Positions 1 to 55,945 are shown, numbered from the stretch's first letter. The stretch: 55,945 bases of DNA from Corallochytrium limacisporum Hawaii (GCA_002811645.1 PDIP01000099.1:1-55945); one strand, 5' to 3'. Translations and numbers: made by a program. Notes: generated from the sequence alone by a model not told the origin.

Positions 1-650
1 CCCCCCCGGGGGGAGCAGAGTAACGAGACGACCGCACAAGGGGCTTTGCGGTATCCCAAAGGCAAAACAAAAGGCAAGAGGGGCCGGCGATGGAGACTTC
101 CGGGAGAGACTAAGGGACAAGGAAAGGGTGAGCCACAGTGAGGTGAGTGCGAGCGAGGGAGCAAACATGGCTCGCGCACCTAGAACCCAAAGGGAAAAAA
201 TACTAGGGAACGAATTCGAGACCGCTGGAGAGAGAGAGTGAGAGAGTGGAAGGAGGTCCAAGACTGCCTTTGGCCCCTCCGCGGCTCTCGGAAGACGGGC
301 CGCGGCCGCGTGCTTTCCAGTACTTTCACTATGTGCCCCTTGGGAGGCGCCAAGACTTACATTTGTTTTCTTTGGGCCCTCCCTCTCACCTCCTCGCCCG
401 GGGCAAAGTTGACGTCGGGAGAGAGCGAGCGACAGACTCCGGTCGCGTGGTGCGGACGGGTCGACGAAAAATTTCGGTCCGAGGAAAGCGACTACCGAAA
501 ATTCGACAGGTGTTGTAGTACCGGGGTAGGGAGTTTTGGAGGGGTACACCATTCCTCCCGTCCTTTCGGTTCGCGTGGAACATGGGTTGCCGCCAAAGTC
601 TGGAGGAGAGGGGGCACGGCGAAACGGAGCGCTTGTGACGACGGAAAGAG
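1..650 (+). promoter_or_regulatory. GC/purine-rich promoter-like island upstream of RPB1
   Basis: GC- and CpG-rich segment opening with C7G6, followed by an AT-rich leader before the ATG at 1412. The same architecture precedes most genes here. Function is inferred from position. Confidence 0.45.
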
Positions 651-1411
651 CTGAGTGAAGAGTGGCTGTTTTGCTTGCTTCATGTGTTTTGGTGTTAGTG
701 CTTTACATGCGCTGTCTATTTCGTTTTTATGGCGCGCAGTTTTTGGAAAAATGTGTTTGTCTCTATTCGGAGAGTGTTGTGCCTTTTCGATAATGGTCTT
801 GTCAAAGCCTTACTTAGCTCAGCATCGGTTTACATGTGACCTATTTCAAACTTCACATGTCAATATTCGATAGAAATCTCTAAAACTCCTGTGTGGCAAG
901 GCCGGAAATAGGGAACATTATTCGGGAATAGAAGTTCTTTTCTTGGTTGTTCATAAGGAATAATTGAGTTAACTAAATTATCCTCGGGTTTCCTTGTGCT
1001 GGACCTAGCTTGACATCGCGGACTAATTCGAAGAGTCTGTCAAAGATCGAATTATTCTAGGTTGACAAGAAAGAAGTTGGACAGAACTTTTCTCGTATTA
1101 CACTTGCACATCGTGTAGTTCGGAGAGAGTAAAATTTTGCATATTAGTTAGCCACTGACATTTTTAAAGAAAAAAGAAACCAAAAAACAAAACAACACAT
1201 TATCTTATGGGACATCACAAGAAAACACACTGGACATGATTTACTAGGAACTCCACTTTCAACAAGCACTGAATAGAAAGGGAAAAACCGGTTTTGAACG
1301 GGAAGTGAGTGAGTAACGTAGCGTCGGAAGACCGATTGCTTCTTTGATATTTGCTTCCCCCAAATTTAGTGGTTATTTCACAACGGATTCTGAGGAAAGC
1401 TAGTCACGACC

Positions 1412-4400
1412 ATGAACCAATTTGAATTCAGTCGGGCCCCGGTAAAACGGGTACACGCGTTACAATGGGGTGTCTTAAGTCCAGAGACGATTCGCAGTTA
1501 TTCCGTGTGCGAAATTGACCAGGACCAGATGATGGACGGGAATATGCCCAAGAGAGGTGGTCTGCTAGATCCTCGTTTGGGTACCATTGACAGTCGGAGT
1601 ATTTGTGAGACATGCAAAGGTACACATTCTACATGTCCTGGACATTTTGGCCATCTTACACTCGTCAAGCCAGTGTTCCACTTGGGCTTTCTTCGCAAGA
1701 TTGAAAAGACTCTGAAGTGTGTTTGCTGGTCGTGTGGAATGCTCCTGGCGGATCGTAATGATCCTCGTATCAAGGACGTTCGGCGCATTCAGGATCAAAC
1801 TAGACGCCTTCGTGCTCTTGTAGAAATTTGCAAAGAGCGCCATGAGTGCATTGGCAGCGGGATAAAGAAACAGGAAGACGAAGATGGCTTCGGTATGATG
1901 AATGGAGGGAGTGGAGCTGACCAAAAGGAACAAAAAGACCAGCAGATTGGCTGTGGTGCTGTCCAGCCCAAGATTCGAATTGAACGCTGGGTTCTCAAGG
2001 TCGACCATTACAAGGGTAAGGAATTAACCAAGCCCGAAGAGCCCACTGCTGAAGAAATTGCTGATAAACTCAAAGTAATCAGCGATGAAGACCTTATGAT
2101 CATGGGCTACAACCCAGAGTACGCCCGGCCGGAATGGCAGATTATCAAAGTTTTGCCCATCCCTCCTATGGCTGTCCGCCCTGCTGTCCGCATGGACTCT
2201 AGCTCATTGGCACATGATGACTTGACTCGCAAACTTAGTGATGTCATCAAGGTGAACTTCGATCATGCCAAACGGTTCGAAGAAGGTGCACCCCCCCACA
2301 TTCTCAAACAGAAACTGGATTTGATCCAGTATCACGTAACCACTTACATGGACAACGAACGCAGTGGTATTGATCCTGCCCTACGTGGTAAAAATAGTGA
2401 TCGACCACTGAAAGCCATAAGCGCCCGTCTCAAGGGCAAATATGGTCGCATTCGCGGAAACCTCATGGGTAAACGTGTAGACCACTGTGCACGTTCCGTC
2501 ATTACGGCTGATCCCAATCTGCAGATTGATGAGGTCGGTGTGCCCCGGAGTGTGGCCCGGTCACTAACTTACGCGGAGGTGGTCACCGCATCCAACATGG
2601 ATGAAATGCGCCGACTCGTTGAGAATGGCCCAGAGGAACACCCTGGTGCTAAATCTGTGGTCCGTTCAGACGGTCAAACCATTGACTTGAAGTTCGTGCA
2701 ACAGAGGGGTGATTTCCCTCTGAGCATTGGCTATGTTGTCGAACGTCACATTCAGAATGGTGACTATGTCATTTTCAACCGTCAACCATCTTTGCACAAG
2801 ATGAGTATGATGGGTCATCGTGTCCGCATTTTGCCGTACTCAACCTTCCGTCTGAATCTGTCCGTAACATCGCCGTACAACGCTGATTTCGATGGTGATG
2901 AGATGAATATGCACGTCGCACAGTCCAACGAGACTCGTGCTGAGATTCAGGAGATTATGTTGGTCCCTCGGCAAGTCATTACTCCTCAGTCCAATCGTCC
3001 CGTCATGGGTATTGTACAGGATTCTTTAACTTCCATCTCAAAGTTCACTCAGCGCGATACTTTCTTGGATCTGCATACTGTTACGAACCTCCTGATGTGG
3101 CTTCCCGATTGGGATGGTAAGATTCCCATGCCGGCCATTCTGAAACCTAAGCCGATGTGGACCGGCAAACAGTTGTTTACCCTGGTTATTCCCAACAACG
3201 TAAATGTGGTGCGTTTCACATCTACACACGCCGACCGTGAGAACAGCGACCCGATTCTGAAGTACATGAGCAATGGTGACACGCGAGTACTCATTGAACA
3301 GGGAGAGTTGATCTCTGGTATTGTGTGCAAGAAGACTGTCGGCGCTTCTGAAGGGTCTTTGATTCACGTGACGTTCATGGAGAATGGACCAGACCGTACA
3401 AAGTACTTTTTCAGCTCCACTCAGCGCCTGGTCGATCAGTGGCTCATGCTCTGGGGTCATTCCATTGGCATTGGTGATGCAATCCCTGATGATGTTACCC
3501 AGACTCAGATCACTGAGGCCATTGAGGAGGCTAAGATCAAGGTCATTCAAACCATTCAGAAGGCTCAGCAGGACGAACTTCCACCGGAGACAGGTATGAC
3601 AAAACGGCAGACGTTTGAGCACACTGTGAACGGTCACTTGAACAAAGCTCGTGAACGTGCCGGTCAGGCTGCCACTGACTCGTTGAAGGCTTACAACAAT
3701 TTCAAGATTATGGTTGTCGCCGGTTCTAAAGGTTCTTTCCTCAACGTGTCACAGATTATGGCGTGTGTAGGTCAGCAGAACGTTGAGGGTAAGCGTATTC
3801 CGTTCTCCTTCCGATACCGTTCCCTGCCTCACTTCGTCAAGGACGACTACGGTCCCGAAGCTCGAGGATTCGTGGAAAACAGTTACATCAAGGGGTTGAA
3901 TCCTTTTGAGTTCTTTTTCCACGCCATGGGTGGTCGCGAGGGTTTGATTGACACGGCTGTGAAGACTGCTGATTCTGGTTATATCCAACGACGTCTGATG
4001 AAGGCGTTGGAGAACGCTATGGTGAAGTACGACAACACAATTCGAAATGCTTCCAACGAGGTCATCTACTTCCTCTACGGAGAAGACGGTATGGATGGTA
4101 CTACTGTGGAGTCTCAGAATGTCCCTATTCTGCGTCTTGGTGACAAAGACTTCGAGAATCGTTTCCATCTGGACACCAGCAATGTGGGATACCTACGCAA
4201 GAAGCTCGAGCCGCAGATTGTTGACCGTCTTGTGAACAACCCTGAGCTACAGACCGAGTACATTGAGGGAGAGTGGGAACAGCTGAAGGAGGATCGACAG
4301 TATTTGCGTTCCACTGTGTCCGGAGGCAATGATCGGATGCCCTTGCCGGTCAACTTGTCTCGTTTGATCTGGAATGCGCGTAAGCAGTTCACTGTCGACT

Positions 4401-6661
4401 CCCGTGCTCCCTTAGATCTGGACCCCATTGATGCCATTCAGGCCGTGCGAGACCTCGAGAAGCGCTTGCTTGTCGTAGAAGGAGACGATGATGTCAGTAA
4501 ACAAGGACAGGAGAATGCAACTCGCTTGTTTAAGATCCTGGTTCGCACCCATTTGTGTACAACCCGTCTGGTCGGTGAACACGGCATAAACAAAGCTGGT
4601 TTTGACTGGTTGATTGGTGAGATTGAGCGGCGCTTCCAGATGGCGAAGGTTCAGCCATCTGAAATGGTCGGTGCCATTGCGGCCCAGAGTATTGCCGAAC
4701 CGGCCACGCAGATGACATTGAACACATTCCATTTTGCTGGTGTGAGTTCCAAGAACGTCACCCTGGGTATTCCTCGTCTGCGTGAGCTGATTGATGTGTC
4801 CAAGAATCCAAAGACCCCTGGCATGACTGTTTATCTCACGGGCAATGCGCGTATGAACCGTGACGATGCCAAGCTTGTTCAGGCTCGCCTTGAGCACACA
4901 ACTTTGCGCAGTGTCACTGCAGGCACAGAGATCTACTACGACCCAGACATTGAGAATACTATCATCGAGGAGGATCGTGACTTTGTTGAGGCGTACTACG
5001 CTCTGCCGGACGAGGATCACAATCCCCTCGGCGTGGACCCTTGGCTTCTTCGTATCGAACTGGATCGTGCTAAGATGCTGGACAAGGTTTTGTCCAATTC
5101 CGAAGTGTCTGACCGCATCAAAGAGTCGACCGAAGGAGCGCTGCACGTCATCTTCACTGATGACAACGCCGAAAAGCTCATCCTGCGTATCCGCATCAAC
5201 AAGTCCAAGGACGACAAGGATGATATGATTGATGCAGACGGCGATGATGAGGAGGATGAGGTGACCCCGGACATTCTCCTGAAGTTTAGCACCAAGCTGC
5301 TTCATCAGGTGCGTTTGCTTGGTGTTGACAAGATTACCAAGGTGTACATGACTGATCGTCACAAGCGGACAATCATTACGGACGAAGGACAGTACAAACA
5401 GGAGAACGAGTGGGTGCTGGAAACCGACGGCTCCAACCTCCTGAATGTGCTAGCTCAAGACTCCATTGATCGCTCGCGTACAATCAGTAATGACATCAAC
5501 GAGGTGCTCAACTCCCTCGGTATCGAGGCTGTCCGTAAGGGCCTTCTGTTGGAGATCAATAAGGTGTTGGACGTCTATGGTTTGTATGTCAACTACCGCC
5601 ATTTGGCCCTGCTTTGCGAGGTTATGTGTCACAAGGGCACTTTGTTGGCTGTGACTCGTCACGGTATTCTCAAGCATTCGACCACTGCTTTGCTGCGTGC
5701 TTCCTTTGAGCAATCTGTGGAAACCTTCATGGATGCTGCGAGTCAGGGCAAGCGCGACCACATGCGCGGTGTGTCTGAGAATGTGTACCTAGGTCAGATG
5801 GCCGCAGTCGGTACAGGTACCTTTGATCTGTTCTTGGATGCGGACATGCTGACGGAATCTATGCCTGATCGCATTGGAGCCATGGCCATGAATGGTGAAC
5901 TGACTCCTGGTGACGCAACTCCATGGCACGCAGACTCACCTCAAAGCTATGCTGATGGAGACATGTCTCCATACTCTCAGGCACCATTCAGTCCGGCGTC
6001 TGGTGCTTTCAGCCCGGCCTACACTGGTGGTGCTTTCAGCCCCATCACTCAGCCAGGCCGCGGCGGCTACCAGCCCGGTACGGCTTATAGTCCGACGTCA
6101 CCGGCGTACAGCCCGACGTCACCGGCGTACAGCCCAACGTCACCGGCGTACAGCCCTACCAGCCCTGCGTACAGCCCGACCTCTCCGGCCTACAGCCCGA
6201 CTAGCCCAGCGTACAGCCCGACCTCTCCGGCCTACAGCCCCACGTCACCGGCGTACAGCCCGACTAGCCCGGCGTACTCGCCCACTTCACCGGCGTATAG
6301 TCCGACTAGTCCCGCATATAGCCCGACAAGCCCGGCTTACAGCCCAACATCACCAGCCTACAGCCCGACTTCTCCAGCATACAGCCCGACAAGCCCGGCC
6401 TACAGCCCGACATCACCGGCCTACAGCCCGACGTCTCCAGCATACAGCCCGACGTCACCGGCTTACAGTCCGTCATCACCGGCCTACAGCCCGTCGTCAC
6501 CGGCCTACAGCCCATCATCACCGGCCTACAGTCCATCGTCACCGGCCTACAGTCCGTCTTCGCCCGCTTACAGTCCTTCAAGTCCTGCCTACTCGCCATC
6601 TAGCCCGGCCTACAGTCCCACATCGCCTGCTGATGAAGACGAAAAGGACAAGAGGAAGTAA
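1412..6661 (+). CDS. RPB1: DNA-directed RNA polymerase II largest subunit (1749 aa, no coding introns)
   Basis: N-terminal Zn motif (CETC...CPGHFGH), NRQPSLH, catalytic NADFDGDEMN, FFFHAMGGREGLIDTAVKT, trigger loop EPATQMTLNTFH, C-terminal heptad CTD. Confidence 0.99.
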   Translation: MNQFEFSRAPVKRVHALQWGVLSPETIRSYSVCEIDQDQMMDGNMPKRGGLLDPRLGTIDSRSICETCKGTHSTCPGHFGHLTLVKPVFHLGFLRKIEKTLKCVCWSCGMLLADRNDPRIKDVRRIQDQTRRLRALVEICKERHECIGSGIKKQEDEDGFGMMNGGSGADQKEQKDQQIGCGAVQPKIRIERWVLKVDHYKGKELTKPEEPTAEEIADKLKVISDEDLMIMGYNPEYARPEWQIIKVLPIPPMAVRPAVRMDSSSLAHDDLTRKLSDVIKVNFDHAKRFEEGAPPHILKQKLDLIQYHVTTYMDNERSGIDPALRGKNSDRPLKAISARLKGKYGRIRGNLMGKRVDHCARSVITADPNLQIDEVGVPRSVARSLTYAEVVTASNMDEMRRLVENGPEEHPGAKSVVRSDGQTIDLKFVQQRGDFPLSIGYVVERHIQNGDYVIFNRQPSLHKMSMMGHRVRILPYSTFRLNLSVTSPYNADFDGDEMNMHVAQSNETRAEIQEIMLVPRQVITPQSNRPVMGIVQDSLTSISKFTQRDTFLDLHTVTNLLMWLPDWDGKIPMPAILKPKPMWTGKQLFTLVIPNNVNVVRFTSTHADRENSDPILKYMSNGDTRVLIEQGELISGIVCKKTVGASEGSLIHVTFMENGPDRTKYFFSSTQRLVDQWLMLWGHSIGIGDAIPDDVTQTQITEAIEEAKIKVIQTIQKAQQDELPPETGMTKRQTFEHTVNGHLNKARERAGQAATDSLKAYNNFKIMVVAGSKGSFLNVSQIMACVGQQNVEGKRIPFSFRYRSLPHFVKDDYGPEARGFVENSYIKGLNPFEFFFHAMGGREGLIDTAVKTADSGYIQRRLMKALENAMVKYDNTIRNASNEVIYFLYGEDGMDGTTVESQNVPILRLGDKDFENRFHLDTSNVGYLRKKLEPQIVDRLVNNPELQTEYIEGEWEQLKEDRQYLRSTVSGGNDRMPLPVNLSRLIWNARKQFTVDSRAPLDLDPIDAIQAVRDLEKRLLVVEGDDDVSKQGQENATRLFKILVRTHLCTTRLVGEHGINKAGFDWLIGEIERRFQMAKVQPSEMVGAIAAQSIAEPATQMTLNTFHFAGVSSKNVTLGIPRLRELIDVSKNPKTPGMTVYLTGNARMNRDDAKLVQARLEHTTLRSVTAGTEIYYDPDIENTIIEEDRDFVEAYYALPDEDHNPLGVDPWLLRIELDRAKMLDKVLSNSEVSDRIKESTEGALHVIFTDDNAEKLILRIRINKSKDDKDDMIDADGDDEEDEVTPDILLKFSTKLLHQVRLLGVDKITKVYMTDRHKRTIITDEGQYKQENEWVLETDGSNLLNVLAQDSIDRSRTISNDINEVLNSLGIEAVRKGLLLEINKVLDVYGLYVNYRHLALLCEVMCHKGTLLAVTRHGILKHSTTALLRASFEQSVETFMDAASQGKRDHMRGVSENVYLGQMAAVGTGTFDLFLDADMLTESMPDRIGAMAMNGELTPGDATPWHADSPQSYADGDMSPYSQAPFSPASGAFSPAYTGGAFSPITQPGRGGYQPGTAYSPTSPAYSPTSPAYSPTSPAYSPTSPAYSPTSPAYSPTSPAYSPTSPAYSPTSPAYSPTSPAYSPTSPAYSPTSPAYSPTSPAYSPTSPAYSPTSPAYSPTSPAYSPTSPAYSPTSPAYSPTSPAYSPSSPAYSPSSPAYSPSSPAYSPSSPAYSPSSPAYSPSSPAYSPSSPAYSPTSPADEDEKDKRK
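6086..6631 (+). repeat. RPB1 CTD, about 26 tandem 21-bp heptads (by manual count 18 YSPTSPA, 7 YSPSSPA, 1 YSPTSPA)
   Basis: 546 bp = 26 x 21 bp, with synonymous variation between units. Confidence 0.95.
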
Positions 6662-7317
6662 CTGATATCACTACGGAGTTGTGGCATTCAAGCCGAGTAG
6701 TCATTATCGTTTAGCGACTTTTCCACAATCGTTACTTAATTGCTTTCTCATTGACGACATGTTTCGGAAAACCAAAGCTTGCAATGTCTCCCAATAGCAC
6801 AGGCTGGGGAGACCAATGAGAGATCACAGACACAAAAAACACTCACAATCACACTTGCACGAAAACCCGTATAAAAAAGAGAACTTATTACCAATTTTGC
6901 ATTATACTGTATATGTCAAGTCTCCAAGATGTTTGTGCATCATGATTGTGTTTTCATCGCGTTCTTCGATGCCATTGATGTCTGGTGGTTTGTGGCTTTG
7001 GGATGCTGAGGGGATTCTTGGAAGGCTGCACAGTCGGGAAGAGTCGTGTCGAGTACGCGGGAGAGGGAGAGGTGGGGAAGGAAGTATACTAGGGCAAACG
7101 TCTCACCGAATGCTCTGGCTCGCGGTTATTTCAGAAGCACAACAAACGAACCCAACTTATTATCGACATTATTTGTCGTCTGCCAGAAACGACGTGTTCT
7201 GAAAGAAATGTGCAGAATGTAAGGTGTAGGTGAATACCACTTTCAGGGCATTGATACCATAAAAATATCGCCTGAGACATGGTGATGTACTAGTCCGCGG
7301 GCAAGTTGTGATAAACA

Positions 7318-10300
7318 ATGTCATCATTCTACTCGAATCTGAGGGACCTTGTGTCCCCGGCGAGGCCATTGATGGCTTTCTACGGTCTTGATATAGAAGG
7401 GTCGGATTCGCGATTGTTCAAATTGTTTCTGCGGCCGTATTCAGCGGAAAACAAAACATTGACCGAAGATGCGAATATGAGATCAGGGCAGGCGCCGCCA
7501 TTGCGGTACAGAATCTGCCGGAATGAAGAAACCTTTCCAGCACCGAAATATGGACAGCAAACAGTGAGGCCAAGGGCCCCACCTGGGATCTTGAAAGAAG
7601 ATTGGATTTATAAACACCAATCCATCATTCCGGGTCTCGCAGTTGTCTTTGCACGATTGGAATGGACTGATGAGGATTTTGACAGCAGAGCGGAGGCTTT
7701 GGGTCAGAAGATCAATCATATCCGAAAAGCCATGCAAGGCGCAAAACGGACAAATATCCTCGACCCAGCACCGCTGGGCGAAAGTGGTGGTGCCCAGACC
7801 AACTTAGATCCTCTGTCCCAGGCACAGGCCTCGCGTGCCGGTGGCAGCACTGATGCTATTCCTCAACGAGACAATGCTGCAGATGCAGAACCGGATCAAA
7901 GCGTGCAACGGGCACCGCGTGTAGTTGTGGTTTTGCTGCAGAATGAACGGGCAATCTCCCATGAAGTTGTAGCCAAGCCGGCAGCACTGCTTCGGAAACA
8001 TGCTGGGCTGCGTGAGCGTGGTGAATTGCTTTACGTCCCAGCCGTGGATGAATGCAGGGATGAAGAGCTCTTGGGCTACGTCAGACGCTTGCAGACGTCC
8101 TTCATCAACGCAGCAAAAGAGTACTATGAGCGTCGCTTGGCAGACTATGAGTTCCTTTGCGATGAAGCCGAACGTCTGAGGCAGAAAGATCGGAATATTC
8201 GACTGTTGTGGAAACTGGGATTCTACTGCGAGATCATTGACAATCGGGAACGGGCCCTAGACTACTATAAGACGGCGATGGGCAGGATATACGCCCTCAT
8301 CAATCTCGAAGAGGCTAGTCAACCTGCACGAGGTAGCCAAGGCTCCTCGGTGCGAAATGCCTCTGTCGGACAGGAACCCACAGCCGTCAACACGTCCCAA
8401 CCTCTTTTGAATCGCGTTGTTGAGTTGAAGACGGTAGCGATGTACTTCAACTACAAGATCTGCTGTCTCTGCGCAAAAGAAAGCTTTGAGGAGGCGCGCT
8501 TTGCCTACGAAACTTTTATCCGGCGATTGAATGTCAATTCATTGACAGTCATGGAGCCTTTCTACGTATGGCATCATTTGACGTGGTTAGCTCTGCAGCA
8601 TCAACTGTTTGCCTTTATTGTGCAATCGAGTTTTGCGATAGAAGGAACGCAGATGGACGTCGACACTGAGGATGTGAGCCCGGAGCAGGGGCCCGTGAAT
8701 CGCCACATTGGGTACTATTTCTTGGAAGCTGCTAGTCTGACAATGCAACGAGAAGAATTCTGGTCTGCCAATGGCATCCAATTGCTTGCACAGATACACC
8801 AGCGGAACACTGGTGCAACGACTCCTGGTGGCAAAACAGCAATGGACCTTCTAGATTTGGCCGCCCGCAGCGAGACGTACGGCCTTGTGGGCACTATTCC
8901 GTACTACCTTACTTACCCCGACGCAACTGCGGACAGAATGAGCAAAGACTTTGTTCCAAGTGATCGTCTGGTCCTTGAGCTCAATAGATTTCTCATTCCG
9001 ACTACGACGCACAGTGGCCGCACTTTGCGCCGTCTCTCGAGCGCTCCAATAGATCTGGATGCCTCAGGGCCGCAGGATGAGAGACCGTACCGTTCTGACG
9101 CGTACGTGGGAGTGATCACAAGCTCAAAGGAAGAGTGGAAATGGATTTTGGAACAATTGACAGAACTCGGTGTCGAATCCGGTGGTGCTACTTACCTCTC
9201 TCTTCCTGGCCCTTCTGCCAGTGTTGTAGAGGAACGCGAAAAGTACCTTCGCCTTGCATTGGTGTGGCTTCAGAGTCGGACTATGCACACTGACGTTGCT
9301 GGGACCATGTTGAAGCGATGCCTATATTTCTTTGAGAAGTTCCATTGTGTGCGCACTCTCCATCGAGTAGAGTTACTGGAAGCAGATATCATGCTCAAAG
9401 ATTTAAGCAATCCTCGACGAGCCGCCACCTCAAGTGATCATGAAATAGTATATGCAAAGGCGTTGAAAAAGTACCTACACGCAGCCCGTCACCTGCGTCA
9501 GGATGCCCGCGCAGCACGGCTCTGTAAACTGAATGCAAAACTCAGGACTTGCTCATTCTACTGTGTCGACATGCGTTCGCATCTAGAATCCTTGTACTGC
9601 GAAGCAGCGGATCCCGGTCTAGAAGCAACATCGCGGGGCGAGGCGCAAAATGCGATGGCGACTTTACTCTCTGGAAATGTCCCCCCTGTGCCCCCTGCTT
9701 TGGCAAACGTGGATCCCGCGGTTTTGCGAAACATCCAATTACGTTGGTCTTCTGCTCTGCAAGAGTTCCTTACCGGTATGGGGCTTCCGCATGCCACCAG
9801 GCATGACTCCACGATTTCGAATGTGAGCATGGATTCGATGGGACCCTTGAGTCCGCCGCCGATCCTGTCGGCTTCTATAGATGGAGACTCCTTAATCGCC
9901 TCGTCACTACCACAAGGTGGCCATGTTCCTGCTGTGTTGACCATCCGTCTAGGAGGTGGTCAGAGCAAGGCACCACTGACTCGCCACTTACCGCAAGGAG
10001 CACTTGCTGACGAAATTTCTCGAGGTGGTCTCAATAGCACAATTTCAGATATCACACAGCAAGACCACACAGATGCCGATTTGCATTACTCTCTGTTGGA
10101 AGCCAAGGCTGGATTTGGGTCGCCTGTGATCTACGAAGGCGACACTGCTCGTTTGGATGTGACCTTGATGTCCCGCAGCACCGAACCTCTAATTTTTGAT
10201 CGCGTCAATGTACTTTTTAACATGACTGCATACGATCCACAAGGAGTATGGAAAGCAGCGTCCCAGGATGGCGGAGTTATCAAGTTGATACCTGGCGAGA

Positions 10301-12540
10301 AAATTGATCATTCATTTATGTTGCATATCGCTCCAGACCATCACGTCCAGGCTGTAGCTGCGCAACGTACTTCTGCTAGCCATAAACATCGCCACGGGTT
10401 ATCGTATCAGGCCCAACCTGAGGATCCTGACGTGGCGGACATCGACTTAGATACACTGTACTGCGAACAGGTCTACGTGACATTGCGGGGATCTAGTCCC
10501 ACAACCGATGGGCTTCGATTGGTGCTGCAATTGCCACTAACTGGACCTGTGATGCGAGCCGGTGTCGTGACACGGAAGCCACAGATTACTATTGGAGGTG
10601 CCCCGTACAACTTTCCAATGCGCAAGCTGCAGTACTTGAGCCACAGGGAAACACAGAAATTCAACGGCGACCCACGCTTGGTCCGAGAAACAGAGGAAGC
10701 ATTCCAGAAGCGCTTCGAAAGGGACAATGGACAAGTAGCGTCCACGCCCATAGATCTCTTAGACACAGAGACACCGCCGACATTGGAAGCGCGAGATGGA
10801 TCTACCCGCGATGCCACCATCTACGGTTCGTCTTGCCTACAGGTCTTGCGTATTGAGGGCCTCGTTGACATTGCTTTGATGGGGTACCAAGGCAATGTTC
10901 AGCAGGTAGGTGACATTGTACCGGCATCCCTCAGTGTGGCATCAGCGGGAGGCAACACTTTACGCATAACCGATGCCAGGTCTTCCGAGGGTCCGCTATC
11001 GTTATTTGCTGCGGTATTCAATGCAATTACCGTATCTGTGACCAATCGGGAGAGCTTTGTCATTGATGGTCTGGAGATCGAATTGCGCGCCGCCCCTGGT
11101 CGAAGCGGAGCTGGCAATACCGAGACGGTACTCTTTGCTGCCCAGCCTGACTTTGCTGAAGCTAACTTGAATCACTTATCGCTTTCTGCCACGCGCAGCC
11201 TGGGCAAGACGCGCTTGAAACCCGGAGAATCGGTCACGGCTACTTTGTTCATTCACCCTGGAAAGAACCCTCGGCGCCTGAAGGTTACCACGGCTGTGCG
11301 ATACAAGCTCACCTCGGCCATGGAGCAACGGGGCGTAGGTGCAAATATCGCACACCAGCAGCAACAGCGCACGTCGAAGGAAATGGATCGTTTCGTTGAA
11401 ACTATCCCGGTGTTACAGGCTTCGTCTCGTCTTCTCAACCCGAGCTCCATGGCTTTGCTTAGCTGTGCAAGTGGTATGTCGCATGGCAACGTGGTTTCCC
11501 CAATGCAAATGCAGCAGGAGCAATCGCAGGAGGCCTTGCACTCACCCGAACCGTTCAAAATGTTGGCTCGGCGAGTGTCTTCCATCGTAGACAGTGAAGC
11601 CGCCATCCTGCGACCGGCCAGCAGCTATCTGCTGCACATCGACCTTGTACCTCGTCTCGGTCTGGCGTGGGCGCCCACAAATAGTGGAAACGGCAGTAGC
11701 ATTGGTGGCCATGTCGTGACTCTGCACGATTTAAGCCTGCAGATCATGTCCACTCTACAGCCTTTCGTGAAGAGGGTGGCGTATGTGGACTCGGCCACGG
11801 GACAACACGTGCCCCTCACGGCGAAAAATTCAGCTGAGGGTGGGGTGGAACTCGTTTTTAAGCCTGAAGGCGTTGTTCAACTCCTCCGGGACGCACCTTT
11901 CGTCCTTGTCTTTGTGATTGACACTCCGCCTGAGTTTCCGTCCATGGCTGCCTCCACTATTGGACTGGAACTACCTGATCTGGGTACCCTACGCCTGACT
12001 TGGAGCATGCTGCCCGTCGGCAGCCCCACAACTGCGGCGGATGCCGCCCAGCACTCCAACTCACTCGCACTCCACCTCCCTCCTGTAGCGGTCATGCCGC
12101 CATCTGCGGTGATCTCTCCGCTGTACAACGCGCTAAGCTTTGGCCCACGGCGTGAGTTGATCAGTGTGCATGCTAAGGTACCAGATCTATGCAAGCAGCG
12201 CGAGCCTCTGCACATAGTCTACACCCTGCGAAACGTCAGTCCAGAAATGTGTAGCATCACGCTAGTGCTACAAGGCGCGGAGGGATTCGTGTGTAGCGGG
12301 CTGCAGCGCTCGACCGTATCGCTGGCTGGCTATGGTTCGGTTACGCTCGAACTGACGACGGTACCGTTAGTCTGCGGTCGTACCACACCACCGTACTATG
12401 ACATTTCCGCTGTGCCCATGGGCCCAGTCACGGTCGGTGCGGACGGGTTTTCGGAAGGTCCAGACTTTGCGGTGAGCATCCCGGAACCATTGAATCCCGT
12501 GCTCTTCATTCAACCAGAAACAACTGCAGAAGGATCGTAA
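7318..12540 (+). CDS. TRAPPC11: Trafficking protein particle complex subunit 11 (Foie gras/Gryzun), 1740 aa
   Basis: GILKEDWIYKHQSIIPGLAVVFARLEW, KLGFYCE...ALDYY, ELKTVAMYFNYKIC and W-L-A-x-Q-x-x-x-F-A resemble the TRAPPC11 N-terminal region. The C-terminal beta-rich GFVCSGLQR...L.TVPLVCG segment fits Gryzun. Confidence 0.85.
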   Translation: MSSFYSNLRDLVSPARPLMAFYGLDIEGSDSRLFKLFLRPYSAENKTLTEDANMRSGQAPPLRYRICRNEETFPAPKYGQQTVRPRAPPGILKEDWIYKHQSIIPGLAVVFARLEWTDEDFDSRAEALGQKINHIRKAMQGAKRTNILDPAPLGESGGAQTNLDPLSQAQASRAGGSTDAIPQRDNAADAEPDQSVQRAPRVVVVLLQNERAISHEVVAKPAALLRKHAGLRERGELLYVPAVDECRDEELLGYVRRLQTSFINAAKEYYERRLADYEFLCDEAERLRQKDRNIRLLWKLGFYCEIIDNRERALDYYKTAMGRIYALINLEEASQPARGSQGSSVRNASVGQEPTAVNTSQPLLNRVVELKTVAMYFNYKICCLCAKESFEEARFAYETFIRRLNVNSLTVMEPFYVWHHLTWLALQHQLFAFIVQSSFAIEGTQMDVDTEDVSPEQGPVNRHIGYYFLEAASLTMQREEFWSANGIQLLAQIHQRNTGATTPGGKTAMDLLDLAARSETYGLVGTIPYYLTYPDATADRMSKDFVPSDRLVLELNRFLIPTTTHSGRTLRRLSSAPIDLDASGPQDERPYRSDAYVGVITSSKEEWKWILEQLTELGVESGGATYLSLPGPSASVVEEREKYLRLALVWLQSRTMHTDVAGTMLKRCLYFFEKFHCVRTLHRVELLEADIMLKDLSNPRRAATSSDHEIVYAKALKKYLHAARHLRQDARAARLCKLNAKLRTCSFYCVDMRSHLESLYCEAADPGLEATSRGEAQNAMATLLSGNVPPVPPALANVDPAVLRNIQLRWSSALQEFLTGMGLPHATRHDSTISNVSMDSMGPLSPPPILSASIDGDSLIASSLPQGGHVPAVLTIRLGGGQSKAPLTRHLPQGALADEISRGGLNSTISDITQQDHTDADLHYSLLEAKAGFGSPVIYEGDTARLDVTLMSRSTEPLIFDRVNVLFNMTAYDPQGVWKAASQDGGVIKLIPGEKIDHSFMLHIAPDHHVQAVAAQRTSASHKHRHGLSYQAQPEDPDVADIDLDTLYCEQVYVTLRGSSPTTDGLRLVLQLPLTGPVMRAGVVTRKPQITIGGAPYNFPMRKLQYLSHRETQKFNGDPRLVRETEEAFQKRFERDNGQVASTPIDLLDTETPPTLEARDGSTRDATIYGSSCLQVLRIEGLVDIALMGYQGNVQQVGDIVPASLSVASAGGNTLRITDARSSEGPLSLFAAVFNAITVSVTNRESFVIDGLEIELRAAPGRSGAGNTETVLFAAQPDFAEANLNHLSLSATRSLGKTRLKPGESVTATLFIHPGKNPRRLKVTTAVRYKLTSAMEQRGVGANIAHQQQQRTSKEMDRFVETIPVLQASSRLLNPSSMALLSCASGMSHGNVVSPMQMQQEQSQEALHSPEPFKMLARRVSSIVDSEAAILRPASSYLLHIDLVPRLGLAWAPTNSGNGSSIGGHVVTLHDLSLQIMSTLQPFVKRVAYVDSATGQHVPLTAKNSAEGGVELVFKPEGVVQLLRDAPFVLVFVIDTPPEFPSMAASTIGLELPDLGTLRLTWSMLPVGSPTTAADAAQHSNSLALHLPPVAVMPPSAVISPLYNALSFGPRRELISVHAKVPDLCKQREPLHIVYTLRNVSPEMCSITLVLQGAEGFVCSGLQRSTVSLAGYGSVTLELTTVPLVCGRTTPPYYDISAVPMGPVTVGADGFSEGPDFAVSIPEPLNPVLFIQPETTAEGS

Positions 12541-12639
12541 GGAAACGAGGTTATAAGAATACACTTAGTAGCAGAAAAAGTAGTATTGCAGCCGATGAAT
12601 TTCAGAATGTGTGAAGCATTTTATTGGTCATTCTTATTC

Positions 12640-15147
12640 TTACGTCTTACCGGCGACTCTGTCGATGCGCTCCGTCAAAGCCGCGAGCTGCTTTTCGAGG
12701 TCCTCCACCTTGGCTTTGTATGCACTGACCTCTTCTAGGTAGTACAGCGCGTGCTCCCGCAAGATTGCCATCCAAGCCTCCTGGCTCGTGGGCAAGACCT
12801 CGCGCATAGCACGGAGGGCGGCACGGGGATCGGCTTGCTCTAGCAGCTTTTTCATGTCCTCGTCAAGTTCCAGGCCCTTCATGGCCGCAGCAGCCAGTGC
12901 CTGGATCTCTGACACGCTCATCTGTTCCAGATCTTCCAGGGACATGTCTTCAATGTTCACCGGCATATCGTTAGTGACGAAAGGTATGCCACCTGCATCC
13001 CCTACCACTGCGGAGTCGTTAAGCAGTGTCTGCTGCATGTGCACCACGTCTCGTTCCAGGTTTACTACCTCAAAGAGCAGCAGGAAATCCAAAGCAACCA
13101 AAATGGCTGCAATAACTCCTAGCACAACGGTTGTGCGCCACATCAACTGGCCAGTATCGCCGCCGAACAATTTGAAGCCAAAGACTTCTATGACACCTTC
13201 TTCACCTTCCTTTGCGCTCACGCCTTCGCCGGGGGTAATGAGTGCGTTGGCCGCCTTCTTTCGCTGTGCTTCCACGTCGCTCTTCCTGCGGTCCGTCTCA
13301 AGGCTCCTCATCAGCGCGTCAAGTTCCGCCTGACCCTTCGATAATTCTTCATCTATACGCGCGCAGTGTGCCTTTAAATCTTCCCATGTCGCGCTCTCAA
13401 TCATTGTTTTGACTGCACTCCACAGCTCCTTGATGTAGTGAATGTGTGCCGTGACAACCAGACGGGCCCTGCCAGTATCAATGTCCTGAATGCAGTAGTG
13501 CATGATGACGGAGAAGGAGGAACCATAGGGGACCTCCGGAGTGGAGTGTTCGACATGAACACAGCGACCATTGCCGGATGAGTGATACCGCTGATCTTCC
13601 AGTGCCCTCGTCTTCTTCGGTCCGATCGGTTTGTTTTTCAAAGGCAATACGTAGCTCACCTGGCGCGTTGCATTCTCCTTGAAGTCCCACTGGGGCCATT
13701 GGATCTCTGTGCGGTCTGGGTACATATGCTCGAGGAACAGAGACAGGTTTCCAAACAGCAGCTCACACATTCGCTGCCCGTCAATATTGTACTCTTCATT
13801 GTGCAGTACCCGATCCGCGGAAATGTTACACGGTTCTCCAGTCCGTACGTCGGTATCCACTGTCTTGCCAGCAGCGTCCAGGACAGGATCTCTTGAGGTG
13901 CTTCTGGAGGAGAGTTCTTCATCCTCGTCTCTCTCTTCCAGGGGCGAACTCAAGGGGTTCGCCAGCAGACTGTATACCATGCCTGACAATGTGGATCTGC
14001 GTGTTCCCGTTGACGCAACGGAAGTTCCGTCCGGGTCGCTCTGTGAGCGTTTGCGCATGGCCCTTGTCTTACCTTCGTCATCCCGGGTGCCAATCGTGCC
14101 CCGCGTATTGCGCATGGCATCCTGGTCCGTGTTTGCATCTCTGTCCTGTGAGACATCAGCATCACTGCCAGTCAAACTGGTCAGTGCTTTTGAGACTAGG
14201 TTGCCAAGGAAAGATCCCTGGCGATCTGTTACCTTGTGCGGGACCTTTTGCGGTGACTTTCGCAATGCTCGCTCTGCAGTGGCCCGGTGCCCTTCGCCGC
14301 CACCACCCTTCTTGCTAACTTCTGTGTTCTTCAATTCGTCGCCAGAGTCTCCGCTCTTTTCGTCGCTGTCACTACCATTCCTCTTGCCCTCAGCGCTGTG
14401 ACCGGGTTCACCAGTGTTCCCAGACGTGCGCCTGCTCGGGCTTTTGCTGTCTTCGCGGAGCAAATCTCCGGATCCCATGGACATGTGGTCGTCCGTAGCT
14501 GTATTACTCATAGTTTCATCTTCTTCGTCCTCAAAGAAAGGCTCGTGCATTTCCATTTGCATTAATCGATCGTATTCGTCGTTTTCAGCGCCTGCGCTGA
14601 TGGCCAATTTCCAAAGGTTCACAATCTTGCGATATGCGGCATCACGGCTCAAAAAGCTGGCAAATAGGTAGGTCTTCCCTTCCGTCTTTATACTCAGTGC
14701 ATTTGGAAACACCACAGCGTACCTCTGCTTGGTGATACTCTTTATGTCAGCCAAACGGAGCACCAACTTTTTCGAAATTGGTGAGCCATGGAAACAGAGA
14801 TAGTTCGCACTTATGTATAGTTTACCTTGAATCAGAACGGACTCTTCAAGAGCACACAGAAATGTGTGCAACACATGCTCATTATATGGGAGGTCAGTTC
14901 CGAAGTAGTTTCGAAACCGTTTGTCTGCTGCGCGCTTCTTTCGCATCATGAGCCTCTGTGTTCCCTCAACCGGTGTACCACTGCTAAGGAGGTTGGGATT
15001 TTGTCCCGGAGCTGGCGCAGATGTCTGTAAGGCTAATGATTCAGAAGTGGCAGGCTCCTGAACCTTAACCGGTATCGTCCTCTTGCCGTTGTCTCCATCT
15101 GCGCCGTCAGGCAGTGGCTGGCCAGTCTGTTCTGTTCCTGAAGTCAT
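12640..15147 (-). CDS. GRAM + VASt/StARkin domain membrane-anchored lipid transfer protein (GRAMD1/Aster/LAM family), 835 aa
   Basis: GRAM motif (CAL...QGKLYISANYLCF; VFPNALSI; YLFASFLSRDAAY), VASt motif (TPEVPYGSSFSV..HYCI), one hydrophobic TM segment and a C-terminal coiled coil. Confidence 0.9.
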   Translation of the reverse strand: MTSGTEQTGQPLPDGADGDNGKRTIPVKVQEPATSESLALQTSAPAPGQNPNLLSSGTPVEGTQRLMMRKKRAADKRFRNYFGTDLPYNEHVLHTFLCALEESVLIQGKLYISANYLCFHGSPISKKLVLRLADIKSITKQRYAVVFPNALSIKTEGKTYLFASFLSRDAAYRKIVNLWKLAISAGAENDEYDRLMQMEMHEPFFEDEEDETMSNTATDDHMSMGSGDLLREDSKSPSRRTSGNTGEPGHSAEGKRNGSDSDEKSGDSGDELKNTEVSKKGGGGEGHRATAERALRKSPQKVPHKVTDRQGSFLGNLVSKALTSLTGSDADVSQDRDANTDQDAMRNTRGTIGTRDDEGKTRAMRKRSQSDPDGTSVASTGTRRSTLSGMVYSLLANPLSSPLEERDEDEELSSRSTSRDPVLDAAGKTVDTDVRTGEPCNISADRVLHNEEYNIDGQRMCELLFGNLSLFLEHMYPDRTEIQWPQWDFKENATRQVSYVLPLKNKPIGPKKTRALEDQRYHSSGNGRCVHVEHSTPEVPYGSSFSVIMHYCIQDIDTGRARLVVTAHIHYIKELWSAVKTMIESATWEDLKAHCARIDEELSKGQAELDALMRSLETDRRKSDVEAQRKKAANALITPGEGVSAKEGEEGVIEVFGFKLFGGDTGQLMWRTTVVLGVIAAILVALDFLLLFEVVNLERDVVHMQQTLLNDSAVVGDAGGIPFVTNDMPVNIEDMSLEDLEQMSVSEIQALAAAAMKGLELDEDMKKLLEQADPRAALRAMREVLPTSQEAWMAILREHALYYLEEVSAYKAKVEDLEKQLAALTERIDRVAGKT

Positions 15148-16340
15148 ACTTGATTTGTTTGAGTCAACAACAGTTGTTCCTTTCTATTGCCAGTGTTGGC
15201 CCGTGAATGTCACCCTGCAACAATTAGGTCTTCATACTTACTCTTCGCTTACTCTCAAAATGAACCTATAGAAGCTACCCTGTGTTCCTATCTACTTCAC
15301 ACAACGATGATCCGTTGGCTGACTATGCCCGAGGCACGCTATCTCGAATACCTCTAGCAACATGACTAGAACTGTGCAGTATGTACAAAGAGCCCTGTAT
15401 CCACTGCCAACCATGACGAGGTGACAGAGTAAAAGCAGATCGTGGATTTTTGTTATCACCTGCAAATCGTCACTGAGAACACAGCGCTCTCTGTGTTGTG
15501 AAATATACAGAATTCAGACAGGGGCGACACAGTCCTCAGGTGCCTCCTCCGCCCCTTCGCTCCCCCCCCCCTTTCGTCTTCTCCCTCCCAACCAGAGAAA
15601 AGCTTAACGTACGCCAATGCTCCACACACCCGCGCAGCGACCGTACGCAGTCAATGGTGTGTCTTCCCCAATGGCCTCACCACTCTCGTTCGAAGCAAAG
15701 CAAGGGAACGATTGGGGGGGGGGGTTGGTGGCTCCCCCCTTGTCGGCAGGCAAACGGAGGGTGAAACGAAGAAGAACGCTGCTTATGGCCAAACGGGCAG
15801 AGTTGAAAAAAAAGGGGGACCCCTTAGACACTGTGATTTGTCTACTGCGAATCAAAGGCAAAGTAAACAAAACTTCTGAGAGAGCGCAAGAAGTTGGGGA
15901 GAGATGAGAACAAAGCTTCTTTTCTGTGCACAACACCGGCCGAACGACCAAAAAAAAAGTGGGAGGGCGGTAGGTAGAAAAAGACCTGGAGAGAGAGAGG
16001 GGGAGGTGGGAGCGGTGGTTCCGCGAGGGAGGGGACAGGTAACCGCACAGGATTATCCTGTGGGTTTTCTTGGTCTGAACGTTGAAGAAAATCTTTTTGG
16101 GGTCAGTACGTTCAGTATGAATTAGTGACCCATTCAGTCGCGGGCCCGTTAGTCTGCCGTTACGCAGTGCGCTCCATCGCTACGAACAAGACAGGGGGCG
16201 AGGGGCAATGGAGGCGCCAAGGGGAGTGGGGTCGTGACACGACATGTGAATTTGTTGGAAAAGCGACCTGAAAATATTTTTTTCGGTTGCCGACGTAAGA
16301 CAGTACCGGGGCAAGGGAAACCCCGCGAGGAGGTACCGTG

Positions 16341-16376
16341 ACACACACACACACACACACACACTCACTCACTCAC
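16341..16376. repeat. (AC)n microsatellite grading into (TCAC)n
   Basis: acacac...acactcactcactcac seen directly. Confidence 0.9.
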
Positions 16377-17469
16377 GTACAGGAACAACCATGGCCAAAG
16401 ACAACAGAGAGATTGCGGAAATGAATTGCACTGGGGAAAAGGGAACGGTCCAACTCACCCACACACACACACACACATCCACAACACAAACACACCCCCA
16501 AACGATGAAAACACGGTTGCGAGACAAGGATGATGGGGTTTTCAAACGTGGCGACTCAGCCCGTTTGCATACACACACGACCGCAGGTTTGAGGGTGCCA
16601 TATTTCACTGGGAGGAAAGACGGGAGGCGGGGAAAGCAAGGAGAGTGAATTTGCACGGGAAATGATGCCGCCTCCGGTGCGAAGGGGTACGGCTGGTGTG
16701 GTGTCTGCAGATGGCTGCCAGAGATACCAAGCAAACCGAAGATCGAAGAACCGTGGACCGGAACAGGCAAGCGTAAACGGCAGACAGTGAGAAACTGTCG
16801 CCGGTTATAGCGAATGTACCGGTTGTGCAGAGTGACCGATTAAAAAAGGCAAGAGATGTGCGTAGGGTGAGGGTGAGGAAACAGGCGTATCGTGTTTACC
16901 TATCAACAGTTCCTCTGCATGGGCTGATAGGCCCCCTGCGTGTGTAACAGTTGCGCATGAATAGTCTAAGTTTCAGGCGAGATTAATTTTCACAGCCTCA
17001 GGACTTTCTGCTGCTGTGGCAAGGAGAATTTCACTGTCTGCCGCCGTACGGTACTTACTTAATATACTGGATAAAAGGGGAGTCTGGGAAAGGGTGTCGG
17101 TGGAATCCAGACAGTTGGCACACAAAGTCCACGTAGTCCCTTCCCAGCCCCCCCTTCTTCCGGCAAAAGCATCGATCCGTTTTTTTTTTGCTTTTTATCG
17201 TTCATCAAACCCCCTTTCTCTACTACCCGGTCGGCCTGCCCCTTCCCAACTTTTACCTACCCCCCCCCCACGGCGGGCCCTGGGCGCGGTTGGCCACGCC
17301 TGAGTTTTTCTCGCTGTTCGGGTTGTCCCTTGTTCCGGTGCCAATCGGTCCCGTCGCGCACCCTGTTTATCCTATCATTCCTTTAGCCGTCACCCTTTGC
17401 CAATTCTCTGCGTTCGGGGCAAGGCAACTGACTGTCAACTGGGGACAACCCGAAGCACAGAGAAAAGAA

Positions 17470-17473
<4 letters not shown>

Positions 17474-17500
<27 letters not shown>
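17474..17500. repeat. (AC)n microsatellite
   Basis: Seen directly. Confidence 0.9.
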
Positions 17501-17601
17501 GTCCCAAAGTCCATCGCCCTGCTCCCGGTCTTGTGGTTCCACACCCACCCGCGGTGTGGTGTCTCGCTACCCGACCTAAGAGGGAGAGAATATGTGATTG
17601 C

Positions 17602-17630
17602 GAGTGAGTGAGTGAGTGTGTGTGTGAGTG
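17602..17630. repeat. (GAGT)n grading into (GT)n, the inverted counterpart of 16341-16376
   Basis: gagtgagtgagtgagtgtgtgtgtgagtg seen directly. Confidence 0.85.
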
Positions 17631-18483
17631 TCATGTGCTGGTAATGCGGAGGAATGTTCCCGGAGTGTCAGGTGTGGGCAATGGGCTTGGGAAGGAGTGG
17701 GGAGCCGCTAAAGCGGTCAGCGGGTTAAGGGGAGTGGGAGCAAACTTTGGGGAGGGGGGGGGTGTGGGGGAGGGGGAGAGAGTCACGGGGCTGCCCACCC
17801 TTCCTCCCCACCCTTCGCTCTCTCTTACCCACCAGCGGCGGCCCCCCCCCCGCCGGGGGATCCATCTTTGCCCTTGACTCTCTTGACTCTTCCCCGGGTG
17901 GCCCTCTAAAGGTTGCCCTTTTCGTCAGTAGACTCCGCCCATTCGGGAGAGGATGCGCCCGCCCGTCAGTTTTCGGTAGTGAATATACCGGCATTTCTAG
18001 CAATTTGAATTCCAACTTCATAGATTAGGATAATGGAGTTTCCACCCGCCCGCTGTGGGGGGGGGATGGGGTTTATTACTATGAATGCACCCCTCTTGCT
18101 GTCTTACCCGTATTTGTTATACGGGCAGTAATAATGTCTGGCGCCGTGGCCGTCTTGACTCTCAGTGACGAGGTGGCCAAAGAGGGAAGAGAGAGGGGAG
18201 ACTTTTTCGAACCCTTCCCTGCCCCCGCTCTTCCGGCGACACGCGACGGGCCGGGGGACAGTGAATGGAGGAGCCGGTATTATCGCTTTCGGAACCGTTT
18301 TGTTATGTAGCAGGTACTTGGTGTATAAGCAGGTGCAATTGAATTTCCATAGAATGCCCTTGAACATGTCCTACATCTGCTGTGGATGGGTCATGCGGAA
18401 GCTGTACAAAATGACCTTCTTTGTGTGATGAAGAGTTTGTTTTACATGTGTATATCCCGAGAGGAGAAACAATAGATCTCACA

Positions 18484-19689
18484 ATGTTGTCTAGGATCTG
18501 GAGGGTTAGGGACACTATGGCTCCACGGCAGTGGTTACCACTGACAACATTTGCCGGCCTTGCCATGCCTATGAGCACCGTGTCGCCCCCGGATCCTAGT
18601 CAGAAATTTCAGGGTATCTCGGCCTCGAAGGGGGCAAGCACGCTTGACATTGAGCGTGATGAACTGCAGGCAGTTCAACAACGTTCAAACCGTCGGGAAT
18701 CTAATTCACAGCATACAGGGCCCCACGCGTATACTGCAGAATCAGATACGATTAACCTTTCAGCGTGGGCCAAACGGAAAAGACTGTCCGTTCCCAACCC
18801 TTACGGCGATGGTCGGTTTGTACTTCGGACCATTCAATTCAGCCCAGGATTGCGACGGCCTGTACTATTGGACTATGGCCAACCTGGTGTGATTCGGTCC
18901 GTGTTTGACCGAGATTATCTTGAGTACGGGTCTCTGGTCAAAGAGTCAGTTGAGGATGTCGAGAAGGAAAGATCGTTCAATGGGCCCTTGTCGGGAGAAG
19001 ATGGCGCCAACAGGGAAAATGGAACCGAAGGACAAGGTATGAAAGACGATGGAAACGATGATGACGATGGGGACGATAAACATGGTCTGGAGGAGGCCTT
19101 AGTGCTGGACATTGAGGACTCCGAGCCCGAAAACCAAGAGATTGGTGTCCAGATGACCGGCAACTTGGGGGGCACCCGTGACATCCGAGAACTGCGCGAT
19201 GCATACATGGCAGCCTTGGGTGAGGATAAGGGAAGTGATCTTTCTGAAAATGTGTTGATCGAACAATTAAAAGCTGGTTTCATACCCGAGGAACTCATCG
19301 ATACACAGTTCGTCTACGGCGGTGGCAAGGGTGGCCAGGCTGTAAACAAGACACGCAACAAGGTACAGCTCACGTTCAAGCCGGTCTCCATCGTTGTCTA
19401 CTCTCACCAGCATCGCAGTGCGTTCCACAACAAACGAGAGGCGTACAAAAAATTGGTTGACAAGGTACGTGAAGTGTACTTGGGCACGTCGCAAACGGAC
19501 GCGTACCAGGAGGCTCAGAGACAGCGTCTCTCAAAACAGGCACAGGCAGCCAAGAGTCGGAGTCGTCGCGAGAAACGGGAGTTGGCCAAGCAGCGCTACG
19601 AACGAGAAATCCTGGTTGAGCAAATCCAGAAACGGGCCGCAGATAAGAACCGCTACCGACGCGAAAAAGTCAAAGATTCTTTCAAATAA
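18484..19689 (+). CDS. Class-1 release-factor (GGQ) family protein, mitochondrial rescue factor MTRFR/C12orf65-like, with long N-terminal extension
   Basis: EELIDTQFVYGGGKGGQAVNKTRNKVQL...HRSAFHNKREA followed by a basic C-terminal helix, with no codon-recognition domain. The first ATG (18484, MLSRIWRVR) looks like a mitochondrial presequence; the ORF track start at 18421 is TTG. Confidence 0.85.
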   Translation: MLSRIWRVRDTMAPRQWLPLTTFAGLAMPMSTVSPPDPSQKFQGISASKGASTLDIERDELQAVQQRSNRRESNSQHTGPHAYTAESDTINLSAWAKRKRLSVPNPYGDGRFVLRTIQFSPGLRRPVLLDYGQPGVIRSVFDRDYLEYGSLVKESVEDVEKERSFNGPLSGEDGANRENGTEGQGMKDDGNDDDDGDDKHGLEEALVLDIEDSEPENQEIGVQMTGNLGGTRDIRELRDAYMAALGEDKGSDLSENVLIEQLKAGFIPEELIDTQFVYGGGKGGQAVNKTRNKVQLTFKPVSIVVYSHQHRSAFHNKREAYKKLVDKVREVYLGTSQTDAYQEAQRQRLSKQAQAAKSRSRREKRELAKQRYEREILVEQIQKRAADKNRYRREKVKDSFK

Positions 19690-19746
19690 AATGGTGGAGG
19701 TTTATAGTAGTCTACTCAAAATCTTGGTCGCCTTCATTATGTCGGC

Positions 19747-20673
19747 CTACGATTCATCAATTTCCTCCAGGAACTCATTCACCGCCGACACAAACTGCTG
19801 CGGCCGTTCCGCATGGAGCCAGTGCCCGGCATCCAGGTATTTGAGCTCCATCTCTGGAAAGAGCTGCTTGATCTTGGGTTCCTTGTCCTTTGTGATGTAA
19901 TCGGCCTTGCTGCCACCCAGGAAGAGTGTGGGACCATCGTAGGTGGTGTCGATCTCCAGCCAGTCCGCAACGTGGGGTAAATTCTTCAGGATGGCTGGCA
20001 CATTCGAACGCCAATAAAATTGATCCGTCTCGTCGTCTTTGGCCAGGTTGGTCAGTAGAAACTGGGTGATGGTTTGGTTGGGTGTGACCGGATCAATCTG
20101 TTTCGCTATCTCGTTCCGTGATTTCACATTGAGATCGGCGGCCAGCATGGCCAGCATGTAGCCTTCCATTTCCCCGAAGTTTTGGTACTTTACCGGTGCA
20201 ACGTCGGCCACAATCAGTGCAGTAATGAGTTCCGGCCTGCGCAGGGCTAAATGCATGACAGTTTTGCCACCCATTGAATGCCCTAGGACGATCGCCCGCT
20301 TGTACGTTGAGTGACGCTCGATGAAGCTTGCAATGTCGTCCGCCATGGAATCGTAGCACATATGTTCACGGTGCGGTGATTCACCATGATTGCGCATATC
20401 TACGGCGTAAATGGCTCGCTTCGATCCACCGGGCTTCCGGGACATTGATTTGGAAAGGGACTTCCAGTTTGCACGGTTTCCCAGCATGCCATGGCAAATA
20501 ATCAACGGCACACCTTCCTCTTCGTAACTATCGATTTGGGCCTCTGTCAGGGTGAACTGAAGGTCAACCGAGCCTGTGGTTGTTGAATATGTCCGCGCTC
20601 CTTGACGTGCCACAGTCCGTCGTAATGATACCAGCGGAGGTCCCCGCATGCGAACTAGTCTCGTGCCGATCAT
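19747..20673 (-). CDS. ABHD11: Alpha/beta hydrolase ABHD11-like, probably mitochondrial
   Basis: HGMLG...NW, DMRNHGESP, nucleophile GHSMGGK, DVAP, AGHWLHAERP. Arg-rich N-terminus from the ATG at 20673. Confidence 0.9.
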   Translation of the reverse strand: MIGTRLVRMRGPPLVSLRRTVARQGARTYSTTTGSVDLQFTLTEAQIDSYEEEGVPLIICHGMLGNRANWKSLSKSMSRKPGGSKRAIYAVDMRNHGESPHREHMCYDSMADDIASFIERHSTYKRAIVLGHSMGGKTVMHLALRRPELITALIVADVAPVKYQNFGEMEGYMLAMLAADLNVKSRNEIAKQIDPVTPNQTITQFLLTNLAKDDETDQFYWRSNVPAILKNLPHVADWLEIDTTYDGPTLFLGGSKADYITKDKEPKIKQLFPEMELKYLDAGHWLHAERPQQFVSAVNEFLEEIDES

Positions 20674-20849
20674 GCTGCCTTTGCGCCAATCATACACACT
20701 CACAGGTTTTTAGAAAATCTATCTTCTTTAACGTTGTTTCATTGTTTTAGATATGATTCTGGGCATCCTGACAAAACTTGTTTTGCCAATGACTCAAGAG
20801 GGCTGTAACGTCCGACATTGAACTACCAGCAAATTGAGTGTATCACCGG

Positions 20850-20990
20850 ATGCGCGGGTCGTGTTTCTGCCCCGATCAAGTGAAATTTCCCAGGGCACGG
20901 GGCCGGTGGGGGAGGGTGGGGAGCCCCCTCCGGGGGGGGGGTCTGGCCTCTCAATCCCCCGCGACTTTCACGAGTCCCTGTACCGCGCCG
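20850..20990. promoter_or_regulatory. Small GC/G-tract island, probable ABHD11 promoter, overlapping the stop of the upstream gene
   Basis: G-runs and a C5TC2G10 motif about 250 bp upstream of the ABHD11 ATG. Confidence 0.4.
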
Positions 20991-22768
20991 ATGGTCTCCT
21001 TGGACAGCATACCATCAGCTCTTACAGCTTTGAGGGTCTCTAATAGAGCGTTGCGGCGCCGCTGAAGCTCAGCGTCGTCTTTTTGGGGGGCGGTGCGGGC
21101 CCAATTATCTTGGGTCCATTCCACCAGAGCATTAAGGACGGCGGATGTAGCATCAGTATCAACTTTTTGATTTGTCGCATGAACAGCAATCAGCTGAGCA
21201 AGCTGTAGGGGAAACACTGCACCTCGCCTGGTCTCATCGCGCAGGGCTACAGTGGCAAAAGCCTCAATGATGCAGCGTCCGTGCCACGTTGCATTCGGGA
21301 TTCTTGCGGTGGCGAGGAGGGCATCCAAGAGATGTTCAGTGTCTACATGCGCCGATTGCATGGTTGCTACGATGCTGGCCCCTGACACATCAAAGCGCAT
21401 AATAGCCTGCAAGCCTCCGGATAAATCCATGGCCTCGGATTGCCAGTCGATACCAGCTAGTGACGGGTGTAGGTGACTGCCTGTTTCCAGCCAGTCCTGG
21501 ATAGCGTCAATCACAAGGGCCTGGCCTAGGCGAATGATATACCATGGGCAGGGTTTCACAGACAAGCCGTTTGGCACTAGAAGGCAGCACAGGACTTCTG
21601 CCACCTGTTTGAGAAATGCTCGAACTCTGCGGGACTCCATGCCCTCACAAAAGGACTCTGTCAACCCAAACACGAAAGATCCAGTTTGCTCCTCTCCGGA
21701 AATCAAAGGAACCATTTTGATTAATGTCCGCCGGCGTGTTCGTTCCTGTTCTCGTTCTACTGGATTGCTTGTTTTGCCAGTCAGGCATGAACACAAGTCC
21801 TGCATGATAATGCGACCGATAAGAGTGAGCAGATGGGATCGCATGCCTTGAATAAAGTCCCTCGTCATGCCAACCCCAGGTTGCACCCGATGGCAGCACA
21901 AGATTGAGGACAGGAGTGAGAAGCCACAATCAATGTCAGCCCAGGACTGCATTGTCATCTTTGGACAGACTTCAAACATGATCAGAGCACGGATATCAAA
22001 TGTCAACGCCAGACTCGCCATGCGCTCCAGCCTGCTGTTTATGTTGTCAAGATCCTTCTTCGTGCTATCACTCACGCAATCCTTGTACACCTCTAGGAAG
22101 CCAAATTCAAAGAGCGATAACCCTCTATCTGGCTGTGGTCTGGTCTGCAGCAGGGAGCCTAGGTGTTTAGCAATCACTTCAAATGTCAAACTCCGCTGCA
22201 CCCTCAATGGGTTCGGGTCGCGATCCACACACAGGATGGGAGCGACCAATGTTTTCTGGGCGATGCTGTTGACAATTTCGTACACCACCATCTCTGGTAC
22301 TTGGCACAGTAGTATTGCCATGTTTACAAGCTCCGGTGTCTCTGGATCATCGTCAATCAATGATTTCCTTTGCCATTCCACGAACTCACCAGTGTCTGTG
22401 TGCCCAGTCGTAGCCATTCGTGAGAATATTGATCGCAAGCAGCGTATCTGAGACACACTGCCATGCCTGGGCACCCAACCATGCCGCTGTGTTAAGGAAA
22501 TCTTGCACGCATCGTATGCATACGTACGCACAAACTTGCTGGAGACCAGTTGGTCTCCGGCTTCCCCGAGATCGACAGTTTCCAGGTACCTTGCGAGCTC
22601 GATAAGATCTTCCCCTGGGCTGTCTTCAGTCTCGGGTAGGGTTTGTCCAGGTTCGAAAGCTATGGAAGGATCCGCACTCCGGGCTGTAGCATAACGCTCT
22701 GCTAACTCTCTCCGTCGCTGGTCCAGTCCAGACAGCTTCTCGTGCATTGGTTGCCCGGTCAATTTCAT
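20951..22768 (-). CDS. Hypothetical protein, 605 aa, Leu-rich and probably alpha-helical
   Basis: Long ATG-initiated ORF with ordinary protein composition, downstream of a GC island shared with OCRL. No family recognised. Confidence 0.8.
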   Translation of the reverse strand: MKLTGQPMHEKLSGLDQRRRELAERYATARSADPSIAFEPGQTLPETEDSPGEDLIELARYLETVDLGEAGDQLVSSKFVRTYAYDACKISLTQRHGWVPRHGSVSQIRCLRSIFSRMATTGHTDTGEFVEWQRKSLIDDDPETPELVNMAILLCQVPEMVVYEIVNSIAQKTLVAPILCVDRDPNPLRVQRSLTFEVIAKHLGSLLQTRPQPDRGLSLFEFGFLEVYKDCVSDSTKKDLDNINSRLERMASLALTFDIRALIMFEVCPKMTMQSWADIDCGFSLLSSILCCHRVQPGVGMTRDFIQGMRSHLLTLIGRIIMQDLCSCLTGKTSNPVEREQERTRRRTLIKMVPLISGEEQTGSFVFGLTESFCEGMESRRVRAFLKQVAEVLCCLLVPNGLSVKPCPWYIIRLGQALVIDAIQDWLETGSHLHPSLAGIDWQSEAMDLSGGLQAIMRFDVSGASIVATMQSAHVDTEHLLDALLATARIPNATWHGRCIIEAFATVALRDETRRGAVFPLQLAQLIAVHATNQKVDTDATSAVLNALVEWTQDNWARTAPQKDDAELQRRRNALLETLKAVRADGMLSKETIGAVQGLVKVAGD

Positions 22769-22919
22769 TGCGTCTATCTATGCCCGATCCGGGCTCAATT
22801 CTCCTTCTCTATCATCTGGTCACCTACGTACGTCTCTTCTTTTACAACTCTGCAGTTGTGGTCCCACTGAATCACGGTCTGCATCGGAAATACCAGAAGG
22901 GTCAGAGCTGAAGCTGAGT

Positions 22920-23085
22920 GCCGTGCGTATTTGCGCCACGGGGGAAGGGCGAGTGGAGATTCACGGAATGGCCAAGGCCCCCTCGCCCGGGCGCGCCTCG
23001 CCCCCCATTCGACCAGGAAGAGTCCACCCGCGTCCGGACGGCCCCCCTTTTGGAGATTCCAATCCGTGTGCCGTGCTAGGCACCG
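22920..23085. promoter_or_regulatory. GC island, probable bidirectional promoter
   Basis: CpG- and C-tract-rich segment between the divergent ATGs at 22768 and 23402. Confidence 0.45.
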
Positions 23086-23401
23086 TATTCCGTTTTCTAA
23101 CAGTGCGCTAATTGCGGACGATGATCCACTGCTTTGAGCATTTCTATTAAGCGCATTGTACGTATTCGTGAGCACTGAGTCGCAGGTGACGAACCATTGG
23201 GTCCGGGACCGCTTACAGCTCATTAAGGTAGACTGCTGTAAGATCGTTCGAAATGCCGGCTGACAATACAAGATACTTAACAACTACGCTTGGGGGCGCA
23301 AACAGTCGGACTACAAAGTATAGATGATGACTTTTGTTTGCACAAAATGTAATACATCATGGGATACGTTGGGACTTAGGTAGACAACATCAACCACCAC
23401 C

Positions 23402-26029
23402 ATGCCGGAACTGCAGAAATTGCCTGTCATGCTCCTAGGAGCTGGTGTCGAACAAAGTGTGTTATTAGTCATTGAAGGCGCACCGCTCGGATCCGAGGAC
23501 TCACGGCGACTGGACTTGTATAATGTACCTCCTACAGGGAAGGACACGGAACGGTCAATGATTCTATCCACAGGCATCACCAAGACTGCCCCGAAGGCAT
23601 CCATGGTGAAAGGTGGACAGCATGATGGTTCCGTCGTCCGATTGGCAGTCACAGAGGAAGGAAACGAATTTGATGAGGACGACACGGACGACTTTCTCAA
23701 TCTTAGATTTGTCGGAGGTGAGAAGGAAGCAAAACAGTTCTTGGATCTTTTGGAGGAGTGTCGCAAGTTTGCCAGTCAAGAGGAGTCAACGAAAGGCGGT
23801 GGGGCTCTCTTCATGGACTCTGCCGTGCTGGACGAGGCTCCGAAAGTGTCCTTAGAAAGCAGTAGTGCCATCACTGAGACAGACCGAAGCGCGGTTGATG
23901 ACGAGAGTCGAATTTTCCGCACCGACTTTATGCGCCTGAGTTCCAGTCACTACGATCCAAGCAAGTTTAATAGCCTAAAGGAGGAATGGATTCTTAGGAA
24001 GATGAAGCAGAGACGGCTTGATTACTGTACTACGTTGCCCGTGCGAGTGCTGTGTGGCACCTTCAATGTGGGTTTGCAACCGGCTATGGAGGCTGTGGAC
24101 ATATGGTTGCAGGAAAGCCCACCACCGGAAATCATTGTCGTGGGATTCCAGGAGGTAGACCTGAGCGCCGAGACCCTGTACAGCTTCGAGGACACTAGGG
24201 GTGCCATTGCGTGGCGGGAGGTGGTGGAGGAGGCTCTGGATCGCTACGAGAACACGTCATACTACTGTGTGGCCACCCGACAACTGATTGGCGTATATCT
24301 AGTCGTCTACGTCAAGACCAGTCTGCGCAATGCGGTGTCACGGGTTTCCGGTACATACGTCAAGTGCGGTGCCCTCGGTGGCAGGGTTGGCAACAAGGGA
24401 TGCTGTGCCATTCGCATGAAGGTCTTTGACTCATCTTTCCTCTTCATCAATGCGCACTTCGTTCACCAGCATGGTGCAGTGGAAAGACGGAATGCAAACT
24501 TTGACACCATAAGAACGGATCTTGAGGCACGTTGGGGTCAGAAGATCTATGAATATGATCACGTCATATGGATGGGTGACTTTAACTATCGAGTCGATTT
24601 GGAGAATGCTACAGTCCGTCAGCACATCATGGACACCAACATTGAGACTCTGCTCAAGCATGATCAACTGACGCGGGAGCGCAAGGCAGGCCGGACTTTC
24701 AACGGCTTTGCCGAGGGTCCCATTGATTTCTTGCCAACCTACAAGTTCGATCTCAAGACCAACACCTATGACACCAGCGAAAAGATGAGGGTTCCCGGCT
24801 ACACTGACCGCATTCTTTGGATGGGAGTCAATATGAAGCAGGAGCGCTATGAGGCCCACTTTGACCTCCTTATCAGTGACCACAAGCCAGTCAGTTCTGT
24901 ATTCTTCGTGAAAGCGTATGAGGAGGTGCCGACTGAAAAGAAGGAGGTCCTCACAGAACTGATAAAGGAAATGGACCGCATGGAGAATGACTTGATCCCA
25001 GATGTCACGTTGGAGACCAATATGCTAGACTTTGGTACCGTTCAGTACGGTACCAGGCTACGTAAGATAGTAAAGGTTACCAACACAGGAGAGGTTATGA
25101 CACAGTTCCGCTTCATTCCCAAGTTGGATCAGCCCAACATTTGCGAACGTTGGTTGTCCATGGCGCCGACTCAGGGAATCCTTGACGTCGGCGAATCCGT
25201 TGAATTAGCCTTCGAACTGCACATTGATAACGAGGAGGCGCGCACTTTGAGTCACAATTCATACTCTCTCCAGGGAAATCCAGTTGACTTGCAGGACATT
25301 GTGATCCTGCATCTGGAGAATGGCAAGGACTACTTCATCGTCGCCACGGCCCAGTACACCCCAACCTGTTTCGGTGCAGCTCTTACAGATCTGGTGCGTA
25401 TCCACGAACCCATCCGTGACGGGAAGGGTATCGATGAAGAGGCTGAGCCCCTTGTAGTGCCCAAGGAGCTCAAGAACATGGCCCGTGCGTTGCTCACTCC
25501 GCCCCTACCGGAGCCCACGGCGTTTCTGCAGACTGCCCTGGTGGAGAACGTACAAATGATCCGTCATACTCTCGACCGCAACGAAGACCTTGCTGAGCTC
25601 GAGGCTCCCCACTCAGCGTTGGCCGAGGCCTTTGTGTTCTTCCTTGCCAGTCTGAAGGTGCCCTTGGTGCCCTTCAACCAGCAGGATGCGCTGCTGGTCA
25701 ACCCGGGAGATCCGAAACAGGTGTTGGAGCTGATGCAGAAGCTGCCTGCGCCGCACGCGAAATCCGTAGAGCTCGTGGTCGGTGTCTTTGTCAAGATCAT
25801 CCGCAGTGCTCAGCACGGGATGTTGTTGACCGCTCTGGCATCGATGCTCGCACACATTATCATCCGACCGCCTGCACTGCGCAAGGAACAGCATCGTTTG
25901 GCGCAGAAGGAACGGCGAAGGGCCAGCACGACCGCTGCAGTGGGAAAGGGCATCAGAGTCACGCTCATGGAGACGCTATTGGGTAACATGGAGGCGGTAG
26001 AGCTGGAGCACTTGGACACAAAATTCTAG
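23402..26029 (+). CDS. OCRL: Inositol polyphosphate 5-phosphatase, OCRL/INPP5B type (PH-like, 5-phosphatase, ASH, RhoGAP-like), 875 aa
   Basis: GTFNV, GFQEVD, GNKG, WMGDFNYR, FLPTYKFD, PGYTDRILW, SDHKPV, then MENDLIP, F.FIPKL and DIVILHLENGKDYFI (ASH) and a degenerate RhoGAP-like tail. OCRL and INPP5B cannot be distinguished. Confidence 0.93.
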   Translation: MPELQKLPVMLLGAGVEQSVLLVIEGAPLGSEDSRRLDLYNVPPTGKDTERSMILSTGITKTAPKASMVKGGQHDGSVVRLAVTEEGNEFDEDDTDDFLNLRFVGGEKEAKQFLDLLEECRKFASQEESTKGGGALFMDSAVLDEAPKVSLESSSAITETDRSAVDDESRIFRTDFMRLSSSHYDPSKFNSLKEEWILRKMKQRRLDYCTTLPVRVLCGTFNVGLQPAMEAVDIWLQESPPPEIIVVGFQEVDLSAETLYSFEDTRGAIAWREVVEEALDRYENTSYYCVATRQLIGVYLVVYVKTSLRNAVSRVSGTYVKCGALGGRVGNKGCCAIRMKVFDSSFLFINAHFVHQHGAVERRNANFDTIRTDLEARWGQKIYEYDHVIWMGDFNYRVDLENATVRQHIMDTNIETLLKHDQLTRERKAGRTFNGFAEGPIDFLPTYKFDLKTNTYDTSEKMRVPGYTDRILWMGVNMKQERYEAHFDLLISDHKPVSSVFFVKAYEEVPTEKKEVLTELIKEMDRMENDLIPDVTLETNMLDFGTVQYGTRLRKIVKVTNTGEVMTQFRFIPKLDQPNICERWLSMAPTQGILDVGESVELAFELHIDNEEARTLSHNSYSLQGNPVDLQDIVILHLENGKDYFIVATAQYTPTCFGAALTDLVRIHEPIRDGKGIDEEAEPLVVPKELKNMARALLTPPLPEPTAFLQTALVENVQMIRHTLDRNEDLAELEAPHSALAEAFVFFLASLKVPLVPFNQQDALLVNPGDPKQVLELMQKLPAPHAKSVELVVGVFVKIIRSAQHGMLLTALASMLAHIIIRPPALRKEQHRLAQKERRRASTTAAVGKGIRVTLMETLLGNMEAVELEHLDTKF

Positions 26030-26230
26030 AAAGAGGCAGAACGATATACTGATTCCTCGATGACAGTCTATGCTACGTCCCGTTGTTAGTGCAATTGACT
26101 GCTTGGCGAGTCTGTAAGGTGTAAGACTGGTCTTAGTGTATTACATTTCGATGTATTATATCCATTTGATCCCGATAGTTTCGGATCGGAAATTTACTAT
26201 CCTTTATTTATATTGCACTGTACACGTGTT

Positions 26231-26416
26231 TCAGTGGTGCTCTCCATGCCCGTGGTGGTCGTCATGACCGCTAAATTGGTCCAGGGCAGCGGCGACCACA
26301 AAGATACCGAAACCAATACCAATGCCAGGGGCCACTTTCCGGAGGTTGTTTGACAGACTAATGCCAGATGCGTACCGCCACGCCTCATTGCGGGCCCAGG
26401 GATCTTTCCGTACCAT
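26231..26416 (-). CDS. NDUFB3: NADH dehydrogenase complex I accessory subunit B12 (61 aa)
   Basis: KDPWARNEAWRY signature, one TM helix (APGIGIGFGIFVVAAAL) and a His-rich tail. ATG at 26416. Confidence 0.92.
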   Translation of the reverse strand: MVRKDPWARNEAWRYASGISLSNNLRKVAPGIGIGFGIFVVAAALDQFSGHDDHHGHGEHH

Positions 26417-26689
26417 GTTGCCCAAGTTCTTTGAGATTATATCAACTAGACGCACGATCTGATCCAAACCAAATGGTACTTTAACTGTCCGAACTCTTTC
26501 GGCGCAAACTGGTAAACAAACATCTTATACGTATAATGGCAGTGCTTTCTGTACCTGGACACTCAAGAGTATAGTGTTTCCATAAATCGCAGGTGTTTTG
26601 CCCTTTATCTGTCATCCATCCAATCCCTACAAGCTCCAACAACACTCAGAAATCAAGGTCGATGGCTCCTACGCAAAACCCGTTACAGC

Positions 26690-27890
26690 GTCACGCCCTC
26701 GCATACACACACAACTTGCCGGGAGGCCCCCCCCCGAGGGGTTTCAGCCACGTTCAAAGGCCTTGCTGCCCGGAACACAACCCCGAGGTCCCCCCCCCCT
26801 CCCACCACCACCACGGGGTAAGCAAGGGGTCCAGGGATCGTCGCTCCCCTTTGCCCTCGCCTCCCCTGCTCTTGCACCCTCCCTCCCCCAGAGGAACAGC
26901 AGCAAACCCAGCGACACCAACTTTTCATCCGGGGAAACGAAGGGGAAGCAAAGGAAGGAAAAAAGAGTGGTAGTTGTTGGCAGGCCGCCCCCCCCCCCTC
27001 GCCCCCAACTCGGTGTTAGTGTCCCCCTCCCGCACGGGACGTGTGTGTCGCGACCGCGGGCTGGGGAACTGTGGCAGTGGGCCCGTGTTTGGTGTCCTCC
27101 TCCTCTGCGCGTGTGTATTGAATACAGAGCCCGCCAGAACTGGCAACCCGGAGGTAAACGTCGGTTTGGTTGGTTCAAGACTGGGGCCAAATTTTTGTCA
27201 TAGTGGCCCGTCCTGAGAAGGAAGTTTATGGAGTAACCTCGTTGCCAAAAAAGCAAATAAAAGAGCTGGGCATCGTTAGATTAGGAGCGGTGGAGAAGGC
27301 CTCCCCAGCGGTGTGTGTGTATGTGTGTGTGAGTGTCGACGGCGTTCAGACCCCGCACCAGGGCTGGCTGCACACTGGCGCCTTTCGTTCTCCCACTTTC
27401 GCTTTGTCCCCCCCCCCTCTCTCTCTCTCTCTGTGTGTTCATTTTCTTCTTCCTCTTCACCCCTCCTTCCCCCCATTTTTTTTTTGTTTCTTTGTTTTCT
27501 CTCTCTCTGTGCCACACACTTCTTCGGCCCTGCTCCGTCTTTTTTATCGCCACGCCGCGTCCGGGTTTGCGGATAAAAAGTGGGACGGCCACAAAACCCC
27601 AACGGCCGGCTCGTCCCCGCGGCGGAGGAGGAGGGAATGGGGGGGGGGAGGAGGAGGAAAAGGGGGAGGGGGCCGACTAGGCCTGGGGGAGGCAGGGCCA
27701 GAGCGCAGGGCGCACACATACGCGCATACACCTGCGCGGCTCATCACGGAGTGGGAACAAGAATGGAACAAAGGGAAGGGAAGAGGGGGGTGTGAAGGAG
27801 GGGAGGGGGGGAGGAATTTCTGCGGGGAAGGAGCGCGGACAGTGCCGCAGGGAACGAGGAGACCCGGGACGGCTGCGCTGCCAACGTGAA
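26690..27890. promoter_or_regulatory. GC-rich bidirectional promoter region (NDUFB3 / ING)
   Basis: C-tracts dominate the left part and G-tracts the right part. CT and GT microsatellites. Lies between divergent genes. Confidence 0.5.
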
Positions 27891-28159
27891 GGAAAAGGAT
27901 AACAATGCAGGCACGGAGTCCCAAACTGAAACCAGCGCACCAAAGGTACTTGTTACAATAATTCTCAGATTTTTGAATCCATGAGGGTCACTGGACCGAA
28001 CACAACAGGAAAAAGCAACAATATTTATTGGAACTGTGCGAGAAGAGGATCTGAGCCGATGGGCAGAATGTAAATCACCGAAAAAGCTCTTTGTAAAGCA
28101 GGATATTCGGTAACGTAAGGAGCATTCATAGATAAGCTGCACAGATAGCAACCATAACA

Positions 28160-29017
28160 ATGGCCACGTCAGACAAAATGGCCGGTACCTACGTGGAAAG
28201 GTACATTGACACTGTCAATGGCCTACCGGCACAGTTGTACAGGTCAATGACAGACTTCCGTACGGCTTCAGGCAACGCTCAGGCATGTTACAATTTGCTG
28301 GAGAAGCTCGGAGCGATGGATCCTAGTGAGACTTCAGAGGACGACATTTACATGATGTCCTTGAACCTTCGGGAGCGTCTGAACGAAATTCTTATGCTTG
28401 CCGAGGAAAAAGTATTCCTGGCTCAGGGCATTGAGGATCAGATTGACCGGAATATTAAGCGTCTTGACCTGGATCTCAAGAAATACGAGCAGCAGGTGAT
28501 AGATGAGCGCACTGGAGAGGCACAGAAGAAAGAAAGTGCCAAGTCGGGCAAGAAAAAAGACTTGGAGAAGAAGAAGGCCGCATCCAAAGCCAAGGCTGAG
28601 CGGGCGGCAATGGAGGCCGCAGTGAGTGCTAAGGAAAAGAAGAAGAATAAGGCCAAGGCAAAGAAAGAGAATGAAAAGAAGGCTAAGGCAAATTCCAAGG
28701 CTTCTGCGAAGGCCTCCAAGTCAAAGTCCAACAAGAAAGAGACCAACAGCAAGAGCACTCCCAAGAAGAAGGCCAAGTCGGCGGCTAAGGATAAGAAGTC
28801 AAGGGCACCACCCAAATCCAATGAAAACGGAGATGACGATCCCGACAAGTTCTGCATTTGTGGTGGTCCTTCCTACGGCGAGATGATTGGTTGTGACAAC
28901 GACGATTGTGAGATTGAATGGTTCCACTTTGGCTGTGTTGGTCTCAAGACGAAGCCCAAGGGTGACTGGTACTGCCCAGCCTGCCGCAAGAAGCGTGCAA
29001 AGGAAGGCAAGAAATAA
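28160..29017 (+). CDS. Inhibitor-of-growth (ING) family PHD-finger protein, ING4/5-like, 285 aa
   Basis: N-terminal ING domain ([13 protein letters not shown]; EKVFLA...[11 protein letters not shown]), Lys-rich linker, PHD FCIC...[22 protein letters not shown]...PKG.WYCP.C. Confidence 0.95.
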
Positions 29018-32000
29018 GTCTTACAGGTCACTAACCGTCATTTCCATCATATTTTTCATCATCCATCACACACGCATCATGACAAGAACATGTTACAGTC
29101 ATCAATAAAGGCGAATAATACTGCTATAACTATCTTTCAATCGATAATACTTACAACAGTTTCACACAACCAAAATGGTTGTTCCCCTGTGCCCGGCACA
29201 GAGATGGCACCCCCCCTCCTCCCACTCCTTCCTTCGCGACCACCGAGGGGTATATTTTACAAATACAGAATCCTAAAATATATTTCTCTTTGATTTAGTT
29301 GACCAGTAGATGTGGGTCGTTGTGGCGGGTCAGTGTCATTTCTGCCATCACCTCCAAATATACCACTGGCTTGGTGTCAGATCAACGCTTACCACGACTC
29401 AATCCGTAACAACTTCAACAGAGTCTCTAGATGCTCATCTGTCTTATTGCCATCGCTCGTGTCCGGAGAAAGTGCCTTATCATGGACGACCAGGAGACCC
29501 ACAAGCACACCTCTGCACGGCCATGGTCTGCGCATACTCGAGGCCGGTCTCTACACAGTATTGCACGCGGGGTTCATGCAGGGCGAGGAAGGGCCCGGCT
29601 TGTTTATCCTATACCCCGTTTCAGCAAATTCATATTCGACGGATTGATGCTGTTGTTATAGCAAGGTGCTATTGCCGACATCTTAGCAGCTATCAAGGCT
29701 GTTTGAGATTCATGTGCACACAGCGACGCCTCTCTTTGGTGTGATTCGCCACAAGGAGGATGGTGGTATTGGGCTGCTTTGATGTGCGAGGAAGGCATAG
29801 AGATATGACGGTGCTGACAGCAACAATGGACGGATGGATGATGACTGCTGAAAAGTTGCCATCACCCCAACCGCGCCACCTGACGGTTGGAACACTCATA
29901 CTCTAATGGCCGCGTCAAATGTCCATGTGCGTGTGTGTGCATGTGCATGTCATCCGGAATTGGGCATCAAAGTCCTTAGCCCTCTTACCACACGGTGCTG
30001 GTATGCGTAGACTGTGCGATGGGACCTAAAGCCCGCAAGGTGTCAGCACACCTTGGCTAGTCCGGCAAAGGCTAGGAACTCACCGCGTTTCTGACCCGCA
30101 AATCGAATTCACCCGAAGAGATGACACCGCTAGAGACCCACAGGGATCTTTTAGGTGGCAATTTGAGCGGGGCATTTTTACATGGAGAATCACTGTGGCC
30201 TACTCATCTCCGTGCCCGCTGACATCTACCTCAGCCTCAAGCTCGCACTCTCTCCCCCTGGATCTCTCTGCGCTACTAGTTTCTCGCTCACGGCTGGTCC
30301 TTGCTATGGTGGTTCGCTGGAGCCCTGCTTCTGTTCTGCTTATTCACCTCGTTCTACCCTCTTTGGTTGGTGGAGCCTCCGCGTTTCCCACTCTCAGTAT
30401 AAAGCAAGCCGCTTCCAGCCCTGGTTTATCCCGTAGCTGCTCCACTTTCCACGTGATTCTGGATCATACGCTTTTTTCATTCCTTCCGGTCGAAGCGCCC
30501 CCTCCCCCCCCCCGGGGGGGGCCCAACCCTCTTTTGTTCTTGGCTTCCCTGTCTCAAAAATGCTAATCTGGCACCCGAGGGCGACGGCTGGCGGTTTAGT
30601 ATTGCCTTTTGTTCACCTCTCTGATACTCTTCTCAGCTATCGACGAAGAATGTGATCACACAAAAAAAATTACAGCCACAGGAATCTTCACACTCTTGCT
30701 TATTGAGCCGATACTGGACAGCGAGAGTGTGGACCATAGAGTTCGGAGGATGGGCGCGATGCTATCCTTCACATCATCGCGAACTGGTTCGTCCTATCGT
30801 CGCGATTTCCTGGTAGCAACAAGGGAAGACCAAAGTTTCTACATTATCCAAAGTTTCATAATGAATCACTTGACCACAGGGCCTAGTTAGACATAAAATT
30901 CTCTAGCCATCTCCTGCCATGGTGTGATATTTGATCGGCCCACGATTTGAGAATTGGTTTTGGGGTTCTCGAAATCCCTTTTGGTGAACCCCCTCCCCCT
31001 CCCCACCACCCCAAGCTCCAACTTTTGGCTTGGAGTGGTGTGATTTGTATACGTGATGTGCAGGGGAGAGAGGAGGGGAATGGAAAATTAAACAGCAGAG
31101 AAGGGGGGGGAGGGGGAGAGTGAGTAAAATTGCCATGCCGCAGTTGAAGTACTGCGCGCGGGGGCGGCGTTGGTGCAATTTGTTGGTCCGTGCCAATTAT
31201 AGATTATAGTCTATTCAGTACCGAAACCCCACCGCATGACAGTGGCGAGACCTATCCCGAAAGGAAAACTGCAAGAGCTTTCAGGAGCACAATTTTTTCT
31301 CGGAGTTTTGCAGTACTGAAATACTGGCAATCCCGCGGGGGCTCCCTCTGACGAGGGGATTTTGGGGGCCCCACGACCTAGCTCTGATCACAAACATTTG
31401 ATTGCAATCGAAATACAATATTATGGGAAATACTGTTCATTTAGCTAATAAACTATTCTGAATTAGATTCGCCAAATCACACTCCTTTACCCCTTTTAAA
31501 AACGATTCATGAATATAAATCATTAAATCAGATTACCTTTGCACGTAACAATTGTAGGCTGTGTCGAGCTGTTGGAAAGTAATCGTGAATATTCATTATG
31601 AAATTGTACACTCATGAATAATATCAAGTGACAGACCGGGTTTGTCTGTCCTTGCCTTCGCTCATAGGAGACAGTAGAATGCAGAAGTGCACATTTCCTC
31701 TGTAATCAGGATATTTTGATGGCACAGTTTATATGAAGTGGAGTTCGAAATGACAAAGTCTTGCTCAGTGGACTATGAGCAGTAATTGCTGGTTGCCTCT
31801 CTTCTGTTGCCAATGCACTCGACCCCCTGTAACCAATCAACTTTATCGTGCTCCTGGACAAAACTCGTGCAAATTAAGTATACAGCGTGGATGTTTGATC
31901 AAAGTGTGATAGTAGACTCAAATTTGGGGCAGACAGTCGTGCGTTCTGGCTGCCAGGTCTCGTGGAGGGAAGGGCTTCCCATATGTTTTATTGAATATTC

Positions 32001-33399
32001 ACTATAGAAAATGAGATTTTCGTAATTTTTGTGAAACATCCGGTTGGCTTACCAATTTCTCTACTCAAACCATGTGTCTCGATTGGTCTGTGCTTTTTCG
32101 ACACTGGGGGTTTCTTGAGAAATCGTGGACCCCTCTGAAACTACATTCAATAGAAAATATATTGAAAGCAAAAAGCCCAGTAGAGTGTCAGGAGGCAACA
32201 CGCACGACAAGCAGGGTTTTGGGGTAGAGTGATTTTGTCATGGTTTTACTTTTACCGAAGCAGTGCGAAGTCCCCCACCTTGGCCAATCCGAAATAGAAA
32301 CGCAAATAGTATCAAAATGTATGAGAAGTAGTATTGGGGAACATGGAACCAACAAACTAAAGATAAGGACAAACGAAAACCTTCAAAGGCCCGGAAGAAC
32401 CACTCTCCCTCCCCCCCCCCTAAAAAGAGGCCCAGGTAACTTATAATAAAGAAAACAACAGAAAGTGTGATGAAAAGTCACATGGTTTCGGTCCTTCTTC
32501 CGGTATTCTTTGTCTTTTTTTTCCCTTTTTTTTCTCCCTTTCTTTTTGGTTTTGGTTTTTCCTTTGGGATTTTGGTTGTCCATTTGGCCAGTGGAGAGGA
32601 GTATGATAAGGCGCGGGGTCTCGGAGAAGGTGGGGGGGAGTCTGAACTCGGGCGGGCCCGATGGGGGGGGGGATCAGATCACGACAAAAATGGCAGCGGA
32701 CTAGTGTGAATCTCCGCGCAAAAAGAAAGGGGAAACTTTTCCTGAAAGCAAAAGTGCCATTACTCTTGCTTCTGGGCCGTGCGGAGCCCAGAGACAGAGT
32801 GCCAGCGCTGTCCCACATTTTCCTTTTTTTTTTTCTTTCGTTCGTTTCTTTCTATATTTTATTGTGCGCGGGTACGGCAAAATTCAGTACTGCGGACGTC
32901 CAACGCAAGTCATCACGCCGCAGGCATGCACCTTCGATGATTGACGTTCTTCTGTCTATTTAATACCTCATCTGATCACGCTCCATATGTTCACTATACA
33001 AAATACCACAGCGTTGCGGGCGTGATCCCTTCCTGAAGGTAGGTGTAGTGTGATGCGTGCGGCGCGCACCCTGGATCTCTGCCGAGGCATCGCGCACCTC
33101 TCCGTCCCATCGGTCCGTTGCGTGTCGAAGAAAAATCGGTGCTTTCAGTATGAAACGGGAGAACATCAGCAAAATCCAAGTCGACTAGGAAAAAATTTGC
33201 AGATTGAATGTCCCCCCTTTCCCCCCTCTTCCGCAGGAAGCGACGTGAATGGGACAATTGCACTGGGACCATATTCTATAAGCTATATTGAGTATAACTT
33301 TGTTCTATTCGACTTATCGGAGACGTATGAGAAATGGGCGTGCGGAGATGAGACCAGATGAGATCTAGGCCACCAGACAATAAGAAATCACGGGACTGC

Positions 33400-34150
33400 C
33401 GGAACTGCGCCGAAAAAAAAAAAGAAAAGCACTCGGCTCATCTTTGCTCCGTGGTCGTACGGTGACACGGCATCACCGGTTCTTACTACCCATATGTAAG
33501 GTATTGAGAATCCGAGGCAAAGGTTTTTGGGGGGGGGGGAGAGGAGGACGAGGAGGTGATGGAGACCAAGGGACAGGGAGAAAGAGAGAGAGAGAGGAGG
33601 GCTGGGGAAGGGGGAGCCACGCAACAGGTCAGCGGGGAGGTGGGGTGGGGTTCTTGTGGTGGTGCAAGCACCGCTTAGCGAACGAGTCTGCCGCCAGTTG
33701 CAGTAGTCAACACACCGGGGGAAAAACTCTCCCCTTGCCTCCTCTCCTCCGTTTTCATTTTCCTTTTGTATTAAACTCTCGTGTAAATCCTCCTGCTCCT
33801 CTCCCCCCCCTTTCCACCCCTCCGAGCGAGAGACTGCCAAGGACATTTCTTTTTTGCCCGGAAAAGCGGAACATAACACACCGGCAGCATTTAACTACCG
33901 CCTGTACCTAACTCTCTTTGCTGTGTGTTGGGTGTGGGGGGGGGGGGTTAGCCTCTCGGCGCTTCGTGGCGGTGGTGTGGTTTGTGTGTGTGTGTGTGTG
34001 CGTGTGTGCGTGTGTTCATCTTGCCGTCTTTGCTTCTTGCCCCAAGGAAAAAATGATAACGTTCATTCAGTACCGCACGAGAGACCCACTGCGGGAAAAG
34101 AGGGGAGGGGGAGGGGGAAGAGGTCGCTAACCCGTGACTCCCCGTGCGCT
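33400..34150 (+). promoter_or_regulatory. GC/G-tract island with (GT)n at 33983-34015, probable proximal promoter of the Mlx/Mondo-like gene
   Basis: Same island-then-AT-rich-leader architecture as the other genes. Confidence 0.4.
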
Positions 34151-34620
34151 TACGTGAGTGGATGGCTTTTCGTAATGAGACAGTTGGGAAACAGTGTCCG
34201 ATGGTACGGTCGCGGAGCGAGTGCGTTCGGCGCGAAGTGTATTCGTTGTTTTGTACTTTCGGTTATTTTTGTAAAGTACGTCCAAAAGAGAATAAGGAAG
34301 TGATGATATAAACCATGCGGCTTTCAGGGACTTATATTTTGGGCATCTATAGCAGTTTGAGCACGACGGCTATTTGGGAAAGGTATGGTACTGCAATTGT
34401 AGGGAGTGTTGTAACACAACTGTAAGGTGATTAAGACAAGACCGGCGGATCGTTTAAAGAATTTAAGAAGGGATTCTTGTCGGGATTCAAGACAAATTTT
34501 GCCTAATTACTTTTGTGTATAAACGTCTCCGGGAATTTGCTATTCTTTCCGGAACAATTGACGGACGTGAAAAAGCAAAGCTTTGCGAGCACTAACGCCA
34601 CAGACAGCAGAAATCAGAAT

Positions 34621-35751
34621 ATGGATACTCTTATGGACTTCCAAGGGCACGGTGCCCCCGCCAACCAGGGCAGTGGCGGCCTCAACGATTTCCTCTGGGA
34701 GGATAACGAAAACCACTACAATGATGTGTGCTTTAATGCCGAGGGTGACATGAACGAGTACGCCGCACCGGGTATGGACAACATTGGCGGTGTCAACCTG
34801 GCCATCAGCGACGCTGAACTGAACAGTACTCTGGCGGATGTCTTTGGTATCTTCCCTGGTGCGAATGCCCCAGGTGTATTCAACACCAACCTCAACGCCC
34901 CTCAAAACAATGATGACTCTCAGGCTAACACACACTCTGATGTGGACTCTGCTAAGAAGCTTGCCCACTCCCCGGCTGCCTCTGCTGCCACCGCCGCTTC
35001 GATCGCCAGCGCAGGCTCCCCTGCTGCCACTGAGGGCGAGAGCGAAGGCAATGCCTCTTCCACTGCCGCCAACGAGCGCACTCTGGAGGAAAAGCGTGCT
35101 GCTCACATCCAGGCCGAGCAGAAGCGCCGCAATAACATCAAGGCTGGCTTTGACGAGCTCCAGTCCATGATTCCGGCCTGCAAGAAGGTACGTACCCGTC
35201 AGTCCAAGGCTGCTATCCTTCGCAAGACCGTGGACTACATCCAGTCCTTGCAGAAGGGCAATGAACAACTCTACACCGAGGTCAACTCCGCCCGCAAGCA
35301 GGTTGACATTCTCAAGATGGTGATCATGAAGTTCCAGCAGTCTGGCCAGGCCGTGGACCCCAACACGGGCGCCGCCACCCCCGGTTCTGTAATGGCTACC
35401 ACGAACGCGAACACAGGCAACACCGTCAAGTTCTACCTTTTCTGTGTCGTGGTAGACAAGCTGTGGGAGAGCTTTGATGCCTCAGTTTCCATCGACAGCC
35501 CGGAGGAGTTTGCCCGTACTCTGTCCCTGTGGCTCCAAAAGTGCTGCAGCCCGGATGCCCTGACAGACCAACTCTACTCGGCTCTGCGTGCCCTCGGCAC
35601 CATGACCCGTGAGAATGCTCTGAGCATCAAGAAGTGGACCGATGCCATCAACGCTGCCCGTGACGCCGTCGCTTCTCGCATCTACGGCGCCACTGCCGGT
35701 GCTCAACAACCGGCTAATTCTCTGAGCAACGGGGAGGCTACCATGGCATGA
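34621..35751 (+). CDS. bHLH-ZIP transcription factor of the Mlx/Mondo family with C-terminal DCD domain, 376 aa
   Basis: KRAAHIQAEQKRRNNIKAGFDEL...SKAAILRKTVDYIQSL, zipper, and VKFYLF...LWESFDASVS..S.EEF...LSLWLQKCCSP (DCD). First ATG at 34621; the ORF track start at 34513 is TTG. Confidence 0.92.
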   Translation: MDTLMDFQGHGAPANQGSGGLNDFLWEDNENHYNDVCFNAEGDMNEYAAPGMDNIGGVNLAISDAELNSTLADVFGIFPGANAPGVFNTNLNAPQNNDDSQANTHSDVDSAKKLAHSPAASAATAASIASAGSPAATEGESEGNASSTAANERTLEEKRAAHIQAEQKRRNNIKAGFDELQSMIPACKKVRTRQSKAAILRKTVDYIQSLQKGNEQLYTEVNSARKQVDILKMVIMKFQQSGQAVDPNTGAATPGSVMATTNANTGNTVKFYLFCVVVDKLWESFDASVSIDSPEEFARTLSLWLQKCCSPDALTDQLYSALRALGTMTRENALSIKKWTDAINAARDAVASRIYGATAGAQQPANSLSNGEATMA

Positions 35752-35834
35752 TGAATGTGTTTATTGTTTTGTAAAAAGTAAGAAAAGACAAATTCTTGAT
35801 CACAGTTCCAATGTGGTCATGTGCCGTTTGGCAC

Positions 35835-35835
<1 letters not shown>

Positions 35836-35866
<31 letters not shown>
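35836..35866. repeat. (AC)n microsatellite between convergent stop codons
   Basis: Seen directly. Confidence 0.9.
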
Positions 35867-35867
<1 letters not shown>

Positions 35868-36001
35868 TCACCGTTCCTCATCTCCACGTTCTCGTATGTA
35901 TATAATTTTGGCATCCATCATATTAAAATAATCCTATCGACTTTTTTTGACCTTGTGATGTTGAGATTGTCATCGTTCTCTGGCAGTGCACAGTTCTGCC
36001 T

Positions 36002-37195
36002 TCATACCAGTCCTATCCGTTTGCCAACTTTGCGCAATGCGTACTTTATGCTGCCGCCAATGCCGGCACTAATGATACCCTTGGCCGTCTGCGTGAAGGA
36101 GTGCCTGCGTACTACTCCGGCGAGCATGGCCGAGAGCAGCAGCGCCAGTTTTTGTGGGGTAGGCTGTTTCTTGCCGACAGCGTCTGCCACCGCAGTGACG
36201 TCGCGGGCGACGGTACCGTTCGAGGGCAGCCCACAGTGCGCTAGGAATTGCTGGCGCACCGGCACCGGCAGCGAGCAAAGTGCTGCTGTCTGCCACCGAC
36301 GGCATTCCGCAGAGTCGGAGTCCGGTAGCAATCCCACTGTGGACCCAGTCATGATACCATCTTCAATGATGGATGCATAACTCCGCGTGGCTTCGTCTTC
36401 CATGTCTTTCAGCGATGCCAGGGCGGGGCGGTAGTAGTCTTGGAAGGCGTCTACACCTGTACCCTTGACAATGTTTGAGACTTTGTTGGGATCCTCAGCC
36501 ACGCCCATGCGCACATCTCCCATATAGCTCAGACCTGCAATACGTGTGAAGAAAGGTCCCGGTGCGAACACATTGTTGCCGCTGCTGCCTGATCCTTCCG
36601 CTTGGGCTGCCCATTGAAGAAGAAAAGCTGCGGTCAAAGCAGCCGATTTGTTCCATAACAGCGCCCGTTCGAGTTCACTTGATGTGTCATTCATAGAAGA
36701 CGACGACCCCGAGTATGGCGGTACTATCCACTGTACAGGCTTATGTAATCGTCCACTGAGGTAGAGGGTGTTCCAGTTCCTGAGGTCGTCCAGGAGATCC
36801 GAGTGCTCCACGACACCGTACTTTACAGGTCTGGTTGTGGCGGAGTGAGGGAACGCGGCATTGGGAATGAACCAGACCCCAGCGCCCATGTACCGTTGAA
36901 GTTGCGTCACCGATCCCGCTCCAAGGACCGAAGAAAACAATAGCGGATAGTGGTTGGCATGGTATGGCACTGAATCGGCTGAGTTCCGACTGATATCCAT
37001 GTTCTGCTGATGCCACGCTTTCGAGTCTTCCACACTTAAGATAAGATCCAGCACATTGTGGCTAACGCCCTTCTGGCCTTGCTGCCGAAACGCACCCGAT
37101 CCGTAAGCAAAGCATGAGACCACTGGAGGTAAGTGATCCAGAATTGCCTCACACTCTACAACTATGGCCTTCTGGCCGTTTTTTGCGCTGCCCAT
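36002..37195 (-). CDS. TAM41: Mitochondrial phosphatidate cytidylyltransferase Tam41/Mmp37, 397 aa
   Basis: FAYGSGAFRQ, VKYGVV, DL.NW.TLYLSGRLHKPV, LSYMGDVRM..AEDPNKVSNIV, QTAKGIISAG. Confidence 0.95.
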   Translation of the reverse strand: MGSAKNGQKAIVVECEAILDHLPPVVSCFAYGSGAFRQQGQKGVSHNVLDLILSVEDSKAWHQQNMDISRNSADSVPYHANHYPLLFSSVLGAGSVTQLQRYMGAGVWFIPNAAFPHSATTRPVKYGVVEHSDLLDDLRNWNTLYLSGRLHKPVQWIVPPYSGSSSSMNDTSSELERALLWNKSAALTAAFLLQWAAQAEGSGSSGNNVFAPGPFFTRIAGLSYMGDVRMGVAEDPNKVSNIVKGTGVDAFQDYYRPALASLKDMEDEATRSYASIIEDGIMTGSTVGLLPDSDSAECRRWQTAALCSLPVPVRQQFLAHCGLPSNGTVARDVTAVADAVGKKQPTPQKLALLLSAMLAGVVRRHSFTQTAKGIISAGIGGSIKYALRKVGKRIGLV

Positions 37196-37466
37196 TGTGC
37201 GCGCCGAGGTGCCTGCGCTCTGCTCGCTCGATCAGCTCAATGCTTTGCAATCAGCGCTATGACTTAATCAAAGACATGGTATTTTTATTTTCTTTAACAT
37301 ATGAACTGCTAAGAACTCACAACTATCATGATCACCGGTCTGGCACGTGGTGCTGGATTCACAGTTGACTTGTCTCAAATAGTCTTTTTTCCTGGGGAGG
37401 GGGGAACACAAAACGGCCGACCGGGGGCGCGGGTTTTGAGGGCCCCACTGGGGCGGGTCGGGAGCC

Positions 37467-37701
37467 NNNNNNNNNNNNNNNNNNNNNNNNNNNNNNNNNN
37501 NNNNNNNNNNNNNNNNNNNNNNNNNNNNNNNNNNNNNNNNNNNNNNNNNNNNNNNNNNNNNNNNNNNNNNNNNNNNNNNNNNNNNNNNNNNNNNNNNNNN
37601 NNNNNNNNNNNNNNNNNNNNNNNNNNNNNNNNNNNNNNNNNNNNNNNNNNNNNNNNNNNNNNNNNNNNNNNNNNNNNNNNNNNNNNNNNNNNNNNNNNNN
37701 N
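37467..37701. other. Assembly gap (N run) inside a GC island
   Basis: Run of N. Confidence 0.99.
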
Positions 37702-37841
37702 GGAGGGGGGGAAAGAATCCCGGGAGGCGAACGGACGCAGAACGGGGATGGGAGGCACGGCGCGCCACTGGTGTAGAATGCGGCGCATGATCTTGCGAAA
37801 GGGGTTTCTTTTAACCCTGCAATGCACAAACGTTTCTTTCG

Positions 37842-38903
37842 TCACACACTATGCTGACCCACCTTACATCTCAACGTGTCCGACGCCTGGTGGATATGCT
37901 TGGAGGAGATTCGACAGCAACCGCCCAGCAATTGCACTCCATGGACCCGTCGTAGGTGATAGAGATGCTCGGCGAAGGAATGCATCGGATCCTCATGTGT
38001 AGCATCCTCTGCGTTCAACGGAATCCATGTTTTTGCCTCTGCGTCCCAACCTTCACCACTGTTGGGATAGCAACAGAGCAGGAAGTCGCCAAAGCCTTGG
38101 GAAGGGGGCGGAGTGATCTCATCAACTACCGAACGTGCCGTTGCAAGCAACGCATCCGTATGCTCTGGGGAGGTACAGTTGACACCAATGGCCAGGATCT
38201 GTTCCCCATTGGCCATTAATGTATCCTTCAGTGCAGTACGGAAGTCTTCACCTGCAGAGGTTTCGGTCGCAGAGCGGCAGGAAAACGTCACCCAGCACCG
38301 GGCTTCCGGGTCTGCCTCAGCGAGCGCCTGCACGGCGACCAGCGCCTCCTTGGCGGAAGGGATCGTCTCAATTGCGTAGAGATCCTGGCCGCTGTCCCGC
38401 AGAGCTTTAAATTGGGCAGTGAAGTGAGCCTTGACCTCTTGCCAGGTTTGAGCATACTCACCACGGTACTCAGAGCCGTCCGCGAGATGTGCGCCGAACG
38501 GACCGATGCTCGCTGCGACTAGAACGTCTGTGTCGGTTCCTTTCCGGTCGCCAATAAATCGTCGCTTGGCCTCTAGGGCCAGATCGGTGCTTTTTCTAAG
38601 CAACGTCAACCCTTCCTCGTTGGACACTTTGGCACGTCCTGCCAAAAGCTGTGGTGTTGCCTGATATGAGCTGGTTATCAGTACATTGGATCCACTGCAA
38701 AGACACCGGAGGTGGGCGTTAATGATTTCTTCCGGGTCGTCAACAATCAACGCTGCAGTCCACAGGACTGGGTCGAACTTGGCATCCTTTCCTCCCAATT
38801 CCTCGGATAAACCACCATCCAGTAGGATGCAACCTTGCCGCGCCAGAACACCTTGGATCTTCTTAAAAAGGGCCAGCCGTCGGATACTGTACGGTTCACA
38901 CAT
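37842..38903 (-). CDS. Homocysteine S-methyltransferase (MmuM/Sam4/Mht1 type), 353 aa
   Basis: LLDGGL..EL, H......G...I.TSSYQA, ASIGPFGA.LADGSEY.G, ETIP, GVNC, YPNSGE.WD, GGCC Zn ligands. Confidence 0.95.
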   Translation of the reverse strand: MCEPYSIRRLALFKKIQGVLARQGCILLDGGLSEELGGKDAKFDPVLWTAALIVDDPEEIINAHLRCLCSGSNVLITSSYQATPQLLAGRAKVSNEEGLTLLRKSTDLALEAKRRFIGDRKGTDTDVLVAASIGPFGAHLADGSEYRGEYAQTWQEVKAHFTAQFKALRDSGQDLYAIETIPSAKEALVAVQALAEADPEARCWVTFSCRSATETSAGEDFRTALKDTLMANGEQILAIGVNCTSPEHTDALLATARSVVDEITPPPSQGFGDFLLCCYPNSGEGWDAEAKTWIPLNAEDATHEDPMHSFAEHLYHLRRVHGVQLLGGCCRISSKHIHQASDTLRCKVGQHSV

Positions 38904-38952
38904 CCTGAAGATTCCTGTAGTTATGGTTGGCTTTGTTGTGTGGGGATCCCAT

Positions 38953-38988
38953 TACTACTACTACTACTACTACTACAACTACTTCTAC
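38953..38988. repeat. (TAC)n trinucleotide repeat, about 8 perfect units then degenerate, 50 bp upstream of the HMT ATG
   Basis: Seen directly. Confidence 0.9.
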
Positions 38989-41439
38989 AGCTAAATAGTT
39001 CCCTTGAGTACGGCATCGACCTAAACCATACCTTGGGGATTGCACAATTATGTTCCATGATGTGGACTCCCGCTGGTGTTTCCGCGGGGCCGTTGCACTG
39101 GTTTTGCTGTGTGTAAACGGTGAAACCCTACTGCACCTCCCACGGGGACGGCGACATCCCGGGGCCCTCTCAATTTATCTCAGTGTAATCAATACCTTTC
39201 TCTCCTCCTCACAGTCCACCGTAAAATTAAAATAGTCAGTATATATATAAATGTACGTGGGGACACCTGTGCCAACGACAGTCGTTATAGTAAATGAATA
39301 AAGATATTAAACTTGATTGTCCGTTTTTCTCCATGCATATCCCGCTTACCCGTCAATCTGGCGGGTTGGGAGGGGGTTCAACTTCGTGGCGGGTTGACGG
39401 GTGGCGTACCACCACTACCCCACCTGCCGAGAAGGACCGAGTTCGGGCCCGGCACAAGCGGTAACGAACCAAACCGAGCCGCAGCGATGGGGAGATCCAG
39501 GCATGTGGAGTCCAGTACAATGTTCTTTCCAAATCAGGGTCTCTTCAGGAACCCTCTCCCCTGTTCTACCCTCGTTAACGCCGCTTTGGCACATTTGCAC
39601 TGGACAGGATACCCCATGTGACTGCAGCAACACATTGGTTTGGTGTCGTTCTCTTTCCTTTCGTTTCGGGTGGATCGTTGAAGCACCGCGCGGTTGCCCT
39701 ACTACAAAGGCAGACATGCGCAGAGCCGAAAGTCTGCCGACCCATCGCGGAGGGGATCTCGCAAGTTGGTAGGTTTGGAATGCAGTGTTTGGACCAGAAT
39801 GGTGGGAGCTGGGGGAGACGGTCGGGTCTGGGACACTGCATATCCTCTTGCCTTTTGGGTAACTTCACTTTGCGATGTGTTGAGCATCTGAACGTCATAC
39901 AGCTACCGCAGATACTACGAACGGGAAGGGTCCCACTGCGGTCGGCATGTCTCACACTGTTCAATCGAGTTCCGACCAACTCAGACCGCGCGGAACGGAG
40001 GCCAAGAGTACGCCCGCCACCGAAAACGCGAATCTTCAAATGGCCGGCAGCAGCAAGTGGAGAACCCGACTGTTTCTCCGTCGAGAGACAACTCGATCCT
40101 TAGCCGCTCTCCCAAATGCGGACAAACTGCCCAGACTCCCAAGAGACCCGATGCATACAATTAACAAAACCCCCACGTACACTCACCGGGCGCGTCCCTG
40201 GCACATTTCTCCCGAGCTTTCATGTCTCCAACGATTTGAAAGAAAACCCACAGATAGCTTTTTACCGCAGTGCCACTATACAACTCTCATCAATACCGGG
40301 TATGGCAGGATGGGATCACAGAGCAGAGATTCAAAGGCATCGCACGTGCAGATGGCTGTGTGGGGGTGGTGCGTACCTTAATGTTCGACCCCTAAAATTT
40401 GACAGCCGAGCCCCCCCCCCCCCCCCCATGGTGTTGTAGGCATCCGCAGTGATCGGGTCCTCGTAATCGAGTGTGCCGCCAGCATGTGTACAGTGTCCTC
40501 CGCTTGTGGTTCTACACTCTCAACAACAACAACCCTTTTCTTTTGTCTTTTGTTTTTTTTTTTTTCACCAGCCGCTCTCCCAGCCATTGTCCCACAATAG
40601 CCGCAGTACTGGAGAACAAGAGGTGCGCGGCGAAGGAAACTGAAGGGGGAGTCCAATTTAATCCATTCCCAGGAAGACAAAGGAAAATTTGTTGTACCAT
40701 GAAAAGATGGACTTTGCAGGCCCCTCCCTCCGTGGGCGATCGAGGGGGATGAGGTGGGGGGCGAGCTTTTGGGCAAGTTTGGGGATTGGATCCGGGATCT
40801 CTTTTTTTGCGCCAACAGTAAAAGAGTGATCGCGCAGACCAAGTTACCGTGGCACAGCGTTTGCATGTGTACATGACTGCGGAACGGGAGATCAACATCA
40901 CAGAGATCAATAGTGAGCGTACACACGTAATATATCTCTTTGGTTAAGAACAAACTGTATTGATTAAACACTGGTTAAAAGTGAGATAGATGGTCATGAT
41001 GGTTGTTGACCATGGCATTGTTCAAACTATCCGCAACCGTAAGGTACTGTTTGGCAAAAGTCTCAAGGAAAACACAGACGAATAGATGTGAAGGGCACGA
41101 TCCTGGAGTGCAATCGGACCTAATGAGGATCCTCCTCCGCCGTGATCTGCGCCCTTCGAGGGCATTAAAAGTTCCTCGCAGACTTGTTCTTCTTGCCAAC
41201 CTTGACGCGGTTTGCCAGAGCCAACGGACCATCGCATACTTGATTAAGTTACCCATGCATACCATTGCAAACGGTTAAGATGATTAAGTTCCTGATGGGC
41301 AAAATTGATTAAGGTTAAAGCCAATGTAGATATCATGGCAACGTGTTTCGTTAAAAAGGGAAAAGAAGAAGTTCCACGTGATGATGGATGAAGGAGTTTT
41401 TGCAATTTTGATATAAAGCCTTCAGACATGTTGAAGCCT

Positions 41440-42339
41440 TCACTGCTGAACCTCCTTTAAACGCACGAGCTTCTCAGTGAGCAGGCGCTGCTGCTCCAGG
41501 AGCATGGCGTACTCGTCTTCCATCCTGTCCTGCTTTGACCGCAGGTTGCGAATCTTGTCTGTGGTCTTGCGGAGAATAACCAGACGGCTGCTCTTGGCTT
41601 CAGTCTTGAGAGCAGGGAAGTACTTGGCCAGTTCCTCAAAGCCACGGCGGACAGCCTCACGACCTTCTTCGGCGTCACCACCGACACTAGAAGCCTGGGC
41701 ACTGATGCTCAGTGCACCGCGAGCAGACATTGGGCGACGGCCAAGCTCTGGAGGGCTCATCTTGCGAGCCATCGACAATGGAGAGGCGTCTGCAGGGCTG
41801 CTGGGCATGCTAGAGCGCGGGCTGGATGCAGCAGAAGGAGAGAAGTTGACGCGTTCTGTCAGTCGCTTCTTGATGCTGGACACGGTCACATGGGTCAGCT
41901 TGCGCTTGCGTGCAGATGACTTAGGGGTGGCAGCAACAGAAACAACATCGACGGAAGCCTCAATAGGCTGCTCGTTGCGAATAGGAGAAGCAGGTAGTGA
42001 GATAAAGGGGTGAATGTCATTGGTATCGCGTTTGGGAGAGGGCTGCAGAGAGGCGATCGAATGGTGCAGGTCCATCTCGGTCATGTCAAGGAGAGAAGCG
42101 GCAATGTCTTCCTCATTGTCCTCCTCGTCATGGAAAGAGTGGAAACCAGTTCCAATGACCTCGCCGTCGGTCACCTCACCCAGGTCCTCCTGGAACTCCA
42201 TAAGGAGGTCCAGAGCCTCAGTGGGCACATTCTTGTTGTTTCCCGCAAAGTCCAGCAGACCCAACAGGTCACCCTCTTCAATGTCGGACCCGTAAGTGTC
42301 CTCTATAAATAGCTCAGATGAATTTGTAACAATCGCCAT
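41440..42339 (-). CDS. Myc-like C-terminal HLH-leucine-zipper protein with a degenerate basic region, 299 aa
   Basis: REAVRRGFEELAKYFPALKTEAKSSRLVILRKTTDKIRNL plus a zipper at the extreme C-terminus aligns by eye to Myc [37 protein letters not shown]. Also EASVDVVSV (Myc box IIIb-like), an RKRK NLS and an acidic N-terminus. Confidence 0.8.
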   Translation of the reverse strand: MAIVTNSSELFIEDTYGSDIEEGDLLGLLDFAGNNKNVPTEALDLLMEFQEDLGEVTDGEVIGTGFHSFHDEEDNEEDIAASLLDMTEMDLHHSIASLQPSPKRDTNDIHPFISLPASPIRNEQPIEASVDVVSVAATPKSSARKRKLTHVTVSSIKKRLTERVNFSPSAASSPRSSMPSSPADASPLSMARKMSPPELGRRPMSARGALSISAQASSVGGDAEEGREAVRRGFEELAKYFPALKTEAKSSRLVILRKTTDKIRNLRSKQDRMEDEYAMLLEQQRLLTEKLVRLKEVQQ

Positions 42340-43049
42340 GATGAGCCTTGATGCATAATCTGTTTACCCGAAACCAAACCTGTTGGTTCTGTTAAATGTG
42401 TCCTGTTATGATACAAGAACTGTTTTCCTAAAGTCCCAAGAAAGTGAAAAAAGGGGTTAAGAAAAAGTCGCTTTTGGTGAAGTCGTAGCTTCTAGATGTG
42501 ATAGAATTGCTAAAAGGCAGTGGGAATGAGCTGTGAGGAGCGATTCGTGGTGCTCGACTCGAACAGCTACATAAGCCTGAATGCTACAACGTCGTAAAAG
42601 GGAGGGTTGTAACGTGAAAACGGCAACGTCAGGATCCAAGGATCATTCAAATAACTGCACAGTACGGCGCCTATTTGAAGTATTCACATATTCTATCTTG
42701 GTGTTTTGTTCGTCGGTAATTTGGACATTAACAACAAACACAACACAACACAAACAATAAAACTTTCCTCGGTAACACAACTGAACGGTTCTTCTCCGAA
42801 GGAAACAAAAGAGACCGTTCAGTAACAACGGAAACGTCTGTTCTCCGCCTGTGCTCCCTTCCCATAGCCCCCGGCTCCGACACATGCCCGCGTGCTCTTC
42901 ATCCTATGCTTTTCTTCTGCCTCACTCTCTCTCCTTGGTTCATGCCGCAGTAGTGTTAGTATAGCCCACGCGTCACGGTTGCCTTTCCCCTCCCTCTCTC
43001 CTTTCTGTCGCTGTGAGTGGGATTGATAATTGTTCCCAACCCCCCCCCC

Positions 43050-43356
43050 NNNNNNNNNNNNNNNNNNNNNNNNNNNNNNNNNNNNNNNNNNNNNNNNNNN
43101 NNNNNNNNNNNNNNNNNNNNNNNNNNNNNNNNNNNNNNNNNNNNNNNNNNNNNNNNNNNNNNNNNNNNNNNNNNNNNNNNNNNNNNNNNNNNNNNNNNNN
43201 NNNNNNNNNNNNNNNNNNNNNNNNNNNNNNNNNNNNNNNNNNNNNNNNNNNNNNNNNNNNNNNNNNNNNNNNNNNNNNNNNNNNNNNNNNNNNNNNNNNN
43301 NNNNNNNNNNNNNNNNNNNNNNNNNNNNNNNNNNNNNNNNNNNNNNNNNNNNNNNN
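43050..43356. other. Assembly gap (N run) flanked by poly-C and GGGG
   Basis: Run of N. Confidence 0.99.
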
Positions 43357-44748
43357 GGGGCCTCTTCTCATTTTGGATTAGAAACAATTAAGGAACACAT
43401 GTGGCCACTACATTTACTATGATGGACCACTCCCCAATTATTTGAAAGGGAAGGAAGGTGGGGGGGGGGAGGAAGAGCGAGGGACAAGAGGTGCGGAGGG
43501 GTCAATTAATCCGCCGCTTCCAAACTGCTCTCTTTCTTCTGCCAGGCACATGCTCAGTATTACAGCACTGGCTCAGTGTCATGGGGAGAGGATAAGCGCC
43601 CCCTTCACCTTCGCCGGGGCGAGAAGGGGGGGGGGGGGAAGAGAGCAGGCGAGAACACCTCCCCTCGTAAGCAGCGAATGGGGAGCCAAATGAAAACAAC
43701 AATAAAGAAAAAGAAGCCTCACATCGCCGCACTTAAGGGGGAAAAAAAAAGAAATCACTATATTTTTCCTCTGCGCGATTTACTGCAGTGGTAACCATTT
43801 TCCTCTTTGCCGAACCTCGACGCGGTCCCCATCCGCCGATGGCCGAAAGGGAGAAGGAGATAAGCGTCTTTTTTGTCGGGGGCAGGAGCTACCTTTTTGG
43901 CACTCCCCGGTTGAGATTTATACCGGTTTATCCATATGTTCAGTACTGGGGGACATGATTTCTGCGGAACCACCGACGCTCTGCTGGCCTCTGCAACAAC
44001 GTTGGTAGTCTGGCCTGTGGATAATTTCTCACTCCCCTCCGCTTCTAGCTTATCACACCCCCTTTTCTTTTTTCCTTAACATTTTCCTTCGCTCTGTCTC
44101 CTCGTCTCTGCGTTTCGGGCCATGTCAACAACTAACGAAGAGGGGGTGCAGACGGGAACTTGAGAAACCAAAGCCACTACTACCAACCACCGGACTTTTT
44201 GACCGCGTGGATAGGCAGGCTATCGCAAGCCATTTTCTTGCAAGAGAATCATACCGTCCTTTGATGAACCGTTCGCAGCGGTCCGTTGCTAATTTCACCA
44301 CTATCCATTTTCTATGGAACGCAAGGGCTCTCCCGCCCACTCCGACGGCTTTGGTCGTGACTGGTCGGACTTTCAGTTGTTGCTTCCCAGATTCCTGCGG
44401 TATCTGTCTCTGTTGTTCTCACTCAGATATAGTCAGGGTCGTTGTCAGAGTCATGCATCCAGCCCCTGCAATCGCTACATTCTCTGTCCTCTTGGAGAAA
44501 TTTGATGAACATCCAATCACACATGATAGGTGTCGCACTATCTCCCTATCTCTCGCCCCCAAGGCCACCGATATACCCTCCAATTTCTTTCTCTGCGCAG
44601 TATTACGCATACTTCAATAGGAAGATAAACAGGGAGCAGCGTGGTGGCTGTTTGGTTGTCTTCTCACTGGCCGGTGGTTGCTGTGAAAATAAGAAGAGAA
44701 AAAAAAGAAGGACAGTCTCTAGTCGCACGCCCGTGCCCAGAGCGTAAG

Positions 44749-44993
44749 NNNNNNNNNNNNNNNNNNNNNNNNNNNNNNNNNNNNNNNNNNNNNNNNNNNN
44801 NNNNNNNNNNNNNNNNNNNNNNNNNNNNNNNNNNNNNNNNNNNNNNNNNNNNNNNNNNNNNNNNNNNNNNNNNNNNNNNNNNNNNNNNNNNNNNNNNNNN
44901 NNNNNNNNNNNNNNNNNNNNNNNNNNNNNNNNNNNNNNNNNNNNNNNNNNNNNNNNNNNNNNNNNNNNNNNNNNNNNNNNNNNNNNNNNNNNN
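44749..44993. other. Assembly gap (N run)
   Basis: Run of N. Confidence 0.99.
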
Positions 44994-45683
44994 AAAGCAG
45001 ATATTTTATTGATGCGATTAAACAACCCAGAAAGAATGAAAAAGCCACTTTTATATTTTGTTCTCAGCAAGCTTAACTGGCGAAGCGATGGCCGATTGTT
45101 TGTCGGCAACTCTTGGCACATTGGCACACCATAGTCATTGTACTGACCGGCAACCCAGGGCTGCCCCAGGGCTGAAGAGAGGGGGAGCGCGAGAGTGACA
45201 GCCAGACGGACGCACAGGAAAGACACTCGCTGACCGAGCGAGAGAGATAGAGAAGAACCGTGGTCTTGGCCAGCGAATTAATGGAACAAGTCTTCTGTAA
45301 TCTTTTATCTTGCCTCCGAGAAACCAAATGGAGTCTCCAAAGACGCTGCGCTGCGACTCATTGGTGGAACAAGGCCCCCCCCCCCCCCGGCCCAAAGCCC
45401 AACCCCCCCGGGAGGGGGGTGGGCCCTTTTCCCGACTCTCCCGGGAGAGAGATGTGCTTTTCACACCAAAGATCTCTCGACTACACCCGTTTCTGCGCTT
45501 GAGAGCAAAAAGGAAGGAATCCCCGAGGACGTTATGACTCAAATGACAAGGGCGCCTGTGTACCACAGCCCTCGTACTTTCCCCGGTCTTTACAGCGCCC
45601 TTTATGGGCGATATCACCATGCTACCCGGAACAAAAGAAGCGAGAAGGAACAAACGAAGAGAGCCCCGGGAGGGGGGGGTTCG

Positions 45684-45701
45684 GTGTGTGTGTGTGTGTG
45701 T
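45684..45701. repeat. (GT)n microsatellite within an orphan GC island
   Basis: Seen directly. Confidence 0.85.
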
Positions 45702-48476
45702 TTGAAGCGGAGGAGTAGCCGATTCTTTCCCGGTCAGCCCTCCCCCCCCCTCGGGGCCTCCCCCAGAACCCAGTCGGGACAGAACGATGCAAGCGAGGGC
45801 TTCCGGATTTACGCTCAGTGCAAACTGCCGCTAGACTAGACATTCACCCGAATTTTACGCGCCACGGCGGAGCGGGGGAGGGTGCGTGTGTGTGAGACGG
45901 GTTTGAATCTCAGGGGCAGATGAATCCGTACTGCCAAAAAATCGTCATCGAACGAACCCGCGTCAGATTACGCAGAGGTCATCTGCGGTACCCTAACCTT
46001 GGGGACAGGTCCGCCCAACACTCGTGTCAGATGTGAAGAAAACTGGGAAGCGCCTCATTATTGTACTATGAAGTTTCAGTTTTAGCTTTAGAAAAAAATT
46101 GAAAACTTTTTACTGAAAACGCTCTACGCAGAACCCTCAACCTTCCTCTTTTTCTCGGTTTTCTTCGACGAGGGGCAATCCCGCCCACCTCTTCAATGCA
46201 TTTGGACATGCGCGGTAACTTCCCCTTCCTACAAGGGAAATCCCACTCCATACTGAATGCATTGGGATTTAGGTCGTACAGAGGAGGATTTGGTACTACG
46301 CAGCAAGAAATGCCTCTCGTCCTTCTATTCGGCCGAAGTGCATCTGCCACGGGCGCCGCATGTGGACAGGGCCGCATGAGTCGACGCTTGTGCCCTGTGA
46401 AAATGATCGCGGCTGCTGCTGGTTCTGCTGTACAGACCAAAGATCGGCAAGCGTCGATCGGGGGAGTCCCCGTTTTTCTTTTTCCTGTTACTTTTGTTGG
46501 GACGAGAACTGTGCAGCTATGGGTTTAGTATGGCAAGAGGTAGGTACCGTTGATTCAAGAAACTAAGGGAGAAGAGAGAGTAAACAAAACTCCCTTGCCA
46601 AGTGAACCAAGACCCGTCCAAGTGCTCATATCTCCCACTTTTTTAAGCACTGTCTCACGCACGAATACGGTAGTGATGATAGCACCACTCATTCAGTATA
46701 GGAAAGTGGTGTCATGATCTATACAAAGCGACCGGGGATATATATCCCTGCTCCGTTGCACAAGAGTGGTCGCACACACACCAGCACCTTGCCCAAATCT
46801 TAAACTCCCCACCCCAAAGCGGAATTTTTGGGCTTCAATGGCTCACGCTTCGCCAGCCATCTCTAATATGGCTCCGCGGGCCCTGGAAATCACAAGCAGG
46901 CCTTGAAATCTCCCCTCATTTTTCTCGCCGCTTACCCCATGTGACAGTATTTTCAAACAATCGGGGAACATATGCACCGGGCAGTGACCCGATAACCAGC
47001 TCGTCGATCTCCTCGGTCCTGAGATGTCCACAAGAGGTGTCATGGAGTATGGGGACTGCGAAACGCACTTTACGCAGGGGTGTGGGCGGACGAGGGTTGC
47101 TGGCGCCTCCGTGTTCGTGTTCGCCGCAGCGCCCGCCAACAACCGAAGCTCTCCATGGTCATATTGTGTGGACCCACCTCTATAATTTGATCTACCAACG
47201 GGATACAGCCTGCCATTCCCTCTCCCGTGCCTTCAGCATTGATGTGGCCATGGTCAGGGTACTCCTTTCGCTGGTGTACAGGAGTTTTACTAGTTCGTTC
47301 CGCTTGTCTGTTTTGAAATCCCTGGTACCTTGTGTGAAAAGGATGATCTCATAGTAATACAGTTTGCAGAGCAGATCGACCTAAGGTCATCGAAATTTTC
47401 CCAGCCCTATCTTTCGGTGCCGTCGTTCTCTAATTTAATACTCCCGCCCATGTGACGGTGATGGGCCCAGTAGCGAATGTACTGTACTTAGGTGTCACCA
47501 ACGTAACCACATACAATGTGGTGCCGGTGATGGTGCTCTTGGCGCCCTGCAATACCGAAGTGTGGAAGCCATGGCAGATGTTGTGTCGGGATGTCACGAG
47601 CCTGGATGTGTCTTCACCGCAGTCCCTCCCCCTCTTTTTTTTTTGTTTCGTGTTCTTTTACTCCTCTTGCTCCCGCCGACGGTCATACAGCGAACGTTGA
47701 ACAAGTACAAATGAACGCACACGAGATCAAGACCACTTCAGATTGTTGTGCACAAGCCCATTTGGGAATTCAATAGTCTATGTATGGAATTTCTAACCTG
47801 CAGTCGAGAGATACGGAAGTGGCAAGTAAGAGACTCATACTTCCACCTTTTCCAGTTCATTTTCTATGAAATGAGATCGGTCCGAATTCCTAAAATTCCA
47901 TTCCGTTGCTCCGACATTGACGTCATGGTTTATTGCTCGGTTAGAGTGAGAACAATCACCAGCACTCCTACATATGACAGCCTCTAACCTGAGCTTCGGG
48001 GCGGGCAGAACCCGTAGAGAGCCGCAGACGCGGATGGCGGGAGAAAGATAAAACTTGCGGGCAGGTTCTTTTGCACTATACCATGTAGCCCACGCGTTCG
48101 CTGCTCACATGGACCACCCCCCCCAACCCCCCTTGGTCCAGCCACTTGCGGTTCACCCTCCGCAGAAGGGGAGAACCCCTCCTCCCACTGCTGCTGTTGA
48201 TGGGAGATCGTTGGTGTGTGAAGCCTCAGATGTGTTATCTGTACTGTTTTTCTACTGTCCATATTTCTACGGCCTACCAGCACGGGGGAAGCGACGTAGG
48301 GTCAGCCTGCGGGTTTAGGACGAAGGCCCCCGTTTAATGAGCCCATGGGACAGGGACTTTGGAAGAAAGTCGACGAGGATGGGGTTCTTCCCGCACTGGG
48401 CTGTGGGCCCTGTTCCAAAAGTTGGGTTGGTCACATGCTTACCAATTTGTTGAAGTGCGTGGAAGTATAATCACCC

Positions 48477-51400
48477 TTAAATCTCGGCGCTGTCCATTCC
48501 GCTGCCGATGACCAGCTTGCCGAAGACTCCTGGGCATGCTAAAAGATGTTCATAGTTTCGTCTTTGAAAGCGCAGGCCAACCCAATCCATGGTTTCAGTT
48601 TGATTTTGGAAAAGTAGCTCATCAATTTGTACATCTTCAGCGCGAACATGGGGATAATGTTCAACTCCGTGTCGATATGAAAAGGGGTTGAAAACAAAGC
48701 TGATGATATGGATAAAATGTTGATGCGTCCTGCTACACCATTGGATCAAAAAGGCCCGGCCGAAGACCGTCCCTGGCATGATCACCGACAAGTTCATCAT
48801 CAGTTTTCATTACATTGTTCTTCACAAACAGCTTACGGAAAACCGAGCACTCCAGTCTATTATCCCTCTGCAAAGAGCACAAGCATGATAGGGCAGATTC
48901 CTTCGAACTCATATTTTTTAATCTCTGGCTGTTTGGGTCCAGGTAGGCCCCTGCACATTTCATGCATGCACCAGAGCGCGCGCGTAAGGCACAGACCCAG
49001 AGAGAGTGAGGCAAGGGAGCGCGAGTGAGCAGGGTTAGAAATTGGTCATGCTGCCTTCGGAACCCCACAAATTTTACAAACGCGTCTGTGAGATCGGGGG
49101 GAGTGGAGAATTTAAAATTTTTCAGTCCACCCGTTCGGATGTAAAGTAGTAATTTTCCCATGTCGGTAGTATGGGGTAGTGACACAATCGAAAATGAACG
49201 GAGCGTGTTCATTTCTCAAGTATTAAGACGTTTTGGGTTGCCAAAACCGACTTTCAAGCGATGGTTGCGGTGCCCAAACTCTTGTGACTAAACCCGCCTT
49301 TTTAGAAACGATTCCCAACGGCCTGATTGTGGTATGTTTTCATGGATTTCCACTCTCCCGTGTGAGGTGAATTCTAACAATTGTATACATTCTGAGCAGT
49401 GATCCTGCTGAATAAGATTCACATGACTCGTCCACAGATGTCTCAGCAGATGAAGAAAATCACAATTCTGCGCCTGGACCGCCATAACAGCCCATGTGAC
49501 GCCGATTCTGATACTCAGAAGGAAGGCACATGTAGCATATTTTGGTCGCAGGAAAGAAAAAACTCCTAAGGACATGCATGTGTGTTTGTTTTGATATATC
49601 TTGTCGTCGTCGTTGTTGGTTTGTGATGAAGGATAAAGAATCATGGCGGACGGATGAACGGGTGAACAATGAATTGATCGCGGTGACTCTGAAATGGTTC
49701 TGACTTGTGAATATATACTAGCACGCCGTTCCAGCAACGACTCAATTTATGTGGATGCTGCATGACCACCGGACAGAGGAAGCCTTAATGTTGTGGCGTT
49801 CGGCAAACCATCCACGCTCTGAAATGGAACACTTGGAGGTAAAAGTGACAGCTGCCAAATAGAGACATTCCTTGAACCTTCCATCGTACTGCTGCGGCCG
49901 GTCGAACACCTTTAGGAGGGTGACCGCGTGGGGCGAATGGGCATCAGAGACAAGAAGCCGTAGACGACACTGAAGCGATTTTACGTTTTGGTGTGTTGTT
50001 TACGTCGTCATATCGATAATGAATGTATGTAAACGCATCCAGTTGATGTACATTTCATGGACAGAAAGATGAGATATGCTGTACGGGTTACTGGGGAAAG
50101 GTACTTGTAAACTCCCTTGTTGTTTACTCTGTTCCGGGGCTTCGAGTGAGCGGTTGCTACTACTGGCAGTTGTCCTGCATAGTGTCTGGTCACATGAAGC
50201 GGAAGCGATTGCAGAGGTCGACTTGTCACTAGCGGCCAGAATGACCGCACTCTATTCAGATCTCCACAGCATGCATTCCACACAGGGCCCAGTCGTCTCC
50301 TCGGCTGGTGTCATAATAAACTGAGACGTCCTCTTGCACTCCATACGACTCTTTGAAGTGAAGTGGGGATGCCCACGCAACGTTCCCATTCGAGCGCACG
50401 TCCAATCAAGGAATGTGAACCCAGTTTGTGGAATGTCAAAGTGGGGCCCACCGGGCTGCAAACTGAAAGATATAACTAACCCAATTCCCGCCCACGTAGT
50501 GGGTGTCCCTCACAGTACCTCTGGAACGGAATGTTTCAGGGGTAGTCTGCTCATGAGCACTATTGCAAGGAGCAACGGTGCACCGATCGTCAACACGTCG
50601 GGTGACAAGTACTGCGCAGAAACTTTGTGTGAATCTTGACGCGGGGGGTGTATAGATATATTGATGATGAGCCGCGCGTTCCAAGACACGAGACCAATTT
50701 CTAGTGGTGTACCCCGAGACCGGCCAGCCATGAAGATTTGATCAGAAGTGGGCGCCAATTCCGTGGTGTCTATGGCAGATAGAGTTCGTGAGAAACTCGA
50801 AATCATAAGCCACAGTGAGAAAGAAACACAAGATGTCGACTGTGGGTCGCCCCAGTAGATGTACCTGAAGAGCGCAACTGCGTTGGAACATCTTCTGCTA
50901 GCGGCACCGACGCGACTGAAGTAGTTGACATGCAGCAGGAACGATTAGGTAGGTGCGGTGGTATGGAGGGAGTGATTGGTTGATGATATAAACAACTGGC
51001 CAGGTCAGTCAACTGCAAAAACAGAAGCACAAAGAGAATATTAAGTCTGTGATACTGTGGTTACCCCCACTGTCTGTGCACGTTAGGACGCAGAGTCAGT
51101 CACCGAAGGGCGGCCCGTCCCTGAGAAACGAAACACCGAAACAGAGGAGAACTGAACCGACAACTGCAGACTTGCAGATGTTCCTGGTCAACCAGCGGAC
51201 GGTGACAATTTAGGTCAGACTTGAAATGATAGCTGCCACCGGACAAGTGAAGAAACAAGCTGTTGGTACATGCCAATGCATGCGTACGAGCAATCTGTTA
51301 GCTCCGTATTGACTCCCGAGACTCTGGTCATTGATTTGCGGATTGCACGGAAGTATGGAGAACCTTCCTCCACTGGGCTTGTTATACCAGCATGAAGTGC

Positions 51401-51824
51401 ATATGGAGTTATCGTAGGTAAAAGGCATCTGAGTCTCAGCATGCATAGCGGGGATCCCGTATTCCATGCAAGATGATGTAGACGTCGTCATAGAGGTATT
51501 GTGTGGCATGGAACGGTACCGGTCCAACGACTATCGTACGAAGACAGTTGAGAAGGACTGGAATGTCCACTGTGTCTTCAAATGGTTCCCTGAGCATGTT
51601 CAGTCTCGATATCTGTAGGAGGGTCTAGGCGGCTGATGCATAGGATGTTCGATGCTAAAAGATAATAAGTGGTTTGTACTGCTACGCTGATGGAGGAGAC
51701 AGATTAGCAGCAAACTATTACTGTATATATAACCTCCAGTGCTGGTGTGCCACAGTATTACGACGACACAACCGATGCCATCATCTCCAGCATATGCTCG
51801 AGATTGGAGAATATAGAGGGTCAC
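48477..51824 (-). pseudogene. Probable decayed coding sequence of unknown family
   Basis: Minus-strand ORF fragments tile the region, and several neighbours share a frame separated by only 1-2 stops (49288-49737 with 48733-49212; 50510-50806 with 50252-50461; 51600-51824 with 51210-51527). No homology recognised. Confidence 0.4.
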
Positions 51825-52695
51825 TTGTCCTCATGTGCCTCGGGGGAAGAGTTTCGAAGCATGTCGAGCAGACGTCAACCGTTTGAATTTCCTACGAAGA
51901 CTTGGTCCCGTCTCTAGCCCAGCCTCCAATCCACCGCAACCCATGTCTTCCCTCTCCTTTTTACCCCTACGTTTCTCATACATACCTTCTACGGGGTAGG
52001 GGGTTCTCAACTTGTCACTCCACGGGGGAAAAAGGGTTCCCTCACTTGGAAACCCAACCCAGCAGACGCACCCAGAGATCTTATTCGGCCAGTGCCAAGA
52101 GATCTCTGATACCGGAGGACACGTCTGAGGTGGTCATGAGCGTGAGGAAGAATGAAATGTGCTGTTAACTGTCGTCGACTCTTCCCCAGTCCATGCTCAG
52201 TACCATGGCCTACAACGAAGGCCTATTGTTTGCACCGCCCTACTCGCAGCGATAGCTCACGGGTGCTGAACGGTGTCCAGACTTGATTCGTCCGGTCTGG
52301 TATGCCAGGGACGGGCATGGCCCAGTATGTGAGCAACCCCACGCATTTTGTTGTGTACACGGCACGTTCACTATTGGCCTGGTGGGAAGGGCTCGCAGGT
52401 TTCCACCAGTCTTGCCTGGCGAATGCGCCCGTTAGCAGTAGGGGTTGGGGGTTGGGGAGGCGGAACCTCTTTTGCTTGTGCAGGGCCGGAACAGAATTCG
52501 GTATAATAGTAAATGTACTGGCAAGATAGGTTCGAACCTCAGGATACCATTTTGGGGATTCAGGTATATGAAAATATCTGTTGGCATAAAACATATTGAT
52601 TTACAGTACTACGGGTTGTGCAACACCTGTTCTATATATACAACATCTGAGAGAGGTCCCAATGTGTGTAAAGTACGGGGCCGTGGTGTCCTCGT

Positions 52696-53745
52696 TTACT
52701 TGTCACGCTTGTAGATCTTCTGCGCAAAGTCAGTGAAAACCTTGTCGGGCACGGCCGATGACTTGGCCTTAATGAACTCCTGCAGCTTTGCGTAGCTTTC
52801 CTCCTCATACTTGCGGTACAGGGCCTCCAGGTTCAGCTCCTTGTAGAGTTCCTTTACCTTGGCGACGCAAGCGGGATCCTTCTTGGCGTAGTTGTCCTCC
52901 AGAATCTTGCGCTGCTCTGGGGTGCAGATCTTCAGAGCTTGTACAACCAGCCATCCGCACTTATTGTCCTGAATGTCCGTGCCAATCTTGCCAATGACTG
53001 CGGGATCCCCGTAGCAGTCCAGGTAGTCGTCCTGCACCTGGAAGAACGCACCCATTTCAATGAGAATCTTTTCCGCGCTCTCGTAGGCGGCCTTTTCATC
53101 AATGCCTGACATAACCATAGCAATGGCAACGGGCAGATAGAAGGAGTAGTAAGCGGTCTTGTAAATGACGATGCAGAAGTAACGATCGTCAGTGAAGTCA
53201 TTGGGGCGGAAGTCACCTTCCGGGGCGGTGATGAGGTCCATCATCTGTCCAATCTCTGTGCGATAGGTAACATCCAGGAAGAGCTCGAGAATCTTACCAT
53301 AGTAGGGCTTGTCCTGAATATAGTGGCGCAAGATGCGGTACATGGCACCTTCCAGAATGAGACTATCGTTGGCGGCCAGCAAGTTGACACCGGGACGCTT
53401 GTACCAGCACAGCTGTCCGCGGCGGGTCTCGCTCTGGTCCATGAGATCGTCAGCAACCAAGAAGAAGGCCTGAAGCCATTCCACGCACCATCCCAGAATA
53501 ATGGCAATTTCCAACTCAGGGTCGTCCTCACTGGCACCAGAAATGGTCTGGTAAGCCTGCGCAACGCTGATGCCACGGTTCATTTTCCCGCCTGGTACAT
53601 TATACTCCATGATCTCGCGAAGGTAGGCTTTGCCAGCCTCGGGGATATCAAAGCGAGCTTCAAGATCCTTCATCACCACGGACACAAGGTCCGGAAACTT
53701 GGCCACAAACCGTTCCTTAATGTTGGCCATCTCGACACTGGGCAT
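52696..53745 (-). CDS. FDPS: Farnesyl diphosphate synthase, 349 aa
   Basis: GGKMNRG, FARM QAFFLVADDLMD..TRRGQ.CW, GQMMD, YKTAYYSFYLP, SARM FQVQDDYLD, GKIGTDIQDNKC, IYKRDK end. Confidence 0.98.
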   Translation of the reverse strand: MPSVEMANIKERFVAKFPDLVSVVMKDLEARFDIPEAGKAYLREIMEYNVPGGKMNRGISVAQAYQTISGASEDDPELEIAIILGWCVEWLQAFFLVADDLMDQSETRRGQLCWYKRPGVNLLAANDSLILEGAMYRILRHYIQDKPYYGKILELFLDVTYRTEIGQMMDLITAPEGDFRPNDFTDDRYFCIVIYKTAYYSFYLPVAIAMVMSGIDEKAAYESAEKILIEMGAFFQVQDDYLDCYGDPAVIGKIGTDIQDNKCGWLVVQALKICTPEQRKILEDNYAKKDPACVAKVKELYKELNLEALYRKYEEESYAKLQEFIKAKSSAVPDKVFTDFAQKIYKRDK

Positions 53746-53929
53746 GACTCGGAGAGTGAGTACTATGTTTATGAACTATATTCTGTTCGATAATGAGTAC
53801 AGCATTATAAATTGCAGCCAGTAGATTGCATTACCGTCTTCTTAAACACCTTTTTAATGGACCTGACAATTGTGCCCCAATACTACCACACAGCTTCCGC
53901 CCTGGAGTGTATACTCCGCCATGACGCAA

Positions 53930-54380
53930 CCGGACCCCACGGGCCGAAAAGCCAGTGTCACTCGTGACCCTCACTTGGGGAATCCACTCTTTCGCACACA
54001 CCTCCCACCACTTTCCCCAAAAACTAGTCGATTCACTACTAGACTGATAGTGAATGTACGGTCCTCCCCTCATGCCCGCCGCTGATTGGCCACCCCGGCC
54101 ATCTGACCCGACGACCCGGTCCACCCTTGGGAGTGTTCGCTTGAAAATAGACTCCCACTTGATATTTCACGGATGCACAGAAGAGGTATATTAAAATATA
54201 CCACCCCGCTGGCAGAGAGGGTCGGAAATACAGTGGGTGGGTGGGGGTTTACATTTCGCACAGAGCGGCGGTGTCCCTCCCTAGTTCCAGTATGGAAAGC
54301 CCGTAGGGGCGCGCGCAAAATCGGAGCAAGCGCTGGCGGTGGCTGAAGCGAATGAAGCGCCTGCGGGAGGCCCTCGAAAA
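53930..54380. promoter_or_regulatory. GC-rich bidirectional promoter region (FDPS / Nup35)
   Basis: CpG-rich, with C-rich left part and G-rich right part, between divergent ATGs. Confidence 0.4.
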
Positions 54381-54676
54381 CATAACAGCTGCTGGACAGA
54401 TAAACATGATGCTTCATTCACATTGGCAATGCCTTACCACGTCAGCAGATCAGTGCACACGAATTTGTATAGTGCCAGAGATAGAGGAAGGTATATCATT
54501 GTGCTTCTCAGCTGTGTAGGATAACATTACCACGGCGTACAAACTGTACTGACCATGTGACAGTGAATGAGCGAAAAGATATCCGAATCGGGTCAGGTAC
54601 AGGCGTTGTGAGCAGGTTTGTTCGTTGGATCTCATAAAGCACAGTTGTTCGTAGAAAACACATTATTGTCATAGCC

Positions 54677-55666
54677 ATGTACAGCAGTCCGTACAGTGGA
54701 GGGTTCAGATCCCCGGGGGTGCAGAGCAGTTTCCAGTCACCGACTGCAGGCGGCAATGACATGGCACAGGCACCACGCACAATGCCACGCCACGGCTTTG
54801 GTGGATCACCAGGTATTGGGGCATCCACTGGACAGAGGCTTCGGTACCCAGCTACTGGTGGGCTTAACAATGATGGGAGGGTCCGGGCCCGGCGGCCACT
54901 GCTGGACTCCAGTAATGAAATGGGAAAGGCTAGGCTAGGCAGTGCTGCGAGACCAGGGGGAACCGTTGACAATACACTGGAGAAAGCGCCCCACAATCAG
55001 TTCCTTGCCAGCGGATTTCGGGGACAACTGGACTCACCAAATGCGGGGAGTGCTGTGGGCTTCGATGCTCGGAGTGATGGAGGTTTCCACCGTATGGACC
55101 AGGCCTCACTGAGTGCTGCAGACGCTGGACCTCTGCCACTAGAGTCATACTACGACCACGACATGGGAATTACTCCGGCACCTAGGACAGCCCAAGGTCA
55201 AAAAATTGGGGAAGATGCGTATGCCACTATGGGACAGGAGCAGACGACATTGGGCGACGAGAAACGTGTGGATGACCGGTGGGTCACTGTGTTCGGATTC
55301 CCGCCCGAGTACGCGTCACAGATCCTGCATCATTTCTCACAGTACGGTACAATTATCAAACATGAAATGCCTTCTCCAGGCTGCAACTGGATAAACATTC
55401 AATTTCAGTCAGAATTTGAGGCCAGCGTTGCGCTAAGCAAGAGCGGACGCGTGTTCAGAGACAATCTCATGCTGGGTGTGTGCAAGACTAACCAGGACGA
55501 TCTCAAGCAACCACGCCAGGTAGGGGAAACAGACAACCCTCTCGCGAAATCCCTGAACTTTGCAAGGAAGCCGTACCTTGTCCAGAGCGGGGGAGCAGCT
55601 GGATTGGCCCCGGAAGCTCAGTCCACAATGCTGAACCGCTTCTTTGAGTATGCATTGGGATGGTAG
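54677..55666 (+). CDS. NUP35: Nucleoporin Nup35/Nup53, 329 aa
   Basis: RRM-like WVTVFGFPP...ILHHFSQYGTI...NWINIQFQS..EA..ALSKSG, QFL and GPLPLES motifs, C-terminal amphipathic helix ending FFEYALGW. Confidence 0.93.
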   Translation: MYSSPYSGGFRSPGVQSSFQSPTAGGNDMAQAPRTMPRHGFGGSPGIGASTGQRLRYPATGGLNNDGRVRARRPLLDSSNEMGKARLGSAARPGGTVDNTLEKAPHNQFLASGFRGQLDSPNAGSAVGFDARSDGGFHRMDQASLSAADAGPLPLESYYDHDMGITPAPRTAQGQKIGEDAYATMGQEQTTLGDEKRVDDRWVTVFGFPPEYASQILHHFSQYGTIIKHEMPSPGCNWINIQFQSEFEASVALSKSGRVFRDNLMLGVCKTNQDDLKQPRQVGETDNPLAKSLNFARKPYLVQSGGAAGLAPEAQSTMLNRFFEYALGW

Positions 55667-55945
55667 GGCATGTACACAGATCCGCTTCCAGTTCTCAATC
55701 ATCATCGTCACATAATAGATCCGTAGGTACACTAGTATTGCTATAGCCAACTCATCATCTATATTTTGGTCCCATAGCTAACTTCTTAGCCTTCCGTTCA
55801 ACCTCACTGTCATCCCCGTCCTCAATGAACGCTGTGGAGTGGGCCAGCACGGGGGCCTATTTTCGGCAGTGTGTTAGTTGTTAAGTACTATCCTCTGCGT
55901 CGAAATATTGCTCCAAATCACATTTAATCAACCGGAATAAGGAGG

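Follow-up and report, generated by a model that had tools for sequence, protein, structure and literature searches.

A helix–loop–helix leucine zipper protein lacking a basic region in the unicellular holozoan Corallochytrium limacisporum: a candidate non-DNA-binding partner in the Myc/Max/Mlx superfamily

Corallochytrium limacisporum Hawaii encodes an intact helix–loop–helix leucine zipper (HLH-ZIP) protein in which the DNA-binding basic region has been lost. The gene lies in the window, by which we mean the whole stretch of 55,945 nucleotides that was analyzed (GCA_002811645.1 PDIP01000099.1:1-55945), and its features are collected in Table 1. Sequence comparisons support the assignment of this basic-less protein to the Myc/Max/Mlx superfamily (group B bHLHZ proteins). 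We posit, with a probability of about 0.5, that it is a lineage-specific, non-DNA-binding dimerization partner that titrates a bHLHZ partner and that arose independently of Id/Emc; by analogy with the known systems discussed below, such a protein would have a dominant-negative role.

The gene is an intron-less ORF of the minus strand that runs from ATG to TGA, and the ORF list contains no other long ORF at this locus. Only eight codons are open upstream of the ATG, giving an open frame of 307 aa. Transcript-like contigs were found in two public sequencing runs of 2015, X1 and X2, which come from two studies and whose RNA status was guessed by the tool. The X1 contig implies untranslated regions of ~217 nt (5′) and ~422 nt (3′), and X2 contigs cover 40937–42054 and 42303–42489; the gene is colinear with the contigs of both runs, with no joints, insertions, or deletions. 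Because the flanks at 40700–40936 and 42557–43000 have no coverage in either run, the contigs fit a transcript rather than genomic DNA, and their pattern resembles the transcriptome assembly of an intron-less mRNA, with the proviso that the RNA status of the runs is a guess. The intact ORF reported in the first-pass annotation is thus confirmed over 299 codons, and a spliced-in canonical basic region, which would have overturned the reading given there, was not seen in the X1 or X2 contigs, although assembled contigs can hide rare isoforms. Seven differences separate the X1 contig from the genome, four of them coding (codons 115, 278, 289, and 297) and all four synonymous, an outcome with a probability of roughly 0.004 if changes were unconstrained; the gene is apparently under constraint. 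The 3′ untranslated region contains one CACGTG E-box (41375–41380), about the chance expectation for the span, and at about 43040–43370, ~700 bases before the start of the gene, the sequence is a run of N, which contributes to the total of 787 N in the window.

Table 1. Positions of the basic-less HLH-ZIP gene, the parts of its product, and the neighboring bHLHZ gene in the window.
Feature	Position	Strand	Evidence
Complete single-exon CDS, 299 aa + stop	41440..42339	-	ORF list; colinear transcript-like contigs
Run X1 transcript-like contig, 1539 nt, entire contig aligned	41018..42556	-	No joints or indels
Acidic N-terminal third, residues 1–95	42055..42339	-	AlphaFold2 secondary structure
V-D-V-V-S-V, residues 130–135, Myc box IIIb-like	41935..41952	-	Motif match
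R-K-R-K, residues 144–147, ~80 residues upstream of helix 1	41899..41910	-	Sequence
Basic-region position, residues 215–227, Q-A-S-S-V-G-G-D-A-E-E-G-R	41659..41697	-	Pfam alignment start, translation, 26-paralogue alignment
Helix 1, residues 228–242; Gly-Phe at H106–H107, Leu237, Pro242	41614..41658	-	Alignment, AlphaFold2
Loop, 9 residues (243–251)	41587..41613	-	Alignment, AlphaFold2
Helix 2, residues 252–266; H201 Arg, H202 Leu, then V-I-L-R-K	41542..41586	-	Alignment
Leucine zipper, residues 267–299, in register with helix 2	41443..41541	-	Heptad read-out; AlphaFold2
L001, neighboring Mlx/Mondo-like bHLHZ, full basic region, post-zipper tail	34621..35751	+	Pfam HLH 59.9 bits; BLASTP to basic-less protein E 5e-8

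Proteins that read the E-box carry His or Lys at basic-region position 5, Glu at 9, and Arg at 12 and 13; the basic-less protein has Val, Ala, Gly, and Arg at these positions, so that the Arg of position 13 is the sole basic-region residue kept, and the segment has a net charge of −2. The first-pass annotation had described exactly these replacements and the net acidity, and it is correct in every detail. It also holds that neither alternative frame encodes a basic region: at about 41600–41800 both other frames contain stops and no basic stretch. The Pfam HLH model (PF00010) matches residues 227–267 over profile positions 13–53 only, leaving the basic part of the profile unmatched, with a score of 20.1 bits for the protein (curated cut-off 20.7) and 22.7 bits in a six-frame scan of the genome. 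That scan, which covered the whole C. limacisporum genome (24.1 Mb in 286 contigs), returned 27 HLH loci, among which the basic-less gene is the sole uninterrupted exon lacking the residues of positions 5, 9, and 12; the other loci, the atypical L018, L021, and L024 included, retain at least Glu9, Arg12, and Arg13.

The last 73 residues of the protein comprise the HLH and a five-heptad leucine zipper, and the protein stops where the zipper ends. The zipper d positions, which begin with the final residue of helix 2 (Leu266), are L, M, L, L, and L; the a positions are occupied by I, Q, Y, Q, and L. In an alignment of 26 sequences Pro242 is invariant and Leu237 nearly so (90% or more). Smith–Waterman comparison of residues 227–299 with the bHLH domains of the genome gives z values of up to 12.9, and 0 of 500 shuffles scored as well. 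AlphaFold2, run with 25 paralogous domains aligned, predicts helices at 220–238 and 252–298 with pLDDT above 90 for residues 221–299, the second helix being continuous at pLDDT 96–98. In a phmmer search of PDB sequences, the best match is the bHLHZ of human Myc (E 0.013–0.03), to which residues 225–295 align gaplessly, followed by Max (E 0.07–0.4). The top Foldseek matches in the PDB are OmoMyc, Max, Myc:Max, USF2, and MITF (target-normalized TM 0.71–0.88; USF2 0.50), with E-values of 0.1–4.6 for the top bHLHZ chains, none of which passes 0.001. We regard the prediction that the C-terminus folds as an HLH-ZIP as solid, and the earlier alignment of the HLH and zipper to Myc is borne out by the gapless PDB alignment. 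The N-terminal two thirds are predicted with low confidence apart from two short amphipathic helices (22–34 and 40–52; pLDDT 71–74 for residues 21–50). No Pfam family matches the N-terminal third, which, judged from the predicted structure, looks like an activation domain, and the R-K-R-K cluster may serve as a nuclear localization signal.

The basic-less protein is encoded in a genome with a full complement of related transcription factors. The first-pass annotation had proposed a search for a second, canonical Myc and for Max, and both were found. The canonical Myc (L011) is a single-exon gene encoding 261 aa that scores 55.7 bits to human Myc versus 36.6 to Max. In Max (L025; G000:C250:139574-142684), whose exons were read separately, the upstream exon holds the basic region, which runs up to the exon boundary (E-R-K-R); an intron (about 1400–1500 of the locus) separates it from helix 1, and the next exon starts with R-D. 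An intron near this place is also present in animal Max genes. A Max-like gene (L004), a Mxd/Mnt-like gene (L007), and four Mlx/Mondo-like genes with a common conserved tail after the zipper (L001, L003, L005, and L018) are also present. Of these genes, L011 lies on C231, L004 on C172, L007 on C178, L003 on C190, and L005 on C195. Given this set, the basic-less gene is an extra member and not the Myc of the organism. Two genes, one of Tam41 type and one for a homocysteine S-methyltransferase, lie in the 5.7 kb between L001 and the basic-less gene; given the density of the other 26 HLH loci over 24.1 Mb, the probability of meeting one within about 6.4 kb by chance is roughly 1.4%.

One paralogue bears the EukProt name Clim_evm40s199. 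L005 has an N-terminal stretch recalling the Mondo conserved regions, and L018 (G000:C178:78545-81688) has an open frame of over 860 aa and a partly degenerate basic region that has lost His5 but keeps Glu9, Arg12, and Arg13, with one residue inserted at the start of helix 1. L024 (G000:C172:54500-57625) and L015 (G000:C232:216-3365) encode a bHLH fused to a C-terminal CRAL/TRIO (Sec14-type) lipid-binding domain in the same open frame (CRAL_TRIO 100.7 and 101.5 bits, HLH 25 and 35 bits, respectively); this could be the architecture of a ligand-sensing transcription factor, and we know of no described example of such a fusion. On G000:C238, the oppositely oriented genes L022 (about 44.7 kb) and L023 (about 58.9 kb), 14 kb from each other, have nearly identical HLH domains and are the one pair with strong support in the HLH tree (97/93), which suggests that they duplicated locally and recently. 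One study has placed the origin of the Mlx family in the animal stem lineage and reported the family absent from other holozoans (PMC7003098); the four Mlx/Mondo-like genes may bear on this claim.

Comparisons with these paralogues place the Mlx/Mondo-like genes ahead of Myc. In phmmer comparisons with the HLH-ZIP, L001 scores 26.5 bits, L005 21.1, L024 20.9, L003 18.3, Myc 16.8, and Max 14.0, with Myc ranking seventh among the paralogues of the genome. BLASTP from the basic-less protein finds L001 (Table 1) and yields no significant match to Myc, and a search of the whole genome returns L001 as the best non-self match and does not return Myc. In a column-wise comparison the four tail-bearing Mlx/Mondo-like genes take ranks 1–4 (97, 78, 72, and 67) versus 60 for Myc; helix 1, with scores of 33–35 against Mlx/Mondo-like sequences versus 17 against Myc, accounts for most of this gap and contains the Gly-Phe pair common to the basic-less protein and its Mlx/Mondo-like paralogues. 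The conserved post-zipper tail of L001, L003, L005, and L018 is absent from the basic-less protein. Based on these scores and on the proximity of L001, we consider the chances about even that the gene originated by local duplication of a Mlx/Mondo-like gene.

Diagnostic sites of the bHLHZ families give a mosaic. In Myc, H201 Lys and H202 Val are invariant (McFerrin and Atchley, PMC3177325), and in Mlx/Mondo, Phe or Tyr at H107 and Ala at H202 are conserved, with Lys at H201 in Mlx (PMC3177325). The basic-less protein combines H107 Phe, as in Mondo, with H201 Arg, as in Max, and H202 Leu, as in Mxd/Mnt, and lacks both the Lys-Val of Myc and the Lys-Ala of Mlx; the Myc of this species itself has Lys and Ile. 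The 27 HLH domains of this genome gave a maximum-likelihood tree without a resolved placement, in which the basic-less protein sits on a long branch (2.39) beside Max and the clade holding the Mlx/Mondo-like genes. Constraining it to that clade costs 0 lnL, and constraining it to Max, Myc, or L001 alone costs 1.3, 1.8, and 3.4 lnL, respectively; the AU test rejects neither the placement with that clade nor any of the sister placements to Max (p 0.43), Myc (0.42), or L001 (0.25). The first-pass annotation had proposed evolution within the Myc family and suggested a phylogeny of the Myc network. Within these 27 domains, membership in the superfamily is supported and an origin within the Myc family in particular is not: the Mlx/Mondo-like paralogues score higher, H201 and H202 are not those of Myc, and the AU test rejects neither this placement nor the others.

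Two further sources were set aside as guides to family. The ranking of PDB matches puts Myc at the top by about 2.5 bits but carries no information on family, as the matches include no Mlx/Mondo chain and L001 itself matches BMAL1, Max, and Myc about equally. The neighbors of the protein in the ESM Atlas are generic fungal bHLH clusters (0.85–0.91) that hold no family-level information.

We consider it unlikely that the gene is instead of Myc origin, although several features would fit a Myc paralogue that has shed its basic region and competes with Myc for Max and possibly for WDR5. The domain aligns without gaps to human Myc, which is its top PDB match, and its loop of nine residues equals that of Myc, whereas the loop of L001 is longer. 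V-I-L-R-K of helix 2 is identical in the basic-less protein and L011; both are single-exon genes whose products have acidic N-termini and terminate directly behind the zipper. Myc box IIIb binds WDR5 through the motif IDVV (PMC10279693). V-D-V-V-S-V resembles this core, L011 has V-D-V-M-T-V at a similar relative place, and the hexapeptide class is rare, with seven DNA matches in the 24-Mb genome including the one in question. A crude zipper count, given below, repels Myc and favors Max, as expected of Myc itself, and sisterhood with Myc is cheap in the tree. Against a Myc paralogue stand the lower phmmer, BLASTP, and helix 1 scores to Myc than to the Mlx/Mondo-like genes and the replacement of the invariant Lys and Val by Arg and Leu. 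Moreover, VDVV is not preceded by an acidic run, and N-terminal similarity to Myc is at chance (z 1.1 by Smith–Waterman with shuffles, where no paralogue exceeds 2.1). Pfam Myc_N has no match in the protein, and neither Myc box I nor II was recognized. The language-model neighbors, too, are generic fungal bHLH proteins and not Myc.

Whichever family gave rise to it, an Id-like sequestering role for the basic-less protein is a reasonable inference, given a real HLH-zipper without a basic region alongside canonical Myc and Max. We hypothesize that the HLH and zipper let the protein pair with at least one canonical bHLHZ protein of the genome. The resulting dimer would have a single basic arm and so could not clamp an E-box, and the basic-less protein would thereby titrate its partner off DNA, in the manner of Id/Emc, of plant PRE proteins, and of engineered Mlx/ChREBP basic-region mutants. 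The last of these provide a precedent within the superfamily: changing the two arginines at basic-region positions 12 and 13 of ChREBP (R673A/R674G) produces a dominant negative, and dominant-negative Mlx blocks the glucose response (PMC1761440). A count of g–e′ charge pairs in the zipper, crude as it is, scores +2 for Max, +1 for L001, −2 for self-pairing, and −5 for Myc, and the two polar a positions (Gln, Gln) face the Asn, Asn of Max. These values point weakly to Max or the Mlx-like neighbor L001 as the partner, with Myc and self-pairing disfavored.

Other features sit less comfortably with an inhibitor. The N-terminus resembles an activation domain, which Id-type inhibitors lack, the acidity at the basic-region position is modest (−2), and an acidic, helix-containing N-terminus together with R-K-R-K does not fit a pure Id-type brake well. 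An activation surface or WDR5 contact might be delivered to the partner or away from it. As a positive partner, the protein would give an acidic activation domain to a DNA-bound bHLHZ protein or would shift the localization or site choice of its partner, and the amphipathic helices and the putative nuclear localization signal would both suit such a role. Some bHLHZ heterodimers tolerate one atypical basic region. In the basic-less protein, by contrast, the residues of positions 5, 9, and 12 are all lost and Gly-Gly-Asp stands where the recognition helix should run; the loss of just two basic-region arginines is already dominant negative in the superfamily (PMC1761440). We judge a positive partner improbable, about on a par with a Myc paralogue. 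A somewhat smaller chance still attaches to a natural equivalent of Omomyc or A-Max, in which a protein of the Myc/Max network with an acidic stretch where the basic region was, an activation-like N-terminus, and a VDVV motif of WDR5-binding type would act as a decoy that withdraws Max (or the Mlx-like partner), and possibly WDR5, from chromatin. Were this so, basic-less negative control of the Myc/Max/Mlx network would have arisen outside animals and independently of Id.

Searches for relatives elsewhere returned only the protein itself, both from a word-indexed search of 5.8 billion proteins (queried with the whole protein and with residues 222–299, E up to 10) and from an exhaustive phmmer search of 1.84 billion representatives. 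A look-up of contigs encoding the protein found nothing, and the Myc of this species (L011) matched only its own EukProt entry in the same protein search. This shows that these collections hold no close orthologue; distant relatives could exist, because an HLH this diverged cannot pass E thresholds at that database size. The best explanation is that the gene is lineage-restricted, and so far it appears to be the orphan of one species. Judged from titles and abstracts, the literature that was searched for Corallochytrium together with Myc and bHLH describes no such protein. What appears to be new is the occurrence, in a unicellular holozoan, of a member that derives from bHLHZ proteins and bears a zipper but no basic region; the class of mechanism is already known and has arisen repeatedly.

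Such an orphan on a long branch, with a Pfam score just under the cut-off, might be a decaying or functionless duplicate that is still open and transcribed by chance. We think this very unlikely, as the 299-codon ORF has stayed intact despite deep divergence, all five zipper d positions are hydrophobic and in register, none of the four coding differences changes a residue, and contigs cover the gene in both runs. The least probable reading of all is an error in the gene model, with the basic region coming from a spliced segment or a different frame: basic-region introns do occur in the genome (Max, L025), but contigs run unbroken over 41018–42556 and 40937–42054 and no frame at about 41600–41800 is basic, evidence limited by the rare isoforms that contigs can hide.

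Both animals (Id/Emc) and plants are known to have basic-less HLH inhibitors, and group D is held to have originated in animals. If the proposed titrating role is true, titration-type control of a growth and metabolism network can evolve independently in a unicellular holozoan, starting from a bHLHZ ancestor and in a genome that also has the full set of Myc, Max, Mxd-like, and Mlx/Mondo-like genes. Corallochytrium can be transfected, which makes the sequestering idea directly testable.

The proposed dimerization partner can be compared with several known systems. Id/Emc proteins are basic-less HLH proteins that sequester partners into non-DNA-binding dimers (PMC5267474), group D HLH proteins are described as metazoan-specific (PMC5064789), and plant proteins of the PRE/KIDARI type are non-DNA-binding regulators of typical bHLH proteins (PMC8987198). 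The basic-less protein shares with Id/Emc an HLH dimerization domain without a basic region, and sequestering would be its expected mode of action; unlike Id/Emc, it has a five-heptad zipper, an acidic N-terminal region, and helices of group B type. No Id chain is among its PDB matches at E up to 10, though Id1 chains are in the copy of the PDB that was searched, which argues for independence from Id. The plant PRE/KIDARI proteins are alike in that a bHLH lineage independently lost its basic region and unlike in belonging to an unrelated bHLH subfamily and in being small and zipper-less.

Among the bHLHZ families, the basic-less protein is like Myc in its loop length, gapless alignment, C-terminal bHLHZ position, and VDVV resembling box IIIb; it differs in that the invariant sites of helix 2 are not kept and that the Myc of the species is less similar to it than the Mlx/Mondo-like genes. 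In designed acidic-extension inhibitors of the A-Max type, an acidic segment replaces the basic region, and it is in this replacement that the basic-less protein resembles the Omomyc/A-Max class. To Mlx/Mondo it is alike in that these have the closest HLH cores in the genome, share Gly-Phe at H106–H107 with it as in Mondo, and include its nearest paralogue, 5.7 kb away. It is unlike them in being tail-less, in having Arg and Leu instead of Lys and Ala at H201 and H202, in its shorter loop, and in zipper a positions that are polar at the two places where the Max network is polar. Finally, it resembles the engineered Mlx and ChREBP proteins, basic-region mutants of the Mlx/Mondo family that act as dominant negatives (PMC1761440).
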